The notes below the pieces were generated by a model, which saw only the letters and a program-made list of their open reading frames with translations, searched no databases and was not told where the DNA came from. A stretch of DNA of 64,000 bases, taken from sequence record MN895436.1; one strand, written 5' to 3'. Below, piece by piece: positions 1 through 64,000 of the stretch. How positions within the stretch are numbered: the stretch's first letter is position 1; each line of letters begins with the position of its first letter. Both the position numbers and the translations under genes were made by a program. Origin of the DNA: Escherichia phage teqsoen.

Positions 1-168
1 ATATTTGGCCCATGCCAAATACAAAGCATCAGATTTGATAAAACACCTAATGGTAACTTTAACGGATTAGCTATTGCTCCAAACCTCCCTAGTACATTTA
101 CTCTTGAGATTACTATGAGAGAAATTATCACGTTAAACCGTGCTTCTTTATATGCGGGGACTTTTTAA
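1..168 (+). CDS. 48: Baseplate protein gp48, C-terminal fragment (5' partial at window edge)
   Basis: Open frame from base 1 to TAA at 166-168 overlapping the gp54 ATG (TAATG); position upstream of gene 54 as in T4. Confidence 0.5.
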   Translation: MFGPCQIQSIRFDKTPNGNFNGLAIAPNLPSTFTLEITMREIITLNRASLYAGTF

Positions 169-1133
169 TGTATTCTTTAGAGGAATTTAATAATCAAGCA
201 ATAAACGCAGATTTCCAACGTAATAATATGTTTAGCTGCGTTTTTGCGACAACTCCATCAACTAAAAGCTCTTCGTTGATAAGTTCAATTAGCAACTTTT
301 CTTATAATAACTTGGGCCTAAATTCAGATTGGTTAGGATTGACTCAAGGTGATATTAATCAGGGAATTACCACGCTAATTACTGCTGGCACACAAAAACT
401 GATAAGAAAATCAGGGGTTAGTAAATATCTTATTGGCGCTATGAGTCAACGTACAGTTCAAAGTTTATTAGGCTCATTTACAGTTGGTACATATTTAATT
501 GACTTCTTTAACATGGCATATAACTCATCTGGATTGATGATATATTCTGTAAAAATGCCAGAGAATAGATTATCCTATGAAACTGACTGGAACTATAACT
601 CTCCTAATATTCGTATAACTGGAAGAGAATTAGACCCTTTGGTTATTTCATTTAGAATGGATTCAGAAGCTTGTAACTATCGTGCAATGCAAGACTGGGT
701 TAACGCTGTTCAAGACCCAGTAACTGGATTGCGTGCTTTACCGCAAGATGTCGAGGCAGATATTCAGGTTAATCTTCATTCTCGTAATGGATTGCCTCAT
801 ACTGCGGTGATGTTCACTGGATGCATTCCAATATCAGTGAGCGCTCCTGAGTTATCATATGATGGAGATAACCAAATAACTACATTTGACGTTACTTTTG
901 CGTATAGAGTGATGCAGGCTGGAGCAGTTGATAGGCAAGCTGCGCTTGAATGGCTTGAATCTGCTGCTATAAATGGTATTCAAAGCGTTCTCGGAAATAG
1001 TGGAGGTGTTACTGGACTATCTAATTCGCTTTCACGACTCAGTAGATTAGGGGGAACTGCAGGAAGCATTTCAAACATTAATACTATGACAGGAATTGTC
1101 AATTCGCAAAGTAAAATATTAGGAGCAATATAA
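168..1133 (+). CDS. 54: Baseplate tail-tube initiator gp54
   Basis: 321-aa ORF, ATG start; size and position (before alt) match T4 gp54. Confidence 0.8.
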   Translation: MYSLEEFNNQAINADFQRNNMFSCVFATTPSTKSSSLISSISNFSYNNLGLNSDWLGLTQGDINQGITTLITAGTQKLIRKSGVSKYLIGAMSQRTVQSLLGSFTVGTYLIDFFNMAYNSSGLMIYSVKMPENRLSYETDWNYNSPNIRITGRELDPLVISFRMDSEACNYRAMQDWVNAVQDPVTGLRALPQDVEADIQVNLHSRNGLPHTAVMFTGCIPISVSAPELSYDGDNQITTFDVTFAYRVMQAGAVDRQAALEWLESAAINGIQSVLGNSGGVTGLSNSLSRLSRLGGTAGSISNINTMTGIVNSQSKILGAI

Positions 1134-1137
1134 CAAT

Positions 1138-1167
1138 GGGGACCTTTCGGTCCCCATATTTTTATTT
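1138..1167. terminator. Hairpin GGGGACC-TTTC-GGTCCCC plus T-tract between convergent genes
   Basis: Perfect 7-bp stem with tetraloop followed by ATATTTTTATTT, directly after gp54 stop and after the minus-strand 96-aa ORF. Confidence 0.55.
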
Positions 1168-1452
1168 ACGGAATGAAATAAAAGCAGCAACTGAAGCAAC
1201 TAAACTGTCTTCAATATAAACCTCAATTTTTACCGGAGCTTCTGACTCAAATTTACCTGTTACTATACCCTGAAAAATACTTTCAGTCTGTTCTGGCTTT
1301 GAAAAATTTTCAGAAGGAAAAATTCCGAACTTTTTATCTGTTCCAAAAATTTTAATAAATTCATCGTAAACTGCTTCATTAAAAGCATTATCAGCAGGAA
1401 TAACGCCTTCAACTACAAGTTCTTGACCTAAAAAGCGCAAAGAAGATTTCAT
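1162..1452 (-). CDS. Hypothetical protein (96 aa)
   Basis: ATG start with GAGGAA Shine-Dalgarno; early promoter immediately upstream. Confidence 0.5.
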   Translation of the reverse strand: MKSSLRFLGQELVVEGVIPADNAFNEAVYDEFIKIFGTDKKFGIFPSENFSKPEQTESIFQGIVTGKFESEAPVKIEVYIEDSLVASVAAFISFRK

Positions 1453-1483
1453 TTTGTGTTCCTCATGTTATGCCAGTAAGACT

Positions 1484-1512
1484 ACTATAACACAACACGA
1501 GGGACTTGTAAA
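1484..1512 (-). promoter_or_regulatory. Early sigma70-type promoter (-35 TTTACA, 17 bp, -10 TATAGT)
   Basis: Minus-strand GTTTACA...TATAGT with 17-bp spacer; flanked by inverted repeat cctcatgtt/aacacgagg; near-identical copy at 16791-16819. Confidence 0.55.
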
Positions 1513-3570
1513 CTACATTTTGAACTTTTTAGACATTCCGTTGATGTTAACCAAAGAAGCCAAGATTTGAGAAACTTCGTTTTCCTCTTCTTTTGATTCT
1601 TCTACAAGGAATTGATTAAATCCAGCCATTGGACGAACTTCACCAGTTTCCATTAGATGGTCGCCATCATATACCGATTCCTCTAATTGTTCAGAAGGAG
1701 GAACGATTGTACCTTCTATTAGATACTTGTTATAAGCAGTTTCTTTCATAAAGTACGTGCTCACTTTATTAATCTTCAGTAAAATTCCACGCGGTAGAAT
1801 AACTTCAGCTTCTGATGGAAATCCTGATAAATGACCTGGAACGATAACTTTGATTCGCTCAGCTCCTTTAATTACCATACCCACGCTAGTTTCAGCATCT
1901 TCATTAGCATATGTAGAATGACTACCCATATGCATCAAATCTTCTGCATCAACGGAACCTTCTCCTTCGCCAGAAAATACTGCGCCGGAATCATCTAGAG
2001 CCATATAGTTTTTACCGTGCTCACCGAAAATATTTGGTTTAAGCGATGTGGATACGAAGTTCTTGAAATAGAACATTTTGTTTTCAATATTATGACGCAA
2101 AGTTTTAAAGGTAACTTCTTGTCCACGGTAAAGTGTAGTTCCTGGAGGAAGAACTGAACCTTTAGCGAATGCAGAATCCAACGTCTCGATGTGCTTAATA
2201 GCACGTTCCATATATTCTTCACGGGTAGAATCTGGTTTACCCAAAAGGAACGAGTTCATTTCAACATATGAATCAGCACAATAATCTTCAATTACGTCAG
2301 ATTCAGCCTGAGTTAATCCTTTTGGAGTTACTTCAGTACTTGCGTATTCATATGCCTGGGCAGCAGATTCATTAATCAATTTATAAATGCCATTCATGAC
2401 AAATTGAATAATAGCTACCTTTTCATCTGGTGTGGCTTTAGAACCTTTAACTAAATCATTAATAATTTTCTTAATAACATCAAAGCTATTAGAAATATTA
2501 ATGTCAGCAAGATCGCTTAAAATTTTATCGGTTTTATAATCAAAGAATTCTTTATTCTTTAAATATTCTTGAGAACCTTGATATGTTATATCGCTCTGCA
2601 GCTTGATAGATGGATCACGTAAACGTGCATGGGCCAATGCAATATGATTTCGGAAGCTTTCTAGTTCATAATCATTAGATTTAAAACGAGAAGCACTCCT
2701 CATACCACCGATAGCTCCTTTGCCGAAGTTTGAACCAATCTGAATAACGCCAGAGTTCATTGGTCCTTCTGCTTTATATACCGGAACTTTAGATTCAAAC
2801 TCTTGATATTTCTTAGCGGCGAAGCTATCACCCTGAAGTGAAGCATCGACAGTAGAATATTGAGCTTGTGCTGCTAATCGACGACTAATTTTAGTTTTCT
2901 GAATAACAGCTTGATCCGTGCGCTTATCATTTTCTAAAGCAATAGAAGCAGCAACAGCAACAGCTTTAGGAACAGCATTACCTGTTTTAACGTCTACATA
3001 AACATCACCAACCTTTGATTCAACTTTTGTGAATAACTCAGTTGAAATAGGAGGTACACCTGGAATGTCTTCTAAATTGGCATTTTTACGGTAAACCATA
3101 ATATATGCATATTTCTTATCATAGTCCCAGATTTCCTTTAAGAGAACATATCGACCTGCTCCTTTAGTACGTACTAAACGGTCAGCAATAACTTGCATTT
3201 GACGAGCTGCGCCATTTGTTTTACTCTTTAGTACGCGGAATAGGCATGCGTCGATTTTATACTGTTTCATTGTTTGAAGAGCAGTATCAAAAACGGCATT
3301 AATGACACCAATTGGATTTCCACCCAAGTTTTTAAGCTTAACTAATGATAGTTTCTCATTGACACCTATCATTACGATATGCATCATTTTATCGCCTGGC
3401 TTAACGTTTTTATTTGTATCACCACCAGAGGTGTATGTACAAAATCTAAATCCAGGAAGCACGCTTTCTTCGCCGGCTTGGATAGCAAAAATTTGTGGTA
3501 TTTTATGCTTAGGATTTAAGTTAACAACCGGCGCCGAAGCGCCGTCAAATAATTCTGTAATAAGTTCCAT
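1513..3570 (-). CDS. Alt-like mono-ADP-ribosyltransferase paralog (685 aa)
   Basis: N-terminus MELITELFD shared with neighbouring Alt; C-terminal ART motifs YRGQ, FVSTSL, EAEVILPRG (R-S-E triad). Confidence 0.8.
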   Translation of the reverse strand: MELITELFDGASAPVVNLNPKHKIPQIFAIQAGEESVLPGFRFCTYTSGGDTNKNVKPGDKMMHIVMIGVNEKLSLVKLKNLGGNPIGVINAVFDTALQTMKQYKIDACLFRVLKSKTNGAARQMQVIADRLVRTKGAGRYVLLKEIWDYDKKYAYIMVYRKNANLEDIPGVPPISTELFTKVESKVGDVYVDVKTGNAVPKAVAVAASIALENDKRTDQAVIQKTKISRRLAAQAQYSTVDASLQGDSFAAKKYQEFESKVPVYKAEGPMNSGVIQIGSNFGKGAIGGMRSASRFKSNDYELESFRNHIALAHARLRDPSIKLQSDITYQGSQEYLKNKEFFDYKTDKILSDLADINISNSFDVIKKIINDLVKGSKATPDEKVAIIQFVMNGIYKLINESAAQAYEYASTEVTPKGLTQAESDVIEDYCADSYVEMNSFLLGKPDSTREEYMERAIKHIETLDSAFAKGSVLPPGTTLYRGQEVTFKTLRHNIENKMFYFKNFVSTSLKPNIFGEHGKNYMALDDSGAVFSGEGEGSVDAEDLMHMGSHSTYANEDAETSVGMVIKGAERIKVIVPGHLSGFPSEAEVILPRGILLKINKVSTYFMKETAYNKYLIEGTIVPPSEQLEESVYDGDHLMETGEVRPMAGFNQFLVEESKEEENEVSQILASLVNINGMSKKFKM

Positions 3571-3573
3571 GAT

Positions 3574-5664
3574 TTATCCTTGAACGAACTTGTAAGGCAT
3601 GTTTGTAATATCTATGCAAGACGCAATAATTCCAAGAGATGATTCTACTTTCTGTTTAACATTTGATGAAACAAATGATGCAAAGTCAACTCTATCTTCT
3701 ATATCACCTGTCATTGTAACCAATTCACCAGTTTCCATTAAATGGTCTCCGTCATAGATTACTGATTCGGTGAGTTCTTCTGTGGTCATAACTTCAGCTT
3801 GAATGAGTTTTGTATTATTAGATGTTGTTCCGTCATTATTAGAAGCATCAGTTATTTTATTAACTTTGACCATCAATCCGCGCGGTAGAATAACTTCAGC
3901 TTCTGTTGCTATTCCGAGACTTCCTGGATATACAACATTAACTTTATGCGCGCCGTCAATTGCCCATCCTATTTGAACTTTAACGTATTCAGGATTTTCT
4001 TTATACGCTCTTATTTCGTTTGGATTAATAGTTATTCCTTCTTCATTTTTATCAACTGTTAATTCATTACGAGCTTCTGGTTCTAAAAGACCAATACCAG
4101 CATGTGTAATTCCAAAACGCCCAAAAATGATAGGAGTTAAAGAAGTAGATACAAAATTTCTGAAATAGAACACTTTATTTTTAACTAGCGCTTCGTATAT
4201 AGGAGCAGTCATACTTTGAGCACGATAAACTGTAATGCCTTCCGGTATGCGGTCACCATTTTCAAAAGCTGAATCTAAATTATTTATAGCAGATTCAATT
4301 TCTTTTTCACTCATTACATCATATCGTTCTGGATTGTAACGACCTAAAAGAAGATTATTAATGTCTGTATATCCTGAACCACAATATTCTCTAATGCCGC
4401 GCTTTTGTGATGGAGTATATTTAGAACCATCACGGGCAATAGTAATATCAATCATTGGACCAGCACCAATTCCAGAAAAGCTATAAATCATTCGTTTGAG
4501 GAATTTAGTTTTTGCTGCATTCCAGGCATTTTTAGTTATTTCTTCCCAGACTTCATCTGGCTGCCCTTTACGAGTTTTATTATGTTTATCAAGCCAATTA
4601 TCTTTATATTCTTCAAAGAGTTGATTAACAGCTGCTGCGTATTTCTCTAAACATTTTATTGAAGTAGTTGGTTCATTTTTAATCGCATTAAGAATTACAT
4701 CTTTAATTTTTTCAGAAACTTCATTAACCTCACTTTTTGAAAAGAATTTATAGTCATAATGAAGTTCATCTGCAGTTCCTTCAGCAATAATTTTTGCTGC
4801 CTTAGTTTTAGAAGCTAATGAATTAATTCCAAGCTTCATTTCTTCTGCTTCGGGAATTAAAGGAGCGGTAGCAGGTTTATTGAAATTAGCTGCAGTAGAT
4901 TCATACTTCTGGAATAATTCACTTTCAAATCTAGAAGACTCTAACGATTGACTTTGCGCAATTGCTCTACGGGAAATTTTAACTTTAACGATTACAGCTT
5001 GATCAGAACGTTTATCATTTTCTTGCGCAATAGATGCTGCAATTGCCTCATTTTTAGTTACTTGGGCTCCAGTATCTTTATTGATATAAACATCACCGAC
5101 CTTCGATTCAACCTTAGTAAAGAGCTCGGTACTAATTTCCGGAACCCCTGGAATGTCTTCTAGTGATACATTTTTGCGATGTATAAGAATATATGCATAC
5201 TTTTTATCGTAATCCCAGAGTTCCTTAAGAAGGACGTATCTGCCACCTGAACGACTACGGATAAGTCTATCAGCAATAACTTGAATTTGTCGAGCTTGAC
5301 CAGCGGTTTTAGACTTAAGAATACGGAGCATACAGGCATCAATTTTATACTGACGCATTGTTTGCATTGCAACAGTAAAAACTGAATTGATATAATTAAT
5401 TGGGCTTGGACCAAGACCTTTCAATTTAGCAATTGAACCTTTAGCAGTTAATGTAAAAGGAACAATATGCATCATTTTATCGCCCATCTTTAAATCACGA
5501 TTAGTATCACCTCCAGATGTATAGGTACATAAACGAAAGCCTGGTTGTTCAATTGCATCATCAACGTGAACTGAAAAAATTTGCGGTATTTTCTTCTTTG
5601 GATTTAAGTTTGTAATCGGAAGAGTAGTATCTTCGTCAAATAATTCTGTAATGAGTTCCATCAT
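3574..5664 (-). CDS. alt: ADP-ribosyltransferase Alt (696 aa; packaged RNA polymerase-modifying enzyme)
   Basis: N-terminal MELITELFD with ITE prohead-protease-type site; ART motifs YRAQ, FVSTSL, EAEVILPRG; late promoter upstream; adjacent to gene 30 as in T4. Confidence 0.85.
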   Translation of the reverse strand: MMELITELFDEDTTLPITNLNPKKKIPQIFSVHVDDAIEQPGFRLCTYTSGGDTNRDLKMGDKMMHIVPFTLTAKGSIAKLKGLGPSPINYINSVFTVAMQTMRQYKIDACMLRILKSKTAGQARQIQVIADRLIRSRSGGRYVLLKELWDYDKKYAYILIHRKNVSLEDIPGVPEISTELFTKVESKVGDVYINKDTGAQVTKNEAIAASIAQENDKRSDQAVIVKVKISRRAIAQSQSLESSRFESELFQKYESTAANFNKPATAPLIPEAEEMKLGINSLASKTKAAKIIAEGTADELHYDYKFFSKSEVNEVSEKIKDVILNAIKNEPTTSIKCLEKYAAAVNQLFEEYKDNWLDKHNKTRKGQPDEVWEEITKNAWNAAKTKFLKRMIYSFSGIGAGPMIDITIARDGSKYTPSQKRGIREYCGSGYTDINNLLLGRYNPERYDVMSEKEIESAINNLDSAFENGDRIPEGITVYRAQSMTAPIYEALVKNKVFYFRNFVSTSLTPIIFGRFGITHAGIGLLEPEARNELTVDKNEEGITINPNEIRAYKENPEYVKVQIGWAIDGAHKVNVVYPGSLGIATEAEVILPRGLMVKVNKITDASNNDGTTSNNTKLIQAEVMTTEELTESVIYDGDHLMETGELVTMTGDIEDRVDFASFVSSNVKQKVESSLGIIASCIDITNMPYKFVQG

Positions 5665-5684
5665 ATCCTCTCTAGTGTTTATTC

Positions 5685-5692
5685 TATTTATA
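5685..5692 (-). promoter_or_regulatory. Late promoter TATAAATA upstream of alt
   Basis: Reverse complement of tatttata reads TATAAATA about 20 bp upstream of alt start. Confidence 0.5.
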
Positions 5693-5713
5693 AAATTAAA
5701 GGCCCGAAGGCCT

Positions 5714-5902
5714 TTAATAATCTATAGGTAAGAGAGTACGATATATTTCAAACTTTGGACCTTTTTCATAAGCATCAAAAGTTTCTGTGAATTTATTATA
5801 AGCATATGCATCTATAAATTCAATCATGATTTGTGATACAGAAGTAGAAACATCTCCACCTTCTTTTTGAGCCACGACAATTGTTTCTAAGTAAGCTTTC
5901 AT
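5714..5902 (-). CDS. Hypothetical protein (62 aa)
   Basis: ORF between ligase and alt; stop overlaps no gene, start overlaps ligase stop region. Confidence 0.45.
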   Translation of the reverse strand: MKAYLETIVVAQKEGGDVSTSVSQIMIEFIDAYAYNKFTETFDAYEKGPKFEIYRTLLPIDY

Positions 5903-7362
5903 AAACCAGTTACCTCATGAAAATCACCAAATACATCCTCGAATGTATTAGCTTTAGTTTTATCTTCACGCAAACGAATCGCAATTGGAAGAAATAATTT
6001 AACGTAATCAGTGCGGCCATCGGATTTTAACCAACCGTTGCATTCGCACTCTAGAATTTTTCCAATATAATAATTTTGGTTTTCCATAATGCGAGTACGG
6101 TCAAGTTCATGTGATTTTACGCCGGCTTTATCTTTTAAGCCTGAACCGGCATTTACCTTAATTTTTCCACACTCTGACTCAAGAATAAATCCACCTGCTT
6201 TAGTAGGGTCTTTACGGTGAGGATAAATTCCTACAATTTTTAAATCAACATCAATTACTTCTTTAAATTTATAGAGATTTTTTGAACGAGCATTTTCCCA
6301 TAATCCATCGATATTTTTGAGAATAATACCTTCAAGACCTTGGTCAATATACTTTTTATAAATTACCTTAGCTTCATCTAGGTTATTTACTACTTGGTTT
6401 TCAATTAAAATTACTTTATCATAGCCTGATGTCATTTGTTCTAATTTAGAAAAACGTACATCATATTTTAAACGAAATGCTGGAAGACCGTATATTTCTA
6501 CCAACGGAACATAATCCCAGACCTGAAACTTCATGCATTGAGCTTCTTTTTCTGAAATAGTTCCCTTTAAAGATTTATTAGCGATTCCATTAGAAGTAGT
6601 ACGTGATTCAGCTACTTCAGCAAACTCTTTAGCTTTACTAATTTCAGGATAAGCATCAAAAAGAAAATCTAGGCCTTCTGGCTCCTTTTTAACTTGCTCA
6701 TGGTATACCAATTCGCCATCAATTAACACACCTCCTGGATGAATCTGGCGGGCTTCAGCGGTCATTTTGATTAACTCTTCCTTAAGAAGATCTAATCCTA
6801 GATATTCATTACCAGCTCGTGATAAAAGACGGACATCATCTAATTCATCACCTCTAACTTCAGCAAAACACCGAGCTCCATCTGCTTTTAATTGTGCAAA
6901 GGCTGGAAATTTGATATTCTTACTAATGCCTTTTTCATCATAAGAACTTGCGAGCATTTGAGGTTGTTCAGGAATTAAACCTGGCCAAACTTTGTTTGCA
7001 ATAGATACTGAAGCACCGCATTCAAGGTCTCGCATCATCACTCGACGCAAAACTTCAACATCATCTTTTTTACCATCGGTGATATATCCAGATAATTCCT
7101 CAATTGCCGCATTTCCGGTCAATTTCCGAGTAGCTAACGTGAATTCAATGAAGTCAAGCATATCGGTAAGAGTCAACATTCCAAAACTCTGGGTAGCAAT
7201 ACCAGATTTAGGCCATTTCTTGATATAATACTGCAACCCACGAGAATAAGTCAGACGATATACTCGTTTAAGCAATTCATTATCTTTATTCTTTTCAAGA
7301 ATTGCTTGCTTCTGCTTAGTTGAACCAATAGATGCTATTTCGTTTAGAATTTTAAGAATCAT
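5899..7362 (-). CDS. 30: ATP-dependent DNA ligase gp30
   Basis: 487 aa; N-terminus MILKILNEIASIGSTKQKQAILEKNKDNELLKRVYRL recalled as T4 DNA ligase; adenylation motif KADGAR. Confidence 0.97.
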   Translation of the reverse strand: MILKILNEIASIGSTKQKQAILEKNKDNELLKRVYRLTYSRGLQYYIKKWPKSGIATQSFGMLTLTDMLDFIEFTLATRKLTGNAAIEELSGYITDGKKDDVEVLRRVMMRDLECGASVSIANKVWPGLIPEQPQMLASSYDEKGISKNIKFPAFAQLKADGARCFAEVRGDELDDVRLLSRAGNEYLGLDLLKEELIKMTAEARQIHPGGVLIDGELVYHEQVKKEPEGLDFLFDAYPEISKAKEFAEVAESRTTSNGIANKSLKGTISEKEAQCMKFQVWDYVPLVEIYGLPAFRLKYDVRFSKLEQMTSGYDKVILIENQVVNNLDEAKVIYKKYIDQGLEGIILKNIDGLWENARSKNLYKFKEVIDVDLKIVGIYPHRKDPTKAGGFILESECGKIKVNAGSGLKDKAGVKSHELDRTRIMENQNYYIGKILECECNGWLKSDGRTDYVKLFLPIAIRLREDKTKANTFEDVFGDFHEVTGL

Positions 7363-7628
7363 TGTTCATCCTTTAGAGTTTGGTTTACAGCTCTATTATA
7401 AATCAATTCATCATTAAGCTCAGTCAAAGACCTATGGTACGTGGTTCTAACTTTATTTCCTTGCATCCAGTGTTTGACGTAAATGAAACCTTGCTCTACA
7501 CATTTTTTAAAAATTCGTTCGTCTTTTTGAGCTCGGAATTCTGGATTGCATCTAAAAAATTGATTTACGTGACCGTAATCACGTGTAGTATTACCTTCAT
7601 TTTCATAAATAGTGTGAACAACAAACAT
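7359..7628 (-). CDS. Hypothetical protein (89 aa; 30.1 position)
   Basis: ORF overlapping ligase start by 4 nt. Confidence 0.5.
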   Translation of the reverse strand: MFVVHTIYENEGNTTRDYGHVNQFFRCNPEFRAQKDERIFKKCVEQGFIYVKHWMQGNKVRTTYHRSLTELNDELIYNRAVNQTLKDEQ

Positions 7629-8464
7629 TAGAATGCTCCTTGGAAAATATTATCACCACTAGTAGGTCTATTATACAAATACTCTATGCCACCAGGTTTA
7701 ATATAGTTCCATGTCTGAAACGGATGTGTCTGATATGGATGATATGGATTATAAGGATTAAATCCAGGAGTTCTCCAGGTAGTGTTCCAACGAAAAGAAT
7801 CATTTTTAATCATCTTTTCAATTACATCTTTTATAGCTTTTTCACTATCAAAACTTTCTTTATTTTCCTTTGGTGAAAAAAGCTTATTCTCTACATCGTT
7901 CCATGTATAAACTCGCTGAGCGGTTTTTGGAATACTGTCACGTTCCCCTCGAGCCATCCAATACACAGGAACACGTAATATTTCACTCGCATGATCGCAG
8001 TGGTGAGCGAGATCGTCAATATAACAAATTACGTTATATTTCTCTTTTGCCTTTTTGAACAACTCTTCTTTTGAAGAATCATGACCACACATCATTACTT
8101 CTGAGAAGGCACCAGGAAAAAGAGCATTCAAATTAAATTGACGATTCAGCAGAGCGTCAATAGAATCACCCAATGCTGTAACAGCTACAAAATTATAATC
8201 TTCTTTTAATTTGTTAATTACACACAGAGCATCTTTATATGGAGACAAGTAACGAATAAAATCTGATCGATTGTATTTTTCAATTAACTTGACGCCAAGT
8301 TCTTCATCACAATTAAAAAGTTTACCAGGAGAAATAAATTTTTCATCTTGGATCATTTTTAAAATATGTTCCAACGGAAGATTATATTTCTGAGCAAAAT
8401 AAGGAAGGCCTGATTGCCAGCTTAAACATACTCCATCAATATCAGTTAAAATAGTAGGCTTCAT
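7628..8464 (-). CDS. HAD-superfamily hydrolase-like protein (278 aa; 30.2 position)
   Basis: N-terminal ILTDIDGV (HAD motif I DxDGx); C-terminal aromatic/proline-rich tail NPYNPYHPYQTHPFQTWNY. Confidence 0.6.
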   Translation of the reverse strand: MKPTILTDIDGVCLSWQSGLPYFAQKYNLPLEHILKMIQDEKFISPGKLFNCDEELGVKLIEKYNRSDFIRYLSPYKDALCVINKLKEDYNFVAVTALGDSIDALLNRQFNLNALFPGAFSEVMMCGHDSSKEELFKKAKEKYNVICYIDDLAHHCDHASEILRVPVYWMARGERDSIPKTAQRVYTWNDVENKLFSPKENKESFDSEKAIKDVIEKMIKNDSFRWNTTWRTPGFNPYNPYHPYQTHPFQTWNYIKPGGIEYLYNRPTSGDNIFQGAF

Positions 8465-8925
8465 AGAGAGTCTCTTAATAGGTTTAACACATCAATAAAT
8501 TCAGCTTCGGTTAGTATTGTATCATCTTTTGTTAGACCACTAGCCATGCTGTGCTTCAAAACTTTTCCTTTCGAGGCTTGTAATGCATCACGAAAGCCCT
8601 TGTTTTGAATCGCTGCTTCAAAATATGCATTTGTGTATAATTCTTTCCACGCCGGGGAGTATCTTGAAAATGGAACTCCAAGCCAGAAGAGGGTCCCACG
8701 GTCCTGAGCTCTAGCATAAGACCTTCCAGCTTGTTGGGCGGCAAGCCCGGATAACCCAAATATACGACGTTGTTGTTCAACATTTTTCACCTTGCATCCT
8801 TGGAGGAATCCTTCAAGACCTCCAAATTGAATACCATCCATAACGAAAGGCCAATGGGCGAAATTACTTAATGCACATGATGGCCACCTAAAATTGCTTC
8901 TAATCTCTAACTCAGACATTTTCAA
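8461..8925 (-). CDS. NADAR/YbiA-like (DUF1768) protein (154 aa; 30.3 position)
   Basis: Motif LSNFAHWPFVMDGIQF resembles YbiA DFSNFAAWPIKVDG core of NADAR family. Confidence 0.55.
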   Translation of the reverse strand: MKMSELEIRSNFRWPSCALSNFAHWPFVMDGIQFGGLEGFLQGCKVKNVEQQRRIFGLSGLAAQQAGRSYARAQDRGTLFWLGVPFSRYSPAWKELYTNAYFEAAIQNKGFRDALQASKGKVLKHSMASGLTKDDTILTEAEFIDVLNLLRDSL

Positions 8926-9118
8926 TGCTTATAATTTCAACATCAGCCCAATGACCATAGCAAGGAAGACGAAATTCAACTGGCCAGTTAGGGTCCTTTT
9001 CTAATATAATAGACTCAACTCGTGGTTCTTCATGTTCATCAGTATATGGATTTTTATCTGTTACTTTATATGTGACCTTAATGTACTGAATTCCAAAAAT
9101 CTTATTAATTATATTCAT
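8912..9118 (-). CDS. Hypothetical protein (68 aa)
   Basis: ORF in operon-like array, overlapping neighbours. Confidence 0.45.
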   Translation of the reverse strand: MNIINKIFGIQYIKVTYKVTDKNPYTDEHEEPRVESIILEKDPNWPVEFRLPCYGHWADVEIISIENV

Positions 9119-9312
9119 ACTAATTCCTTTAATCCGTAAATAGGAGATAATTCATCACCCATGCGAAGGTCTTCATTTCCATCTACCCAGGAAACAATAT
9201 AAGCCTCTTTTATTTGAATACCACTCCATTTAAATGGAGGTAGAACCTTAGAAATTAATCCAGGTATACCAACTCCCTTTAATTCAACAGTTTGACCTAA
9301 AAAGAATTTCAT
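9115..9312 (-). CDS. Hypothetical protein (65 aa)
   Basis: ORF in array with 4-nt overlaps. Confidence 0.45.
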   Translation of the reverse strand: MKFFLGQTVELKGVGIPGLISKVLPPFKWSGIQIKEAYIVSWVDGNEDLRMGDELSPIYGLKELV

Positions 9313-9599
9313 TAGAATCTCATCTGAAAACCGTGCGATTTAACATTACCGCCACCAATATCAGAGATATTAATTTCGCGCGCAATTGAAGGGTCAATGT
9401 CAATTTCACGATTGAGTTTAGTGATAGCTAAAGTATCGCGCCCATTTACAGTACGAAACTCTAAAGGACAAACCACATCAACGTAATTTTTAATCGATTC
9501 ACTGGTAGGTTGCAAATGAGCAGGAAGGTCTTTAGGCGCCTTAGAGAAAACCACTTCACAAAAATTTTTGCGGGTATCAAAATAAGTAGTCATAAACAT
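9312..9599 (-). CDS. Hypothetical protein (95 aa from first ATG)
   Basis: Track ORF 9312-9656 trimmed to ATG at M20 preceded by GAGGAAAA Shine-Dalgarno; GC hairpin 9613-9630 lies upstream. Confidence 0.5.
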   Translation of the reverse strand: MFMTTYFDTRKNFCEVVFSKAPKDLPAHLQPTSESIKNYVDVVCPLEFRTVNGRDTLAITKLNREIDIDPSIAREINISDIGGGNVKSHGFQMRF

Positions 9600-9639
9600 A
9601 ATATTTTCCTCAGTAAGGGGCCGAAGCCCCCATTTTATT

Positions 9640-10005
9640 TTAAATATCAAATTCATTAAGAACTACATCAAAGATTGCTTCAAGATGCTCAGGTTTAGCT
9701 CTGTTACTCAGAATATGACGAATCCAAGTTTTAACCAAAAGCTTGCGATTAACGCCATTCCAGCAAGGATGAGTCCCTAAATCGCGTTGACGGAAATCAT
9801 CATCCAGGGCGATTTTAAAGTTGGAACCTTCCGTCTTGATTGAAACCGTGATACCGTTTTCAAATCGCATATAAACGTAGTTAGGAGTCATATACTGTTC
9901 AATTTCGCATACTGATCCATTTTGATGTTTCCAAAGGCAAATAGTATCAATAGAACCTGCAATACCATTAGAAACATATTTACGTTCAAAGTTGATGTAG
10001 TTCAT
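9640..10005 (-). CDS. Hypothetical protein (121 aa from first ATG)
   Basis: Track start is TTG; ATG at M5 preceded by GGAGAATAAA. Confidence 0.5.
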   Translation of the reverse strand: MNYINFERKYVSNGIAGSIDTICLWKHQNGSVCEIEQYMTPNYVYMRFENGITVSIKTEGSNFKIALDDDFRQRDLGTHPCWNGVNRKLLVKTWIRHILSNRAKPEHLEAIFDVVLNEFDI

Positions 10006-10041
10006 TTTATTCTCCAAGATGTTTAATTGCGGTACAGGTAT

Positions 10042-10070
10042 ATAATATCATGTCCTGTACCAAAGTAAAC
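10042..10070 (-). promoter_or_regulatory. Early promoter (-35 GTTTAC, -10 TATTAT)
   Basis: GTTTAC, 17-bp spacer, TATTAT on minus strand; -10 enclosed by inverted repeat ggtacagg/cctgtacc. Confidence 0.5.
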
Positions 10071-10072
10071 AA

Positions 10073-10394
10073 TTATTTTACTACTTTCCAATGCTGCCTG
10101 TCAAGTTTACCAACTTTTTTCATCTTCTCAATTAAGCGTTCTGCACGTTGGCGAGCTGTAACATAATGCCATTCGCCTAATTCATTTTGTTCAATTTTTC
10201 CAACGATTATTGTATTCAATTCATAAATCCAACCAGTAAAGAAATTATGAACTTGAATTGTAAAGGTGAAATCTGTTCCCATACCTTCTGTTGTTTCTAC
10301 TTCATTCAACTGCCATTAAGAACCACATAGTTTCATTATATTTACCATTGAAGCATTTAGTTTTAACTGTAGCGTTCAGATTAATCGTTTTCAT
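10073..10394 (-). pseudogene. Frameshifted or two-part ORF (30-aa ORF with promoter and SD, then 78-aa ORF in +1 frame with TTG start)
   Basis: ATG at 10392-10394 with AAGGAG SD; stop TGA at 10302-10304 overlaps TTG start of track ORF 10073-10309, which has no SD. Confidence 0.3.
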
Positions 10395-10421
10395 TTTATT
10401 CTCCTTTGTTTGTGTAAGATA

Positions 10422-10450
10422 ATACTATCACAAAGGAACCATACTGTAAA
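10422..10450 (-). promoter_or_regulatory. Early promoter (-35 TTTACA, -10 TAGTAT)
   Basis: Minus-strand TTTACA, 17 bp, TAGTAT; inverted repeat cctttgt/acaaagg flanks the -10. Confidence 0.5.
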
Positions 10451-10469
10451 CAACTTTATGCAATCTTTG

Positions 10470-10500
10470 GAAAATAAAAAAGGACTCCCGAAGGAGTCCT
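10470..10500 (-). terminator. Intrinsic terminator-like hairpin (GGACTCC-UUCG-GGAGUCC plus U-tract)
   Basis: aggactcccgaaggagtcct preceded on plus strand by aaaataaaaa (minus-strand U-tract). Confidence 0.55.
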
Positions 10501-10504
10501 CAAC

Positions 10505-10681
10505 TTATGCTTTCTGCTTACCAAAACGAGAAGCATCATCTCGAAGAACCGCACGTGCTCGGCGCATGATCTTCTCAACAGTTTGATTGATACGAGAGTT
10601 CGACCCACGCTTGTAACCAGCGCGTTTAGAATCACCAACTTTCTTTTCAACTGCTTTCTTTGCTTTAGCTTGTTTTGCCAT
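10505..10681 (-). CDS. Small highly basic protein (58 aa from MAKQAKAKK)
   Basis: Track ORF trimmed to in-frame ATG; Lys/Arg-rich composition; terminator downstream. Confidence 0.5.
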   Translation of the reverse strand: MAKQAKAKKAVEKKVGDSKRAGYKRGSNSRINQTVEKIMRRARAVLRDDASRFGKQKA

Positions 10682-10969
10682 TATAAATTCTCTTTTAAAT
10701 GAAAATGCAGGACTTATTGGCATTGCCTGCGCAAGCCCTCAAGGGGGTACTTAGGTTTTGAATATTTACCGACAGGATAACCATAAACCTCGTCATCATA
10801 CCACCAAGACTTACACAGATAACACTTTTCTGACGCATGATAGTAACATTCAAGAGGTACACCGTAAAACTGCCGGGGTCTTAAAACTATAATGATTCGC
10901 AAATCATTAATCAGACAGTTCGACGGCTCCTCGATTTAGCTCACACTAAGGCAGTGAATCTCCAATAAA

Positions 10970-11218
10970 TTACTTCAATGTTACCACAAAGTGACGAACT
11001 GCTTTTCGTGCAGCAGAAGCCAGAGGCTTAGCATATTTAAGTTCATCTTTTTCCTGAAGCTCAGCAGCTAATGCAGTTTGAGCAGGATTCAGATGTTTGA
11101 AATAACGCAGGATTTCAAGAGCTTCGGCTTCAACATCAATAGATGCGCCATAGTTTTCGTGACCATTATTCCATGCGTTTCGTTGCAGTTCAAGAGCGTG
11201 TTGTAATTGTTTAATCAT
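10970..11218 (-). CDS. rIII: Lysis-inhibition accessory protein rIII (82 aa)
   Basis: 82-aa ORF located between the 30.x block and gene 31 as in T4; length matches recalled T4 rIII. Confidence 0.65.
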   Translation of the reverse strand: MIKQLQHALELQRNAWNNGHENYGASIDVEAEALEILRYFKHLNPAQTALAAELQEKDELKYAKPLASAARKAVRHFVVTLK

Positions 11219-11365
11219 TTAAAAATTCTCGTTAGAGATTAAAACTCGGTAGTCACGTTCTTCTGAATTTCATCTTCTTTCGACAGATCTCTCAGTTGTA
11301 GACTACCACATAGAATTGTTCGGTTAACTTATTATTCCGACACCCAATTCATATTATTATTTATA

Positions 11366-11701
11366 TCACTTATAAAGACACGGAATAGCTTTATAGTGAC
11401 AGGTAACGAATTTTTGTTTAATTTCTTTTGGCTGCTTAAGACCCAGAGCTACAAAAGGATGCGGAACGTTTCGAATTTGACCAACTGGAAGAGAAGTCAA
11501 ATCACCAACTTCGCAGAAACCTTCAGGAACATCAGGACCAACAGAGTGAACTACACACAGTTCAGGAACTTCACCTTGAACACGTTTACCGATAATAAGT
11601 CCTGATTCTGTAACTTCTTCATCACCAGCCTGTGCAGGTTCAGAAACTAAAATAACATATTCACCGACAGCACGAATTGGTAGCTGTTGTACTTCAGACA
11701 T
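11366..11701 (-). CDS. 31: Co-chaperonin gp31 (GroES analogue for capsid folding)
   Basis: 111 aa, N-terminus [30 protein letters not shown] matches recalled T4 gp31. Confidence 0.93.
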
Positions 11702-11731
11702 CGTTTTTCCTTTTTGTTAACAGATGAATTA

Positions 11732-11756
11732 ATAATAACAAATAATTCTTAAAGCA
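11732..11756 (-). promoter_or_regulatory. Middle promoter for gene 31 (MotA box TGCTTTA, 12 bp, -10 TATTAT)
   Basis: Minus-strand aaTGCTTTAag followed 12 bp later by TATTAT; about 30 bp upstream of gene 31 ATG. Confidence 0.55.
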
Positions 11757-11757
11757 T

Positions 11758-12066
11758 TTATTTACCAATAAATTGAAGCAAATGCTCAACTTTCATACCA
11801 TTAACAGAAATCAATTTGTCAATAGAAAAACCTCGCCACTCGCCAAGCTCAACATCAAATACTGGAATCATGTCAGTAGATTCTTTCCGAGCAGATTCAG
11901 TCAATTTACCAGTTTGCATGGTTGGCATAAAGTCAGCATCGCGAGTACCTTTCATAGTACGAATAGTACCATCAGACTTTTCAAAAACTACGTTTGAAAT
12001 ACCCATGGACAATTTAGTTTTCAAAATTTCACGAATTGCCACTTTCTGTTCAGTTGTCAGTTTCAT
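11758..12066 (-). CDS. Hypothetical protein (102 aa; 31.1 position)
   Basis: ORF upstream of gene 31. Confidence 0.5.
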   Translation of the reverse strand: MKLTTEQKVAIREILKTKLSMGISNVVFEKSDGTIRTMKGTRDADFMPTMQTGKLTESARKESTDMIPVFDVELGEWRGFSIDKLISVNGMKVEHLLQFIGK

Positions 12067-12303
12067 TTATTTACCTATTACAGTTTTAATATGAGTTGTT
12101 CCACGTTCTTTAAGGGTGGAAAGTAATTTTTGGCATTTTTCTAAATCAGATTTCCAACTATATGGTCTATCAATACTAGTCCAATCAGTTTTATAATACT
12201 GTTTCCATTTAGAGAAAAAATATTTCTTATACTCTACAGCAAACGAGATGTTCTCGTTAGAATAAGAACTAATTGCTGTAAGCTTTACCAAACGAAATTT
12301 CAT
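12067..12303 (-). CDS. Hypothetical protein (78 aa; 31.2 position)
   Basis: ORF abutting cd. Confidence 0.5.
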   Translation of the reverse strand: MKFRLVKLTAISSYSNENISFAVEYKKYFFSKWKQYYKTDWTSIDRPYSWKSDLEKCQKLLSTLKERGTTHIKTVIGK

Positions 12304-12884
12304 TATTCACCACAGAATTCGTTGATATTTTCCCAGTTTAACTTATTCAAGTTTTTCTTAGGAACATTAAACACTTCAATACCTGCATTTCGCAGAATAT
12401 CATCCCAACCAGGTTTATTTTTATCGTATGTTTCGCAATAAACCAGCTTTTTAATACCAGATTGAGCTATCGCTTTTGCACAATCTGGACAAGGAGAAAG
12501 TGTTACATACATAGTAGCACCTTCAATAGAAGAACCATTTCGTGCAGCAAACAAAATTGCATTTAGTTCAGCATGAATTTCATTTTTAGACGACCATTCA
12601 GAGTGAGCGCTCCGGTGTTCTTTTGCCAAGACAAAACGATCAGTTGAACCAAATGATACACATTCGGGCTTATGACCTTGGATGATAGTATGTTTAGGTT
12701 TATTCAGCAACCAACCTTGCTCGGCGGCATAATCACAACAGTTCACACCACCAGCAGGTGAACCATTATATCCGGTAGAAATAATACGTCCATTCTTTTC
12801 AATTACTGCTCCTACCTTCCAGGAGCAACATTTTGATTCTTGTGATACTAAATATGCAATTTGAAGTACTGTACTCGCTTTCAT
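12303..12884 (-). CDS. cd: dCMP deaminase
   Basis: 193 aa; cytidine/dCMP deaminase zinc motifs HAELNAI and PCPDCA. Confidence 0.93.
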   Translation of the reverse strand: MKASTVLQIAYLVSQESKCCSWKVGAVIEKNGRIISTGYNGSPAGGVNCCDYAAEQGWLLNKPKHTIIQGHKPECVSFGSTDRFVLAKEHRSAHSEWSSKNEIHAELNAILFAARNGSSIEGATMYVTLSPCPDCAKAIAQSGIKKLVYCETYDKNKPGWDDILRNAGIEVFNVPKKNLNKLNWENINEFCGE

Positions 12885-13219
12885 TTCATAATCACCAAAT
12901 AAGCAGATTTAGCAGTTTCAACACGATAAATTTCGTGACGAAGTTTAGTTATACTTTTAATAACAGAACTAATTATATTCTGCCCATCTTTAAAGCGGTT
13001 TTTCTTATCAATAAAAATTGCGCCAACCATCTTTTTGTGAAGCTCAACTGGATACTTCGTCACAATAATAGCATCATATACGGAAGGATGAATACTATTC
13101 ACCAGAGTGTCATTCATTAAAGTTATTCTAATGAACTGAGCTGTTTCAGAGTCAAGCGCTCTATGATCGCCAGTATCATTTTCAAGACAATTATCAATTA
13201 TATCAGTTAAATTCATCAT
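12881..13219 (-). CDS. Hypothetical protein (112 aa)
   Basis: ORF with 4-nt overlap to cd. Confidence 0.45.
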   Translation of the reverse strand: MMNLTDIIDNCLENDTGDHRALDSETAQFIRITLMNDTLVNSIHPSVYDAIIVTKYPVELHKKMVGAIFIDKKNRFKDGQNIISSVIKSITKLRHEIYRVETAKSAYLVIMK

Positions 13220-13455
13220 AGTACGCCATACACCCTTTGTGCTTCAACTAATCCATCAAAATCCAATTTGAGATGTGTTATTTGATCACCATCACCTGGA
13301 TTCACAATTACTAATACTGAACGAGGAGTTTCGGTAATAACACGAACTGATGTTTCAGGAAATCGTTCAGAAACCTTATTTACCAATTCCTGTGCAAATA
13401 GCTTAACTTTTTCTTGGAATTCTTTAACAGTAATTGGTTTTTCACTTAGCAGCAT
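13216..13455 (-). CDS. Hypothetical protein (79 aa from first SD-associated ATG)
   Basis: Track ORF 13216-13551 trimmed to M33 with GAGGAAAACAAA SD; promoter at 13485-13514. Confidence 0.45.
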   Translation of the reverse strand: MLLSEKPITVKEFQEKVKLFAQELVNKVSERFPETSVRVITETPRSVLVIVNPGDGDQITHLKLDFDGLVEAQRVYGVL

Positions 13456-13484
13456 TTTGTTTTCCTCATTTGTTTGGTAGAGCC

Positions 13485-13514
13485 ATAATATCACAACTCT
13501 ACCGTAAAGTAAAC
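13485..13514 (-). promoter_or_regulatory. Early promoter candidate (-35 TTTACT, -10 TATTAT)
   Basis: Minus-strand TTTACT, 17 bp, TATTAT. Confidence 0.45.
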
Positions 13515-13516
13515 TA

Positions 13517-13792
13517 TTAAATCGCTTTGAATTCCGCAGTTTGAGATTCAAAGCGAATGTCGCCTTTGATAACTAACTCAGCATCAAGACCGAATACGAC
13601 AATGATATGCGCGGAACCTGGATACAGCGTAATGGCAACAGAATCCACCTGGTCTGGAAGCAAAGTGTTTAATACATGAGTCACTTGAGCATGGATTCGA
13701 AGTTCGGCTGCGTTATCAAGCTTTTCAAACATATTATTAGCGATAATTTGGCTAAACACTACTTCTACGATTTTAGAGTAAGTCGGAAACAT
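13517..13792 (-). CDS. Hypothetical protein (91 aa)
   Basis: ORF in cd-pseT interval. Confidence 0.45.
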   Translation of the reverse strand: MFPTYSKIVEVVFSQIIANNMFEKLDNAAELRIHAQVTHVLNTLLPDQVDSVAITLYPGSAHIIVVFGLDAELVIKGDIRFESQTAEFKAI

Positions 13793-13794
13793 AT

Positions 13795-13995
13795 TTACCT
13801 CGCATAATTTTCTTCAAGCCAATCAATAACATCTAACACATTATCAAAAGTTGAACCATCTACTCTGTCTTCTGTTTCATAATCAAGAACATCTAAGCCT
13901 ACTCTTCCATCAACAATAGGCCATAAACAAAATAGATATTTCTTTTCTTTTTCAATTTTATCACAAAGACGATAAATCTTTTCTATGTTATTCAT
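13795..13995 (-). CDS. Hypothetical protein (66 aa)
   Basis: ORF in cd-pseT interval. Confidence 0.45.
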   Translation of the reverse strand: MNNIEKIYRLCDKIEKEKKYLFCLWPIVDGRVGLDVLDYETEDRVDGSTFDNVLDVIDWLEENYAR

Positions 13996-14184
13996 AAGTT
14001 TTCCATGGTAAAGGCAGTTTAGTTTTCTTTACTGTTAGTTCAACATCAGGATTCTTTTCTCTTAATTTAAGGCATTCCTCCCAAGCTCTGATTTCACTAG
14101 TGAATACACAAAATTGCCCATTACTAGTACCGACTAAACCACTATTTACAATAATAATAGCCCAAGTTTCATGGTGCAAAGCCA

Positions 14185-14185
<1 letters not shown>
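13988..14185 (-). CDS. Hypothetical protein (65 aa)
   Basis: ORF in cd-pseT interval. Confidence 0.45.
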
Positions 14186-15388
<1,203 letters not shown>

Positions 15389-15392
<4 letters not shown>

Positions 15393-15619
15393 TTATTTTT
15401 CTCAACCAATGATTGAATATAATCATGCAGGTCTTTAGATGCTTTACCCCACTTATTTTGGTATTCATTTTTAAGATTAGCACGTGATTGAGCTAATAAA
15501 ACATCATTAGTTGGAGGTAAAGATTCTAATCGTTGAATCTGACGTCCATAAATCATTGCTGCCATCTCTGATTCATAAATCAATCCTTTGAGATGTTCAA
15601 ATTGATGCCATGAAATCAT
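15389..15619 (-). CDS. Hypothetical protein (76 aa)
   Basis: ORF with 4-nt overlaps both sides. Confidence 0.5.
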
Positions 15620-15915
15620 TTACATTTATCCTCTTTTAACTCTTGACGATAATAACATATCATAGTTTTCTGGTCATGTACATATCGTTTTACATCATTA
15701 AGCCAAATACGAAATTCCTGAGAATCTTCAAATGGCATACCGACCCAAGCTTTACCATCGATAACTTTAACTTGCCAAGATAGTTTAGCTTCGTCATATG
15801 ACTTTATTTGCACAGGCCAATTGGGATGAACTGTTTCTTTCTTTACTTCTAGAGGCTTTGTAGAACAACCAACTAGAAGACCAATAGATAATATTACTGC
15901 TGATAGTTTAATCAT
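15616..15915 (-). CDS. Outer-membrane spanin (lipoprotein; T4 PseT.2-type)
   Basis: Signal peptide with lipobox LLVGC; 99 aa; immediately follows i-spanin-like gene. Confidence 0.7.
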   Translation of the reverse strand: MIKLSAVILSIGLLVGCSTKPLEVKKETVHPNWPVQIKSYDEAKLSWQVKVIDGKAWVGMPFEDSQEFRIWLNDVKRYVHDQKTMICYYRQELKEDKCK

Positions 15916-16265
15916 TTAGAAAGGTCCTGGATGTCTTCTGCGAACTTGTTGAAGGAGTTGTTGATTTGTTTTTCAACCAATCCTGGCTTATGAGCCACCA
16001 CATCCGCCTTCTTTGCGTCTTTGCGCAGCTTTTCATTTTCACGCTCAATAGCAGCAATTGCCTCACGATTTTTATTATTCATCGCATCAATATAATTATA
16101 CTGAATTCGCAAATTATTTAATGCTAAAGCGTTTTCATTGGCCGTTTTTGTAATTTCTACAACAGACGTTTCTAATCTTTCAATTTTATTTTTTAAAATT
16201 AAAGAAGTTCCGCCCAATGCAATTACAATTAATAACAAGCCTGCTGTCGTATTACTTAATTGCAT
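15912..16265 (-). CDS. Inner-membrane spanin (T4 PseT.3-type)
   Basis: N-terminal transmembrane helix TAGLLLIVIALGGTSLIL followed by coiled-coil-like charged region; 117 aa. Confidence 0.7.
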   Translation of the reverse strand: MQLSNTTAGLLLIVIALGGTSLILKNKIERLETSVVEITKTANENALALNNLRIQYNYIDAMNNKNREAIAAIERENEKLRKDAKKADVVAHKPGLVEKQINNSFNKFAEDIQDLSK

Positions 16266-16762
16266 AAAGTTTTAATAACCTCTATAATATCGTCTTGAGA
16301 AAGACCGTTAATTAAAATATGATGTTCAGCCGGAGATTTAGAAATTTTAAAGCATGCCTCAACATCTTCTGCCATATCCGATGCACTACGATTTGGATTA
16401 CTAATTCCAAGACGATGCTTTCCAGTCAAAGGATTAACGATGATATAGCATTTGCAGCTATTGATATGAACATTAGGCTGAGTCTGATTAATGAATACTT
16501 CGCACTCATACTTAGCGAGTTGATTTTCTAAAAAGACTTTCATCTCCTCAACCGCATCAGGAAGCATATCACGGGCTTGCTCAAGACGACGATTTCGATA
16601 TTCTTTAATGGTCGTTTTCCGCTTGACTTGCTTAGCTAAATCTTTCTTAAGATCGGTGATATATCCAACTCGACGATTTCCTTTGAATACAGAAATCCCA
16701 TCTGTAGTATCACCGTATGCTTCAACGACCATTTCAGTAGTAATAAGTTGTAAATCCATCAT
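16256..16762 (-). CDS. alc: Alc (transcription unfolding/termination on cytosine DNA)
   Basis: 168 aa at the T4 alc position between rnlA and pseT.3; GAGGA SD. Confidence 0.75.
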   Translation of the reverse strand: MMDLQLITTEMVVEAYGDTTDGISVFKGNRRVGYITDLKKDLAKQVKRKTTIKEYRNRRLEQARDMLPDAVEEMKVFLENQLAKYECEVFINQTQPNVHINSCKCYIIVNPLTGKHRLGISNPNRSASDMAEDVEACFKISKSPAEHHILINGLSQDDIIEVIKTLCN

Positions 16763-16790
16763 AAAGTCCTCATGTTATGTCAGTAAGATT

Positions 16791-16819
16791 ACTATAACAC
16801 AACATGAGGGACTTGTAAA
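16791..16819 (-). promoter_or_regulatory. Early promoter (-35 TTTACA, -10 TATAGT), duplicate of 1484-1512 module
   Basis: Near-identical 50-bp promoter/inverted-repeat module to 1461-1512. Confidence 0.55.
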
Positions 16820-16823
16820 CAGC

Positions 16824-18411
<1,588 letters not shown>

Positions 18412-18438
18412 AATAAAATGGGCCTTGCGGCCCACTCC

Positions 18439-19617
18439 TTAAAAATATTTTTTAAAACTCATCATAACTTTATCATCAACATCATTATCAATCTGTGCAA
18501 CAAGATAAGATGACAGTTCTACTTCTTGTGGCGCGGATTGAACATTATCAGAATTAAGATATTCACGAATCCAAGGATATGGGTGTTTAACCGGAGCATC
18601 GGTAATTGGGCATGGAAGACCACACTGTTTCATACGAGATACAGTTAAGTAATCAATAAAGCTCCACATGCTATTTGTATTTAATCCAGGAACATCGCCA
18701 TCTTTAAATAAATGAACTGCCCAATCTTTTTCTTGGCGGTTAACTTCCATGAAAATATCAACTGCTTCTTGTTCACACTCTTGAGCAATTTTAACCCATT
18801 CATCGCCATCAGTGCCAAGTTGAAGTTGACGAATAATATATTGGGTGCCTTTAAGGTGAAGCTGCTCATCACGTGCAATGAACTTCATAATCTTGGCATT
18901 ACCTTCCATGATTTCCATGTTCTTATGGAAGTTAAAGGTACACGCGAAAGATACATAAAAACGAATAGCTTCTAAGGCATTAATAACGTGCAAACAGAGG
19001 TAAAGAGATTTCATTAGCTCACGCTTCCAATATGTCTCATGCTCAATAGCATCTTCAATAACGTCTTCGTCTGCATTAATTTCTTTTTGGTATTCGATAT
19101 CAGCTTTAGCGTTTTCCCAATAACGAGTTTTAATCAGAACATCATCATAATAACGTCCAATGGATTCAGCACGTTTCATAATAGCTTCATCTAATACAAT
19201 TTCATCAAATACCTTCGATGGATCAGTATAAAGATTTCGCATGATATGTGTATATGAACGACTGTGAATAGTTTCACTAAAAGTCCATGTAGCAACCCAT
19301 GTATCAAGACTTGGGTCTGAAATTAACGACATAAGTACAGCAGACGGTGCACGACCCTGAATGCTATCTAGAAGTGATTGATACTTCAGGTTATTAGTAA
19401 AAATATCTTGCTGATATTGAGGAAGCTTGTTAAATTGCGCAGCATCCATCATTAAGTTTACTTCTTCAGGACGCCAGAAAAATGATAATTGCTTTTCGGT
19501 CAAATCTTCAAAAACTTTATGGCGTTGAATATCATAACGCGCAATACCAAGACCTGAACCAAAAAACATAGGTTCTTTTAAAACATCAACTGGATTTGTA
19601 TTAAAAACTGTGCTCAT
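18439..19617 (-). CDS. nrdB: Ribonucleotide reductase small subunit, uninterrupted
   Basis: 392 aa continuous ORF with di-iron ligand motifs (ETIHSRSY, DEQLH); no intron-sized gap. Confidence 0.93.
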   Translation of the reverse strand: MSTVFNTNPVDVLKEPMFFGSGLGIARYDIQRHKVFEDLTEKQLSFFWRPEEVNLMMDAAQFNKLPQYQQDIFTNNLKYQSLLDSIQGRAPSAVLMSLISDPSLDTWVATWTFSETIHSRSYTHIMRNLYTDPSKVFDEIVLDEAIMKRAESIGRYYDDVLIKTRYWENAKADIEYQKEINADEDVIEDAIEHETYWKRELMKSLYLCLHVINALEAIRFYVSFACTFNFHKNMEIMEGNAKIMKFIARDEQLHLKGTQYIIRQLQLGTDGDEWVKIAQECEQEAVDIFMEVNRQEKDWAVHLFKDGDVPGLNTNSMWSFIDYLTVSRMKQCGLPCPITDAPVKHPYPWIREYLNSDNVQSAPQEVELSSYLVAQIDNDVDDKVMMSFKKYF

Positions 19618-19668
19618 AAATTTTCCGCTTAGTTAATAGTTGGTGACTCGTCCGTGAGTCAAATTATA

Positions 19669-21933
19669 TCATAATTTACAGGATGAACAATCTTCAGCTT
19701 TTGGAGTTTCTATTTCATAATCATCAGTACCAGAACCATCGCGGGTATTATGATAATAGAAATTTTTTCCGCCAAAATACCAAAAATACAAAAGGTCATC
19801 AATCATTATTGACATTGGAACCTTGCCTTTAGGGAAGATTTGGGGGTCATAGTATGTATTCGCCGAAGCTGATTGACAAACCCATTTCAGCATAATAGCT
19901 ACCTGCGTAAGATAAGGTTTATTACCTTTCTTAGCTAATTTCCATGTATAGTCGTAAAGGTCTATGTTATGCTCAATATTGGGCACGACCTGATTAAAGG
20001 AGCCCTCTTTTGATTCTTTAACAGAGACTGGTCCACGTGGAGGCTCGATACCGTTTGTACTGTTAGAAACTTGGGAAGATGACTCACATGGCATAAGTGC
20101 TGATAATGTGCTATTACGGATGCCAAAGAGCTTAAGGTCTTCCCGCAGCGCCGACCAGTCACAAACGTATTTTGGAGCTGCGATTTGGTCAATCTTTTTA
20201 TTGTACCAGTCGATAGGTAATTCGCCTCGAGACCAACGAGTGTCTGAATAATATTCGCAAGGTCCTTTTTCTTTGGCGAGCTTAATGGATGCTTTAATGA
20301 GTCCATACTGTAATCTCTCAAATAGTTCATGTGTTAAATCGTTAGCATCTTCATAAGAAGCAAAGTTACTTGCCAGCCAAGCTGCATAGTTAGTAACACC
20401 TACACCAAGGTTACGACGCTTTTTAGCTTTTTCTGCTTCAGGAACTGGATATCCTTGATAATCCAAAAGATTATCAAGAGCACGAACTTGAACTTCTGCC
20501 AATTCATTAATTTTATCTTGGTCTTGCCAGTCAAAATTATCTAGTACGAATGCAGAGAGAGTACACAATCCAATTTCAGCATCAGGACTGTTCACATCAT
20601 TTGTTGGAATAGCAATTTCACAGCACAAGTTACTCTGACGAATAGGTGCCTTTTCACGAATAAACGGAGTATAGTTATTCGTATTATCAATGAACTGCAC
20701 ATAAATCCTTGCTGTTCCTGAACGTTCAGTCATGAGCAATTCAAATAGTTCACGGGCTTTAATACGCTTTTTACGAATATTAGGGTCTTTTTCTGCTGCT
20801 TCGTATAATTCACGGAAACGGTCTTGGTCTTTAAAATAAGAATAATAAAGCTCGCCACCCATTTCATGCGGACTGAACAAAGTAATGTAATCGTTCTTTC
20901 CGAATCGTTCCATCATCAAATCATTCAGCTGAACACCATAATCCATATGACGAATGCGGTTTTCTTCTACGCCTTTGTTATTTTTCAAAACGAGAAGATT
21001 TTCAACTTCCAAATGCCAAATAGGATAATAAGCAGTAGCAGCGCCGCCACGAATTCCACCCTGTGAGCATGATTTAACTGCAGTCTGAAAATGTTTCCAA
21101 AAAGGAATAACACCAGTATGACGTACTTCACCCATGCCAATCTTAGAACCTTCGGCACGAATCATACCAACATTAATACCAATTCCAGCGCGTTTAGAGA
21201 TATATTCAACAATTGAAGCGGAAGCCTTATTGATAGACTTCAATGAATCACCTGCCTCAATAACAACACATGAACTAAACTGTCGAGTCGGAGTACGACA
21301 ACCAGCCATAATAGGAGTTGGCAATGAAATCTGTCGAGTAGATACTGCTTCATAAAAACGGATAACATGTTTTAATCTATCAACAGGTTCATCTTGATGC
21401 AGTGCCATTCCAATAGTCATAAATGCAAACTGCGGAGTTTCATAAATTTGACCGGTGGTTTTATCTTTGACTAGATATTTTTCTTTTAATTGCATCGCTC
21501 CGGAATAAGTAAATTCCATATCCCGCTCGTGCTTAATTTTTGATTCTAAAAATGTAATTTCTTCCGCAGAATATTTTGACAATAATTCAGGGTCATATTT
21601 CCCTTCATTTACGCAATAAGAAATATGGTCAATAAATGAACGCGGTTCATACTGCCCGTAAACATGCTTACGAAGAGCAAACATTAAACAGCGTGCAGCT
21701 ACATATTGATAATCAGGCTCTTCAACCGAAATAGAATTCGCAGCAGCCTTAATGACAATAGTCTGAATATCATCAGTTGTCATTCCATCACGGAGATAAG
21801 ATTTAATATTTTCATATAATTCATAAGGATCTACTGATGTTCCTTCAGCTGCCCAAGATAAAACTTTAATAATTTTTTGTGGGTCGAAGCTCTGAGAAAC
21901 ACCACTACTTTTGATAACATTAATTAATTGCAT
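19669..21933 (-). CDS. nrdA: Ribonucleotide reductase large subunit
   Basis: 754 aa; active-site SNLCCEI; C-terminal CSSCKL redox cysteine pair. Confidence 0.95.
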   Translation of the reverse strand: MQLINVIKSSGVSQSFDPQKIIKVLSWAAEGTSVDPYELYENIKSYLRDGMTTDDIQTIVIKAAANSISVEEPDYQYVAARCLMFALRKHVYGQYEPRSFIDHISYCVNEGKYDPELLSKYSAEEITFLESKIKHERDMEFTYSGAMQLKEKYLVKDKTTGQIYETPQFAFMTIGMALHQDEPVDRLKHVIRFYEAVSTRQISLPTPIMAGCRTPTRQFSSCVVIEAGDSLKSINKASASIVEYISKRAGIGINVGMIRAEGSKIGMGEVRHTGVIPFWKHFQTAVKSCSQGGIRGGAATAYYPIWHLEVENLLVLKNNKGVEENRIRHMDYGVQLNDLMMERFGKNDYITLFSPHEMGGELYYSYFKDQDRFRELYEAAEKDPNIRKKRIKARELFELLMTERSGTARIYVQFIDNTNNYTPFIREKAPIRQSNLCCEIAIPTNDVNSPDAEIGLCTLSAFVLDNFDWQDQDKINELAEVQVRALDNLLDYQGYPVPEAEKAKKRRNLGVGVTNYAAWLASNFASYEDANDLTHELFERLQYGLIKASIKLAKEKGPCEYYSDTRWSRGELPIDWYNKKIDQIAAPKYVCDWSALREDLKLFGIRNSTLSALMPCESSSQVSNSTNGIEPPRGPVSVKESKEGSFNQVVPNIEHNIDLYDYTWKLAKKGNKPYLTQVAIMLKWVCQSASANTYYDPQIFPKGKVPMSIMIDDLLYFWYFGGKNFYYHNTRDGSGTDDYEIETPKAEDCSSCKL

Positions 21934-22250
21934 AAGTCCTCAACTTGAAAATCGTCTTTAAACACTCGGTTAACTATATGAGCTATTATATCACCATGAC
22001 ACGGCTTTGGTTTACATGTGCATCCTAGCCTCATTCCACGTAAAGGCTCTAAATGTGCTTTAGTTATTTCTCCGGATTTAATTCGACGTATAAAATCTTT
22101 TTTGAATAATTCAATGGCAGCCTCCCGGCTGCCAGCATCTTTACCGACGTAATTTCCCCAAAATGTACCGCGGTGAATATTAACATCAAAGTCGGATTTG
22201 TATTTATTCACTACCCGGCATAGACGGCCCACGCTGGAATAATTCGTCAT
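21924..22250 (-). CDS. Hypothetical protein with C-terminal Cys/His motif (108 aa)
   Basis: Motif [13 protein letters not shown] near C-terminus. Confidence 0.5.
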
Positions 22251-22467
22251 ATTGTTTTTCCGTTAAAACAGTAATATCGTAGTAACAGTCAGAAGAAGTT
22301 TTAACTGTGGAAATTTTATTATCAAAATACTCACGAGTCATTTTATGAGTATAGTATTTTTTACCATAAATGGTAATAGGCTGTTCTGGTCCTGGAACTT
22401 CTAACTCGCTTGGGTTAGGAAGTGTAAAAAGAACAACGCCAGAAGTATCTTTAAATCGTAAAATCAT
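22204..22467 (-). CDS. Hypothetical protein (87 aa)
   Basis: ORF between td and nrdA, overlapping both neighbours. Confidence 0.45.
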
Positions 22468-23324
22468 ATTGCCATTTTCCCTTTAATTGCTGGATGCGAT
22501 TCATAATTTTCAAGGATAAAATCTTTCGGTTTCATGTATTCAGTTAACCAGTAAAGCTGTGTTTCGGTGTCACAATTTCCAAACTCTATAGGCCAATCAA
22601 TTTTAAGTTCACATAGTTCTTTAGGCTCACGACGTAAAATTTCTTTACATTGCTCAGTATGATTCATATAGATGTGAGTATTACCACCAGAAAATATCAA
22701 ATCTCCTGGGATAAGATTACACATCTTAGCCACAATATGCGTCAAGGCAGCGTACGAGGCAATGTTGAATGGCAAGCCCAAGAAAACATCTACACTTCTT
22801 TGGTACCATTGTAAATCAAGATAACCATTACGCACATTAAACTGATAGAACATATGACAGGGCGGTAATGCCATTTGATTGATTTCAGCTGGATTCCATG
22901 CTGAAACGATTTGACGTCGATCAGTTGGTAATTTTTTAATACGATCAATAGTTTCAACTAATTGATCCACACCACCGAAATCACGCCATTGTTTACCGTA
23001 TATAGGACCAAGTTCACCACTATGATATCCTAGGTCTTTAGCCTGGTTTTCATAGTTATCGTCCCAAATAGTTTTACCTTGAATAAGACTACCATGAGTG
23101 CGAAGACGTAAATCATTAACATTGGTAGAACCGGAAATAAACCATAGAAGCTCAGCAATGCATGCATTCCAGGCGAGCTTTTTAGTTGTTACTGCAGGAA
23201 AACCTTTAGTTAAATCCCAGCGTAATTTAGTACCGAACAAAGCAATTGTTCCTGTGCCTGTTCGGTCATCGGTTTCATAACCATTTTCAAAAATGTCTTT
23301 AATTAAATCTTGGTATTGTTTCAT
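22464..23324 (-). CDS. td: Thymidylate synthase, uninterrupted
   Basis: 286 aa continuous ORF; active-site [10 protein letters not shown]. Confidence 0.95.
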
Positions 23325-23372
23325 TTAGTACCTTATATAAATTATAATACATTTTATGAAGCTAATAATCAA

Positions 23373-23720
23373 TCAATACGGTTTAGCAACAAATTTTCTC
23401 TCAATTTCAGGTGTGAAATACAATTCTTTACCACGTTTGGAAAAGCGACCAATAATATGATAATTATTCTCATCAAACGTAATATTACCAATATCCATAG
23501 CTTTCAACCAAATATCGATATTTCTATCCAGCTTTATGTCAAAATTCCAATACGGAGAACTATTACCGAAAATACTACAAGCGGATTCAGTGAAACAACT
23601 GCTATAAATCTTGTCTTTAGGAACTACTAATTGATAGACACCTTTAATAAACTGAGGACCTTGCCATTTTGGCTGTTTCACGTCTTTTTCTAATAGAATA
23701 GGGTAATAATTAAAATTCAT
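23373..23720 (-). CDS. Hypothetical protein (115 aa from first ATG) inserted between frd and td
   Basis: Track ORF starts at GTG; ATG at M5; no recognisable motif; lies where T4 frd and td are recalled to be adjacent. Confidence 0.5.
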   Translation of the reverse strand: MNFNYYPILLEKDVKQPKWQGPQFIKGVYQLVVPKDKIYSSCFTESACSIFGNSSPYWNFDIKLDRNIDIWLKAMDIGNITFDENNYHIIGRFSKRGKELYFTPEIERKFVAKPY

Positions 23721-23740
23721 ATTTTCCGCCACGCGTTATT

Positions 23741-24567
<827 letters not shown>

Positions 24568-24578
24568 ATTATCTCCTA

Positions 24579-24911
24579 TTAAAAAGGATCAGGAACATAT
24601 CCGCTAGCTTTAATCATTTTAATTAACGTTAACATTCCTTTGTTAACTGCTCGTGAGATTTCATCAAAAACTTCATCACTAAAAAGTTCTAACACGCCCT
24701 TCTGAACTTTTAATTTACAGCCAACAATTTCTTCATCGCCTATAGTAAATTCATTACCACCAATTCCACCGAAAAACTTAATTACACCAGTTAACTGTCT
24801 TCCACGAGAATATGGGTCGTGTGATAAAGTAATATGAGTCACCCCGGGTACAGTTTTAAATTGGCAGCGAATGTTTACTTGGGAAATTCCAGTTACATGA
24901 ATATCAGACAT
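24579..24911 (-). CDS. Hypothetical protein (110 aa)
   Basis: ORF in 32-frd interval. Confidence 0.45.
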   Translation of the reverse strand: MSDIHVTGISQVNIRCQFKTVPGVTHITLSHDPYSRGRQLTGVIKFFGGIGGNEFTIGDEEIVGCKLKVQKGVLELFSDEVFDEISRAVNKGMLTLIKMIKASGYVPDPF

Positions 24912-24921
24912 AATATTTTCC

Positions 24922-25164
24922 TCAAACAGACTTTTTCACAATTTTCCAATCAGCTTTAAACTGTTCAACGTCAGAATGGTAAATCCAGAATCCTGCGCTT
25001 TCTCCATCCTCATAAAGAGGGCATCCATCACATTCATCTTCCCATCCCATATCACGCAAAAGACGTTCAGCTTTTTCAACAAGTTCAGAATCTTTACCAA
25101 TAATATTAAAATACCATTTACCTCTAACTTCTGAATCTTTGATACTCTGACGTTGTAATCTCAT
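24922..25164 (-). CDS. Hypothetical protein (80 aa from SD-associated ATG)
   Basis: Track ORF trimmed to M20 with AAGGAGAATAAA SD; promoter 25190-25219. Confidence 0.45.
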   Translation of the reverse strand: MRLQRQSIKDSEVRGKWYFNIIGKDSELVEKAERLLRDMGWEDECDGCPLYEDGESAGFWIYHSDVEQFKADWKIVKKSV

Positions 25165-25189
25165 TTTATTCTCCTTAGTTGATAAGGCT

Positions 25190-25219
25190 ATAGTATCACT
25201 ACCATAGCCTGTTGTAAAC
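25190..25219 (-). promoter_or_regulatory. Early promoter candidate (-35 TTTACA, -10 TACTAT-like)
   Basis: Minus-strand TTTACA with 17-18 bp spacer to TACTATAG; inverted repeat aggctat/atagcct flanks -10. Confidence 0.45.
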
Positions 25220-25221
25220 AA

Positions 25222-25515
25222 TTATTTTTGAATTTTATCGAGCCACTTACCAAGCTTAATCATTTCTTTAGTAGCCTTTTCCATACTTCTGAACTTAACC
25301 AATAGAGGATAGGTATCGACACCCATAACTAAACTGGTTACAAGACTGTGTTCACCCACAAGCCATAACGAATACGTTTGAATATCGAGCCCGTAATTTC
25401 TGTCTTTGTGGACCCGTACACCCATCACTTCAAATTTCTCACTAGCTTTTTCTACCGCATCCAGGAAATCATCTTTAGTCATATTAGGCCTTAAAAGTTT
25501 TTCGCAAAAGTTCAA
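25222..25515 (-). CDS. Hypothetical protein (97 aa)
   Basis: ORF in 32-frd interval. Confidence 0.45.
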   Translation of the reverse strand: MNFCEKLLRPNMTKDDFLDAVEKASEKFEVMGVRVHKDRNYGLDIQTYSLWLVGEHSLVTSLVMGVDTYPLLVKFRSMEKATKEMIKLGKWLDKIQK

Positions 25516-25849
25516 TGATTTCGTCTACATTGTTTTCATCTACAATGCAGTGAATTTTTGTTACGCCAGAAACTTTGTCTTTGACTTCATCTTCTTCAGA
25601 AGTCGGTTCTTTATACTCGCGAAAACAATGAAATTCGTCTTCACAAACGTTAAAGTAAAAATGCTTTCCATTTGCGCATTCAATGTGTTTTATTACTCTA
25701 AATCCATCAACAAAGAAAGCTTCTTTAACTTCAAACCATCCGCCATTATCTCGAATAGCTTTAACGATTGATGAATTAGAACGTGGGCGATAATTAATAA
25801 ATGTATCAATAAGTCTTGGAACAAGTTCATACTTTTTGCCAATATACAT
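25484..25849 (-). CDS. Hypothetical protein (121 aa)
   Basis: ORF in 32-frd interval; several Cys/His residues. Confidence 0.45.
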   Translation of the reverse strand: MYIGKKYELVPRLIDTFINYRPRSNSSIVKAIRDNGGWFEVKEAFFVDGFRVIKHIECANGKHFYFNVCEDEFHCFREYKEPTSEEDEVKDKVSGVTKIHCIVDENNVDEIIELLRKTFKA

Positions 25850-25893
25850 TACGGTTTCCTCATTTTGATAGGGGCTTGATAGCCCCTTGATAA

Positions 25894-26121
25894 TTATTGT
25901 TCAATCAGTCCCATGTAAAATTCTGCGTCTTCGGCATCCATGCCATCACAATATTCATTAGCCATAAAGCGGGTGAGGTCTTCAAGAGGACCTTCAATAA
26001 CGATTTGAATACTCCAAAACTTAGAATCTTGCACGCTTGTGATACTAAGTTCAGGATAACGATTACGAATAATCTCTTCAATATATTCAAAATCAACGAT
26101 GTCAATATCAACTTTAGCCAT
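25894..26121 (-). CDS. Hypothetical protein (75 aa from SD-associated ATG)
   Basis: Track ORF trimmed to M22 (MAKVDIDI) with AAGAGGAAAA SD downstream of promoter 26165-26193. Confidence 0.45.
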
Positions 26122-26164
26122 ATTATTTTCCTCTTTAATCATCAGCAGTATTGCCGATAGTTGT

Positions 26165-26193
26165 ATAGTACCATGGAAGGACAAGGATGTAAA
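26165..26193 (-). promoter_or_regulatory. Early promoter (-35 TTTACA, TGG-extended -10 TACTAT)
   Basis: Conserved module ...GTTTACA(17)tggTACTATAcaactatc... shared with 43403, 46543, 47049. Confidence 0.5.
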
Positions 26194-26214
26194 CCGTTTT
26201 GTGAAAAAATTTTT

Positions 26215-26244
26215 GAAATAAAAAAGGGGACCCTAGAGGTCCCC
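26215..26244 (-). terminator. Intrinsic terminator after gene 32
   Basis: Hairpin ggggaccctagaggtcccc with minus-strand U-tract (plus aaaataaaaaag). Confidence 0.6.
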
Positions 26245-26266
26245 AATTAATTAGTAATATAATCTA

Positions 26267-27175
26267 TTAAAGGTCATTCAAAAGGTCATCTAGGTCCGTG
26301 TCATCAGCACTAGATGAACTGCCAGAGCTTGAGCTCATAAAATCATCTTCAGTTTTTGTATTGAAGTCATCAACATTGAATGCATCCAAATCATCAGCAA
26401 CTTTATCAGCTTTCTTAGCAGCAGTTGCAGCGGCACCGCCCATCACAGCAGTTCCCATGACTTGACCGAATTTAGTGCTCAGTTCTTCAAACGATTTGAA
26501 TTTATCTTTAGAAGTCATTTCAGAAAGGTCAACCATTTGTTCGAACAGTTCTTTCTGGAAAGATTCATCGTCAATGTTTGGAATCGCAGATTGATTCAGG
26601 AATTTAGATTCATCGTAGTTACTAAATCCAGAAACCTGTTTAACTTTCAGTACAAAGTTAGCGCCTTCCCACGGACAAGTTACATCAACCGGAGTTTCAC
26701 CCATTTCAACATCAACCGCAATCATCGCGTTGATTTTATCCCAGATTTTCTTACCGAAACGATATTTAAATACTTTACCTTCATTTTCTGGAGCAGCTGG
26801 GTCTTTTACTACAAGAATGTTAGCCCAGTAAGAAGTTTTACGTTTAACAAGACTGTACTCTTTATTGTCAGTGTTGTACAAATCATTTTTACTGATGTAC
26901 TGACATACTGGACAAGAATCGTAATCACCGTGGGTAGATGAGCAATTTTCGATATACCATTTACCGTTTTTCTTGAAACCGTGATTTACAAGAATTGCGA
27001 ATGGTGCTTGTTCATCATTTTTAGACGGAAGAAAACGAATTACTGCTTGACCGTTACCCGCATTGTCGAGTTTCAGTTTCCACTCGCCTTTATCTTCAGA
27101 AGAAAAACCACCTTTATTTCCAGCCAGTTTAGCCATTTGTGCAGCGAGTTCAGCAGTAGATTTACGTTTAAACAT
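26267..27175 (-). CDS. 32: Single-stranded DNA-binding protein gp32
   Basis: 302 aa; N-terminus [37 protein letters not shown] and acidic C-terminal tail [21 protein letters not shown]. Confidence 0.97.
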
Positions 27176-27250
27176 TTTTATTTCCTTTTTAATTTAATTA
27201 ACAGTTGGTGCTATGACGATGTATGACCTCATAGCTGGTCAGTGAGATAA

Positions 27251-27274
27251 TTATAATCTATTTATAATAAGCAA
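27251..27274 (-). promoter_or_regulatory. Gene 32 promoter region (late TATAAATA overlapping MotA-box-like TTGCTTA)
   Basis: Minus-strand TATAAATA at 27259-27266 and TTGCTTA at 27268-27274 upstream of gene 32. Confidence 0.5.
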
Positions 27275-27928
27275 TTAATACTTGCAAGATTTCACAGTTT
27301 CAATAAAAACTTTTTTAGCTTCCTGTGAATCAATATTTAAAATTTTTCTATAAGCCTTTAACTTTATAGAATAATTATTCCAGACTAAATTATCAGTCTG
27401 TTCATCATGTTTATCAATTATATTTAAAAACGAATCAAGCAAGATAAACGTTTCAAACGAAATTATGTTCGATTGCAGAAGTTTAAAAATATAACTTGAC
27501 TGAACCTTTGGATTATATTCAAAGATTTCTTTAAAAGCAGAAACTTCAACTTTTTTACTAAAATAATAAATGTTGCGAATATCTTCTTCAAACTTAAATT
27601 TAATTTGCTTTAAGCGTCCGATATATTCACGATAAAACACAAGTGCATCAGCGTCAGAGATGTCGCCAATCCAAGCATCTTGGTTAGCAACCAAATTACT
27701 TATAAAGATTAAAGCAAGTTCCTTTAATTTATATTTTTCTGATAACTTCTGAAAAAAATACTTATCCCTTCGCTTTTGATAAGCGGCATCAGACACCCGC
27801 ATGCACCAATTATACTTAATAACATCATACTTTCCATTCATATGTTGTTTTATCATTAAGTATAATTTATAAACTGATTTACCATCAATGTATCTTTCAC
27901 CACCAGCAGGCATGCGGAGTTTAATCAT
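27275..27928 (-). CDS. 59: Helicase loader gp59
   Basis: 217 aa; N-terminus MIKLRMPAGGERYIDGKSVYKLYLMIKQHMNGKYD. Confidence 0.92.
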   Translation of the reverse strand: MIKLRMPAGGERYIDGKSVYKLYLMIKQHMNGKYDVIKYNWCMRVSDAAYQKRRDKYFFQKLSEKYKLKELALIFISNLVANQDAWIGDISDADALVFYREYIGRLKQIKFKFEEDIRNIYYFSKKVEVSAFKEIFEYNPKVQSSYIFKLLQSNIISFETFILLDSFLNIIDKHDEQTDNLVWNNYSIKLKAYRKILNIDSQEAKKVFIETVKSCKY

Positions 27929-28263
27929 AGCAGAAAATCTAATGTATTAGTTTTTTCACAACGAACAACAGAAGGACGTAAAAGATTTTCGTCAATAGCT
28001 TCCGACTGAATTTTTTCAATTATACCCGAAGGAATAAATTTAGCAAATTGAGTTTCAGGAATAGAATTTTCTTCCAAGAATGCTGTCGTAGCTTCAAGAT
28101 AACTCATTCCAAACTCTTCTACCATTTTTTCAATAATAAATCCATTTTCTTGACGATCAAGAAGCTTTGCAATTTCATCCTTTTCTTTCTTGATTGAAAG
28201 TTCTTTTTCTGAAAGCCCGGCCTCATCGACCGGGCGAATATCATTTAGAGAAAACTGTGTCAT
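27925..28263 (-). CDS. 33: Late transcription co-activator gp33
   Basis: 112 aa from ATG at MTQFSLNDIRPVDE; track start is TTG three codons upstream. Confidence 0.85.
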   Translation of the reverse strand: MTQFSLNDIRPVDEAGLSEKELSIKKEKDEIAKLLDRQENGFIIEKMVEEFGMSYLEATTAFLEENSIPETQFAKFIPSGIIEKIQSEAIDENLLRPSVVRCEKTNTLDFLL

Positions 28264-28510
28264 AAAGTTCAACTACCTCTTCAGTTTCAGCTTCAAACAC
28301 ATCACGGTTATCTTTATGATACAAAGCTAATAGACGATTAAACATCTTACCATCAACACCAAGTTCATCTTTGGCACGAATTCGAATATCTTTAATCAGT
28401 TCATTATAACCGGAAATTTTCAGTTTATGATCAGATGCTTCTTTAATAAATTTAGCCAAGTCTTCGCCATGGATAGCTTCATCAAATTCAACCATTTCTT
28501 TTTTAGCCAT
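28241..28510 (-). CDS. dsbA: dsDNA-binding protein DsbA
   Basis: 89-aa ORF between rnh and gene 33 as in T4. Confidence 0.75.
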   Translation of the reverse strand: MAKKEMVEFDEAIHGEDLAKFIKEASDHKLKISGYNELIKDIRIRAKDELGVDGKMFNRLLALYHKDNRDVFEAETEEVVELYDTVFSK

Positions 28511-28518
28511 TATTCACC

Positions 28519-29436
28519 TCAAAATTCATTAATGCTATTAGTTAATTTAGAAAGACCCGCTTTTACAAAATATGAATAAATTTTGCCACGCGGTGGTAAT
28601 TTATATGAATTATAGTAATTCACAATGTTTGAAGCAATATTATCAGGAATATAATCAAAATCAATTAGAACTAAATTTTCTTTATAACGATTATATTCAG
28701 ATTCTGTGAGAAGCACCTTAGCTTGCTCACGGTCATTAGCAATAGCTTCAACGATTGAAGTTTTCATTGAAGGAGTTCGTTCACCTTCAACTCTGGTAAA
28801 CCAAAAGTCAGATCGTACTTTAACTGAAGCAACGTTATCCTTTTTGTCGCCTTTAAGGATTTTAGTCATACAGTCAATTTCAGCAGAACCGCTTTTAATT
28901 TTAACCCATTTCTTATGCATCGGTGACCATTGCTTAACATTTGGGTATTTGTGAAGCTGTGTAAAGTCACCATCCGATGAAATGATTAAAATCTTGTGTC
29001 CTTCTAAAGAGAACTTTTTAACAAGAACAGCAATGTGGTCATCTGCTTCATACTTATCAATATCCATAACAATGTATGGCATATAAGCTTTCAATTCATC
29101 TATAACTTTATGACTGGATTCAAAATAACCTTCCCAGTCCCAAGTCGATTCTTCTCGTGCTTTTCCACGGTTTTTCTTATAATAATAAGCAAAATCACGG
29201 CGCCAGTATCCAGATTTCGCGTTATCAATACACAGTACAATTTTAGTGTATCCAAGCGTTTTTGCTTTTTTGACATTAAACTTAATTGAGTTCAATATCA
29301 AATGACGAACCATTGATAAATTAATTTTTTCTTTATCTGGGAAGTTTACTAAAGCAGTTGAAAGCGCAATTTGACTAAAGTCAATAAAGCAAATTCCTTC
29401 TTTGTAATCTTCATCCAGCATCATTTCTAAATCCAT
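28519..29436 (-). CDS. rnh: RNase H (5'-3' exonuclease/flap endonuclease)
   Basis: 305 aa from ATG at MDLEMMLDEDYKEGICFIDFSQIALSTALVNF; track start is TTG. Confidence 0.92.
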   Translation of the reverse strand: MDLEMMLDEDYKEGICFIDFSQIALSTALVNFPDKEKINLSMVRHLILNSIKFNVKKAKTLGYTKIVLCIDNAKSGYWRRDFAYYYKKNRGKAREESTWDWEGYFESSHKVIDELKAYMPYIVMDIDKYEADDHIAVLVKKFSLEGHKILIISSDGDFTQLHKYPNVKQWSPMHKKWVKIKSGSAEIDCMTKILKGDKKDNVASVKVRSDFWFTRVEGERTPSMKTSIVEAIANDREQAKVLLTESEYNRYKENLVLIDFDYIPDNIASNIVNYYNSYKLPPRGKIYSYFVKAGLSKLTNSINEF

Positions 29437-29498
29437 ATGAACCTCGTTCAATTAGTGAGATTTCTATTATATACCATCCAAATCTTAAAGTAAACAAG

Positions 29499-29506
29499 TA
29501 TAAATA
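29499..29506 (+). promoter_or_regulatory. Late promoter TATAAATA for gene 34
   Basis: gTATAAATAc about 35 bp upstream of gene 34 ATG. Confidence 0.6.
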
Positions 29507-29540
29507 CTTATTATTGAAAACACAATAGGAGCCCGGGAGA

Positions 29541-32500
29541 ATGGCCGAGATTAAAAGAAAGTTCAGAGCAGAAGACGGTCTGGACGCAGGTGGTGATAAA
29601 ATAATCAACGTAGCTTTAGCTGATCGTACCGTAGGAACTGACGGTGTTAACGTTGATTACTTAATTCAAGAAAACACAGTTCAACAATACGATCCAACTC
29701 GTGGATATTTAAAAGATTTTGTAATCATTTATGATAACCGCTTTTGGGCTGCTATAAATGATATTCCAAAACCGGCAGGAGCTTTTAATAGCGGACGCTG
29801 GAGAGCATTACGTACCGATGCTAACTGGATTACGGTTTCATCTGGTTCATATCAATTAAAATCTGGTGAAGCTATTTCAGTTAACACCGCAGCTGGTAAT
29901 GATATTACATTTACTTTACCATCTACCCCAATTGATGGTGATACTATCGTTCTCCAAGATATTGGAGGAAAACCTGGAGTTAACCAAGTTTTAATTGTAG
30001 CTCCGGTGCAAAGTATTGTAAACTTCAGAGGTCAACAAGTACGTTCAGTACTAATGACTCATCCAAAGTCACAGCTAGTTTTAATTTTTAGTAATCGTCT
30101 GTGGCAAATGTATGTTGCTGATTATAGCAGAGAAGCTGTAGTTGTAACACCAGCGAATACTTATCAAGCACAATCAAACGATTTTATCGTACGTAGATTT
30201 ACTTCTGCTGCACCAATTAATGTTAAACTTCCAAGATTTGCTAATCATGGCGATATTATTAATTTCGTTGATTTAGATAAACTGAATCCACTTTATCATA
30301 CAATTGTTACTACATACGATGAAACGACTTCAGTACAAGAAGTTGGAACTCATTCCATTGAAGGCCGTACATCAATTGACGGTTTCTTGATGTTTGATGA
30401 TAATGAGAAATTGTGGAGATTGTTTGACGGGGATAGTAAAGCACGTTTACGCATTATAACGACTAATTCTAATATTCGTCCAAACGAAGAAGTTATGGTA
30501 TTTGGTGCGAATAACGGAACAACCCAAACAATTGAGCTTCAGCTTCCTACTGATATCTCTGTTGGTGATACTGTTAAAATTTCCATGAATTACATGAGAA
30601 AAGGACAAACAGTTAAAATCAAAGCTGCGGGCGAAGATAAAATTGCTTCTTCAGTTCAATTGCTGCAATTCCCAAAACGTTCAGAATATCCGCCTGAAAC
30701 TAAATGGGTAACTGTTCAAGAATTAGTTTTTAACGGTGAAACTAATTATGTTCCAGTTTTACAGCTTGCTTATATAGAAGATTCTGATGGAAAATACTGG
30801 GTTGTACAGCAAAACGTTCCAACTGTAGAAAGAGTAGACTCTTTAAATGATTCTACTAGAGCAAGATTAGGCGTAATTGCTTTAGCTACACAGGCTCAAG
30901 CTAACGTCGATTTAGAAAATTCTCCACAAAAAGAATTAGCAATTACTCCAGAAACATTAGCTAACCGTACTGCTACAGAAACTCGTAGAGGTATCGCAAG
31001 AATAGCAACTACTGCTCAAGTGAATCAGAACACCACATTCTCTTTTGCAGATGACCTTATCATCACTCCTAAAAAGCTGAATGAAAGAACTGCTACAGAA
31101 ACTCGCAGAGGTGTCGCAGAAATTGCTACGCAGCAAGAAACTAATACAGGTACTGATGACACTACAATCATTACTCCTAAAAAGCTTCAAGCTCGCCAAG
31201 GTTCTGAATCATTATCTGGTATTGTAACTTTTGTATCTACTACAGGTGCTACTCCAGCTTCTAGCCGTGAATTAAATGGTACGAATGTTTATAATAAAAA
31301 CACTAATAATTTAGTTGTTTCACCTAAAGCTTTGGATCAGTATAAAGCTACGCCTACTCAACAGGGTGCAGTAATTTTAGCAGTTGAAAGTGAAGTAATT
31401 GCTGGACAAAGTCAAGAAGGATGGGCAAATGCTGTTGTAACGCCAGAAACGTTACATAAAAAGACATCAACTGATGGAAGAATTGGTTTAATTGAAATTG
31501 CTACGCAAAGTGAAGTTAATACAGGAACTGATTATACTCGTGCAGTCACTCCTAAAACTTTAAATGACCGTAGAGCAACTGAAAGTTTAAGTGGTATAGC
31601 TGAAATTGCTACACAAGTTGAATTCGACGCAGGCGTCGACGATACTCGTATCTCTACACCATTAAAAATTAAAACCAGATTTAATAGTACTGATCGTACT
31701 TCTGTTGTTGCTCTATCTGGATTAGTTGAATCAGGAACTCTCTGGGACCATTATACCCTTAATATTCTTGAAGCAAATGAGACGCAACGTGGTACACTTC
31801 GTGTAGCTACACAAGTTGAAGCTGTTGCAGGAACATTAGATAATGTTTTAATAACTCCTAAAAAGCTTTTAGGTACTAAATCTACCGAATCGCAAGAAGG
31901 TGTTATTAAAGTTGCAACTCAAGCTGAAACCGTAGCTGGAACATCAGCAAATACTGCTGTATCTCCAAAAAATTTAAAATGGATTGTGCAGAGTGAACCT
32001 ACCTGGGCAGCTACTACTGCGGTAAGAGGTTTTGTTAAAACTTCATCTGGTTCAATTACGTTCGTTGGTAATGATACAGTCGGTTCTACCCAAGATTTAG
32101 AACTGTATGAGAAAAATAGCTATGCAATATCACCATATGAATTAAACCGTGTATTAGCAAATTATTTACCGTTAAAAGCAAAAGCTGCAGATAGTAATTT
32201 ATTGGATGGTCTAGATTCATCTCAGTTCATTCGTAGGGATATTGCACAGACGGTTAATGGTTCACTAACCTTAACCCAACAAACGAATCTGAGTGCCCCT
32301 CTTGTATCATCTAGTACTGCTACGTTTGGTGGTTCAGTTTCGGCAAATAGTACATTAACTATTTCTAATACTGGAACGGCAACTCGTCTGATTTTTGAGA
32401 AAGGACCTCAAACTGGAACTAACCCAGCGCAGACGATGACTATCAGAGTTTGGGGAAATCAGTTTGGTGGCGGATCAGATACAACACGTTCTACTGTATT

Positions 32501-33410
32501 TGAAGTTGGTGATGAAACATCTAATCACTTTTATTCTCAACGTAATAAAGCTGGGAATATAACGTTTAGTATCAATGGTACTGTGATGCCGATAAATGTT
32601 AATGCTTCGGGTTCTTTGAACGCGAACGGCGTTGCAACATTTGGTAGTTCAGTTACTGCTAATGGCGAATTCATCAGCAAGTCTGCAAATGCTTTTAGAG
32701 CAATTAGTGGTGATTACGGATTCTTTATTCGCAATGATGCTGCTACCACCTATTTTATGCTCACTGCATCAGGTGATCAGACTGGTGGATTTAATGGATT
32801 ACGTCCTTTAGCTATTAATAATGCATCTGGCCAAGTAACGATTGGTGAAAGCTTAATCATTGCCAAAGGTGCTACTATAAATTCAGGTGGTTTGACTGTT
32901 AACTCGAGAATTCGTTCTCAGGGTACTAAAACATCTGATTTATATACCCGTGCGCCAACATCTGATACTGTAGGATTCTGGTCAATCGATATTAACGATT
33001 CAGCCACTTATAACCAGTTCCCAGGTTATTTTAAAATGGTTGAAAAAACTAATGAAGTGACTGGACTTCCATACTTAGAACGTGGCGAAGAAGTTAAATC
33101 TCCTGGTACACTGACACAGTTTGGTAACACACTTGATTCGCTTTACCAAGATTGGATTACTTATCCAACGACACCAGAAGCGCGTACCACTCGCTGGACA
33201 CGTACATGGCAGAAAACCAAAAACTCTTGGTCAAGTTTTGTTCAGGTATTTGACGGAGGTAACCCTCCTCAACCATCTGATATCGGTGCTTTACCATCTG
33301 ATAATGCTACAATGGGGAATCTTACTATTCGTGATTTCTTACGAATTGGTAATGTTCGCATTATTCCTGACCCAGTGAATAAAACTGTTAAATTTGAATG
33401 GGTTGAATAA
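29541..33410 (+). CDS. 34: Long tail fibre proximal subunit gp34
   Basis: 1289 aa (T4 gp34 length); internal about 40-aa repeats; first gene of plus-strand late fibre module. Confidence 0.93.
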   Translation: MAEIKRKFRAEDGLDAGGDKIINVALADRTVGTDGVNVDYLIQENTVQQYDPTRGYLKDFVIIYDNRFWAAINDIPKPAGAFNSGRWRALRTDANWITVSSGSYQLKSGEAISVNTAAGNDITFTLPSTPIDGDTIVLQDIGGKPGVNQVLIVAPVQSIVNFRGQQVRSVLMTHPKSQLVLIFSNRLWQMYVADYSREAVVVTPANTYQAQSNDFIVRRFTSAAPINVKLPRFANHGDIINFVDLDKLNPLYHTIVTTYDETTSVQEVGTHSIEGRTSIDGFLMFDDNEKLWRLFDGDSKARLRIITTNSNIRPNEEVMVFGANNGTTQTIELQLPTDISVGDTVKISMNYMRKGQTVKIKAAGEDKIASSVQLLQFPKRSEYPPETKWVTVQELVFNGETNYVPVLQLAYIEDSDGKYWVVQQNVPTVERVDSLNDSTRARLGVIALATQAQANVDLENSPQKELAITPETLANRTATETRRGIARIATTAQVNQNTTFSFADDLIITPKKLNERTATETRRGVAEIATQQETNTGTDDTTIITPKKLQARQGSESLSGIVTFVSTTGATPASSRELNGTNVYNKNTNNLVVSPKALDQYKATPTQQGAVILAVESEVIAGQSQEGWANAVVTPETLHKKTSTDGRIGLIEIATQSEVNTGTDYTRAVTPKTLNDRRATESLSGIAEIATQVEFDAGVDDTRISTPLKIKTRFNSTDRTSVVALSGLVESGTLWDHYTLNILEANETQRGTLRVATQVEAVAGTLDNVLITPKKLLGTKSTESQEGVIKVATQAETVAGTSANTAVSPKNLKWIVQSEPTWAATTAVRGFVKTSSGSITFVGNDTVGSTQDLELYEKNSYAISPYELNRVLANYLPLKAKAADSNLLDGLDSSQFIRRDIAQTVNGSLTLTQQTNLSAPLVSSSTATFGGSVSANSTLTISNTGTATRLIFEKGPQTGTNPAQTMTIRVWGNQFGGGSDTTRSTVFEVGDETSNHFYSQRNKAGNITFSINGTVMPINVNASGSLNANGVATFGSSVTANGEFISKSANAFRAISGDYGFFIRNDAATTYFMLTASGDQTGGFNGLRPLAINNASGQVTIGESLIIAKGATINSGGLTVNSRIRSQGTKTSDLYTRAPTSDTVGFWSIDINDSATYNQFPGYFKMVEKTNEVTGLPYLERGEEVKSPGTLTQFGNTLDSLYQDWITYPTTPEARTTRWTRTWQKTKNSWSSFVQVFDGGNPPQPSDIGALPSDNATMGNLTIRDFLRIGNVRIIPDPVNKTVKFEWVE
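30950..31990 (+). repeat. Tandem degenerate protein-coding repeats within gene 34
   Basis: Recurring units of type ETRRG-A-IAT-Q-E-N-GTDDT-ITPKKL (at least six copies). Confidence 0.6.
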
Positions 33411-33418
33411 GAGGTATT

Positions 33419-34534
33419 ATGGAAAAATTTATGGCAGAGTTTGGACAAGGATATGTCCAAACGCCGTTTTTATCGGAAAGCAATTCAGTAAGATATAAAA
33501 TAAGCATAGCGGGTTCTTGCCCGCTTTCTACAGCAGGACCATACGTTAAATTTCAGGATAATCCTGTCGGAAGTCAAACATTTAGCGCAGGCCTTCATTT
33601 AAGAGTTTTTGACCCTTCTACAGGAGCATTAGTTGATAGTAAGTCATATGCTTTTTCGACTTCAAATGATACTACATCAGCTGCTTTTGCTAGCTTCATG
33701 AATTCTTTGACAAATAACAGAATTGTTGCTATATTAACTAGTGGAAAGGTTAATTTTCCTCCTGAAGTAGTATCTTGGTTAAGAACAGCAGGAACGTCTG
33801 CCTTTCCATCTGACTCTATATTGTCAAGATTCGACGTATCATATGCTGCTTTTTATACTTCTTCTAAAAGAGCTATTGCATTAGAGCATGTTAAATTAAG
33901 TAATAGAAAAAGCACAGATGATTATCAAACTATTTTAGATGTTGTATTTGACAGTTTAGAAGACGTCGGAGCTACCGGGTTTCCAAGAAGAACGTATGAA
34001 AGCGTTGAGCAATTTATGTCAGCTGTTGGTGGAACTAATAACGAAATTGCGCGTTTACCGACTTCATCCGCGATAAGTAAACTATCTGACTACAATTTAA
34101 TTCCTGGCGATGTTCTTTATCTTAAAGCACAACTATATGCTGATGCTGATTTACTCGCTCTTGGAACTACAAATATATCCATTCGTTTTTATAATTCATC
34201 AAACGGATATATTTCTTCAACACAGGCTGAGTTTACTGGACAGGCTGGGTCTTGGGAATTAAAGGAAGATTATGTAGTTGTTCCAGAAAACGCTGTAGGA
34301 TTTACGATATATGCACAAAGAACTGCACAAGCTGGCCAAGGTGGCATGAGAAATTTAAGCTTTTCTGAAGTATCAAGAAATGGCGGCATTTCAAAACCCG
34401 CTGAATTTGGCGTCAATGGTATTCGTGTTAATTATGTCTGTGAATCCGCTTCACCTCCGGATATAATGGTACTTCCTACACAAGCATCGTCTAAAAATGG
34501 TAAAGTGTTTGGGCAAGAATTTAGAGAAGTTTAA
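33419..34534 (+). CDS. 35: Tail fibre hinge protein gp35
   Basis: 371 aa following gene 34 with 8-nt gap. Confidence 0.88.
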   Translation: MEKFMAEFGQGYVQTPFLSESNSVRYKISIAGSCPLSTAGPYVKFQDNPVGSQTFSAGLHLRVFDPSTGALVDSKSYAFSTSNDTTSAAFASFMNSLTNNRIVAILTSGKVNFPPEVVSWLRTAGTSAFPSDSILSRFDVSYAAFYTSSKRAIALEHVKLSNRKSTDDYQTILDVVFDSLEDVGATGFPRRTYESVEQFMSAVGGTNNEIARLPTSSAISKLSDYNLIPGDVLYLKAQLYADADLLALGTTNISIRFYNSSNGYISSTQAEFTGQAGSWELKEDYVVVPENAVGFTIYAQRTAQAGQGGMRNLSFSEVSRNGGISKPAEFGVNGIRVNYVCESASPPDIMVLPTQASSKNGKVFGQEFREV

Positions 34535-34539
34535 ATTGA

Positions 34540-34566
34540 GGGAGCCTCCGGGCTCCCTTTTTCTTT
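34540..34566 (+). terminator. Intrinsic terminator-like hairpin after gene 35
   Basis: gagggagcc-tccg-ggctccc followed by TTTTTCTTT. Confidence 0.6.
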
Positions 34567-34573
34567 ATAAATA
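34566..34573 (+). promoter_or_regulatory. Late promoter TATAAATA for genes 36-38
   Basis: TATAAATA 24 bp upstream of gene 36 ATG. Confidence 0.6.
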
Positions 34574-34596
34574 TTACTAAAATAAAGGGGCATACA

Positions 34597-35256
34597 ATGG
34601 CTGATTTAAAAGTAGGTTCAACAACTGGAGGCTCTGTCATTTGGCATCAAGGAAATTTTCCATTGAATCCAGCCGGTGACGATGTACTCTATAAATCATT
34701 TAAAATATATTCAGAATACAATAAACCGCAAGCGGCTGATAACGATTTCGTTTCTAAAGCTAATGGTGGTACTTATTTAAATAAGGTAATTTTTAATAAA
34801 GGGATGACTGTCCCTGGCGCAGGATCAGGTGACAATGGTATTTTTGCTGGTCCTGGTGATAATGCCACGTATGATACTACAAATATGGATATTGTTTCGT
34901 GGTACGGTATTGGTTTTAAATCATCACAAGGTTCAGCAGCCCGAACTGTTGTAATTAATACACGTAATGGTGATATTAGCACAAAAGGTGTTGTATCAGC
35001 ATCAGGTCAAGTAAGAAGTGATGCGGCTGCTCCTATAGCAGTGAATGACCTTACTAGAAAGGACTATGTTGATGGAGCAATAAATACTGTTACAGCAAAT
35101 GCGGATTCTAGAGTTTTACGCAAAGGTGATACCATGACAGGTAATTTAACAGCGCCAAACTTTTTCTCACAGAATCCTGCGTCTCAACCTTCTCACGTTC
35201 CGCGATTTGATCAAATCGTAATTAAGGATTCTGTTCAAGATTTCGGCTATTATTAA
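34597..35256 (+). CDS. 36: Tail fibre protein gp36
   Basis: 219 aa, between 35 and 37. Confidence 0.88.
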
Positions 35257-35264
35257 GAGGACTT

Positions 35265-38200
35265 ATGGCTACTTTAAAACAAATACAATTTAAAAGAAGC
35301 AAAACTGCAGGTCAACGTCCTGCTGCTTCAGTATTAGCCGAAGGTGAATTGGCTATAAACTTAAAAGACCGTACTCTTTTTACTAAAGATGACTCGGGAA
35401 ATATTATTGATTTAAGCATTTCTGCCGGCGGTAACATTAGTGGAAATATCACTCAAAACGGCGATTATTTACAAAACGGCACGTATAATCTTAACGGAAA
35501 TCAGTTTGTTTACGCAGGAAAGTATATTGAATTCTTGCCAAAAACTGCTGGAAATGGTGCGTGGGCAAATCAACACCTAAATAAAGCTCCTATCTTTACA
35601 GATTTGAGTTCAACTACTTCAACTTCTGAATATCATCCGCTAATTAAGCAGCGTTATAAAGATGGCACGTTTTCTGTTGGTACGTTAGTAAACGAAGGAA
35701 GTTTTAAAATTCATTATATTAATGAATCGGGAACTTCAAAATATTGGACATTTCGTAGAGATGGTGGATTTGTTGTTGATACAGGAAGTTTGACAGTAAC
35801 AGATGGAAATATTTCTGCCTCTGGTAATATTAATTCAGCTACTGGGGTAGTTTCTGCTCCGCAGATTAATACAAAGACTATAGCTTTTGATACAAAAGCC
35901 TTCGGACAATATGATTCGCAGTCATTAGTTCAATATGTTTATCCTGGAACAGGTGAAACAAACGGAATCAATTACCTTCGCAAATTCCGTGCTAAATCTG
36001 GTGGTACAATTTATCATGAATTAGCTTCTGCGCAAACCGGAAAAAGTGATGAACTTTCTTGGTGGACTGGTAATACAGCGGTTAATAAACAAATGGGCCT
36101 TCGCAATGATGGGTCTTTAGTACTACGACGTTCACTTGCAATTGGTACAATTACAACAGATGAAAACATCAATAACTACGGTTCCACTGGAGCAATGGGA
36201 GAATGTTATATAGTTATCGGTGATGCATCAACGGGTTTATCATACAAAAAAACTGGGGTATATGACTTAGTTGCTAGTGGTCTTTCTGTAGCATCTATTA
36301 CTCCTGATAGTTTCCGTAGTACGCGCAAAGCGATTTTTGGACGCTCGGAAGACCAAGGTGGTACGTGGATTCTTCCTGGTCAAAACACAGCTCTTCTTTC
36401 AGTTCATACTGAAGTTGACCAAAACAATAATGGAGATGGTCAAACTCATATTGGATATAATAGTAACAGCAAGTTTTATCATTATTTTAGAGGCAGAGGC
36501 CGAATGGCTGTTGGAATGGCTGAAGGTCTTATTGTTGAGCCTGGAATTTTAGATATTAAAACTGGTTCAAATACTGTTTCTATTAGAGCTGATGGCGGAA
36601 TTTCATCTACTCAGCGTCTTTCATTGCAGAATGGTATATTTTTATCTTCTGATGGAAATAACAACGGTATATCGTTTAAAGCTTCTAGCAGTATAGATGG
36701 AACTAAAACTCTTAATTGGGATGCTGGTACTCGTGCAGGTCAAAACAAAAATACAGTAATTTTAAAAGCATGGGGAAATTCATTTAATACAAGTGGTGGA
36801 ACTGATAGACATACTGTATTTGAAGTTTCTGATTCGCAAGGATACTACTTTTATGCTCAACGTACTACCCCTGCATCAGGTCAAACAGTAGGTCCTATTA
36901 ATTTTAAATTTAATGGTACTGTAGAAACCGGTCATATCAATGGATTAGGTAATATTACTTTATCTGGGGCAGTTATAGCAGATTCTGCTAATATTAAAGG
37001 ACCACTAAAAATATCTAATGCTAATACAGCTGATGCTTTTAGAATATGGAACGCTGAATATGGAGCCATTTTCCGTCGTTCAGAAACATCATTGCATATT
37101 ATTCCTACACTTAAAGATGCAGGGGAAAATGGTGGAATAAGTAATCTTCGCCCATTAAGTATTGATCTTTCAAACGGATTTGTGCAAATGCATCATTCTC
37201 TTTCTGTGGGGAATACAGTAAGAACGAATGGATTGTTTGCTGTGGATACTTCAGCTGCTCTTGTTGCAATTAACAGCCACTCTCGTGTTAATGCTAATTT
37301 CAGAATGCAATTAGGACAATCATCTTATATTGATGCTGAATGTACTGACGCTGTGCGCCCTGCTGGAGCCGGTTCTTTTGCTTCGCAAAATAACGAAAAC
37401 GTCCGTGCCCCATTCTATATGAATATAGATAGAACTGATACAAGCACTTATGTTCCTATTGTGAAACAAAGATACGTGCAAAATAATAGTTGCTATTCTA
37501 TTGGTACTTTAATTAATGGTGGTAACTTTAGAGTTCATTATCATGAAGGTGGCGATGGCGGTTCTACAGGCGCAATTATAAAAGATTTAGGATGGGAATT
37601 TAATAAAAACGGTGATTTTTATTCTCCTGGTAAATTAGGCGCTGGAAATATTAGAATAGGTACTGATGGTAATATCACGGGTGGTTCTGGTAACTTTGCT
37701 AACTTGAATACAACTTTAAACCATAAAGTTAATTCTGGTTTTATTACTTATGGAGCAACTGCAGGTTGGTACAAGTTTGCAACAGTAACAATGCCTCAAT
37801 CTACATCAACGGTTTCAATTACAGTTACTGGTGGAAATGGATTTAATTCTGGTTCATTTAATCAATGCGCAATTTCTGAAATTGTTCTTCGTACGGGAAA
37901 TAATAATCCTAAGGGATTAAATGCCGTTTTATACAGAAGAGGATTAAATTCATTTAGAGATATTGCTTGGGTTAATACATCTGGCGATACATATGACATT
38001 TATGTCAATATGGGAACATATGCTAATCAGTTAATATTCAATTACAGTTCTGTTGATAATGCAACAGTTCAAATAATTGGCGCATTTAGCTCAGCTCAAA
38101 GTCCTGTTGATACATTACCGGAAACAAATGTTAAAGGACAGGTAGCAGATGTATTGACTAACTTAGTTGATTCTGGAAAAACGAAGCGTTTTGTTGCTGA

Positions 38201-39128
38201 ATCTGAAATAGCTATTAATAATCAAACTGGATTACGTATTACGAGTAACGGTGATAAATCTGGTTCAAATTCAGTATTATTCAGAAATGATGGATCAGCG
38301 TTTTATATTCTTTTAACAGATAAAAACGCAGCAGATGGAAATACGACTGCTACAGAAGGAGATTGGAATGGTAAACGTCCTTTCCAAATTAATATGACTT
38401 CTGGTGAAGTAACATTCGGAAATAATATTAATATTTCTGGAAACGGAAGCATTACTTGGACAAAAGCCGGAGCAAACCCTAGAAATATGAGAATATTTCA
38501 TGCAGGTGATGCTTCTCGTGGTAACCGTATTGAAATCGCAGATGATACTAATTATATTGCTTACTTTGAAAAAACTCCAGGTGGAGCTAACCGCTTTGTA
38601 GTAAATAATGCTATTGTAGCTGGTGTTAATCAAATGAATTCATTTGGTATTAACATCAATAACGCGCTTGGTGGAAATAGTATAGCATTTGGTGATAATG
38701 ACACAGGTATTAAGCAAAACGGCGATGGATTATTAGACATTTATGCGAATGGTGTGCAAACGTTCCGTTTCCAAAACGGTGATTTGTACTCATATAAAAA
38801 TATAAATGCCCCAAACGTTTATATTCGTTCTGATATTCGCTTAAAATCTAATTTCAAACCTATCGAAAATGCACTTGATAAAGTTGAAAAACTCAATGGT
38901 GTCATTTATGATAAAGCTGAATACATCGGTGGAGAGGCAATTGAAACTGAAGCGGGTATTGTAGCTCAAACGTTACAAGACGTTTTACCAGAAGCCGTCC
39001 GTGAAACAGAAGACAGCAAGGGTAATAAAATACTCACTGTTTCTTCTCAAGCCCAGATTGCTCTTCTGGTTGAAGCTGTGAAAACGCTTTCTTCTCGTGT
39101 AAAAGAACTTGAATCTAAACTTATGTAA
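35265..39128 (+). CDS. 37: Long tail fibre distal subunit gp37 (T2-type, with C-terminal intramolecular chaperone domain)
   Basis: 1287 aa; C-terminal [29 protein letters not shown] resembling the self-cleaving chaperone domain; segment homologous to gp34. Confidence 0.9.
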
Positions 39129-39129
39129 A

Positions 39130-39147
39130 AGAGGGCTTCGGCCCTCT
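39130..39147 (+). other. UUCG-tetraloop hairpin after gene 37
   Basis: agagggc-ttcg-gccctct immediately after stop; no strong U-tract. Confidence 0.45.
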
Positions 39148-39158
39148 AAGGATTTTTA

Positions 39159-39944
39159 ATGGCAATTGTAGGTGTTCCTGGCTGGATTGGTGAATCTGCC
39201 GTGAATGAAACTGGACAACGTTGGATGGATGCTGCAATGAGAGCAGTCCGTGTTTCAGTTCCCGGTTGGATGAGCTCAATGGCCGGACAATCTAAAGAAG
39301 TATATTATAGCATTGGTGCTAGTAATTCTTATAATAAAGATACATTAATAAACTGGATAAAAGCCCAAGGCAGTACTCCTGTTGTTATTACTATTACAGG
39401 AAATATTGTTTCTCAATCTACTGGTGTTCCATGCTTAGATTTTCCTAGCTCATTAACTAATGCATACGTGACACTTAATATCAATTCAGGAGTGCATGTT
39501 TGGGGCCGTGGCGGGAATGGCGGAAATAACTCTGCCGGTGGAGCAGGAGGAACTGCAATAAATAATGGAATTGGAACTAGATTGCGTATTAACAACAATG
39601 GTGTTATCGCAGGAGGCGGTGGCGGCGGTGGAGGCGGATATTATTCTCCTTTTTCACAAATGAAATTGACTTTTGGCGGTGGCGGCGGTCGTCCATTTGG
39701 TGCTGCTGGCGGGTCTGCTAATATGGAACAGGGCGCTACTGCTGGTACTATTTCTGCACCTGGTAAAGGGTCTGTCAATGGTATCTATAATGGCGGGAAT
39801 GGCGGTGATGCTGGTGCCGCAGGTGGTAAATGTAATATTCGTGGGCAAGGATCAGAATATAACGGCGGCGCGGCCGGTAAAGCTGTTACTGGTAATGCTC
39901 CAACTTGGACTAAGGTTGGTACAATATATGGTTCAAGAGTATAA
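39159..39944 (+). CDS. 38: Tail fibre tip adhesin gp38 (T2-type, glycine-rich)
   Basis: 261 aa with polyglycine tracts (GGGGGGGGGYY, GGGGGR) separating variable segments. Confidence 0.85.
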   Translation: MAIVGVPGWIGESAVNETGQRWMDAAMRAVRVSVPGWMSSMAGQSKEVYYSIGASNSYNKDTLINWIKAQGSTPVVITITGNIVSQSTGVPCLDFPSSLTNAYVTLNINSGVHVWGRGGNGGNNSAGGAGGTAINNGIGTRLRINNNGVIAGGGGGGGGGYYSPFSQMKLTFGGGGGRPFGAAGGSANMEQGATAGTISAPGKGSVNGIYNGGNGGDAGAAGGKCNIRGQGSEYNGGAAGKAVTGNAPTWTKVGTIYGSRV

Positions 39945-39976
39945 TTTTTGAATAAATATCCTTAAAAGGAGGGTCT

Positions 39977-40633
39977 ATGGCAGCACCTAGAATATCATTT
40001 TCGCCCTCTGATATTCTATTTGGTGTTCTAGATCGCTTGTTCAAAGATAACGCTACCGGGAAAGTTCTTGCTTCCCGGGTAGCTGTCGTAATTCTTTTAT
40101 TTATGATGGCGATTGTTTGGTATAGGGGAGATAGTTTCTTTGAGTACTATAAGCAATCAAAGTATGAAACATACAGTGAAATTATTGAAAAGGAAAGAAA
40201 TGCACGCTTTGAATCTGTCGCCCTGGAACAACTCCAGATAGTTCATATATCATCTGAGGCAGACTTTAGTGCGGTGTATTCTTTCCGCCCTAAAAACTTA
40301 AACTATTTTGTTGATATTATAGCATACGAAGGAAGATTACCTTCAACAATAACTGAAAAATCACTTGGAGGATATCCTGTTGATAAAACTATGGATGAAT
40401 ATATAGTTCATTTAAATGGACGTCATTATTATTCTGACTCAAAATTTGCTTTTTTACCAACTAAAAAGCCTACTCCCGAAATAAACTACATGTACAGTTG
40501 TCCATATTTTAATTTGGATAATATCTATGCTGGAACGATAACCATGTACTGGTATAGAAATGATCATATAAGTAATGACCGCCTTGAATCAATATGCGCT
40601 CAGGCGGCCAGAATATTAGGAAGGGCTAAATAA
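39977..40633 (+). CDS. t: Holin T
   Basis: 218 aa; N-terminal transmembrane segment VAVVILLFMMAIVWY; follows gene 38 as in T4. Confidence 0.88.
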   Translation: MAAPRISFSPSDILFGVLDRLFKDNATGKVLASRVAVVILLFMMAIVWYRGDSFFEYYKQSKYETYSEIIEKERNARFESVALEQLQIVHISSEADFSAVYSFRPKNLNYFVDIIAYEGRLPSTITEKSLGGYPVDKTMDEYIVHLNGRHYYSDSKFAFLPTKKPTPEINYMYSCPYFNLDNIYAGTITMYWYRNDHISNDRLESICAQAARILGRAK

Positions 40634-40906
40634 TTATTTGTTCGTATACATCTCTAGATATCGATATACACCCTCAAAACCCTCGTTGAATTCGTCGATG
40701 AGGGTTTTCTTATCTTCTTGAGTTAATTCAGAAACAATTTTACGGAATGAATTCTGATTTAATTTTCTACCTTCATGCGTTACTCCAATCTCATTCAGAA
40801 ATGCAATAAAATTAGCACGATTCTCAACAATATCTTCTCTGGAAAATTTAATCAAAATAGACGCAACAGTAATAATTTCACGAACTGTATCAATGTTTTT
40901 ATTCAT
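40634..40906 (-). CDS. asiA: Anti-sigma70 factor AsiA
   Basis: 90 aa, MNKNIDTVREIITVASILIKFSREDIVENRANFIAFLNEIG. Confidence 0.92.
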   Translation of the reverse strand: MNKNIDTVREIITVASILIKFSREDIVENRANFIAFLNEIGVTHEGRKLNQNSFRKIVSELTQEDKKTLIDEFNEGFEGVYRYLEMYTNK

Positions 40907-40937
40907 TAACTATACCACTCAATTAGTTGACTTTGTT

Positions 40938-40966
40938 ATAATATCATCAGACGCTTGATTTGTAAA
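40938..40966 (-). promoter_or_regulatory. Early promoter for asiA (-35 TTTACA, -10 TATTAT)
   Basis: Minus-strand TTTACA, 17 bp, TATTAT about 30 bp upstream of asiA. Confidence 0.5.
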
Positions 40967-41067
40967 CTGGTCTGTGTTATTTTCTTCAAAAATTTTTTCT
41001 ACGAATTCCTTGAACGACTTACGTTCCTGAGCTACATTATGCTCGATTACTTTTTCAAGATTATGAC

Positions 41068-41346
41068 TCATTCGAAATAATCTTCAATTTCATAATCATG
41101 GACGTAAATCATTATAGTTTTTAATACATCATCAATACTTTTTCCTGGAGCTGGAATTACGTAGAAATATCCTGCTTTTGAGAGGTCTTTATAAGTTCCA
41201 ATCAAGAAATCATTATTCTCAAGATGTAGTTCTTCAACTAATTCATTAACAATTGAATGGTATAGGTTTGGTAGAAACTTATATAGCTTTTCTAGAATAT
41301 CAATTTTGATTGTGTATTGAACCACGGATTGAGAATCAATAATCAT
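41068..41346 (-). CDS. arn: Arn (anti-restriction; McrBC inhibitor)
   Basis: 92-aa acidic protein adjacent to asiA as in T4. Confidence 0.75.
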   Translation of the reverse strand: MIIDSQSVVQYTIKIDILEKLYKFLPNLYHSIVNELVEELHLENNDFLIGTYKDLSKAGYFYVIPAPGKSIDDVLKTIMIYVHDYEIEDYFE

Positions 41347-41429
41347 AGACCTTCCCCTTATGTTTCTGTTTGCGATTAGATTCTTTAAACGCTTTCTTCT
41401 TATCCTTATGAACAGAAGCTTTATTAAAA

Positions 41430-41648
41430 TTATGTTTTGCGACTAAATTGTTCATAGTGCTGAATTACCTCTCTTAAACATTTGCATGTGAATGAAAACT
41501 TTTTAGCTACACCACATTCAAATATATGTTCTCTTAAATCACGTGTATCGGTATATCCCATCTCAACGATAAAATGCCGTATTAGATTTTTATCTTTATC
41601 ATTGAGAGAATTAAAATAATCGGATTTTGAATTAATTTCCCTGGCCAA
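41430..41648 (-). CDS. Hypothetical protein (72 aa; several Cys)
   Basis: ORF in arn-motA interval. Confidence 0.45.
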   Translation of the reverse strand: MAREINSKSDYFNSLNDKDKNLIRHFIVEMGYTDTRDLREHIFECGVAKKFSFTCKCLREVIQHYEQFSRKT

Positions 41649-41928
41649 ATTGAATCACCTTCAGTTGACGTTTTAATTCTTTTATCATCTCTTCGTTCAT
41701 CGCAATATAAAGATCGCGTAAAGCAGGTTTTAGCATGTCATTTATTATAGAACTAAATGGACATACATAATCTTTTCCTACGAGCTTTTTGGTGAATTCC
41801 ATATCACAGAACTTAAATCCCGGCTCATTGGTATAAATTCCCCAATTAGTTGACATCATTTTATTGGCATATTCCAGTGCCTGGATTTGATTCATAATTC
41901 CATCAATTTGAAACTTTTTAATATTCAT
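41632..41928 (-). CDS. Hypothetical protein (98 aa)
   Basis: ORF in arn-motA interval. Confidence 0.45.
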   Translation of the reverse strand: MNIKKFQIDGIMNQIQALEYANKMMSTNWGIYTNEPGFKFCDMEFTKKLVGKDYVCPFSSIINDMLKPALRDLYIAMNEEMIKELKRQLKVIQFGQGN

Positions 41929-42389
41929 TAGTAAAGGTCCTCAGAGTAAAGTTCTTTTTCACTACCACCACGTTCAATACGTACTTGTCCAGCGTAAGTT
42001 GCAATAATCATTGCTTCTTCACGTGTCCAATAATTACTATATTGGTCAATAAACCCTTGGTCATCATCACAAACTTGCTGAGTAACTAATTGAGGTTTAA
42101 CTACATCTAAAACTTCTGCCATATCTTTAGAATAATGACGAGCACCTGGAATAACAAGAGTTCGTCCATCTTTTAATTTAAAACGGTTGGCTGCACAGAC
42201 AATTCGTCGTTGATACTTTTGGTTTTCATCCCAGTACGCAGTCTGCCAACAGATTTCAGGAACTTCTTTCAGAATATCTTCTTCTGTGCATTTATAACCA
42301 TGTGCTTTAAATTTTTCAACAAGACTTTCTGGAGTTTCACGAGATAAAGGCACATTCAGCATTTTTAAACGATTAATAAATGGGTTCAT
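41928..42389 (-). CDS. Hypothetical protein (153 aa)
   Basis: ORF with 1-nt and 4-nt overlaps to neighbours. Confidence 0.5.
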
Positions 42390-42715
42390 TTAAACCATCC
42401 TTTAATACGCTGCCACAAAGTTTTCTGTTGAGCTTTGTTAACACCAATTGAGCGAATAACTGGTTGAGATTCCTGGAATTCTTTATAATCAGCAAGGTAA
42501 ATTTCGTAAGCTGCATCCGTAAATGAACTTATCGCCGCCATAAAATTATTGCGAATACCTACTGGAGCATCTTTACTTTCACGAATAATCATGTATTTAC
42601 CAGTCTTAATCTTTACGATAGTTCCAAGATAAGCTCCATGGTACCAGATGTCCCACCCCTCTTGAGTGGGTTCTGCACAACGACGAAGTTCATTAACAAT
42701 TTCTAACTTGTTCAT
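42386..42715 (-). CDS. Hypothetical protein (109 aa)
   Basis: ORF immediately upstream of motA. Confidence 0.5.
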
Positions 42716-42725
42716 TATTTATTCC

Positions 42726-43361
42726 TCACAGTTCAGATGCTACGGTGATTACTGCTTCAATGTTTTCTGCCGAGCGTTTAATGTCAAGATACACATTACC
42801 GTTTTTAGCGATTTTACATGACATTCCGATATCAGTAAATTTCTGAATATGGTGTTCCATCATTTTGTATCCAAAAATTCGCATATTTCCATTGTTATTA
42901 ATTTCAAAATTACGAATTCCGTGAGTGCGTTTTTCTAAAATAGCAAGATAGTTACTGCGGTAAGTTTCAACCTTTTTAAGAACAAATCCATTTTCATCTA
43001 AAAGTTTTAACATGAGGTCTTTATCTTCTTCCATATCAGAAGTAATCTCGCGAGCTTTACGAGTTGCTCGTTTTTTCAGCAGTTCCGGAGCATTTTCCTG
43101 TGCATATAAAGTTGCTGCGTTTGAAATAATATCCTGAGCTTCACCTGTAATGATTAATCCATCACCAGATTTCTCCACCAGGCCTTTTTTAATCAATACC
43201 CCAATATTACTATTAACTACTGCGTTACCTAAATCTGGATGCACCTCACGAACTTCTGCAGCTGTAATGAAATCTTTCTTAGCAATAGTAATTAAAATCG
43301 CAGCAGTTTTTTCATTCAGAACATCGTTAGAAGCTTTGATGATGTAAGTTACTTTAGACAT
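42726..43361 (-). CDS. motA: Middle-transcription activator MotA
   Basis: 211 aa, MSKVTYIIKASNDVLNEKTAAILITIAKKDFITAAEVREV. Confidence 0.95.
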   Translation of the reverse strand: MSKVTYIIKASNDVLNEKTAAILITIAKKDFITAAEVREVHPDLGNAVVNSNIGVLIKKGLVEKSGDGLIITGEAQDIISNAATLYAQENAPELLKKRATRKAREITSDMEEDKDLMLKLLDENGFVLKKVETYRSNYLAILEKRTHGIRNFEINNNGNMRIFGYKMMEHHIQKFTDIGMSCKIAKNGNVYLDIKRSAENIEAVITVASEL

Positions 43362-43402
43362 TTTCTAATCTCCGTAATTCTGTATCAGTAGTTGATAGTT
43401 GT

Positions 43403-43431
43403 ATAGTACCACAGTATGCTTTGGTTGTAAA
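43403..43431 (-). promoter_or_regulatory. Early promoter for motA (-35 TTTACA, TGG-extended -10 TACTAT)
   Basis: Conserved early promoter module 40 bp upstream of motA ATG. Confidence 0.55.
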
Positions 43432-43451
43432 CCGTTTTGTGAAAAAATTTT

Positions 43452-43482
43452 AAAATAAAAAAGGGAGAGCCTCGGCTCTCCC
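43452..43482 (-). terminator. Intrinsic terminator (GGGAGAGCC-UCGG-GGCUCUCCC plus U-tract)
   Basis: Perfect 8-bp GC stem, minus-strand T-tract (plus aaaataaaaaa). Confidence 0.65.
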
Positions 43483-43487
43483 TAAAA

Positions 43488-43637
43488 TTACTGCATGACT
43501 GTGATAACTGTCATGATAACACGTTGAATGCCGAACGCAAGAAGACCTCCTGCTACGGCTGGAACAACACCTACCCCCGCTAGTAAAATTCCGCCAGATA
43601 CTAATGCTGCGCTTGTAATACCTATAAATGGACTCAT
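43488..43637 (-). CDS. Small hydrophobic membrane protein (49 aa), translationally coupled to gene 52
   Basis: ATGA overlap with gp52 stop; sequence MSPFIGITSAALVSGGILLAGVGVVPAVAGGLLAFGIQRVIMTVITVMQ. Confidence 0.45.
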   Translation of the reverse strand: MSPFIGITSAALVSGGILLAGVGVVPAVAGGLLAFGIQRVIMTVITVMQ

Positions 43638-44962
43638 TTGATTTCCTCTAAATCTTTAGTGTATTCAGTAACTACATCAGTAGTTTTCCAATATTCGTTT
43701 TCTTCTTTTTTAGCTTTAGCTTCTTCAGCAAGTTTCTTTGCTTCATCAGAAGTCATATGAAAAATATTCATACCAACTAGTTTATCAACATAAGAAGAAT
43801 ACATCTCAATTTTAGAAAGTTCTTCAGTCAGTTCTTTGCGAGTTTTACCCTGTACAACGATTTCACCTGAAATTACTTTCTTAATGAAATGTGCCTTGGC
43901 AAAGGCTAAACGAAAAGCTGACTCAGTTTCTTTGATTTTGTTATCAATTCGTTTTTGGACATAAGTTTTACGAACTTCAACAAAGTCTTTAATTAAATCA
44001 ACTACATTATCGTAAACTTGTAGTTTTCCTTTCTCATTAATAACCGTAATATTCTGAGAACGACGCTCAATCAACCCGAAGTCTTTCATAATTTTTGCAT
44101 GGCGTTCTTCTTCATTATCGCTCAAAGAATATTCTTTACGGAATTTAACTTTGAATCCAAAACCGTGCTCACCGCAAGCATCATCCCATGTAATGAAGCC
44201 TTTATCTTCAAGTGGGTCTAAGATTTTACTCACATAAGTTTCACGATCATACTTATATGGAATCTCAGTGATATGCATTTGAGTTCGTGAAGTAAACTTA
44301 TATGTTCCGCGAATTTCATATTGACCATCAATCTCAACGACTTCACCACGAAATTCTGGGAATTCTACCTTCGGTTTAGTTACTTTCTTTCCTTGAAGAG
44401 CTTGCAGTACAGCTTTCTTGACAGAAGAAACACTATGAGGAAGAATGTAAGTTGCATAACCAGTTGCAATACCGGAAACACCATTAAGAAGAACAGTAGG
44501 AATAATAGGCAAATAGAAAGCAGGCGGAATGTGTTCTTTATCTTGATGTACCGGGGCATATTCAGTATCTTTATATACGTTATAGAAATTTTTACTTACA
44601 CGAGCAAAAATATAACGACTTGCTGCTGCTTTTTGGACGGTACGAGAACCAAAGTTTCCTTGACCGTCTAACAGAGGAAAGTTATTATTCCAAGTGTTAG
44701 CCATCAAAGCACCTGCGTCTTGCGCAGAGTTTTCACCATGATGATATCCAAGGTCCGCTACACCGCCTGCGATAGAAGCGAGTTTGTGAAACTTATCTTT
44801 ATTTCCTCGTGCCAAATCAAGAGCTCGAGCAATAACAAATCGTTGAACTGGCTTAAATCCGTCAATCATATTTGGGATAGCACGATTTTCAACCGTGTAC
44901 ATAGCATAAGCCAATGCTTCATTATCAATGATACTTTTTAAATCGCGATTATTCAGTTGCAT
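43634..44962 (-). CDS. 52: DNA topoisomerase II medium subunit gp52
   Basis: 442 aa; type II topoisomerase A-subunit-like N-terminus MQLNNRDLKSIIDNEALAYAMYTVENRAIP. Confidence 0.95.
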   Translation of the reverse strand: MQLNNRDLKSIIDNEALAYAMYTVENRAIPNMIDGFKPVQRFVIARALDLARGNKDKFHKLASIAGGVADLGYHHGENSAQDAGALMANTWNNNFPLLDGQGNFGSRTVQKAAASRYIFARVSKNFYNVYKDTEYAPVHQDKEHIPPAFYLPIIPTVLLNGVSGIATGYATYILPHSVSSVKKAVLQALQGKKVTKPKVEFPEFRGEVVEIDGQYEIRGTYKFTSRTQMHITEIPYKYDRETYVSKILDPLEDKGFITWDDACGEHGFGFKVKFRKEYSLSDNEEERHAKIMKDFGLIERRSQNITVINEKGKLQVYDNVVDLIKDFVEVRKTYVQKRIDNKIKETESAFRLAFAKAHFIKKVISGEIVVQGKTRKELTEELSKIEMYSSYVDKLVGMNIFHMTSDEAKKLAEEAKAKKEENEYWKTTDVVTEYTKDLEEIK

Positions 44963-44966
44963 AAAT

Positions 44967-45107
44967 TTACCATACTAGTGAATGTAGTGCCATAATAACA
45001 TCAGAAATGAAAAGCACGACTTGAATTAATCCGAACATTACTCCATAATATAGTGCTACCAATAAAGTAGCAAGGGCTAGTGAATAGCCCAAGATTTTCT
45101 TAATCAT
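44967..45107 (-). CDS. Small membrane protein (46 aa)
   Basis: MIKKILGYSLALATLLVALYYGVMFGLIQVVLFISDVIMALHSLVW; start overlaps upstream ORF stop. Confidence 0.4.
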   Translation of the reverse strand: MIKKILGYSLALATLLVALYYGVMFGLIQVVLFISDVIMALHSLVW

Positions 45108-45258
45108 TAGTAGATAACAACACAAATGTTAAATATGCACACATACCCTGGGCTAAAGCTTGTGAAAACACACTGCTAGCATCGATACAGATAGTTAAAA
45201 CACATGCTACTATCCAACAAATAAATGAAATAACTCCTAATAATTTTGCGATATTCAT
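45100..45258 (-). CDS. Small membrane protein (52 aa)
   Basis: MNIAKLLGVISFICWIVACVLTICIDASSVFSQALAQGMCAYLTFVLLSTND; GAGGAAAAT SD. Confidence 0.4.
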   Translation of the reverse strand: MNIAKLLGVISFICWIVACVLTICIDASSVFSQALAQGMCAYLTFVLLSTND

Positions 45259-45265
45259 ATTTTCC

Positions 45266-45346
45266 TCACTGGCGTCCGAAGACGCCTTTAGTTTTAAGAT
45301 TATTACGATAGAACTGCATCACATGTTCGTTATGGAAATTACTCAT
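45266..45346 (-). CDS. stp: Stp peptide (26 aa; host restriction-modulating peptide that triggers PrrC anticodon nuclease)
   Basis: Translation [26 protein letters not shown] matches recalled T4 Stp; ATG overlaps ndd stop (TAATG). Confidence 0.8.
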
Positions 45347-45804
45347 TAATATGCCTGCAAAACAAATTTAAAGTTATCAGCCAACATACGGTTCATTTCT
45401 TCAAGTGTTTGATAATCAGAATGATGATTACGAGTAAACGCTAAAGCTAACTGTCCTTTTCCAAATCCCGTCGTCAGAGGTTTCATCTTAGAAGCAGGCA
45501 GATAAAATACTGTGTATGGAACATTGTTATTTGCAATAGTACGCGCAAGCTGAGACCGGCGTTGACGAATATGACTTAGAACTGCGCTGAATCCTTGCTT
45601 AGAACGCTGATTACCTACATAAAATCGTGCAGACACACATGGATTATTAAATGGACGACCATCTAATTTACTCACTAAAAAGTAAAATCCAGGTTTAGAT
45701 AAAAAGTCTTTATGTGGAACTCCCAAAAACCATTCACCGTTCTTGATTGTACCAATAACGGTAGCGCCTGCATTATTCAGATCAGTAACAGTCATGTATT
45801 TCAT
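45346..45804 (-). CDS. ndd: Nucleoid disruption protein Ndd
   Basis: 152 aa from ATG at [21 protein letters not shown] with AGAGGAAA SD; track ORF extends 16 codons upstream. Confidence 0.88.
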
Positions 45805-45864
45805 ATTAATTTCCTCTAAATTATTTTCTACTCCAAGGCCGCATGAATACACGCGGCCATTAAA

Positions 45865-46080
45865 TTAATCGTCGCAGTCGACGCTCAATTCCCAAAACTC
45901 TTCTACAGCATAAGTTTCAGTATCATTTTCAATACAGAAACGTTCATTACTGTTATTTGCTAAAGTAGCATTAACTGTCGGTTTCTCGCTAGTGCTCTTA
46001 AGAGGTGAAATACGAATTAACTGATCACCGTTATCTAAACAGAAAATTTCACCAACTTTTACATCTTTAAAACTTTTCAT
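45865..46080 (-). CDS. Hypothetical protein (71 aa)
   Basis: ORF upstream of ndd. Confidence 0.45.
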   Translation of the reverse strand: MKSFKDVKVGEIFCLDNGDQLIRISPLKSTSEKPTVNATLANNSNERFCIENDTETYAVEEFWELSVDCDD

Positions 46081-46195
46081 AATTCACCTCAAGGAGTATA
46101 AAATCCAAATGCAGTTGTTGACCATCCCATCCAATACGGAAAATTTGCACCAATGTAAAACATAAGAATATAAAACCAAATGTTTAGTAAATTCA

Positions 46196-46393
46196 TCATT
46201 TTACACCATTCCAAATTGTTTCAACTACGGATTTTAAACCATTCTGATGAATATCCATTCCGACTACCGCCATCAAATAGATTCCAACTACAACTGAACC
46301 TAAGGCAAAAATCAGCATGAAAATGAATAAAGCCGGAAAAATATTATCGAAAAACCATTCAATAAATGTAAAAGCACCGCGTTTACGCTTCAT
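46196..46393 (-). CDS. Small membrane protein (65 aa from SD-associated ATG)
   Basis: Track ORF trimmed to M8; hydrophobic stretch IFPALFIFMLIFALGSVVVGIYLMAVVG. Confidence 0.4.
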   Translation of the reverse strand: MKRKRGAFTFIEWFFDNIFPALFIFMLIFALGSVVVGIYLMAVVGMDIHQNGLKSVVETIWNGVK

Positions 46394-46400
46394 ATTTTCC

Positions 46401-46514
46401 TCACATAAATCCAAAGTAAACGTTTAATACATCAATCATTAAAACGATTGGGAATATACTCAAAACTATTAGTATTATAACTACATTCCATATAGCTTTA
46501 ACAATCTTTTTCAT
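46401..46514 (-). CDS. Small membrane peptide (37 aa)
   Basis: MKKIVKAIWNVVIILIVLSIFPIVLMIDVLNVYFGFM with GGAGGAACAGAAA SD; promoter 46543-46571 upstream. Confidence 0.4.
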   Translation of the reverse strand: MKKIVKAIWNVVIILIVLSIFPIVLMIDVLNVYFGFM

Positions 46515-46542
46515 TTTCTGTTCCTCCGTAGTTGATAGGGTA

Positions 46543-46571
46543 ATAGTACCACGGAAGAACAGTCTTGTAAA
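46543..46571 (-). promoter_or_regulatory. Early promoter (-35 TTTACA, -10 TACTAT)
   Basis: Conserved early promoter module. Confidence 0.5.
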
Positions 46572-46579
46572 CAACTTTT

Positions 46580-46678
46580 TTAAAAATATTCGTAATAAAT
46601 GTGAATACCAACTACTACCGCTGAAACTTGCACAACCCACCACGCACAAGCAATAAGTACAGAATTCAAAATTTTCAT
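46580..46678 (-). CDS. Small membrane peptide (32 aa)
   Basis: MKILNSVLIACAWWVVQVSAVVVGIHIYYEYF; ATGA overlap with upstream ORF. Confidence 0.35.
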   Translation of the reverse strand: MKILNSVLIACAWWVVQVSAVVVGIHIYYEYF

Positions 46679-46761
46679 AATAACCTCATCACAAAAGTAA
46701 ATGTTAAACAAATTACTGGAATACTAATTAACCAAACAAAACACCACCATAATGAACTCAT
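46675..46761 (-). CDS. Small membrane peptide (28 aa)
   Basis: MSSLWWCFVWLISIPVICLTFTFVMRLL; ATGA overlaps with both neighbours. Confidence 0.35.
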   Translation of the reverse strand: MSSLWWCFVWLISIPVICLTFTFVMRLL

Positions 46762-47021
46762 AGCTCAATCTCAGCGATTTTCATTTCACTACTATTAATA
46801 GCCGCTTTAAGACTATCTGAAAGAATTACATTCCAGTGGTCATTCATATGACCATTAACTAAGCGTGTAATTTCTTCAGGAGTTGAAAAATAAGGCTGAT
46901 CAGACTCCCAATGCGATAATCCTAAGCGAGTATAAATCATGCCTTCATCATCGCTAGAATATTCAACTGACACAAACTCATCAGTTATTTTATGTTTAGC
47001 GTAATAAAATTTAAATTTCAT
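46758..47021 (-). CDS. Hypothetical protein (87 aa from SD-associated ATG)
   Basis: Track ORF trimmed to M32 (MKFKFYYAKHK) with GGAGGAG SD; promoter 47049-47077. Confidence 0.5.
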   Translation of the reverse strand: MKFKFYYAKHKITDEFVSVEYSSDDEGMIYTRLGLSHWESDQPYFSTPEEITRLVNGHMNDHWNVILSDSLKAAINSSEMKIAEIEL

Positions 47022-47048
47022 TTTTACTCCTCCGTAGCTGATAGTTGT

Positions 47049-47077
47049 ATAGTACCACGGTCCTTGTGGTATGTAAA
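47049..47077 (-). promoter_or_regulatory. Early promoter (-35 TTTACA, TGG-extended -10 TACTAT)
   Basis: Conserved early promoter module. Confidence 0.5.
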
Positions 47078-47095
47078 CCATTTTGTGAAATTTTT

Positions 47096-47653
47096 TTAAA
47101 TGGAAAGATACCATCCGTTGTAGTTGCTTTTTCTTACAACCTTACGAAGGTCTTCTCTGTCACCGATGAACTTCGGAGTGTACTGGATGACACCTGGATG
47201 AATTTCTTTAGTGTTGAATATAATTATACAGTCAGCGACTTGATGATTTAGAATGGGCCCTAGATTTATTCCAGAACCGTATGGATACTCTCCGCTGCAT
47301 CCTGTTGTTACAGAAATCCAACGTGAGTCAGTTTGGTGTGTCTTAACTTCTACACGAAGCCCGCAGTATCTTGGATGCGCCAATACATCCCATGCGTATG
47401 TATACGGGTCATTAACATCCTCTTGGCCTTTATTAACATACCCGCTTAACCAATCTGCTACAAAAAATTCTGCGTACACAGCGATACGACATCTTTCAAT
47501 AACTTCTGCTTTATCCTGGTTCGGGTTTTGTTTTAAAGAGTATCTTGCTGTATCAGCAATTTTGACCTTCATTTCACTAGTCAAGTCACTGTTCGATAGG
47601 GTAAATGTCGGAATCTGAAATAGTCTCTGTAAACCCGGATTCGTTTTCTGCAT
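47096..47653 (-). CDS. denB: Endonuclease IV
   Basis: 185-aa ORF (T4 DenB length) between ndd region and rIIB. Confidence 0.8.
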   Translation of the reverse strand: MQKTNPGLQRLFQIPTFTLSNSDLTSEMKVKIADTARYSLKQNPNQDKAEVIERCRIAVYAEFFVADWLSGYVNKGQEDVNDPYTYAWDVLAHPRYCGLRVEVKTHQTDSRWISVTTGCSGEYPYGSGINLGPILNHQVADCIIIFNTKEIHPGVIQYTPKFIGDREDLRKVVRKSNYNGWYLSI

Positions 47654-47915
47654 TTAGACTTTCCTTTTTACCACTGAGATAGGCGTTATATACTTTAAGA
47701 GTGCCATAATAAATTCGGTCATTTTCATCTAAAGACTCGCGGTCAAGTTCATCGAGCTCCTTTTTATCCATGACTATAACATCATTACAGTAAAGAAACC
47801 CAAGTTTTTCGTGACCAAACTCAAATTTATTACAGTACACAATATTAGCGTGATGATTTCCGTGCAGTTTAATCTCTTTTATGTCGGAATCACCGATATT
47901 CATACAATAAATCAT
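47586..47915 (-). CDS. Hypothetical protein (109 aa)
   Basis: ORF overlapping denB start; UUCG hairpin upstream at 47927-47946. Confidence 0.45.
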   Translation of the reverse strand: MIYCMNIGDSDIKEIKLHGNHHANIVYCNKFEFGHEKLGFLYCNDVIVMDKKELDELDRESLDENDRIYYGTLKVYNAYLSGKKESLNAENESGFTETISDSDIYPIEQ

Positions 47916-47951
47916 AATTTTTCCTTAAAACAAAAGGGCCGAAGCCCTTAT

Positions 47952-48146
47952 TTATTTGAATTGTGCAATTCTTTTCTCTAGACATTCAGCATAAGATTTC
48001 ATTGAGATGAACTGTGAAAGTAGCAATTCTTGCTCAACTGCACTAACTGTTAGAAACTTTGCGCTTTCTAAAAATTTGCTCAGTGCATTAATTTTGAGCA
48101 TTAATTGATCGTATTCTTCTTTTACTCGTGCTTGATAACCTAACAT
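47952..48146 (-). CDS. Hypothetical protein (64 aa)
   Basis: ORF between two GGGCCGAAGCCC hairpins. Confidence 0.4.
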   Translation of the reverse strand: MLGYQARVKEEYDQLMLKINALSKFLESAKFLTVSAVEQELLLSQFISMKSYAECLEKRIAQFK

Positions 48147-48174
48147 AATTTTCCTTAGTTAAGGGCCGAAGCCC

Positions 48175-49113
48175 TTATTTAAATTGTTCAGTAACGTCTT
48201 CAACTACTTCGTATTGGCAGGTACGCATTTTAGCATCGTTGTAATCAATCGGAATTGATACTACATCACGCGGATGTACTTTAACTTTTACGACTCGGCT
48301 GGTTGAACTGCCAAAGTGACGAATATAAGATTTAGAACACACATGCAGACCACGAGAACAAGTTTGTGTATCATCGTCATTCACACGAGTACGTGGCATT
48401 TTAACTACTTTACCCGGACTGTTATCAAAGGTGTTTGAGTGACAGTCAAAGTAATTGCTGCGAACTACTTTCCAAGCATAGAAGTAACCATCTTCTGTAA
48501 TTTCAATATCGTTTGCTACCAAGAAATCAAAGAGTCGAGATACCGCTTTTTGGCTTGGGTTTTCCAGCAGATTTTCCAAGAACGGGAAATAAAATTCAAA
48601 GTTTTCGCCTTTTTCCATCGAGTCAAGAATACGATCAACTAAACCAGACCGCAATTCAATATTTTGATAGAACAAGCTTCCACCTTCAATTCGAACATCA
48701 CCGGAAATATATTTTTCAACAGCGCGACGAACATTAATTTTTTGTGCAGCTTCTTCCAGCTTATCCGCTACAAGCAGATTAAGAATTTCCTGGAAGTTTG
48801 AATGAGTATTAGGAGTTGCGTTATAAGTTACACCGTCAACAGTAATTGAAATGAATTTTTTAGATGCATTCCAAATAATGTCAGATTTAGCAACTGGAGC
48901 AATAACTGCATCGCTATTAACTTTAACTGTAATATCACCACTAATAGTAACTTTAGGGCGTTTAGCTTCTTCAGCATTTTTCAAAACACGACGGATTGTG
49001 TCAACCGATACACCTTGCCAATCAGCCAATTCCTGTTGGGTGTAATTACCGCTTGAATACAGTTTAACAATTTCAGCTTGTTCGTTTTTGGTCAGGCATT
49101 TAATATTGTACAT
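48175..49113 (-). CDS. rIIB: rIIB membrane-associated protein
   Basis: 312 aa, N-terminus MYNIKCLTKNEQAEIVKLYSSGNYTQQELADWQGVSVDTIRRVL. Confidence 0.95.
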   Translation of the reverse strand: MYNIKCLTKNEQAEIVKLYSSGNYTQQELADWQGVSVDTIRRVLKNAEEAKRPKVTISGDITVKVNSDAVIAPVAKSDIIWNASKKFISITVDGVTYNATPNTHSNFQEILNLLVADKLEEAAQKINVRRAVEKYISGDVRIEGGSLFYQNIELRSGLVDRILDSMEKGENFEFYFPFLENLLENPSQKAVSRLFDFLVANDIEITEDGYFYAWKVVRSNYFDCHSNTFDNSPGKVVKMPRTRVNDDDTQTCSRGLHVCSKSYIRHFGSSTSRVVKVKVHPRDVVSIPIDYNDAKMRTCQYEVVEDVTEQFK

Positions 49114-49124
49114 AATTTTCCTTA

Positions 49125-51302
49125 TTAGGCCGCAAGGGCCTTCATAGTTTTAGCGATTTGGGAAACTTCATCATCACTTAAAGAACTGCGATATCCGATG
49201 AAGTCGGAAACAATACGGAATTTCTTGGTAAACTCAGCAACCATTTTATCACTGTTTTTTGAAGCATTATTTGATAGTACATCAAAAAGATTAGTTACTG
49301 TCCAGATGTCATGACCAATGGTATCTTTTCCACCATTAAAATATACGCCGCGCAATGAACTAACTATATTAGCGAGTCGTGTATATTCTTCAGAAACTTC
49401 ATCTGTACTGAAGTACTTCATCATAAAATCTAGTTCAGGATACTTGATAATTTTATCAATATATCGTTGAGCTGAACTTGAATAACCTACGTACTTATCA
49501 TAATCTACATCATCAAAAGCATCTACATATAAATCACGCAGAGTTTCAAAAATACATTGGCACTGACCGAGTTCTTTTACCTTTTTCTGTAAAAGCGGAC
49601 GAATAACATAAAATTCATTAATGCCAATAAGATTAGCCATACGAATCAAAATATTCATAGATGGATGACAAAGAGATGTAGTACCATCCATAGAGAAAAT
49701 ATCAGAACGATGCATATACGCTACATAACCAGTAATTTCATCTGCTTCTGATGTGAGCGTAAATAGTTCCTCTTTTTCCCAACGCCCGTCTTTAATTTCA
49801 AACTTAAATGCTGTAGCAGCTTTAGGGCGAGGAGCTTTACTTTTAACTACCTTTGGAATATAGCTTTTAACTAAAGCTTCAATTTCTGACAAATAATGAA
49901 TGTTAACTTCATCACTTTCAAACATCGCTATAATATCAGGAAGCAAATCAATCTGCGATTCTACTTCTGGATTAATAAACAGAAGGCGTTCGTTATGATG
50001 AATATTCAAAGTGTTATTAAATTCACTATCATCTAACGCATGTGCTAATCCACGGACAATATTAACACGATTTTTAATATTATCAATAACAATATTAATT
50101 TTTGTTGTATTAATACCAAACAGACGATAACTTGATGCAACGGCTGAAGTTTCATGACTTTGCTTAATGCGTTTCAGTCGAGGGTCAAGATTTACTTCAT
50201 ACACAACTCCTGCATTGCATAACTTACTGTCAGGTTCAAACATGCTCTGCATCTTTTTATATGACAGATTTTTAGTCGTGAATTTGACTGAATTACTAAT
50301 CATATAATCTCGAGCAGAATATCCCATCTTCATCAATTCACGATATGTGTGACGAGGAGATGTAGATTCTTTAAATCGCTTTACATCTTCATTAAATGCT
50401 TTCTCACTGAGTTCTTTAACTCGTTCAATAATATTTTTACGAGTACGATCATCCAGTGAAAGAGCCTCACGAGATGGAGCAATATCAAGTGAACCCATTG
50501 GAAACTTAATGTAATTCACTTCATTGCGAATGCTTAGCCAGTTACGGTCTCTAATAACACCATCGATAGGATAAACAATACCGCCATAGATAGCATATAA
50601 TCCACCGCGATCAGGCCAGTATCTTTCTGGATTTACGCCATAATAATCATCAAAATCCGGAAAATAATCAATTTCGCGGTCAAGACCATTAATGATAGCC
50701 AAATCTTTGAATGGTCGCATGATATAAGAAACTTCATAAGCAAAGTTTCTAAAGTCTTTTTCTTCAACTGGAACTACGATTTCAATACCAGTTTTATCAT
50801 TTGGACCCATTTCTTTTACGAATGTAGGTTTAATTTGTGGACCATCGCCATCCATGTAAGCTACATAACCACGAATTTCACCTTTATGATACGAAGTAAT
50901 ACTAAATGTATCAGTATAACTAAACGGAGATTTAGAACCTAACCCAAATCCGCCAATGAAATCGTTAGATTCAGCCTTAGATGAACTGAAGTATGAATTA
51001 TACAAACCAGGAGAATTATCATCACCCTGAATATCAAAATCACTCATACCCGGACCAAAATCTCGACAAACAAATCGTGGGTCTAAACGTCCAGGAATTT
51101 GTATGATAAATTTTTCAGGATTTCCATTAAGTGCATGAGCATCAATCATGTTAGTAATCAATTCACGGACTACTGCGCGAATCTTGTTTGTATACAAATC
51201 AGATGATAGAATTTTAAATACTTTAGGATTTGCTGCGATGCTAAATGCTTTTGATTTAGAACCATTACCAAGAATTGTTTCTTTTTCAGTGGTGATAATC
51301 AT
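49125..51302 (-). CDS. rIIA: rIIA membrane-associated protein (ATPase-like fold)
   Basis: 725 aa, N-terminus [55 protein letters not shown]. Confidence 0.95.
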
Positions 51303-51312
51303 AATTTCCTCA

Positions 51313-51516
51313 TTAATTCATATTACGCTTAATAACTTCAGCAACTTCTAGTAGTTCATCTTTAGTTGCGGTGTCGGATTGAATTTTATCTCTAATATCT
51401 TTAAAGCGGTTTTTAAATTCTTCGGCTTCTCCCATATCGAAAAAGCGTTGAATGATTCTATATTCTCGATGAACTGCTTTATCAAAAAGTTCTAAATTTA
51501 CTTTATATGATTTCAT
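51313..51516 (-). CDS. Hypothetical protein (67 aa; rIIA.1 position)
   Basis: ORF upstream of rIIA with promoter 51542-51572. Confidence 0.5.
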
Positions 51517-51541
51517 TCCAATATCCTCATTTGCCCAATTA

Positions 51542-51572
51542 ATTATACCACATCCTTGTGGTAAAGTAAACT
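51542..51572 (-). promoter_or_regulatory. Early promoter (TGG-extended -10 TATAAT)
   Basis: Minus-strand GTTTAC...TGGTATAAT. Confidence 0.5.
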
Positions 51573-53391
51573 ACTGGCTCATCCATTCTTTACGAAGGTC
51601 AGCATTATCTCCCATGAGCATTTCAAAAAGCTCTTTCCAGTTCTCAGGAAGTTTAACAACATCATATACTGGATTTTGAATCATCTCACGATATTCAGAT
51701 TTTTCCAAAGAGCCAAGTCCCTTAATATAACGGATGCTATGTTTAGGTAGAGCATCTTTGGCACTCTCATATTCAGCGACTGTATAAAACCATTCTTGTT
51801 TTTTACCGACCTGAGCGATGATTACAGGAGTTTTGACAAAGCGAATTCTTCCTTGCTCAAACAATTCTGGCCAATTACTAAAAAATCCGAGCAGAGAAGG
51901 ATAAATGCTTCCTAGACCATCATGGTCAGCATCAGTCATAATAGCGATATTATGATAATTCAAGTTTTCAGCTTTTTCACCGAGAACTAATCCAGTTATT
52001 GCGCAAATATCAAATAGTTCTTTGTTTTTAAGCATATCAGCATATGACATACCCCAACTGTTGAGAACTTTACCACGCAATGGATAACCACCATGAAGTT
52101 CTTTATCACGAACATCAATAAGATATCCGATAGCAGAATCGCCCTCAGTTAAGAATAGTGTAGTGTCAGCATCTTTACCACAAAGATTCGCTTTGATGTG
52201 TTTATGAACCTTAGCTTTAGAAGCCTTTTTAGCTGCTTTAGTTTCTGCTGCTTTTTCTGCTGCCAATTTACGGGCCAAGGCAGCTTCAATAATTGGCATC
52301 AAAATAGCTTCATTATTTAGAATAGCGCGTGAAATCTTTTTAGCATCAAGCTGAATATGACTACGAATTTCGCCAAATGGAGAAGTCAAACGCTCTTTAG
52401 TTTGAGAATCAAATCGCATGTTTTTCATATCACGGACAAACATAACGATAGTCAAACATTCTTTGACACGCGCTTTAGTCACATCAATTTTGAACTTACG
52501 TTTGATTTGCGGAATAAGGTCTTCACAAATATCATCCATAACACAGTCAATGTGATGGCCACCATTCTTAGTGTGAATGTTATTCACATAAGTTAATTGG
52601 CGAAATCCATCCGGTGAACGACCAACCGCAATAGAACAATTTTCTTGTTCTTGAACAATAGCATGTTCATCATACTGTCGTGCATATTTCTTAAAATTGC
52701 CCTGAACCTTTTTACCATTAAAGGTAAATTGAATATCAGGATAAACAACAGCAAGTGTCTGGAGACGATCTAGTGTAATGTCAAGATAAACTTGGGACAG
52801 CTCATTAGTTTCAAATGACATAAAATCTGGAATGAAAGTAACACGAGTTCCTTTCCATTTTCCAGGAATAGTTTCCCAGGATTTATTTTCCATGCCATTT
52901 GAACAACGAACTACAATATTATTTTGACCATCGCCAGTTTCACCGACAAACATCACAGAAAAAATGTTAGTTAAACTAGAACCAACACCATTCATACCAC
53001 CGGTGACACGTTCTTTATCATCACCAAAGTTACCACCCGCTTTTGGAATAGTCCAAGCAGCAACTGGACCAGGAATTTCTTCACCGGTAGGTGTTTTAAC
53101 CATCGCTTGTGGAATACCACGACCGTTATCTTCAACTGTTACTTGATTGTTTTTAATAGTAACATTAATTTTATTTGCGAATTTAAACTTAGTACGAATA
53201 CCTTCATCGACTGAGTTATCGATAATTTCATCAATAAGCTTAACAAGACCAGGTACATACTGAACACTTTCCCATTTACCAAACAGAAAGCGCTCATGCA
53301 TTTCATTAGCAGAAGAGCCAATGTACATGCCACTACGCTTTTTGATATGTTCAATATCGCTCAGAATTTTAATTTCATTCTTAATCATCAC
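51571..53391 (-). CDS. 39: DNA topoisomerase II large subunit gp39, unsplit (GyrB-like ATPase plus TOPRIM)
   Basis: 606-aa single ORF; ATPase region and TOPRIM motifs (LTEGDSA, IMTDADHDG); no gene 60 split. Confidence 0.95.
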   Translation of the reverse strand: MMIKNEIKILSDIEHIKKRSGMYIGSSANEMHERFLFGKWESVQYVPGLVKLIDEIIDNSVDEGIRTKFKFANKINVTIKNNQVTVEDNGRGIPQAMVKTPTGEEIPGPVAAWTIPKAGGNFGDDKERVTGGMNGVGSSLTNIFSVMFVGETGDGQNNIVVRCSNGMENKSWETIPGKWKGTRVTFIPDFMSFETNELSQVYLDITLDRLQTLAVVYPDIQFTFNGKKVQGNFKKYARQYDEHAIVQEQENCSIAVGRSPDGFRQLTYVNNIHTKNGGHHIDCVMDDICEDLIPQIKRKFKIDVTKARVKECLTIVMFVRDMKNMRFDSQTKERLTSPFGEIRSHIQLDAKKISRAILNNEAILMPIIEAALARKLAAEKAAETKAAKKASKAKVHKHIKANLCGKDADTTLFLTEGDSAIGYLIDVRDKELHGGYPLRGKVLNSWGMSYADMLKNKELFDICAITGLVLGEKAENLNYHNIAIMTDADHDGLGSIYPSLLGFFSNWPELFEQGRIRFVKTPVIIAQVGKKQEWFYTVAEYESAKDALPKHSIRYIKGLGSLEKSEYREMIQNPVYDVVKLPENWKELFEMLMGDNADLRKEWMSQ

Positions 53392-53457
53392 TTATCCTCG
53401 TTTGGTTTCGGGAATATTATACTCCGGTAATCATAAAGCTAAAGGCCCGAAGGCCTT

Positions 53458-53727
53458 TTATTTAAAACGAATAGTTGAATCCTTAAAGAACAGCCCAGAA
53501 CATACTGTTCCTTCTACTTTCTGCCCGGTAGGTCCAATAGCACGAAATCCAGTATGTTGGAAATCATTTTCAGAGCAACCGAACCAGTTATATCCAGTGA
53601 TTTCAATATTCGTAAAACCACTTGATGATAAAATTTTAGTTGCATTATCAGCATCAGTACATCCTACTAAAGATACTGCTAATACTAATGCTGCGATAGA
53701 ACGATTAATATATTTCATAATTTTCAC
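53458..53727 (-). CDS. Putative lipoprotein (89 aa)
   Basis: Signal peptide and lipobox SLVGC. Confidence 0.55.
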   Translation of the reverse strand: MKIMKYINRSIAALVLAVSLVGCTDADNATKILSSSGFTNIEITGYNWFGCSENDFQHTGFRAIGPTGQKVEGTVCSGLFFKDSTIRFK

Positions 53728-54095
53728 TTAAATTTAATAGCTTGAAGAAGACTAATAATTCTCAAGCGACTTCTTTCATCTTTAACTGTAAAGGAAAGAG
53801 GGTCGCCAGATTTCATGGTAATAGTGCATTCAAAATCAAAATCTTCTGTGACTTCTTCGAAGAAGTCAAATTCTTCAGCATAAATTAGAACATTACTCTG
53901 CATACTGTGAAGAATTTTTCCGTTATTTCCAGACGCTGTACTAATCATCGTAACATTATGACCTTTCATATCTTCAACGATAAATTCGCTTGTAGATATT
54001 ACAGCATTAATAGAACCATTCCTATAAATAGCAGACATTAGATATTTCTTTTCTTCGCCTTCGCGAATACGATATTTCTTACCGATTTTAAACAT
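53724..54095 (-). CDS. Hypothetical protein (123 aa from ATG)
   Basis: Track start is GTG; ATG two codons downstream. Confidence 0.45.
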   Translation of the reverse strand: MFKIGKKYRIREGEEKKYLMSAIYRNGSINAVISTSEFIVEDMKGHNVTMISTASGNNGKILHSMQSNVLIYAEEFDFFEEVTEDFDFECTITMKSGDPLSFTVKDERSRLRIISLLQAIKFK

Positions 54096-54097
54096 AA

Positions 54098-54274
54098 TCA
54101 CCCTTTAAGTAAATCGTAAAAACCACCATTCACATGCTTAGGAGCAGAAGGCCGACGAGTAGACAAACGATGACATTTAGGGCAAACATCATTTTCTCGT
54201 TCAGAAATCTTTTTAATTTTTTCATATTCATGCCCGCAATCTTCGGATTGGCATTTATAATCATACATTGGCAT
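54098..54274 (-). CDS. FmdB-like zinc-ribbon protein (58 aa)
   Basis: MPMYDYKCQSEDCGHEYE...CPKCH with two CxxC pairs; stop overlaps next start. Confidence 0.45.
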   Translation of the reverse strand: MPMYDYKCQSEDCGHEYEKIKKISERENDVCPKCHRLSTRRPSAPKHVNGGFYDLLKG

Positions 54275-54276
54275 AA

Positions 54277-54702
54277 TTATTCCTTAAAATGAGCTTTCAG
54301 CATCTGATACAAGGACCATGCCTGTTCATTATTTTCAATAGTAACTTTCATGACAGGAAATTCTGTGAAATCTTCTATTTGTTCTTGCTCTTGCTCTTCC
54401 TGCTCTTGCTCTTCAGCTGCCTGATATGGATTTTCCACTTCATCAAAGAACTCGGCTTCGTTAGTAGAGAGCCAGATAAAGTTTTCGTCAAGGATATCAC
54501 CATGTGTTGCATATCCAATTGTGCCAGTAAATGACATAATTTTAGTAGGACGACCAAGATGGTCAACATCTAAAATTTTAAAAGGATGCATACCTAAACG
54601 TCGTGCATAAATTCCGTTATCAGTATGGTCTTTAATAAAAGCTTCTTGAGCTTGTTTATTTTTAAATTGATACCATTTATTAACTTCAAATTTAATAGCC
54701 AT
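54277..54702 (-). CDS. Hypothetical acidic protein with (EQ)n tract (141 aa)
   Basis: [12 protein letters not shown] low-complexity acidic segment encoded by imperfect hexanucleotide repeat. Confidence 0.5.
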
Positions 54703-54917
54703 TAATAAATTTCCTTCCAGTAAGTTGTGCCATCTTCAGTAATTTCACGAAATACACCGTAAATTGGTTGTTTATCACCAACCTTTTCATACACATAAAC
54801 CGAAGTCAAGTGAGTAAACTTGATGGTGTGTTCCTTTTGAACTACTACCAAATCTGGATCGAATAATACATCTTCAAATTCGTCATTAGTGCAGTTCTGA
54901 ACAATTTTACGTTTCAT
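54702..54917 (-). CDS. Hypothetical protein (71 aa)
   Basis: ORF with 1-nt overlap to downstream gene. Confidence 0.45.
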
Positions 54918-54930
54918 TACAATTTCCTCA

Positions 54931-55200
54931 TTAATTAAACATTGGAGCGATACGTTTCAGAAGAGTAGCAGCACCTTTAGCGAATTTTACATCATGAAAA
55001 ACAGTTTCTTCTTCTGTAACAACTCGAACTTTAATATTTTCACAATCCCAATTTTTACGAACAATCTTCAAAAGCTGCAGTAAATCTTTACATTCAGCAA
55101 TATCGATAACACATCCACGAGAATCTTCCATTATCGCACGATAACCGTAAGCCATACCACAATCATTGAAAGATTGCTCGATGATAATTAAATTTTCCAT
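54931..55200 (-). CDS. Hypothetical protein (89 aa from ATG)
   Basis: Track start TTG; ATG at M5 with GGAGAATAAA SD. Confidence 0.45.
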   Translation of the reverse strand: MENLIIIEQSFNDCGMAYGYRAIMEDSRGCVIDIAECKDLLQLLKIVRKNWDCENIKVRVVTEEETVFHDVKFAKGAATLLKRIAPMFN

Positions 55201-55224
55201 TTTATTCTCCAAGTTGTTTTCTGT

Positions 55225-55267
55225 ATCAGTAGTTGATATTGATATAGTACCATAATCAACTACTGAT
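55225..55267 (-). promoter_or_regulatory. Perfect 13-bp inverted repeat enclosing a promoter -10 element
   Basis: atcagtagttgat / atcaactactgat with 17-nt loop containing tggTACTATA; -35-like TATACA just upstream on minus strand. Confidence 0.45.
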
Positions 55268-55297
55268 GTATATAGTTTTATGAAAAAAATTTAAACT

Positions 55298-55789
55298 TTA
55301 TGCATAGCGAGCTTTGCTGTAGTGTTTAATCCAACTTTCAGGAATGACTTTGTATGTTCCTAAAAATACCGCGTTGTATAACTTAACGCCATCTTCTACC
55401 CATTGATCAGTAATGTATGCACACATAGCGCGAGTACGGTTAACAACACCTTCCTCACCTTCAGTAAATTCAAACTCATAAGGAGCAACGAACTTGATAG
55501 CTTGACCGAGTTTCCACTTAAAGTCTACACCTACATGCGAAGTATCAATCGTTTCAATTCCTTTAGCGGGAACAGCTTTCAAAAACGCAGGCTCAAGAAA
55601 TTTCCATCGAACATAACCAAACTGAGGTTTAGACATTCCATCTTTAGGAATGATACGCACTTTTACTTCAGAATCTTCATCTTTAACACCATGTTTAAGC
55701 TGAATGCTTACGACTTCAACCAATTTTCCTGCTGCTTTAGAACGGGATTTATCAGATACACGAGCAATTTCACCGATATTAATATTCAT
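55298..55789 (-). CDS. motB: MotB-like early protein (163 aa), paralog of 55863-56366
   Basis: Position between 39 and dexA; size near T4 MotB; C-terminal TDQWVEDGV motif shared with adjacent ORF; gene name tentative. Confidence 0.5.
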   Translation of the reverse strand: MNINIGEIARVSDKSRSKAAGKLVEVVSIQLKHGVKDEDSEVKVRIIPKDGMSKPQFGYVRWKFLEPAFLKAVPAKGIETIDTSHVGVDFKWKLGQAIKFVAPYEFEFTEGEEGVVNRTRAMCAYITDQWVEDGVKLYNAVFLGTYKVIPESWIKHYSKARYA

Positions 55790-55833
55790 AATTATCTCTC
55801 ACTTGTTAAAAAGATTTTATACTCCGCAGGACC

Positions 55834-55862
55834 ATTATACTCTGGTCCCAAGAGTTTGTAAA
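55834..55862 (-). promoter_or_regulatory. Early promoter (-35 TTTACA, -10 TATAAT)
   Basis: Minus-strand TTTACA, 17 bp, TATAAT; -10 flanked by ggacc/ggtcc inverted repeat. Confidence 0.5.
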
Positions 55863-56366
55863 CTAGCTTACACGAACATTAATCACTGCGCTGCGAGGAA
55901 CTACAGAGTACTCTCCAGCATGAACTACGTTCAGAAGTTCAACGCCATCTTCAATCCACTGGTCAGTTACCCAACCACCGACCGGATTCGCGAATGGACG
56001 ACGAATGTAAACCGCCTTACACAACAAATCAGTCGGGTCTTCAATTTTTTCAACTGGTGCCACATACATAGAAACTAAATCCATATCAATATGGAATTTT
56101 TCCTGTTCTTCTTTTTCAATTTCTGTCAATAGACTAAAATCTTTTTCATAAATAATAAGCGATGACACCATTCCATAATAGTTTCTAATTTCAATATACA
56201 TCATGCCGATAAGAATTCCGCTATTAACACTAATAACAGTAAAAGGATATCCGCCAGTTAAAGCAAGAAGTTCACAAAACTTATTATGAGATGTATTAGA
56301 CAGTACCGGAAAATTCTTAATTTCATCAAATTTTTTCAATTGATAAACAGCATTATTTTTAATCAT
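55863..56366 (-). CDS. Hypothetical protein (167 aa), paralog of MotB-like ORF
   Basis: C-terminal WVTDQWIEDGVELLNVV...Y.VVP aligns with neighbour. Confidence 0.5.
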   Translation of the reverse strand: MIKNNAVYQLKKFDEIKNFPVLSNTSHNKFCELLALTGGYPFTVISVNSGILIGMMYIEIRNYYGMVSSLIIYEKDFSLLTEIEKEEQEKFHIDMDLVSMYVAPVEKIEDPTDLLCKAVYIRRPFANPVGGWVTDQWIEDGVELLNVVHAGEYSVVPRSAVINVRVS

Positions 56367-56376
56367 AATTTTCTCT

Positions 56377-56889
56377 TTAATCTAAGGTAATAAAGCCTTT
56401 TAATTCGGCATGCGATTTGCGGAACATTACTTGATGTCCGCCAATGATAACTTGGTCATCTGGCACTTCATAAATCGCAATGTACATTCCACGTTCTTTT
56501 AAGTCTTCACGCTCTTCTCGAGTGAACCATCTCATCATATCATATTCGCTAGCGAAAGCAAAATGATATAATGCAATAAACCACAATGGAATATAATTTT
56601 CAATTCGTGAATAATCTTTATTCCATTTAGTTTTAATAACATCATTAGCATTTTCAACTAATAACTTATCATCGTGTGGAATAGGAATACTTTCATGGCT
56701 TTCATAATTATCGCTATGATGATGAAATGACGATGAATTAATACCGCAAAATTTTAGCCAAGTTCGAGTTTTCATAGAATCAAATCCACGATAAGGAGTT
56801 GATTGAACGCATAACTCTTGCCTAATTTTGACTATACCACTATCATCATTTAATGCGCTAAACGATGATTCAACACGATAAATTTTCAT
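56377..56889 (-). CDS. Hypothetical protein (170 aa from SD-associated ATG)
   Basis: Track ORF trimmed to M14 with GAGGATAATAAA SD; promoter 56917-56945. Confidence 0.5.
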   Translation of the reverse strand: MKIYRVESSFSALNDDSGIVKIRQELCVQSTPYRGFDSMKTRTWLKFCGINSSSFHHHSDNYESHESIPIPHDDKLLVENANDVIKTKWNKDYSRIENYIPLWFIALYHFAFASEYDMMRWFTREEREDLKERGMYIAIYEVPDDQVIIGGHQVMFRKSHAELKGFITLD

Positions 56890-56916
56890 TTTATTATCCT
56901 CAGTAGCTATGGTGTT

Positions 56917-56945
56917 ATAATACCACAACTAACCGAGGAAGTAAA
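56917..56945 (-). promoter_or_regulatory. Early promoter (-35 TTTACT, -10 TATTAT)
   Basis: Minus-strand TTTACT, 17 bp, TGGTATTAT. Confidence 0.5.
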
Positions 56946-56952
56946 CAACTTT

Positions 56953-57636
56953 TTATCGTTTTGTTGGAAGAGACAGAGGATCGCAATCTTCCTCTGACGG
57001 AGCATCTTCAAGACCCATAGCGTATCGCAAAGCATACTTCATCATCAGGATGTCTTTCGCACAGTCATGAATAGAATCATGTGCAACGAATCCATCTAAA
57101 GTTCCCTTTGGAAGAGGACACGTGGTCATATCACGAACAAGCAGAAGTGCTTCAATTCTGGTACGAATATCACGCTGATTCCAGAATTTACATGGTTCTA
57201 ACTTAAATGTATCAAGCTCATTCTCGGAAACGCCATTAAGACGTTGAATATCGCGAATGAGATCGACTAAAATTGGAAAATCAAACGACATTCCACGGCA
57301 CCAGCCTTGAGATTTCCAAGGATCGATATTATGTGCATTGATGTAATCGTTGAATTTTGCAATACCATCAATGGTGCTTACATCTTCATCGGATGATGCA
57401 ATATTTTTTCGAGCTTCAGGAGACTGATTTTTCCACCATTCGATAGTGCTTTTAGTAAAAAGACGATGTCCTTTTTGGCTTTTTAAATCAAATTTGATTT
57501 TAATGCCACGTGAAACTAGTTCATCGAATGATTCAACTACTTCTGGGTTAGGGTCAAAAGCAATTACAGCCAAATCAATAACAGCTGCTTTTTCACCGCT
57601 TCCCATTGTTTCAAAATCTATAATAAAATCAAACAT
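56953..57636 (-). CDS. dexA: Exonuclease A (DEDD 3'-5' exonuclease)
   Basis: 227 aa; N-terminal FIIDFETMG exonuclease motif. Confidence 0.9.
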   Translation of the reverse strand: MFDFIIDFETMGSGEKAAVIDLAVIAFDPNPEVVESFDELVSRGIKIKFDLKSQKGHRLFTKSTIEWWKNQSPEARKNIASSDEDVSTIDGIAKFNDYINAHNIDPWKSQGWCRGMSFDFPILVDLIRDIQRLNGVSENELDTFKLEPCKFWNQRDIRTRIEALLLVRDMTTCPLPKGTLDGFVAHDSIHDCAKDILMMKYALRYAMGLEDAPSEEDCDPLSLPTKR

Positions 57637-57893
57637 TAAATTTTCCTCGCTAAATCACGAATTTGGCCTACAGTATAGTCTTGAATATAAACTTTATTAA
57701 TAGGCTCATCAATAAATTTTGCCATAGATTCAATATCTTTTTGTATCTCTTCAAGACTGTATACTATCTTTAAAGCTTTTTCGCGAATAGTAACATTATC
57801 AGGTCCTGAATTTTCTTGAATGACAGCTTTAACATTTGCCATAAGAGATTTAAACTGGTACCAACTTAATTCAATCATTAATAATCGCCTCAT
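57636..57893 (-). CDS. Hypothetical protein (85 aa), paralog of next ORF
   Basis: Shares LEEIQKDIES / DYTVGQI motifs with 57871-58131. Confidence 0.45.
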   Translation of the reverse strand: MRRLLMIELSWYQFKSLMANVKAVIQENSGPDNVTIREKALKIVYSLEEIQKDIESMAKFIDEPINKVYIQDYTVGQIRDLARKI

Positions 57894-58131
57894 AAAGATA
57901 GCTAATTTCGCCTAAAACGTAATCATTGATTGTAACAGTTTTCACTTCACCACAAAAGAATTCTAACGCAATTAAATCTCGTTCAATTTCTTCTAATTGA
58001 AGCATCAACTTACTAGATTCAATTTTTACAGTTTCACGATTTTTACCATGAGCAATTTCATAAATTTCGCTAACTTTATCCTGAAGAAGATAAAACTGAT
58101 CTTTAGTTATTTCCACGAATAGCTTCCTCAA
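57871..58131 (-). CDS. Hypothetical protein (86 aa), paralog of previous ORF
   Basis: LEEIERDLIA / DYVLGEI motifs. Confidence 0.45.
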   Translation of the reverse strand: MRKLFVEITKDQFYLLQDKVSEIYEIAHGKNRETVKIESSKLMLQLEEIERDLIALEFFCGEVKTVTINDYVLGEISYLYEAIIND

Positions 58132-58363
58132 ATTTAATTAGTAATTTACAGACACTTTCATCTAGTGTAATTACCGTATCTGTATTACTGTGATATGATT
58201 GTTTTTCAATTCGTTTAATTGCTAATATAGTATCACTTATAAGATAAAGCTTATGAAGGAGCTCAGCTCCTGTTACCATAACATTAAGATTATCTTGCTT
58301 ATTAGTATGCTTCCTTATACCATCTATTAGACGATTTAAATATTTTGAATTGATGTTAATCAT
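58103..58363 (-). CDS. Hypothetical protein (86 aa)
   Basis: ORF downstream of dda. Confidence 0.45.
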   Translation of the reverse strand: MININSKYLNRLIDGIRKHTNKQDNLNVMVTGAELLHKLYLISDTILAIKRIEKQSYHSNTDTVITLDESVCKLLIKFEEAIRGNN

Positions 58364-58369
58364 ATAACC

Positions 58370-59689
58370 TCACACATAAAACACATCATAACGACCACGG
58401 GTAACACCAACATAAAGAAGTTGTTGGGCCAATTCAGCATCTGCATAATGAATACAAGGCGTATAAATGAAAGCACGGTCTACAGACATACCCTGAGCTT
58501 TATGGAATGTTGATGCAGGAAGTGCTTTCACTTTACTAAACTGTGATTTAGCATCCCAAAAATCACTCCACGGAGCTTTTCCGCCTTTGTTCCAATTTTT
58601 ATAAGTTTCTGCAGTTTTACCTAAAAATAGGTTAAACTTATATAGCTCTTCATCAGATGAAATTATTTTAATCTTTTCACGATAATATTCATCATCGCCG
58701 TAAGTTTCTACTGTTAAATCCCAATGACGAATTAAGTATTCTCCAGGAACACCACGGGCTTTAACAAACGTTGATGTATACTCTGCTTCTATAATACGAA
58801 CTAATTGTCCGTTATTAAAAATAATTTCTGACACAGGCTTTCCATCAATTTTATATGTTTTAATTAATGGTTCCTGCATTACAATAATTTCACCTACAAT
58901 AAAATCTTTATCAGTTTCAAAAATCTTTTTACGAATAATGCTATTTAACTTGTCAACAGATTTATTCGTAAATGCCATTACGCGATTTTCAAACAAATCA
59001 TCTAGAGATTTGACGATTGAAAAATAATTTACCATAAAATCGCGTAAAGCGGTATCACCTGTAAATCCACGTACTCCATGCCCGTCAACAACTTTATCAT
59101 AAATCCACTTACCGTTACGAACATCAGTAGCTACATCAATAATAGGAGCATTACTGCGTTTAACTTCAGTAAGTTCACACTGATAAAAATCTTTGTGTGT
59201 AAAGAATGGACTGATATAAGCAGTATTTTCTCCTGGGTCAACAGGTCTAATTTGCTTATTATCGCCTATTCCAATTATAGTACACCACGGTGGGATAGTT
59301 GAAAGCAAAATTTTGAAGAGCTTTCTATCATACATTGACACTTCGTCGCAGATTAATACCCTGCATTTAGCTAAATCTGGTACTTCTTTTTGTTCAAAAA
59401 GAACGTTTTCTTCATACGTAACTGGGTTAATTTTAAGAATACTGTGAATAGTACTCGCTTCTTTCCCCGACAGTTTTGAAAGAATCTTTTTAGCTGCATG
59501 AGTAGGAGCTGCCAAAATGATACCAGTTTCACCCATAGATATTAAAGCTTCAATGATGAATTTTGTAAGAGTAGTCTTACCAGTACCAGCAGGTCCATTA
59601 ATAGTTACATGATGTTTCTTTTCTTTAATAGCCCTCATAACGATGTTAAAGGCATTTTTCTGGCCTTCTGTCAAATCATCAAATGTCAT
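58370..59689 (-). CDS. dda: Dda DNA helicase (SF1)
   Basis: 439 aa; Walker A GPAGTGKTT; T4 Dda length. Confidence 0.95.
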   Translation of the reverse strand: MTFDDLTEGQKNAFNIVMRAIKEKKHHVTINGPAGTGKTTLTKFIIEALISMGETGIILAAPTHAAKKILSKLSGKEASTIHSILKINPVTYEENVLFEQKEVPDLAKCRVLICDEVSMYDRKLFKILLSTIPPWCTIIGIGDNKQIRPVDPGENTAYISPFFTHKDFYQCELTEVKRSNAPIIDVATDVRNGKWIYDKVVDGHGVRGFTGDTALRDFMVNYFSIVKSLDDLFENRVMAFTNKSVDKLNSIIRKKIFETDKDFIVGEIIVMQEPLIKTYKIDGKPVSEIIFNNGQLVRIIEAEYTSTFVKARGVPGEYLIRHWDLTVETYGDDEYYREKIKIISSDEELYKFNLFLGKTAETYKNWNKGGKAPWSDFWDAKSQFSKVKALPASTFHKAQGMSVDRAFIYTPCIHYADAELAQQLLYVGVTRGRYDVFYV

Positions 59690-59997
59690 CGGAAAGTCCC
59701 TGCAATTGGAATACTAACAATACGCCCAGTATCTAGAATTCGTTGATATAATCTTTGTGTATCTACATCAGGCTTAACATGTTTAACTTCTATTTTATTA
59801 AACCAAAACTTGCGTGGAGTCTCAACTAGTCTTGGAATTCCCATACCTAAAGCTAGTTTATATTGGTCTTTGAGAGTAGTAAAAACTCTATCAGCAATCT
59901 CTCTTTCAAAAAATACAGCAGGACGATGTTCATCAAGTGGAACTGGCGCAGTAAATCCATCTTTGTCTCGGTAAACTATCGCATATACATAAACCAT
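59686..59997 (-). CDS. Hypothetical protein (103 aa)
   Basis: ORF with 4-nt overlap to dda. Confidence 0.5.
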   Translation of the reverse strand: MVYVYAIVYRDKDGFTAPVPLDEHRPAVFFEREIADRVFTTLKDQYKLALGMGIPRLVETPRKFWFNKIEVKHVKPDVDTQRLYQRILDTGRIVSIPIAGTFR

Positions 59998-59998
59998 A

Positions 59999-60745
59999 TT
60001 ATCCTCGGATAAGTTTAAAAATTGAACAATTTAGCGGGTATCCTCTTTTCAGTTTAAGTTTATCAATAAAAGACAAGTTTTGATACCGCTCTACACCTTG
60101 AATAATTTTATCACACATATCATATTGCATTTCTGCTTCTGACAACTTTTTCACAATTTTCCAATCCGAGCCTTTAAGAAGAACGTTCAGTTTAACAACT
60201 TCAGCGCCTTCTGCTATGCGAGAACCATCAATACGAGCTTTAAGTGCTATAATCCTTAGCTTAATGTCAGAGGTCTGTTTTGATTTAGAAAGCTGAGAAA
60301 TGTGTTCAATTCGGTTTTCACGTTTTTTCTGTATAGCTTTAATTTGATTATAAGTCTTTTTGATTTTAGCCCATTTCTTTTCATCTAAATTTAGTTTATG
60401 AACTTTTTTCGCAGATGAACGACCAATTCGCAAAGCAAATAAATCACGCTTTTCAATCAACTCTTCTAAAGTGTAATCAGAACGAAATGTATTATACTTT
60501 TTCTTTACTGCAATAACATTCCCTTTAATGTATCCAACGTTATTATCAAAACGTTCTAATGATAATTTCTCTCCTTCAATACGATTATCAAAAGGTTCTC
60601 CCGAGTAAGCACAAACTTTTTGATCTAAAATGTTCTTAATGTAATTGAAGTCTAAGTTAAAATCTTTAGAACGTCTTTTTGCAGATGCCTGAGTATGCTC
60701 TAAACGACGTTTAATTTTACGAATTTGATTATTAGACAGCTTCAT
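59999..60745 (-). CDS. srd: Srd-like protein (248 aa)
   Basis: Position between dda and modA as in T4; basic, coiled-coil-rich; assignment by synteny and size only. Confidence 0.5.
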   Translation of the reverse strand: MKLSNNQIRKIKRRLEHTQASAKRRSKDFNLDFNYIKNILDQKVCAYSGEPFDNRIEGEKLSLERFDNNVGYIKGNVIAVKKKYNTFRSDYTLEELIEKRDLFALRIGRSSAKKVHKLNLDEKKWAKIKKTYNQIKAIQKKRENRIEHISQLSKSKQTSDIKLRIIALKARIDGSRIAEGAEVVKLNVLLKGSDWKIVKKLSEAEMQYDMCDKIIQGVERYQNLSFIDKLKLKRGYPLNCSIFKLIRG

Positions 60746-60781
60746 ATTTTTCTCACATCTTACGGACGGTTAACTACTTAT

Positions 60782-60810
60782 ACTATAACATTTTTACCTT
60801 AACTTGTAAA
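60782..60810 (-). promoter_or_regulatory. Early promoter for srd (-35 TTTACA, -10 TATAGT)
   Basis: Minus-strand TTTACA, 17 bp, TATAGT. Confidence 0.5.
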
Positions 60811-60826
60811 CAACTTTATGTAAAAA

Positions 60827-60851
60827 TGCTTTAAAACTTTCATGGTATAAT
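60827..60851 (+). promoter_or_regulatory. Plus-strand middle-promoter-like motif (MotA box TGCTTTA, 12 bp, TGG-TATAAT), antisense to modA
   Basis: aaTGCTTTAaaactttcatggTATAATg on plus strand; no plus-strand ORF downstream. Confidence 0.3.
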
Positions 60852-60868
60852 GAATCTAAGTCCTTCCA

Positions 60869-61471
60869 TTATAGATTAAATCCTTCAAAATCAAGAGTAT
60901 AGATAGTGTATGTTGAATACTTTTTATACTCATATCTATCTGCAATTCTAAATACACTTCCAGCTGGTATCATTACTTCTTGTTCATCTGAAACTAATTC
61001 CATATTACGATAACGATGACTATCCGGAAACTTAAAGTTTGGATTGTATTCTTTACAGCGTAGAGCTTTTATAGCATACTCCTGGAAATTGAATACCATA
61101 GGAGCTTTGAATTCAAAAATAACTTGTGTGTTATACTCTAAACCGGAAGCAAAATGTAGAGCTATATTTTTATCATATGAAGCTGATACGACTTTATCAA
61201 ATGTAATAATATCAATTCCTTGATTTAATACTTGTTTAGTCTCAGCTGGAACACCTCTCCAAAGAGGTTTATCGTTTGGAACCAAACGAGATTTGATTAT
61301 TTCATTTAACCAAGTATGGTCATCTGGCTTATTAGTAATACAATGAATTAAAAGTTCAATTTCAGATAAATTAAACCCTTCAGAAAGTAATTCTTCACGA
61401 ATAGAAGCACGCACCGATGCATCCATTGATTTTATTTTAAAATCTTTTAGTTGCATTACTGAGTATTTCAT
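60869..61471 (-). CDS. modA: ADP-ribosyltransferase ModA
   Basis: 200 aa; ART-like R/S/E arrangement (WRGVP, VVSASYD, QEVMIPAG); T4 ModA length and position. Confidence 0.82.
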   Translation of the reverse strand: MKYSVMQLKDFKIKSMDASVRASIREELLSEGFNLSEIELLIHCITNKPDDHTWLNEIIKSRLVPNDKPLWRGVPAETKQVLNQGIDIITFDKVVSASYDKNIALHFASGLEYNTQVIFEFKAPMVFNFQEYAIKALRCKEYNPNFKFPDSHRYRNMELVSDEQEVMIPAGSVFRIADRYEYKKYSTYTIYTLDFEGFNL

Positions 61472-62091
61472 TCAACTACCTCAATATCATAAACTTTAAA
61501 TGTTCCAAACGAATCGTGTAATTTTTCTTTTGAAATAGAAGTTATTCTATACTTTCCAATTGGAATCATCCATTCTTGTTCACGCACAATCATCATTAAG
61601 TTATCAGTACGCTCTGAATCTAGCCCATCAGTATCTTCATACGTGTACTTGAACTCAGTATTAGGAGAAGAAAGTATAATATCGCTGATATGGTCAGAAT
61701 AATTAAAAGCTTTATCAGTTTTTAAGCGAAGTATTATTTTAGTAAAATATTCAGCATAAGAAAAAGAACATGCTGTGAGTAAACTAGTAGTAAATGAATC
61801 TACCCTGTTCGTTGAAAACACTTCTCCAACTTGTAAATCTTTAATAAGTTCTTCTGTTGATTTTGATATACCACGATATAACTGATAAGGTGATTTAGTT
61901 AAATGCTTTTTAATGATTTTATTCAACTGCCGATGAAGAGCTTCATTCTTTTTGGCTTCCATACATTGCCAAAGAACAGACTGCTCAAAATCAGTAAATT
62001 TTTCACAGACCTTTTTATACATATCATATTGAAAATCAACGCTTTCAGCTTTTATAGATAACTGTTCAACATCTGCAAGATTAATAATCAT
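61468..62091 (-). CDS. modB: ADP-ribosyltransferase ModB
   Basis: 207 aa; YRGISKS, FSTNRV, QEWMIPIG motifs; T4 ModB length and position. Confidence 0.82.
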   Translation of the reverse strand: MIINLADVEQLSIKAESVDFQYDMYKKVCEKFTDFEQSVLWQCMEAKKNEALHRQLNKIIKKHLTKSPYQLYRGISKSTEELIKDLQVGEVFSTNRVDSFTTSLLTACSFSYAEYFTKIILRLKTDKAFNYSDHISDIILSSPNTEFKYTYEDTDGLDSERTDNLMMIVREQEWMIPIGKYRITSISKEKLHDSFGTFKVYDIEVVE

Positions 62092-62117
62092 GATAGCCTC
62101 CGTATACTTCAGAAGCT

Positions 62118-62146
62118 ATCATATCATCGTTAGGAAGGAAAGTAAA
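62118..62146 (-). promoter_or_regulatory. Early promoter for modB/modA (-35 TTTACT, -10 TATGAT)
   Basis: Minus-strand TTTACT, 17 bp, TATGAT about 30 bp upstream of modB. Confidence 0.5.
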
Positions 62147-62158
62147 CAACTTTTTGAA

Positions 62159-62341
62159 TTATTTTGCCCAGGGAGCCCAAGGCGGAGGGTCAAGATGGTA
62201 TGAAGCTAGTTCTTCTAGAAGAGCATCTGGGGCTTCAATTCCATAATTCTGTAATACTATACGGTATTCTTTCTTATAATCACTAGAATCATTCTGGATA
62301 TTCGTAGAATGATTATCTTCTAACATCTCAAATAAATCCAT
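62159..62341 (-). CDS. Hypothetical protein (60 aa)
   Basis: ORF upstream of modB promoter. Confidence 0.4.
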   Translation of the reverse strand: MDLFEMLEDNHSTNIQNDSSDYKKEYRIVLQNYGIEAPDALLEELASYHLDPPPWAPWAK

Positions 62342-62349
62342 ACTAATTC

Positions 62350-62820
62350 CTAGCGATAAAAACCAAATTGACGATTAGCTTCAATAATCTTTCTTTCTTC
62401 TTCTGACATTCTCCAGCGTAGTCCAACATCAAAATGAGCCCAGACCATCTTAACAAATGCATTTATATCTTTAATATCTTCAATAATGAATGTTTTACTT
62501 TTGGAAGGCTGACTCGCTAATTTAACTTTATCGTCTTCAAACAGGTCAAAAAGACCATATTCATGAGCTCTTTTATAGCCTTTAATAGTTAAAGCTTCGG
62601 AAGAAGAAAATGGTGAATCTGTATTCTGCAAAATATCTTCAGTATGCTTTATAATTAGAATAACATTTTCTGGATATTTTCTTTCTTTTATATCTTTAAT
62701 TAAAAGATCCGGATTTTCTGCTAAAGGAATAATTAATGAGCACTTTTTATCAAGTGTATTTACTGATTTACCTTCTTTGGACATAAATTCTATTGAATAA
62801 TGTTTTGCTACTTCAATCAT
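62350..62820 (-). CDS. Hypothetical protein (156 aa)
   Basis: ORF; start overlaps stop of upstream small ORF. Confidence 0.5.
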
Positions 62821-62977
62821 GTGATTTCCTTTTGCCTACTAATGGACCGTCAGGAATTTTATTTTCCTGAATGTATTTTTCATTTTCTTCCATCATTTTA
62901 CTGCCAATTTTAAGAAGCAAATCCAAGGCTTCATTTGCTTTAGCCTTTGCCTCTTCTAACGTCATATCTTTGGTCAT
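62813..62977 (-). CDS. Hypothetical protein (54 aa)
   Basis: [54 protein letters not shown]; ATGA overlap with upstream ORF. Confidence 0.35.
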
Positions 62978-63177
62978 GATTTATCACCATAGATGTCTCT
63001 CATCAATTTAAGCGCTGAGCGCTCTAATTTCTTTTCTTTCTCAGCACTAATCATTGATTTCATCCATTCTTCCGATTCGTTCTGCATTTCTTTATTTGCC
63101 TGTTCAACCCAACCATCGTCAATATACATTGAGTTTGGTCTACTGAACCATTCAAGCATCTTCTTCAGAACTTTCAT
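62974..63177 (-). CDS. Hypothetical protein (67 aa)
   Basis: ORF in array. Confidence 0.4.
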
Positions 63178-63637
63178 TTGTTTTACCTAAAACAACAGTA
63201 GGAGCATCGTCAAATTCATGAATTTTTAGCAAATTTGGATGTAAACTATTCCATACAGAAGAAATAAAGTATGATAAAGCATCTTCACTCACAATTATAA
63301 ATTTATTTCCTTTATCTATTTTCCAGCTATATACTGAATCATACGAATAGAAAGATAAAGGTTTATCATTATATTGTTCTGCGCTAACATTAATGTATTC
63401 GGATTTAGTAAATGCTTCAATTGCTCTAAACGGAATATTTGGTACAGTTTCAATAATTCCGATCTTTTTAAGTTTTATTTCAGCATCTTCTGGAACTGGC
63501 ATTGAAACGAAATTTTCTACGAGATACATAGGATTACGATAACCCTTATCAATAATTACAGCTACAGTAATTGGAACATCTTTAGCAAATGACATGCTAT
63601 TACTGCTAATATACATTTCAAACAAAATCGCTTCCAT
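63152..63637 (-). CDS. Hypothetical protein (161 aa from internal ATG; start uncertain)
   Basis: Track ORF 63152-63670; trimmed to M12 to avoid overlap with upstream ORF. Confidence 0.4.
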
Positions 63638-63645
63638 AATTTTCC

Positions 63646-63978
63646 TCAATCGCAAGATGTAGATGAACAACTAGAATCACAAGAACTTCCACATGAATCA
63701 CCTGCCCATACATGAACAGGAACATTAGTGTCATATGAATCAGAACTAGATTGTGCATTAGATGATGTAGTAGGTACTGACCAGCGCCAAGGATTTTTAT
63801 AATATTCTTGGGCTTCTTCATAAGTCATAGTAACTGCTTCTACTGTTCCATCTCCCATATAAACATATTCAACTACAGTTAAAGGGAGGTAGTCATTTGA
63901 AATAGGAACTACACCTTCTCCGGGAGTTGTAGAGAAAAAATCCGTAAAGAAACTTTTAAACCAATTAAAGATAAACAT
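63646..63978 (-). CDS. Hypothetical protein with Cys/Ser-rich C-terminal tail (110 aa)
   Basis: C-terminus [18 protein letters not shown]; hydrophobic N-terminus. Confidence 0.45.
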
Positions 63979-64000
63979 TACAAAAAGCCTCTTTTGAATT

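Follow-up and report, generated by a model that had tools for sequence, protein, structure and literature searches.

The alt locus of the window, i.e., the whole analysed stretch of 64,000 nucleotides of Escherichia phage teqsoen (MN895436.1), most probably represents a late operon of two genes, whose products would be arginine-type mono-ADP-ribosyltransferases of the T4 Alt family, packaged in the head and injected. The gene pair is the ordinary configuration of the alt locus in T2, T6 and RB32, and its second gene is most probably functional. The two genes are adjacent and are encoded on the minus strand:

3574-5664, minus strand: copy B (alt), ORF of 696 aa from the first ATG, likelier 695 aa
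1513-3570, minus strand: copy A (second Alt paralogue), ORF of 685 aa

Paralogy of the two adjacent ORFs of 685 and 696 aa, proposed in the initial annotation, was confirmed, and their coordinates proved correct. Copy A and copy B share 41% identity over ~716 columns (BLASTP, E = 2e-163), which is far above chance, and both match phrog_802, ‘Alt-like RNA polymerase ADP-ribosyltransferase’ (1.5e-273 for copy B and 5.4e-256 for copy A). Windowed identity, in the numbering of copy A, is ~53-82% at residues 1-235, ~10-20% at residues 240-440, ~35-47% in the catalytic core (460-540), ~7-20% at residues 540-600 and ~30-50% in the C-terminal tail.

Copy A is 99% identical in protein sequence to alt.-2 of T2 and T6 and to Alt2 of Bas36. 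It consists of the following parts:

2866..3570, minus strand: predicted propeptide (MELITE, ITE-6) and N-terminal alpha/beta domain, aa 1-235 (alignment)
2326..2865, minus strand: all-helical middle module, aa 236-415 (AF2 secondary structure)
1678..2325, minus strand: ADP-ribosyltransferase domain, aa 416-631 (Pfam match to residues 416-620)
2125-2127, 2050-2052, 1810-1812 and 1804-1806, minus strand: catalytic residues R482, S507, E587 and E589, respectively (alignment)
1516..1677, minus strand: predicted C-terminal propeptide, aa 632-685 (conserved YDGDHLMETGE)

The AF2 model of copy A has a pLDDT of 77 and a pTM of 0.71, with pLDDT of ~75-90 in the N-terminal domain and ~85-95 in the strands of the catalytic core.

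Both proteins open with MELITELFD. The initial annotation described a shared N-terminal capsid-targeting and protease-site region; such a region is present in both, but it is a folded domain of 235 residues (PF26846) and more than a short targeting peptide. The N-terminal domain of copy A is 68% identical to that of copy B and of T4 Alt. The family PF26846, Tevenvirinae_ADPRT, is recorded on the 99%-identical representatives P0007 (copy A type) and P0122 (copy B type), as well as on P0012, which is near-identical to copy A. A search of 1.84 billion proteins with the profile of the domain brought up only 72 clusters, and in 72 of the 72 the match begins within the first ~35 residues.

In T4 Alt, the sites of the gp21 prohead protease were mapped at ITE-6 and LTE-619, and the cut at LTE-619 takes off 63 residues (PMC5694885). 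The predicted sites aligned to them are ITE-6 and LEE-631 in copy A, where the catalytic domain ends at LEE-631, and ITE and LTE-633 in copy B. Residue E6 is invariant in the three alignments (A1-A3), and E631, Y634, D635, G636 and D637 of copy A are at least 90% conserved among 33 sequences. These conserved motifs suggest that both copy A and copy B are packaged and cleaved.

A Foldseek search with the N-terminal domain returned GNATs and related acyltransferases as nearly all of the top 50 matches, but at E 0.035-0.16 and a target-normalised TM-score (TMt) of 0.17-0.41. In GNATs, the acetyl-CoA-binding loop, [Q/R]-x-x-G-x-[G/A], is located between a strand and the helix after it; in the N-terminal domain, strand 108-114 and helix 122-136 flank a conserved loop K117-x-x-G120-x-[G/A]. 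Neither PDB sequences nor Pfam yielded a GNAT for the domain in HMM searches, and the helix between its third and fourth strands departs from the canonical GNAT topology. A weaker possibility is that the shared N-terminal domain represents a GNAT-like module that binds a ligand or has an activity of its own.

The catalytic domain was assigned to PF03496, ADPrib_exo_Tox, with 71.5 bits (7.5e-20) for copy A and 129 bits (1.8e-37) for copy B, against a gathering cut-off of 23.4 bits. The motifs R, S-T-S and E-x-E follow in this order in both proteins: R482, S507-T-S and E587-A-E589 in copy A, and R481, S506-T-S and E588-A-E590 in copy B. All four catalytic columns are invariant among 33 diverse family members, T4-type Alt included. 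With the AF2 model of copy A, Foldseek recovered the ADP-ribosyltransferase fold, namely, Vis, Certhrax, C3bot, CDTa and VIP2 (E 1e-7 to 1e-4, probability 1.00, TMt ~0.6). The mutation E577A abolishes the activity of T4 Alt (PMC11404850); the mutated residue is here equated with the second Glu of the E-x-E motif. Both window proteins are accordingly predicted to be active mono-ADP-ribosyltransferases of the R-S-E clade, PF03496, Alt/VIP2 group. Alignment thus revealed no copy without catalytic residues, a finding that the initial annotation would have taken as a refutation, and the C-terminal ADP-ribosyltransferase motifs noted earlier as shared are intact in both, although the catalytic domains themselves are only ~35% identical and differ in the loops before E-x-E.

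The middle region, previously described as divergent, is indeed where the two proteins differ most, but the difference goes beyond divergence: the middle modules fall in separate families upon BLAST clustering, and no homology between these families was detected (hhalign probability 0.4% over 19 columns). Homology of the copy A module to the middle module of T4 Alt was likewise undetected. The middle module may serve for target recognition. Unrelated middle modules, together with ~35% identical catalytic domains bearing different loops, suggest that the two enzymes act on different host proteins; judging from this sequence divergence alone, different sets of host targets are most likely.

Copy B is, by its sequence, a T2/T6/RB32-type allele of the packaged Alt ADP-ribosyltransferase, with protein identity of 98.4% to alt of T2, 99.1% to alt of T6 and ~72% to T4 Alt. 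The following parts were distinguished:

4954..5664, minus strand: predicted N-terminal propeptide and conserved N-terminal domain (alignment; ~100% identical to T4 Alt 1-245)
3766..4953, minus strand: variable cassette, middle plus catalytic (10-70% identical to T4 Alt between flanks of ~100%)
about 4429-4953, minus strand: helical middle module, part of the variable cassette
about 3766-4428, minus strand: ADP-ribosyltransferase domain (R481, S506, E588 and E590 in the 696-aa numbering)
3577..3765, minus strand: predicted C-terminal propeptide after LTE-633 (YDGDHLMETGE; ~100% identical to the T4 Alt tail)

Relative to T4 alt, the alt gene of the window is a mosaic, with another middle-plus-catalytic cassette between near-identical flanks. 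The dS between copy B and T4 alt is 1.57 in the middle module and 1.10 in the catalytic domain, versus 0.09 (N-terminal, 0.088) and 0.02 in the flanks, and blastn found no T4 match for positions 4425-4855 of the window. The head-packaged NAD+:arginine mono-ADP-ribosyltransferase of T4, gpAlt (NP_049811), is encoded at the same locus, between alt.1/ligase and alt.-3/gp54, and has the same architecture; its two protease sites and its R, S-T-S and E-x-E motifs are retained in both window proteins. It is ~100% identical to copy B in the N-terminal 245 and last ~80 residues and differs in the cassette between them (dS >1), whereas its overall identity to copy A is 41-42% and its middle module is unrelated. 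Neither window protein can be taken to share the targets known for T4 Alt.

Signals of transcription were found at both ends of the gene pair:

5698..5715, minus strand: intrinsic-terminator-like hairpin AAAGGCC-TTCG-GGCCTTT with a T-rich run behind it, just past the alt.1 stop (read from the sequence)
5685..5692, minus strand: T4-type late promoter box TATAAATA, exact match, ~20 nt upstream of the alt start codon
1484..1512, minus strand: early-type sigma-70 promoter (TTTACA, 17 nt, TATAGT) before alt.-3 (scan, 10/12 matches, TG motif)

The hairpin, missed by a simple terminator scan due to its short stem, would stop early transcription arriving from ligase and alt.1. The late box is placed immediately after it, ahead of the alt Shine-Dalgarno sequence. 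The late promoter octamer is not enriched across the window (7 found versus 9.3 expected, not above chance), so the assignment of the late promoter rests on its position. The GAGG Shine-Dalgarno sequence of alt leaves a spacing of 2 nt to the first ATG and of 5 nt to the second; translation probably starts at the second ATG at 5661, giving a protein of 695 aa with a T4-like MELITE N-terminus. The alt stop and the copy A start are separated by 3 nt (TAA-atc-ATG), and copy A has its own AAGGA Shine-Dalgarno sequence and no promoter of its own. This arrangement is consistent with one late promoter common to alt and copy A and with late expression of both; in T4, Alt is made late and is packaged in the head (PMC9026906). 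The GTTTAC of the alt.-3 promoter overlaps the TAG stop codon of copy A, and the predicted sigma-70 promoter marks the downstream boundary of the putative late alt/Alt2 transcription unit.

The window belongs to Tequatrovirus, and its 4.9-kb alt locus has 97-98% nucleotide identity to hundreds of public genomes. Both genes are present in T2 and T6 with 98-99% protein identity, and the same pair in the same order is found in T2, T6 and RB32 (alt/alt.-2), of which the window is another instance with nothing substantial different, and in the BASEL phages Bas36, 39, 40, 42, 44 and 45 (‘Alt’/‘Alt2’). RB32 and T6 have the second gene under the name alt.-2, and the BASEL phages have it as ‘Alt2’. In 400 phage records, the cargo of copy A shows at least 95% identity, followed by a gap to <60%, and the gene is intact in ~400 of the 498 matching records (~80%), T2 and T6 included. 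Whether T4 carries both copies had been left open; it does not, since besides alt its genome contains what a deletion has left of the second gene, with the annotation alt.-1 and alt.-2, instead of the full-length copy A of the window. The missing stretch is as follows:

1533..3222, minus strand: part of copy A absent from T4, gene nucleotides 349-2038, ~codons 117-679 (blastn)

The deletion of 1.69 kb is internal to the second gene and leaves ~116 codons from the start and 20 nt from the end of copy A, at ~96% nucleotide identity, with an extra frameshift splitting the remnant in two. Its junction lies at an imperfect 9-nt repeat, CTAAAGAGT / CTAAAAAGT, is identical in T4 and phage N2, and was seen in 91 of the 498 matching records. 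One junction in all deletions points to a single event that then spread, rather than to repeated decay. Since T4 and ~18% of its relatives grow without the second gene, it is dispensable on laboratory hosts. Both genes are under strong purifying selection in every domain: dN/dS versus RB32 is 0.038 for copy A and 0.059 for copy B, and in copy A it does not exceed 0.08 in any domain, with 0.078 in the C-terminal propeptide. The alt locus is represented by discrete cassette alleles that reassort.

The reading that fits these data best is as follows. Both genes would be driven by the one late promoter just past the terminator. Each product would consist of a 6-residue propeptide ending in I-T-E, an N-terminal domain of ~230 residues, a helical middle of ~180 residues, a C3/VIP2-like catalytic domain and, after L-x-E, a C-terminal propeptide of ~55-65 residues. 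By analogy with T4 Alt, both proteins would be incorporated into the prohead core, processed by the gp21 protease at either end and ejected with the DNA, and both would use NAD+ to ADP-ribosylate arginines of host proteins. The second gene is most probably functional and not decaying, and T4 lost it by the 1.69-kb internal deletion.

As to the role of the second gene, it is conceivable, if tentative, that its main task is counter-defence: the injected enzyme would knock out one particular immunity or toxin system of the host instead of adjusting transcription. T4 Alt is needed to evade Mokosh type I and restores growth on the Mokosh type I defence strain, and Bas37 Alt is no substitute (preprint 10.1101/2025.11.20.689424); the injected T-even head proteins Ip1, Ip2 and Ip3 are anti-restriction factors from variable loci (PMC12373910), and the reassortment of discrete cassettes at the alt locus points in the same direction. 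The nearly monomorphic cargo of copy A, however, is unlike a typical arms-race locus. A somewhat more doubtful reading is a two-slot arsenal of injected enzymes, in which a constant delivery frame (N-terminal domain and propeptides) would carry exchangeable middle-plus-catalytic cassettes, each with a different host target, and Alt2, absent from T4 and so not studied, would disable a defence or toxin system that T4-type Alt spares.

It is unlikely that the second gene is a redundant duplicate modifying the same host proteins as Alt, e.g., the RNA polymerase alpha subunit, and raising the dose or serving as a backup. Domain order, the arginine-type E-x-E motif and packaging signals are alike in both proteins, and the gene is dispensable in T4 and the other records with the deletion (91/498). 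Against this stand the lack of profile-level homology of the middle modules, the low identity of the catalytic domains (~35%) with their differing loops, and the non-interchangeability of Alt alleles in the Mokosh assay; cargo identity of at least 95% in ~400 genomes with dN/dS of 0.04 better fits a distinct maintained function.

There is still less reason to suppose that the second protein is made late and acts in the producing cell or as a prohead core component without being injected as an active enzyme. Late co-transcription with alt and the description of T4 Alt as a head core protein besides an enzyme (PMC11404850) are compatible with such a role, but the second protein retains the two propeptide cleavage motifs and the entire N-terminal domain of T4 Alt, which is ejected, and the conserved catalytic residues argue against a purely structural role. 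That the second gene is a functionless relic heading for the T4 state is hardly tenable: the large internal deletion in T4, N2 and 89 other records would agree with it, but the reading frame is intact with all catalytic and cleavage residues present, ~80% of matching genomes, T2 and T6 included, retain the gene, the single common junction indicates one event and not repeated decay, and the selection data (dN/dS 0.038 overall, <=0.08 per domain) already contradict it.

The tandem alt arrangement itself is already public, namely, in the notes of the T4 and RB32 records, in the ‘Alt2’ annotation of BASEL phages and through its presence in T2 and T6, and the arrangement of the alt locus is given by Nolan et al. 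2006 (PMC1524935). As a genomic feature, the window locus is routine, a standard T2/T6-type alt locus. The initial annotation had also considered that both copies might be universally conserved T-even genes with described functions; the second gene is indeed widespread and annotated, but a described function was not found for it. In the literature searched, no function, substrates or phenotype of Alt2 were found, nor virion proteomics, an activity assay or a target list for the second paralogue, nor a joint mention of ‘Alt2’ and phage ADP-ribosyltransferases, and ‘alt.-2’ is named in a single paper. T4, the model behind nearly all Alt biology, represents a minority configuration, with an alt cassette other than that of most relatives and a deleted second gene. 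As T4 is in the minority in this deletion, ~80% of its sequenced relatives probably inject a second, conserved ADP-ribosyltransferase. Given the allele differences toward Mokosh type I, Alt2 offers itself as an inexpensive and clearly defined candidate in target profiling and in screens for counter-defence.

The R-S-E catalytic fold and motifs are shared with the C3-like, Vis, Certhrax, iota/CDTa and VIP2 toxins at only 14-20% identity, and phmmer matched copy B to CDTa and iota toxin. The toxins are delivered by secretion or a binary-toxin pore, whereas the Alt proteins are delivered by the phage head, and the N-terminal and middle domains of the toxins are unrelated to those of the Alt proteins. 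ModA and ModB of T4 likewise form a tandem R-S-E pair in the same phage, and their homologues are present in the window at 60869-62091; unlike the Alt proteins, they are ~200 aa long, lack the N-terminal packaging domain and propeptides, and are early and non-packaged.

The segment belongs to a Tequatrovirus (T4-like) genome, and its gene order around alt agrees with the annotations of T4 and RB32. Window positions 1100–6000 are matched by 544 phage records, 340 of them over 80% or more of the query, and the best matches are 97–98% identical. The genes and signals of the locus are as follows.

168–1133, plus strand, gp54
1162–1452, minus strand, alt.-3
overlapping the stop codon of copy A, early-type promoter for alt.-3
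1513–3570, minus strand, copy A, the second Alt paralogue (alt.-2 or 'Alt2'), ORF of 685 aa
3574–5664, minus strand, copy B (alt), ORF of 696 aa
5685–5692, T4 late-promoter box TATAAATA, located after the hairpin of the next line and followed by a GAGG Shine–Dalgarno sequence
immediately past the stop codon of alt.1, hairpin GGCC-TTCG-GGCC and a T-rich tail
5714–5902, minus strand, alt.1
5899–7362, minus strand, DNA ligase

The initial annotation described the two large genes as adjacent Alt-type ADP-ribosyltransferases with a common N-terminus, common R-S-E motifs and differing middles. Copies A and B are indeed tandem Alt-family paralogues, sharing 41% identity (E = 2e-163); both score well over the threshold of Pfam PF03496 and match PHROG 802, 'Alt-like RNA polymerase ADP-ribosyltransferase', along their full length, while NCBIfam contains no model for either. 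In windowed alignment, divergence is concentrated in the middle, as had been proposed.

Identity between copies A and B by region (residues of copy A)
N-terminal region, 1–235: 53–82%
middle, 240–440: 10–20%
catalytic core, 460–540: 35–47%
540–600: 7–20%
C-terminal tail: 30–50%

The middle modules of the two proteins represent separate sequence families; distant homology between them was rejected, since hhalign gave a probability of 0.4% and no homology at the profile level.

The R-S-E motifs are present in both copies: the catalytic arginine, the serine of S-T-S and both glutamates of E-x-E are invariant in an alignment of 33 diverse family members, and correspond in copy A to R482, S507, E587 and E589. 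The 'E577A' mutant of T4 Alt is catalytically dead (PMC11404850). Because the E-x-E glutamates of T4 Alt are E574 and E576 in RefSeq numbering (L001:5455-7503, minus strand), E577 was read as the second of them; the published numbering apparently differs by one residue.

The AlphaFold2 model of copy A, built from the 33-sequence alignment (pLDDT 77, pTM 0.71), is represented by an alpha/beta N-terminal domain (residues about 15–235), an all-helical middle module (about 250–415) and a catalytic domain (about 420–625), with low confidence at both termini and in the stretch after S-T-S. In Foldseek searches of the PDB the modelled catalytic domain matches the fold of the R-S-E toxins Vis, Certhrax, C3bot, CDTa and VIP2 (E 1e-7 to 1e-4). 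Sequence search of the PDB gave no match for copy A and no solved Alt structure, and for copy B only weak matches to CDTa and iota toxin.

For the N-terminal domain, nearly all of the top 50 Foldseek hits, obtained with a model of copy A residues 1–420 (pLDDT 79), were GNATs or related acyltransferases, but weak (E 0.035–0.16). A conserved K-x-x-G-x-[G/A] loop lies between a strand and a helix, at the acetyl-CoA position of GNATs. GNATs have a canonical order of secondary-structure elements, whereas the order in this domain is not canonical, and HMM searches of PDB sequences and Pfam with the domain gave no GNAT match.

When all 1.84 billion representatives were scanned, the N-terminal domain family comprised 72 clusters, in all of which the match begins within about the first 35 residues. 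Among the members of atypical length that were checked, all but P0196 contain an ADP-ribosyltransferase region, either detected by Pfam or visibly degenerate. Accordingly, the idea of broadly polymorphic cargo (the middle module and catalytic domain) on this N-terminal domain was dropped: the clusters are few, and nearly all the atypical members checked have an ADP-ribosyltransferase region, in some cases degenerate. P0196 (541 aa) is a distant member of this domain family (E 7e-24); its C-terminal ~350 residues lack Pfam matches, and R, S-T-S and E-x-E motifs are not visible in them. The protein may combine the same delivery domain with a cargo that is not an ADP-ribosyltransferase. A word-indexed search with the N-terminal domain alone returned six proteins, mostly fragments, which were rejected as alternative cargos, being B/T4-type proteins in truncated form.

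The gp21 protease cleaves T4 Alt at ITE-6 and at LTE-619, the second cut removing 63 C-terminal residues (PMC5694885). E6, after which the prohead protease cuts, is invariant in the 33-sequence alignment. Predicted protease sites are ITE-6 and LEE-631 in copy A, and ITE and LTE-633 in copy B; just past the C-terminal site both copies contain the conserved sequence YDGDHLMETGE. The cleavage motifs of both copies are the signals that would be expected for prohead-core proteins trimmed at maturation. That both proteins belong to the Alt family of enzymes and have putative packaging signals is well supported.

Two adjacent ATG codons are present at the start of alt (5659–5664); their distance from GAGG is 2 nt for the first and 5 nt for the second. 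Because of this spacing the second ATG (5661) is the likelier start, yielding the T4-like MELITE; the longer form of alt is annotated in the public records of RB32, T2 and T6, in contrast to the MELITE start in T4. Only 3 nt separate the stop codon of copy B from the start of copy A (TAA-atc-ATG), and copy A has an AAGGA Shine–Dalgarno sequence and no promoter of its own; it should therefore be a late co-transcript of copy B. A second exact TATAAATA was found at 4281–4288, on the minus strand within the copy B coding region, ~710 nt upstream of the copy A start. The window contains seven matches to this box against 9.3 expected, and the match at 4281–4288 may well be due to chance; were it active, copy A would have a separate late transcript. 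Between the convergent alt.-3 and gp54, a 9-bp GC-rich hairpin, ATGGGGACC-GAAA-GGTCCCCAT, is located at 1136–1157 and has a terminator-like score on both strands in the scan.

Compared with T4 alt, the alt gene of the window encodes about 100% identical residues over the first ~245 and last ~80 positions, and the middle and catalytic regions are 10–70% identical. Values of dS are 0.09 and 0.02 in the flanks versus 1.57 and 1.10 in the cassette. Given the drop in identity and a cassette dS far above that of the flanks, the window gene has a mosaic structure in comparison with T4 alt. In the phage collection, 316 records have B-type cargo with an identity of 95% or more and 34 have it at 80–90%, 170 records have T4-type cargo with 95% or more, and few records are intermediate; the cargo alleles are discrete. 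Intact copy A cargo at least 95% identical was found in 400 records. The dN/dS ratios against RB32 are 0.038 for copy A and 0.059 for copy B, and every domain of both genes is under strong purifying selection.

The alt alleles associate freely with both states of the second gene, intact and deleted.

T4-type alt, deleted second gene: T4
T4-type alt, intact second gene: Paracelsus
B-type alt, deleted second gene: N2
B-type alt, intact second gene: window, T2, T6

In T4, alt (682 aa) is accompanied by the small ORFs alt.-1 and alt.-2, attributed in the T4 record to an ancient duplication of the beginning of alt. The two remnants are almost identical in sequence to copy A codons 1 to about 116; window positions 1533–3222 (copy A gene nucleotides 349–2038, 1.69 kb) are absent from T4. 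The deletion junction is exactly identical in T4 (L001 5066-5451) and phage N2 (L007 4848-5234), at an imperfect 9-nt repeat (CTAAAGAGT / CTAAAAAGT), and was found in 91 of 498 matching records. The N2 remnant is one 128-aa ORF adjoining a B-type alt, while that of T4 has an additional frameshift. One shared junction next to different alt alleles suggests a single deletion, subsequently recombined into different backgrounds.

Chimeric genes P0009–P0012 have N-terminal domains grading from copy-A-like to copy-B-like, followed by copy A cargo. The P0012 fusion lies right after alt.1, in the alt slot, in two Logan contigs (L003:6001-8061 and L004:5030-7090; SRR19633711 and SRR19633722), both of which stop 29 nt past the fused gene, and no such fusion was found in any isolate genome of the phage collection. 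It could be a real product of unequal crossover, or else an assembly artefact or mixed-sample chimera.

The full-length second gene is annotated as alt.-2 in RB32 and T6, and 'Alt' and 'Alt2' are annotated in the six BASEL phage loci covered here, those of Bas36, 39, 40, 42, 44 and 45; T2 and T6 contain both genes with 98–99% protein identity to the window. Duplications of alt in T4, RB49 and 44RR were noted by Nolan et al. 2006 (PMC1524935). The feature is therefore already known, and the window has the majority configuration, ordinary for the phage genus. Literature searches for Alt2, alt.-2 and virion proteomics of the second paralogue returned nothing functional; what remains of interest is a second enzyme without a described function, absent from the model phage T4.

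From the unrelated middles, catalytic domains of 35% identity and differing loops before E-x-E, we infer that copies A and B may modify different substrates. T4 Alt is needed to evade Mokosh type I defence and is not replaced in this role by Bas37 Alt, the sequence of which differs notably (2025 preprint 10.1101/2025.11.20.689424), which lends indirect support to differing substrates.

Window positions 60869–62091 on the minus strand contain a further two ADP-ribosyltransferase genes in tandem, which overlap by 4 nt and encode proteins of 200 and 207 aa. Both match phrog_832, 'RNA polymerase ADP-ribosylase', with sizes that fit T4 ModA and ModB; together with copies A and B, the window therefore encodes four ADP-ribosyltransferases.

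Follow-up and report, generated by a model that had tools for sequence, protein, structure and literature searches.

The locus raises the question of whether a short reading frame close to the phage DNA ligase gene encodes an enzyme that removes ADP-ribose and, if so, whether the marks concerned are those of a host DarT-type toxin or those of the ADP-ribosyltransferases encoded by the phage itself. The window, which is the whole 64-kb stretch of DNA analyzed, belongs on its sequence to a T4-like Tequatrovirus distinct from T4. The reading frame is T4 gene 30.3, renamed adfN for anti-DarT factor NADAR (PMC11825919, Nat Commun 2025), and publications from 2023 to 2026 already cover the gene as well as its fold, chemistry, and anti-DarTG1 role. 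The allele described here very probably encodes a minimal, core-only NADAR acting as a DNA ADP-ribosylglycohydrolase against DarTG1.

Reading frame and identity to T4 gp30.3

The sequence read directly is open without interruption from 8925 to 8461 on the minus strand. The preliminary description assigned this frame a 154-amino acid product carrying the motif LSNFAHWPFVMDGIQF; the frame and the motif (residues 17-32 numbered from the ATG) are confirmed, whereas the length is likely to be 152 amino acids. The value of 154 is the product of a mechanical TTG start at 8925, and the likely start codon is the ATG at 8919, two codons downstream, which is preferred because the T4 30.3 annotation (NP_049816, NC_000866, 459 nt) and the published numbering of Glu36 and Lys43 agree with it. 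The positions of the gene, its active-site codons, and the surrounding features are collected in Table 1.

The product is identical to T4 gp30.3 at 150 of 152 residues (99%), the differences being Q22H, which adjoins the invariant SNF motif, and I125M, which is placed near His123. Both positions are variable across the 60-member family alignment, and an effect of either substitution is therefore unlikely. At the nucleotide level adfN alone has a best identity of 99.3% among deposited phages, and the 2.4-kb stretch around it is at most 98.4% identical to them. A total of 732 phage records contain adfN, almost always under the label "hypothetical protein", so the functional assignment of 2025 is absent from the databases. 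The record of Escherichia phage PEC04 (KR233165) contains an intact 152-amino acid adfN reading frame (L015 1501-1959) with no CDS in the deposited annotation.

Table 1. Positions in the window of adfN, its active-site codons, and the other genes and elements discussed
Feature	Position	Strand	Remarks
Alt-like ADP-ribosyltransferase, 685 aa	1513..3570	-	PF03496 match, E 7.5e-20; 42% to T4 Alt
Alt-like ADP-ribosyltransferase, 696 aa	3574..5664	-	adjoins alt.1; PF03496 match; 71% to T4 Alt
DNA ligase (gene 30)	5899..7362		
Gene 30.2, 278 aa	7628..8464	-	ATG overlaps adfN stop (ATGA)
adfN (T4 gene 30.3)	8461..8919	-	152-aa phage-type NADAR; stop codon 8461-8463, ATG 8917-8919
Last 15 codons of adfN	8464..8508	-	C-terminal α-helix (residues 138-151, AF2 model); intact here
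His123 codon	8551..8553	-	last β-strand (VLKHS); invariant 60/60
ORF 30.3', 75 aa	8556-8783	-	within adfN in another frame
Lys43 codon	8791..8793	-	phosphate-coordinating lysine, seven residues past Glu36; kept in 59/60
Glu36 codon	8812..8814	-	catalytic glutamate in motif GGLEGFLQGCK; invariant 60/60
Gene 30.4, 68 aa	8912..9118	-	stop overlaps adfN start (ATGTCTGA)
Sigma-70-like site	10104-10075	-	TTGACA-18-TAAAAT, upstream of 30.7
Putative rIIB/rIIA ORFs, 312 and 725 aa	48175-51302		size and map position only
ModA	60869..61471		99% to T4
ModB	61468..62091		96% to T4

Family and fold assignment

The adfN product matches the Pfam family PF08010 (Phage_30_3, "Bacteriophage protein GP30.3") over the entire profile (positions 1-138 of 138) with an E value of 7.7e-70 and a score of 233.5 bits, the cutoff being 36. 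A second match is to PHROG 652 (phrog_652, function unknown) with an E value of 9e-52. The search against the Pfam NADAR family PF08719, proposed earlier as a check on the NADAR/YbiA-like assignment, gives no match to the product at E<=1, and NCBIfam likewise returns no match. The missing PF08719 match is a false negative because Pfam files the gp30.3 proteins separately under PF08010, and NADAR membership holds through profile-profile, transitive, and structural evidence.

A total of 104 relatives of the product are present in 5.8 billion proteins, all with PF08010; one of these also has a precomputed PF08719 match, and several are labeled "YbiA (DUF1768 family)" by JGI. In the family alignment A1, composed of 60 full-length members with identities as low as 34%, eight members match PF08719 directly (best E 1.5e-7). 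The A1 profile searched against PDB sequences with hmmsearch has E. coli YbiA as its sole match (E 0.005), and hhalign aligns A1 with YbiA over 91 columns (residues 15-122 versus 27-124) with a probability of 94.2% and an E value of 1.2e-7. The AF2 model of the product contains helices and small sheets only, in the arrangement of the YbiA fold, where small sheets flank a helical core, and includes the helix 138-151. Structural comparison matches the model to the Phytophthora nicotianae NADAR with ADP-ribose (8bau; 11.9), E. coli YbiA (2b3w; 11.5), and the Geobacter lovleyi DarG1-type NADAR (8bat; 9.3). The NADAR/YbiA-like identity is thus reproduced in fold and family by hhalign, the 8/60 direct PF08719 matches, and the structural comparison. 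A methodological warning follows, as the direct Pfam NADAR search misses the phage branch, which is filed as "unknown function" under PF08010.

The phrog_652 profile has 296 positions, of which the product covers only 126-272. Relatives of about 200 amino acids exist among the family matches (P0031, P0033), and some members of the gp30.3 family seem to bear an extra N-terminal region of roughly 50-125 residues.

Active-site residues and the C-terminal helix

Glu36 and Lys43 align with the glutamate and lysine of the YbiA segment TSEHYFQAQK in both hmmsearch and hhalign, placing the catalytic Glu/Lys pair in the product. The spacing of seven residues between them equals that of E43 and K50 in the Phytophthora NADAR (PnNADAR) and of E88 and K95 in the E. 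coli C7 DarG1 NADAR (EcC7). The three proteins differ at the residue of the last β-strand, which is H123 in the adfN product, E125 in PnNADAR, and D171 in EcC7. In phage NADARs a histidine replaces the glutamate of the YbiA type and the aspartate of the DarG1 type at this point (PMC11543638, PMC11125620, PMC12945103), and with H123 the product has the residue that marks the phage subfamily. H123 corresponds to YbiA E125 because it comes directly after the residue paired with YbiA V124, at which the hhalign match ends; the equivalence reaches one position beyond the hhalign alignment and is consistent with published work. The MAFFT --keeplength alignment set His123 against YbiA His126, but the YbiA numbering in that alignment is unreliable, and hhalign and the literature are used here.

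The last-strand residue bears on the reading of the product as a YbiA-type housekeeping N-glycosidase that would clear reactive riboflavin-pathway intermediates and have no role in defense. The glutamate defining that family is a histidine in 60 of 60 members, all 732 close relatives and the four of four distant members with contigs examined (P0042, P0083) are found in phage or phage-like DNA, and phages deleted for the gene show a specific DarTG1 phenotype (PMC11825919), making a housekeeping function of this kind hardly credible.

At 152 amino acids the product has the core-only architecture of about 150 residues, lacking an N-terminal extension and retaining the C-terminal helix intact. The frame reads to the same stop codon as in T4, and the helix is not lost, unlike in RB69. 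An allele that is decayed or inactive in the manner of RB69, contributing nothing to the phage, would have a natural precedent in the RB69 frameshift (PMC11825919), and the two substitutions relative to T4 could be viewed in this light. With the full-length frame, the intact C-terminal helix, and all catalytic residues present, there is scarcely any chance that this applies here, and the protein is far more conserved than the DNA, as illustrated by JK36, which has 89% nucleotide identity and only a handful of amino acid differences.

Published function of T4 AdfN and proposed role of the present allele

Chimeras of T2xRB69 and T4xRB69 place the determinant of DarTG1 resistance in the 3' part of 30.3; T4 and T2 from which adfN is deleted form no plaques on DarTG1 hosts, and RB69 regains plaquing when supplied with ectopic adfN (PMC11825919). 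[quoted passage not shown] Purified AdfN strips ADP-ribose from DarT1-modified DNA and the E36A variant is inactive, with E36A, K43A, and C-terminal truncation each weakening the counter-defense, and the protein neither binds DarT1 nor has an effect against DarTG2 (PMC11825919). In vitro the T4 NADAR removes ADP-ribose from guanosine and not from thymidine (PMC11125620) or cytidine (PMC12945103), a guanosine-ADPr specificity described in Toxins in 2024 and 2026 (PMC11125620, PMC12945103). [quoted passage not shown] The methods of PMC11125620 give the T4 NADAR construct as "gp30.3; residues 1-208" compared with 152 amino acids for T4 gp30.3; the extra length may come from tag residues or from another start site.

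The T4 NADAR fails to relieve DarT1 toxicity when E. coli cells are not infected (PMC11125620; PMC11825919), and T4 AdfN protects non-T-even phages only partly, its full activity depending on a further T-even factor (PMC11825919). The absence of rescue outside infection and the partial protection of non-T-even phages mean that the mechanism needs at least one further T-even factor.

The role of an ADP-ribose eraser acting against DarT, put forward in the preliminary description, is thus one already published for T4 gp30.3, i.e. AdfN (PMC11825919, PMC11125620). In the proposed mechanism, infection of a DarTG1-carrying host would lead DarT1 to ADP-ribosylate guanines in the phage DNA and block replication, and AdfN would hydrolyze the N-glycosidic linkage joining ADP-ribose to guanine, giving unmodified DNA on which the phage could replicate. 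Glu36 and Lys43 would bind the distal ribose and phosphate, with catalysis taking place together with the subfamily-specific His123, and AdfN would in effect be a phage-borne orphan DarG1-like type IV antitoxin. Experiments have established this mechanism for the T4 protein, and the present allele would be expected to behave in the same way from its 99% identity and its intact catalytic and structural elements. Hydrolysis of guanine-linked ADP-ribose, which the literature describes for the T4 protein, should extend by the same degree of identity to this allele. The phage is predicted to be DarTG1-resistant because its adfN allele is full length, unlike the truncated allele of RB69, and unlike RB69 it should plate on DarTG1-bearing hosts. 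The resulting annotation call is that the phage carries an intact adfN.

Neighboring genes

The genes are arranged as in T4 (alt, alt.1, 30 (ligase), 30.1, 30.2, 30.3, 30.4 ... rIII, 31, cd), with adfN located within a run of head-to-tail small genes and two genes away from the ligase, 30.1 and 30.2 lying between them. The sigma-70-like site listed in Table 1 is strong, as a consensus match only. Gene 30.4 and adfN are probably translationally coupled, to judge from the overlap of the 30.4 stop with the adfN start. The overlapping 30.4-30.3-30.2 layout is also annotated in JS98, Bp7, and JK36, and the overlapping stop/start junctions of 30.4, adfN, and 30.2 are conserved across Tequatrovirus, Mosigvirus, and Dhakavirus. 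The gene 30.2 product has a HAD-type DxDGV motif at its N terminus (MKPTILTDIDGV), and its tail (NPYNPYHPYQTHPFQTWNY) is rich in proline and aromatic residues. Neither Pfam nor the PDB sequences yield a match to this product, which belongs to phrog_420 (function unknown) with an E value of 1e-93, and has an orthologue labeled "haloacid dehalogenase-like hydrolase" by one depositor.

The T-even factor required by AdfN might be one of these probably coupled neighbors, 30.4 upstream or the HAD-like 30.2 downstream, with 30.4-30.3-30.2 forming a three-gene anti-DarT module, but this is improbable. The published chimera mapping points to the 3' part of 30.3 alone (PMC11825919), which counts against such a module, as does the finding that the distant His-type NADARs in jumbo-phage-like contigs have no recognizable homologues of 30.2 or 30.4 beside them. 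The distant members of the family are carried on large phage-like contigs, the longest one read being 308 kb; P0042 occurs in this 308-kb contig and others, P0083 in an 82-kb contig and others, and the genes next to them show no BLASTP similarity to gp30.2 or to anything else at positions 1-16000 of the window except for gp30.3. Since the distant members share nothing else with the adfN region, the gene travels alone. A conserved neighborhood was considered as a clue to the AdfN cofactor and rejected, as no partner emerges around P0042 or P0083 by BLASTP.

The reading frame 30.3' is an internal translation product in the T4 annotation and matches PF11097 (DUF2883, E 4e-54) and PHROG 14037. It can be read through in the window, T4, Bp7, and PEC04 but contains stop codons in JS98 and JK36. 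That JS98 and JK36 break this frame while the AdfN frame stays highly conserved argues against 30.3' as a conserved coding gene, and PF11097 may be no more than an out-of-frame echo of adfN conservation.

ADP-ribosyltransferase genes in the window

Four ADP-ribosyltransferase genes are present, as first described, comprising two full-length Alt-like genes in tandem, both with PF03496 matches, as well as ModA and ModB. The 696-amino acid Alt is a mosaic relative to T4 Alt, with the first ~250 and last ~100 residues nearly identical and the middle diverged. The 685-amino acid Alt keeps the YRGQ, FVSTSL, and SEAEVILPRG motifs; the corresponding place in T4 is occupied by just the short alt.-1 and alt.-2, annotated as remnants of an old alt duplication. 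As a full-length protein stands here in place of the remnants, the phage keeps an intact alt duplicate.

The gene adfN is ~3 kb from alt, past 30.2, 30.1, and the ligase, and ~52 kb from modA/modB, with the putative rIIB/rIIA reading frames placed between the gene 30 region and modA/modB. In T4 alt and modA/modB lie ~52 kb apart across the origin, and they share the window because it crosses the conventional T4 map origin. The transferase genes and adfN are together in the 64-kb window by T4 genome layout only and do not form an operon.

Alt, ModA, and ModB modify arginines on proteins, whereas the activity of NADARs is on the guanine N-glycosidic linkage. This difference in target bears on a self-regulating arrangement in which AdfN would erase the marks written by the two Alt proteins, ModA, and ModB on host proteins, or RNA-linked marks. 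Such an arrangement gains some appeal from the occurrence of all four transferase genes within the window and from the removal of G-ADPr from RNA by NADARs in vitro (PMC12945103), but it is very unlikely given the target difference and the distances above. In addition, the distant homologues share no other gene with positions 1-16000 of the window, both alt copies included (BLASTP), and the DarTG1 phenotype already accounts for retention of the gene. Erasure of Alt, ModA, and ModB marks, to which the preliminary description had linked the gene, finds no support in the published activity, which is on guanosine-linked ADP-ribose on nucleic acids, and the pairing of these transferases with adfN is rejected as unsupported.

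Comparison with known systems

E. coli YbiA (2b3w) is ~21% identical to the adfN product and has a glutamate on the last strand where the phage protein has a histidine, and it is encoded by a housekeeping gene of the host, within an operon controlled by LexA (PMC11125620). The Phytophthora nicotianae NADAR (8bau) is a eukaryotic protein of 20% identity with Glu125 in place of His123. The DarG1 proteins (Geobacter lovleyi 8bat and E. coli C7) have an N-terminal extension and a catalytic aspartate on the last strand, whereas AdfN is composed of the core only and has His123, lacking both features of the DarG1 group. Another difference is that DarG1 is encoded beside DarT1, whereas adfN is not; no DarT gene is present near adfN, its neighbors being 30.4, 30.2, 30.1, and the ligase. 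AdfN works like DarG1 without belonging to a toxin-antitoxin pair, and unlike DarG1 it does not relieve DarT1 toxicity without T-even infection.

Among phage proteins, the AdfN proteins of Bas32 and Bas60 have the same anti-DarTG1 role and guanine specificity as the T4-type AdfN, but they belong to other NADAR clades, were independently acquired, and need no extra phage factors (PMC11825919). The closest counterpart is T4 AdfN, which differs from the protein described here only by the two substitutions and has the same position in the 30.4-30.3-30.2 arrangement beside the ligase, the same length, the same E36, K43, and H123, and the same C-terminal helix.

Follow-up and report, generated by a model that had tools for sequence, protein, structure and literature searches.

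A predicted middle promoter facing backwards in the srd-modA spacer of T4-like phages, and its possible role in antisense control of modA and modB

The stretch of DNA analysed here, called the window below, consists of 64,000 nucleotides of Escherichia phage teqsoen (MN895436.1). The locus of interest lies near its right end, where the genes dda (58370-59689), dda.1 (59686-59997), srd (59999..60745), modA (60869..61471) and modB (61468..62091) follow each other on the minus strand. Both modA and modB encode ADP-ribosylases; the product of modA acts on RNA polymerase and the gene is about 99% identical to modA of T4. The whole segment from 60400 to 61500 is 99.3% identical to phage T4. An earlier note on this DNA had stated that all genes of the region are on the minus strand, which agrees with the T4 record, where that strand carries all genes from lysis gene t onwards; in fact, from asiA round to gene 4, over more than 80 kb, every gene of that record is on the minus strand. 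The window also contains motA (42726-43361), so MotA is encoded by the same genome. Between the srd start codon (ATG, 60745) and the modA stop codon (60869-60871) lies a spacer of 123 bp, and it is on the plus strand of this spacer, opposite to the genes, that we find a sequence with all the parts of a middle promoter.

The same spacer holds the early promoter that serves srd (60782..60810, minus strand), with a -35 element TTTACA at 60810-60805, a spacing of 17 bp and an extended -10 TGt-TATAGT whose hexamer occupies 60787-60782. In a sigma-70 scan it has 10 of 12 consensus matches together with the TG, and the annotations of phages fPS-65 and Lutter have a predicted early promoter in the same position. 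This promoter and the plus-strand site stand divergently, back-to-back, with 16 bp between them and about 83 bp from start to start, and they are connected by imperfect inverted repeats. The earlier note does not mention this arrangement. A search for a structured minus-strand 3'UTR in the srd-modA spacer gave a fold that was not significant (z = -0.9).

Several other features of the neighbourhood deserve mention in their own right. The srd 5'UTR carries a motif, CGTCCGTAAGA (window 60758-60768, minus strand), that is kept in five genera; it also occurs in L017 (~2660-2672), in L018 (DK-13, ~2662-2674) and in the srd leaders of L028 and L031, and in Jiaodavirus it is part of the opposite-strand promoter's spacer, with the potential for a small CGTC/GACG hairpin. 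Upstream of modB, the early promoter (GTTTAC ... TATGAT; window 62089-62146, minus strand) overlaps a 14-bp hairpin in which the -10 region pairs with modB's Shine-Dalgarno sequence (GGAGG) and AUG. Because this hairpin includes the promoter -10, it could form only on read-through RNA from upstream, where it would block modB translation. Finally, the mapped middle promoter Pdda.1 (T4 11,138) lies inside srd, at window 60110 on the minus strand, and scores 15.0 bits with the matrix described below; according to a preprint (10.1101/2024.04.04.588121), no NAD-capped T4 RNA is more abundant than its transcript.

The plus-strand site reads AAATGCTTTA, a 12-bp spacer and TGgTATAAT at 60824-60851 (60825-60852 is aaTGCTTTAaaactttcatggTATAATg). 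The first ten positions (60824..60833) form a MotA box with the core TGCTTTA at 60827-60833 and AAA before it, which fits the consensus (a/t)(a/t)(a/t)TGCTT(t/c)A, centred near -30 (PMC2988021). The spacer (60834..60845) ends in the three bases TGg (60843-60845) that make up an extended -10 (TGn), and the -10 hexamer TATAAT itself is read at 60846..60851. Where a -35 element would stand at a 17-bp spacing the sequence is AAAATG, a poor -35, and the MotA box is found in its place. The site thus has the TAnnnT -10, the MotA box consensus and the 12 +/- 1 bp spacing of MotA-dependent middle promoters, 12 bp being the commonest spacing of the mapped T4 ones (27/51). Downstream follow the discriminator and first transcribed bases, GAATCTAAGTCCTTCCA (60852..60868), which constitute a conserved element discussed below. 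With the 6-nt distance from -10 to start seen at mapped T4 middle promoters, the predicted +1 is the A at 60858 (T4 11,897), 11 nt ahead of the modA stop codon. T4 itself has the identical sequence at the corresponding site, window 60846 being T4 11,885.

To compare the site with known promoters, we took the 58 mapped T4 middle promoters of the 2010 review by Hinton (PMC2988021), all of them on the minus strand, and built a weight matrix covering the box, the spacer and the TGn/-10 from 50 of them; the srd-modA site was not in the training set. Over both strands of the whole T4 genome the site ranks first, with 23.1 bits, above every mapped middle promoter, and it ranks first again with the same score on both strands of the window. 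Mapped promoters make up 18 of the 20 top T4 sites, and the only two unmapped ones hold ranks 1 and 2 and are both on the plus strand: the srd-modA site and a site at 75,988 in the spacer between gene 3 and gene 2. The next plus-strand site in T4 reaches only about 15.6 bits. As a check on circularity, PuvsY, PnrdC.7 and P34i were dropped from the training set, and rank 1 was unchanged. None of 300 dinucleotide shuffles reached 23 bits (best-score mean 16.2, maximum 21.5), and the loose pattern TGCTTYA-N11-13-TANNNT occurs 9 times where 2.4 occurrences are expected. The earlier description of the site as a MotA box, 12-bp spacer and TG-extended -10 is therefore what the plus strand reads, and its designation as a consensus middle promoter is borne out by the matrix rank in the window and in T4 and by a box and -10 that are kept in seven genera.

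The 58 middle promoters compiled in 2010 do not include the srd-modA site; the entry closest to it is Pdda.1 at 11,138 (PMC2988021), and the promoter searches behind that compilation were aimed at gene-proximal promoters. Some perfect-looking sites, with GATT boxes, are silent on modified T4 DNA (PMC2988021), and sequence alone is thus no proof of activity. A literature search with the sequence of the site found no match, and a search for T4 antisense or start-site data turned up the preprint 10.1101/2024.04.04.588121 alone, in which 150 starts are given by dRNA-seq in T4, 22 of them antisense. Stranded RNA-seq of T4 wild type against motA-amber at 5 min is also on record (PMC6024815).

Conservation was followed first within the genus, as the number of variable columns per segment among 16 Tequatroviruses. 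The MotA box has 1 variable column in 10, a T to C change in AR1 that the consensus allows, and TGn with the -10 has none in 9; the rest of the spacer between box and -10 varies in 2 of 9 columns, the downstream element (60852..60868) in 1 of 17 and the srd 5'UTR in 14 of 31. The modA-proximal part of the intergenic spacer as a whole is little diverged at this distance.

Comparison with other genera reaches further. An opposite-strand MotA-type site is present in the spacer between the ADP-ribosylase gene and srd in Mosig-, Gapriver-, Dhaka-, Karam-, Gelderland- and Jiaodavirus, in spacers that cannot be aligned. When the sites of the seven genera are aligned on the -10, the GCTTT core and TATAAT are invariant while the spacer sequences are unrelated. 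In Mosigvirus, blastn similarity ends in the srd 5'UTR and the site is found on the same strand as AAAATGCTTTA, 13 bp and TGtTATAAT; in the whole genome of ATK47 (Mosigvirus), scanned with the T4-trained matrix, the srd-modA spacer site is again rank 1 (22.3 bits) and again opposite to the genes. The gene order ADP-ribosylase, srd, dda.1, dda is also found in four more genera, whose Srd proteins are 37-50% identical and which have an opposite-strand site in the spacer: Dhakavirus MX01 (17.7 bits), Karamvirus ZX13 (15.2 bits), Gelderlandvirus STML-198 (19.7 bits) and Jiaodavirus KpV477 (15.8 bits). Placement differs between genera, and in Karam-, Gelderland- and Jiaodavirus the early promoter is on the other side of the module. 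Gaprivervirus DK-13 (~2738-2766 of L018) combines TATAAT with a deviant box, CGCTTTT. Its MotA (MT611523.1, 81,225-81,824) is 33% identical to T4 MotA, and activator and deviant box may have diverged together.

MotA homologues are found among the matches listed for Jiaoda-, Karam-, Dhaka-, Mosig- and Gaprivervirus, that is for 5 of the 6 other genera; the Mosigvirus match listed is that of Shf125875, and the scanned ATK47 carries an annotated motA. Gelderlandvirus has no row among the MotA matches listed. Krischvirus keeps the gene order and has no opposite-strand site in the spacer (best 6.3 bits), and no Krischvirus MotA is among the matches listed. To our knowledge, RB49-type phages lack MotA. 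Judged by these alignments and scans, the predicted element is conserved as a promoter rather than as a stretch of sequence.

Taken together, these comparisons make it probable, in our view with good confidence, that the srd-modA plus-strand site is a genuine promoter. We infer that it would initiate in vivo and depend on MotA, and it would then be an unlisted addition to the known class of middle promoters, in an unusual orientation.

What could such a promoter make? The first plus-strand ATG (60910) opens 13 codons and has no Shine-Dalgarno sequence, and the other plus-strand ORFs have at most 59 amino acids and GTG or TTG starts. A coding function of the plus strand was rejected on these grounds, in keeping with the earlier note, which had reported that the first ATG gives 13 codons and that no plus-strand ORF follows. 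Since the site is on the opposite strand and no plausible ORF follows it, any transcript must run antisense through modA, its first target, and then modB, the second. Promoter geometry predicts an ORF-less RNA over 60858..62091 if it is not terminated, and its start at 60858 against modA at 60869-61471 on the minus strand agrees with the antisense RNA across modA and modB that the same note had expected of an active promoter. Its heading, antisense to modA, holds for this predicted transcript and not for the motif, which is in the srd-modA spacer rather than inside modA.

The predicted RNA has few features of its own. Shuffles fold as well as its first 200 nt do (z = -0.35), a search of 60000-63000 against Rfam gave nothing at E <= 1, and a hairpin scan found no clear plus-strand terminator after the promoter. 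Two weak terminator-like hairpins with T-rich tails (61253..61289, plus strand), about 400 nt past the predicted start and inside the modA coding sequence, provide a possible 3' end. Over 59.5-64 kb, 4 of the 5 terminator-like hairpins are on the non-coding plus strand, where shuffles lead one to expect 1.3 in total; those at 61253-61289, 62850-62870 and 63011-63023 might bound plus-strand transcripts.

The paired promoters suggest a switch of direction, with sigma-70 polymerase leaving to the left early and AsiA/MotA-modified polymerase leaving to the right at middle times. We envision the following sequence of events. Early in infection, unmodified sigma-70 polymerase would use the srd early promoter and read srd, dda.1 and dda in the leftward direction. 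With sigma region 4 remodelled by AsiA and MotA available, polymerase would be recruited to the MotA box 16 bp away, start at about 60858 and make a rightward, ORF-less RNA antisense to modA and then to modB. Middle-time expression of these toxic early ADP-ribosyltransferases would thereby be lowered, either by head-on collision with polymerases coming from the modB early promoter or by base-pairing of the RNA to the modB-modA mRNA in its 3' part. The ModA protein is very toxic, and how early expression in T4 is shut off is still not known (PMC2988021); it is this toxicity, together with the missing mechanism, that makes us favour a MotA-timed shut-off by antisense RNA or collision. Antisense control of modA and modB at middle times is thus our tentative proposal for what the promoter may do, the likeliest of the roles considered here although its chances are somewhat below even. 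It leaves one observation aside, as an antisense role does not explain why the site resembles oriF and oriG.

That resemblance, which the earlier note does not mention either, is the basis of the main rival explanation, which we consider unlikely as a main function yet worth setting out in full: a MotA-dependent promoter in the spacer would mainly make an R-loop RNA priming rightward leading-strand synthesis, and any antisense effect would be a by-product. The T4 origins oriF (uvsY) and oriG (34) each consist of a middle promoter and a downstream unwinding element, and their transcripts prime DNA synthesis (PMC3016281); P34i, the oriG promoter, also lacks an ORF and is antisense to the gene in which it lies (PMC3016281; T4 record). 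To judge by its sequence, the srd-modA site has the middle-mode promoter of such an R-loop origin. Moreover, the 21 nt of TGGTATAATGAATCTAAGTCC are identical in the srd-modA site and in PuvsY/oriF of T4, the two agree at 27 of 29 positions from -15 to about +17, and the stretch of downstream element in both is GAATCTAAGTCC. A 10-nt downstream matrix made from the six non-T4 genera only picks out exactly five T4 sites, with at least 6.7 bits, all others having 4 bits or less. These are the srd-modA site, 75,988 (plus strand), PnrdC.7, PuvsY (oriF) and P34i (oriG). The element has the consensus TATAAT-G(g/a)(t/a)TCTAAG(t/c)CC and is found at 60852-60868 (plus strand) and 31737-31749 (minus strand, downstream of P34i) in the window, and at 115,377-115,360 (minus), 53,331-53,320 (minus) and 75,994-76,010 (plus) in T4; the other mapped T4 promoters are without it. 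Each of the three members other than oriF and oriG is no more than 5.7 kb from an array-mapped origin, oriA (near soc), oriC or oriE, with P ~0.002-0.003 by permutation in a test that is post hoc and uses approximate origin positions, and a MotA-dependent transcript is thought to prime oriA (PMC3016281).

Several points speak against a replication role. The T4 record places oriA at 16,763, 4.9 kb away on the opposite strand and with the gene 56 transcript as its primer, and identity of the srd-modA site with oriA, which that record puts on the minus strand, was rejected for this reason. Measures of helix stability and AT content downstream of the start do not separate the known origin promoters from others. 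In fact, the segment from +1 to +60 of the srd-modA site is 72% AT and ranks 7th of 50, but the same measure ranks PuvsY 13th and P34i 38th and is thus not discriminating for unwinding elements. R-loop formation at oriF is also reported to be independent of specific sequence (PMC3016281), so what the shared element marks may be no more than a strong subclass of promoters. Concerted evolution of the srd-modA site and PuvsY is a separate matter and was set aside: in ATK47 the initial transcribed sequences of the two are only loosely alike, and the near-identity in T4 may therefore be lineage-specific.

A broader version of the replication hypothesis would make the five element-bearing sites an unrecognised subclass of replication-priming promoters, with the orphans as the missing rightward primers of oriA and oriE. 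We regard this as improbable. If it were true, each of the five T4 origins would have an element-bearing promoter nearby, and a srd-modA site that belonged with oriF and oriG would help to explain the primers of the poorly defined oriA and oriE.

The second orphan, in the spacer between gene 3 and gene 2 and antisense to gene 2, is a twin of the srd-modA site (T4 AF158101, 75,963-76,020, plus strand). It reads TAATGCTTTA, 13 bp, TGGTATAAT and then gggTCTAAGTCCcTTCCATT, ranks second in the T4 genome with 22.7 bits, and is also ORF-less and backward-facing. Mosigvirus ATK47 has a weaker copy of this twin at the same place (NC_055708.1, ~95,060-95,130, minus strand; 14.4 bits).

It could also be that the RNA is irrelevant and that what matters is the protein on the DNA. 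MotA, AsiA and polymerase parked head-on at the modA end would then block or terminate read-through from modB-modA into srd, or occlude the early promoter. The layout is suggestive of this, with two promoters back-to-back, just 16 bp from each other and linked by imperfect inverted repeats, and with no terminator-like site on the minus strand after modA in the hairpin scan. In Karam-, Gelderland- and Jiaodavirus, too, the module overlaps the srd 5'UTR or early-promoter region, which makes interference geometrically possible. However, placement relative to the early promoter is not conserved, which suits a fixed steric mechanism badly; conservation of the discriminator and of the first transcribed bases suggests selection for productive initiation; and MotA alone is a weak DNA binder (PMC2988021). 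Occupancy is on balance a quite improbable explanation, and so is its corollary, that transcription-unit boundaries are set at middle times in this way.

Least probable of all is that the site is a chance match or decaying relic, or that it is conserved for a minus-strand feature such as an UP element of srd or the modA 3'UTR. In its favour, T4 DNA is AT-rich, -10-like hexamers are common in it and promoter-like sites in a simple sigma-70 scan are no commoner than in shuffles; the box covers about -52 to -58 of the early promoter, the usual location of UP elements; and the modA-proximal part of the spacer has hardly changed within Tequatrovirus. Against it, no shuffle attains the score, the site has rank 1 in both T4 and ATK47, which belong to different genera, and PuvsY and PnrdC.7, both mapped promoters, have the same extended sequence. 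Seven genera have retained the box and -10 through the exchange of spacer and flanks, and in three of these the module has moved past the early promoter, which excludes an UP element or a fixed 3'UTR.

Timed phage transcription has its reference system in T4, where gene-centred promoter mapping has missed the top-scoring sites on the "wrong" strand. If antisense control of modA and modB is what the srd-modA promoter does, it would constitute a concrete and mutable early shut-off, with the genome's strongest consensus middle promoter directed at the toxic modA and modB. The site is kept across six Tevenvirinae genera shown to carry MotA, and in Gelderlandvirus.

The closest known systems are the 58 mapped middle promoters of T4 that depend on MotA and AsiA through sigma appropriation (PMC2988021), which have the same box, 12-bp spacing, TGn and sigma-70 -10. 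Unlike these, the srd-modA site faces against all its neighbours, is ORF-less, lies outside the 2010 list and is known here from its sequence. Among them, P34i (oriG, also ori(34); window -10 at 31755, minus strand) is similar in being ORF-less, consensus and antisense and in sharing the downstream element, but its place is within a late gene and its origin has been defined by experiment, whereas the srd-modA site sits in an early-gene spacer beside an early promoter. PuvsY (oriF, also ori(uvsY)) has 21 nt identical to the srd-modA site and a perfect box and -10. It drives uvsY mRNA in the sense orientation, with a 13-bp spacer and the box TGCTTCA, as against an antisense orientation, 12 bp and TGCTTTA at the srd-modA site. 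T4 also offers a precedent at a different locus, the sense and antisense transcription of gene 32, to go by the title of Belin et al. 1987 (cited in PMC2988021).

Outside T4, the nearest likeness is found in phage lambda. There, OOP overlaps the 3' end of cII and is a short, terminated RNA of 77 nt made from a constitutive promoter. The likeness is that a regulatory or toxic gene has, shortly past its 3' end, a promoter directed back at it, and that RNA duplex formation or interference is to be expected. OOP is constitutive and terminated, whereas the srd-modA promoter has no clear terminator and is predicted to be activator-dependent, and thus timed.
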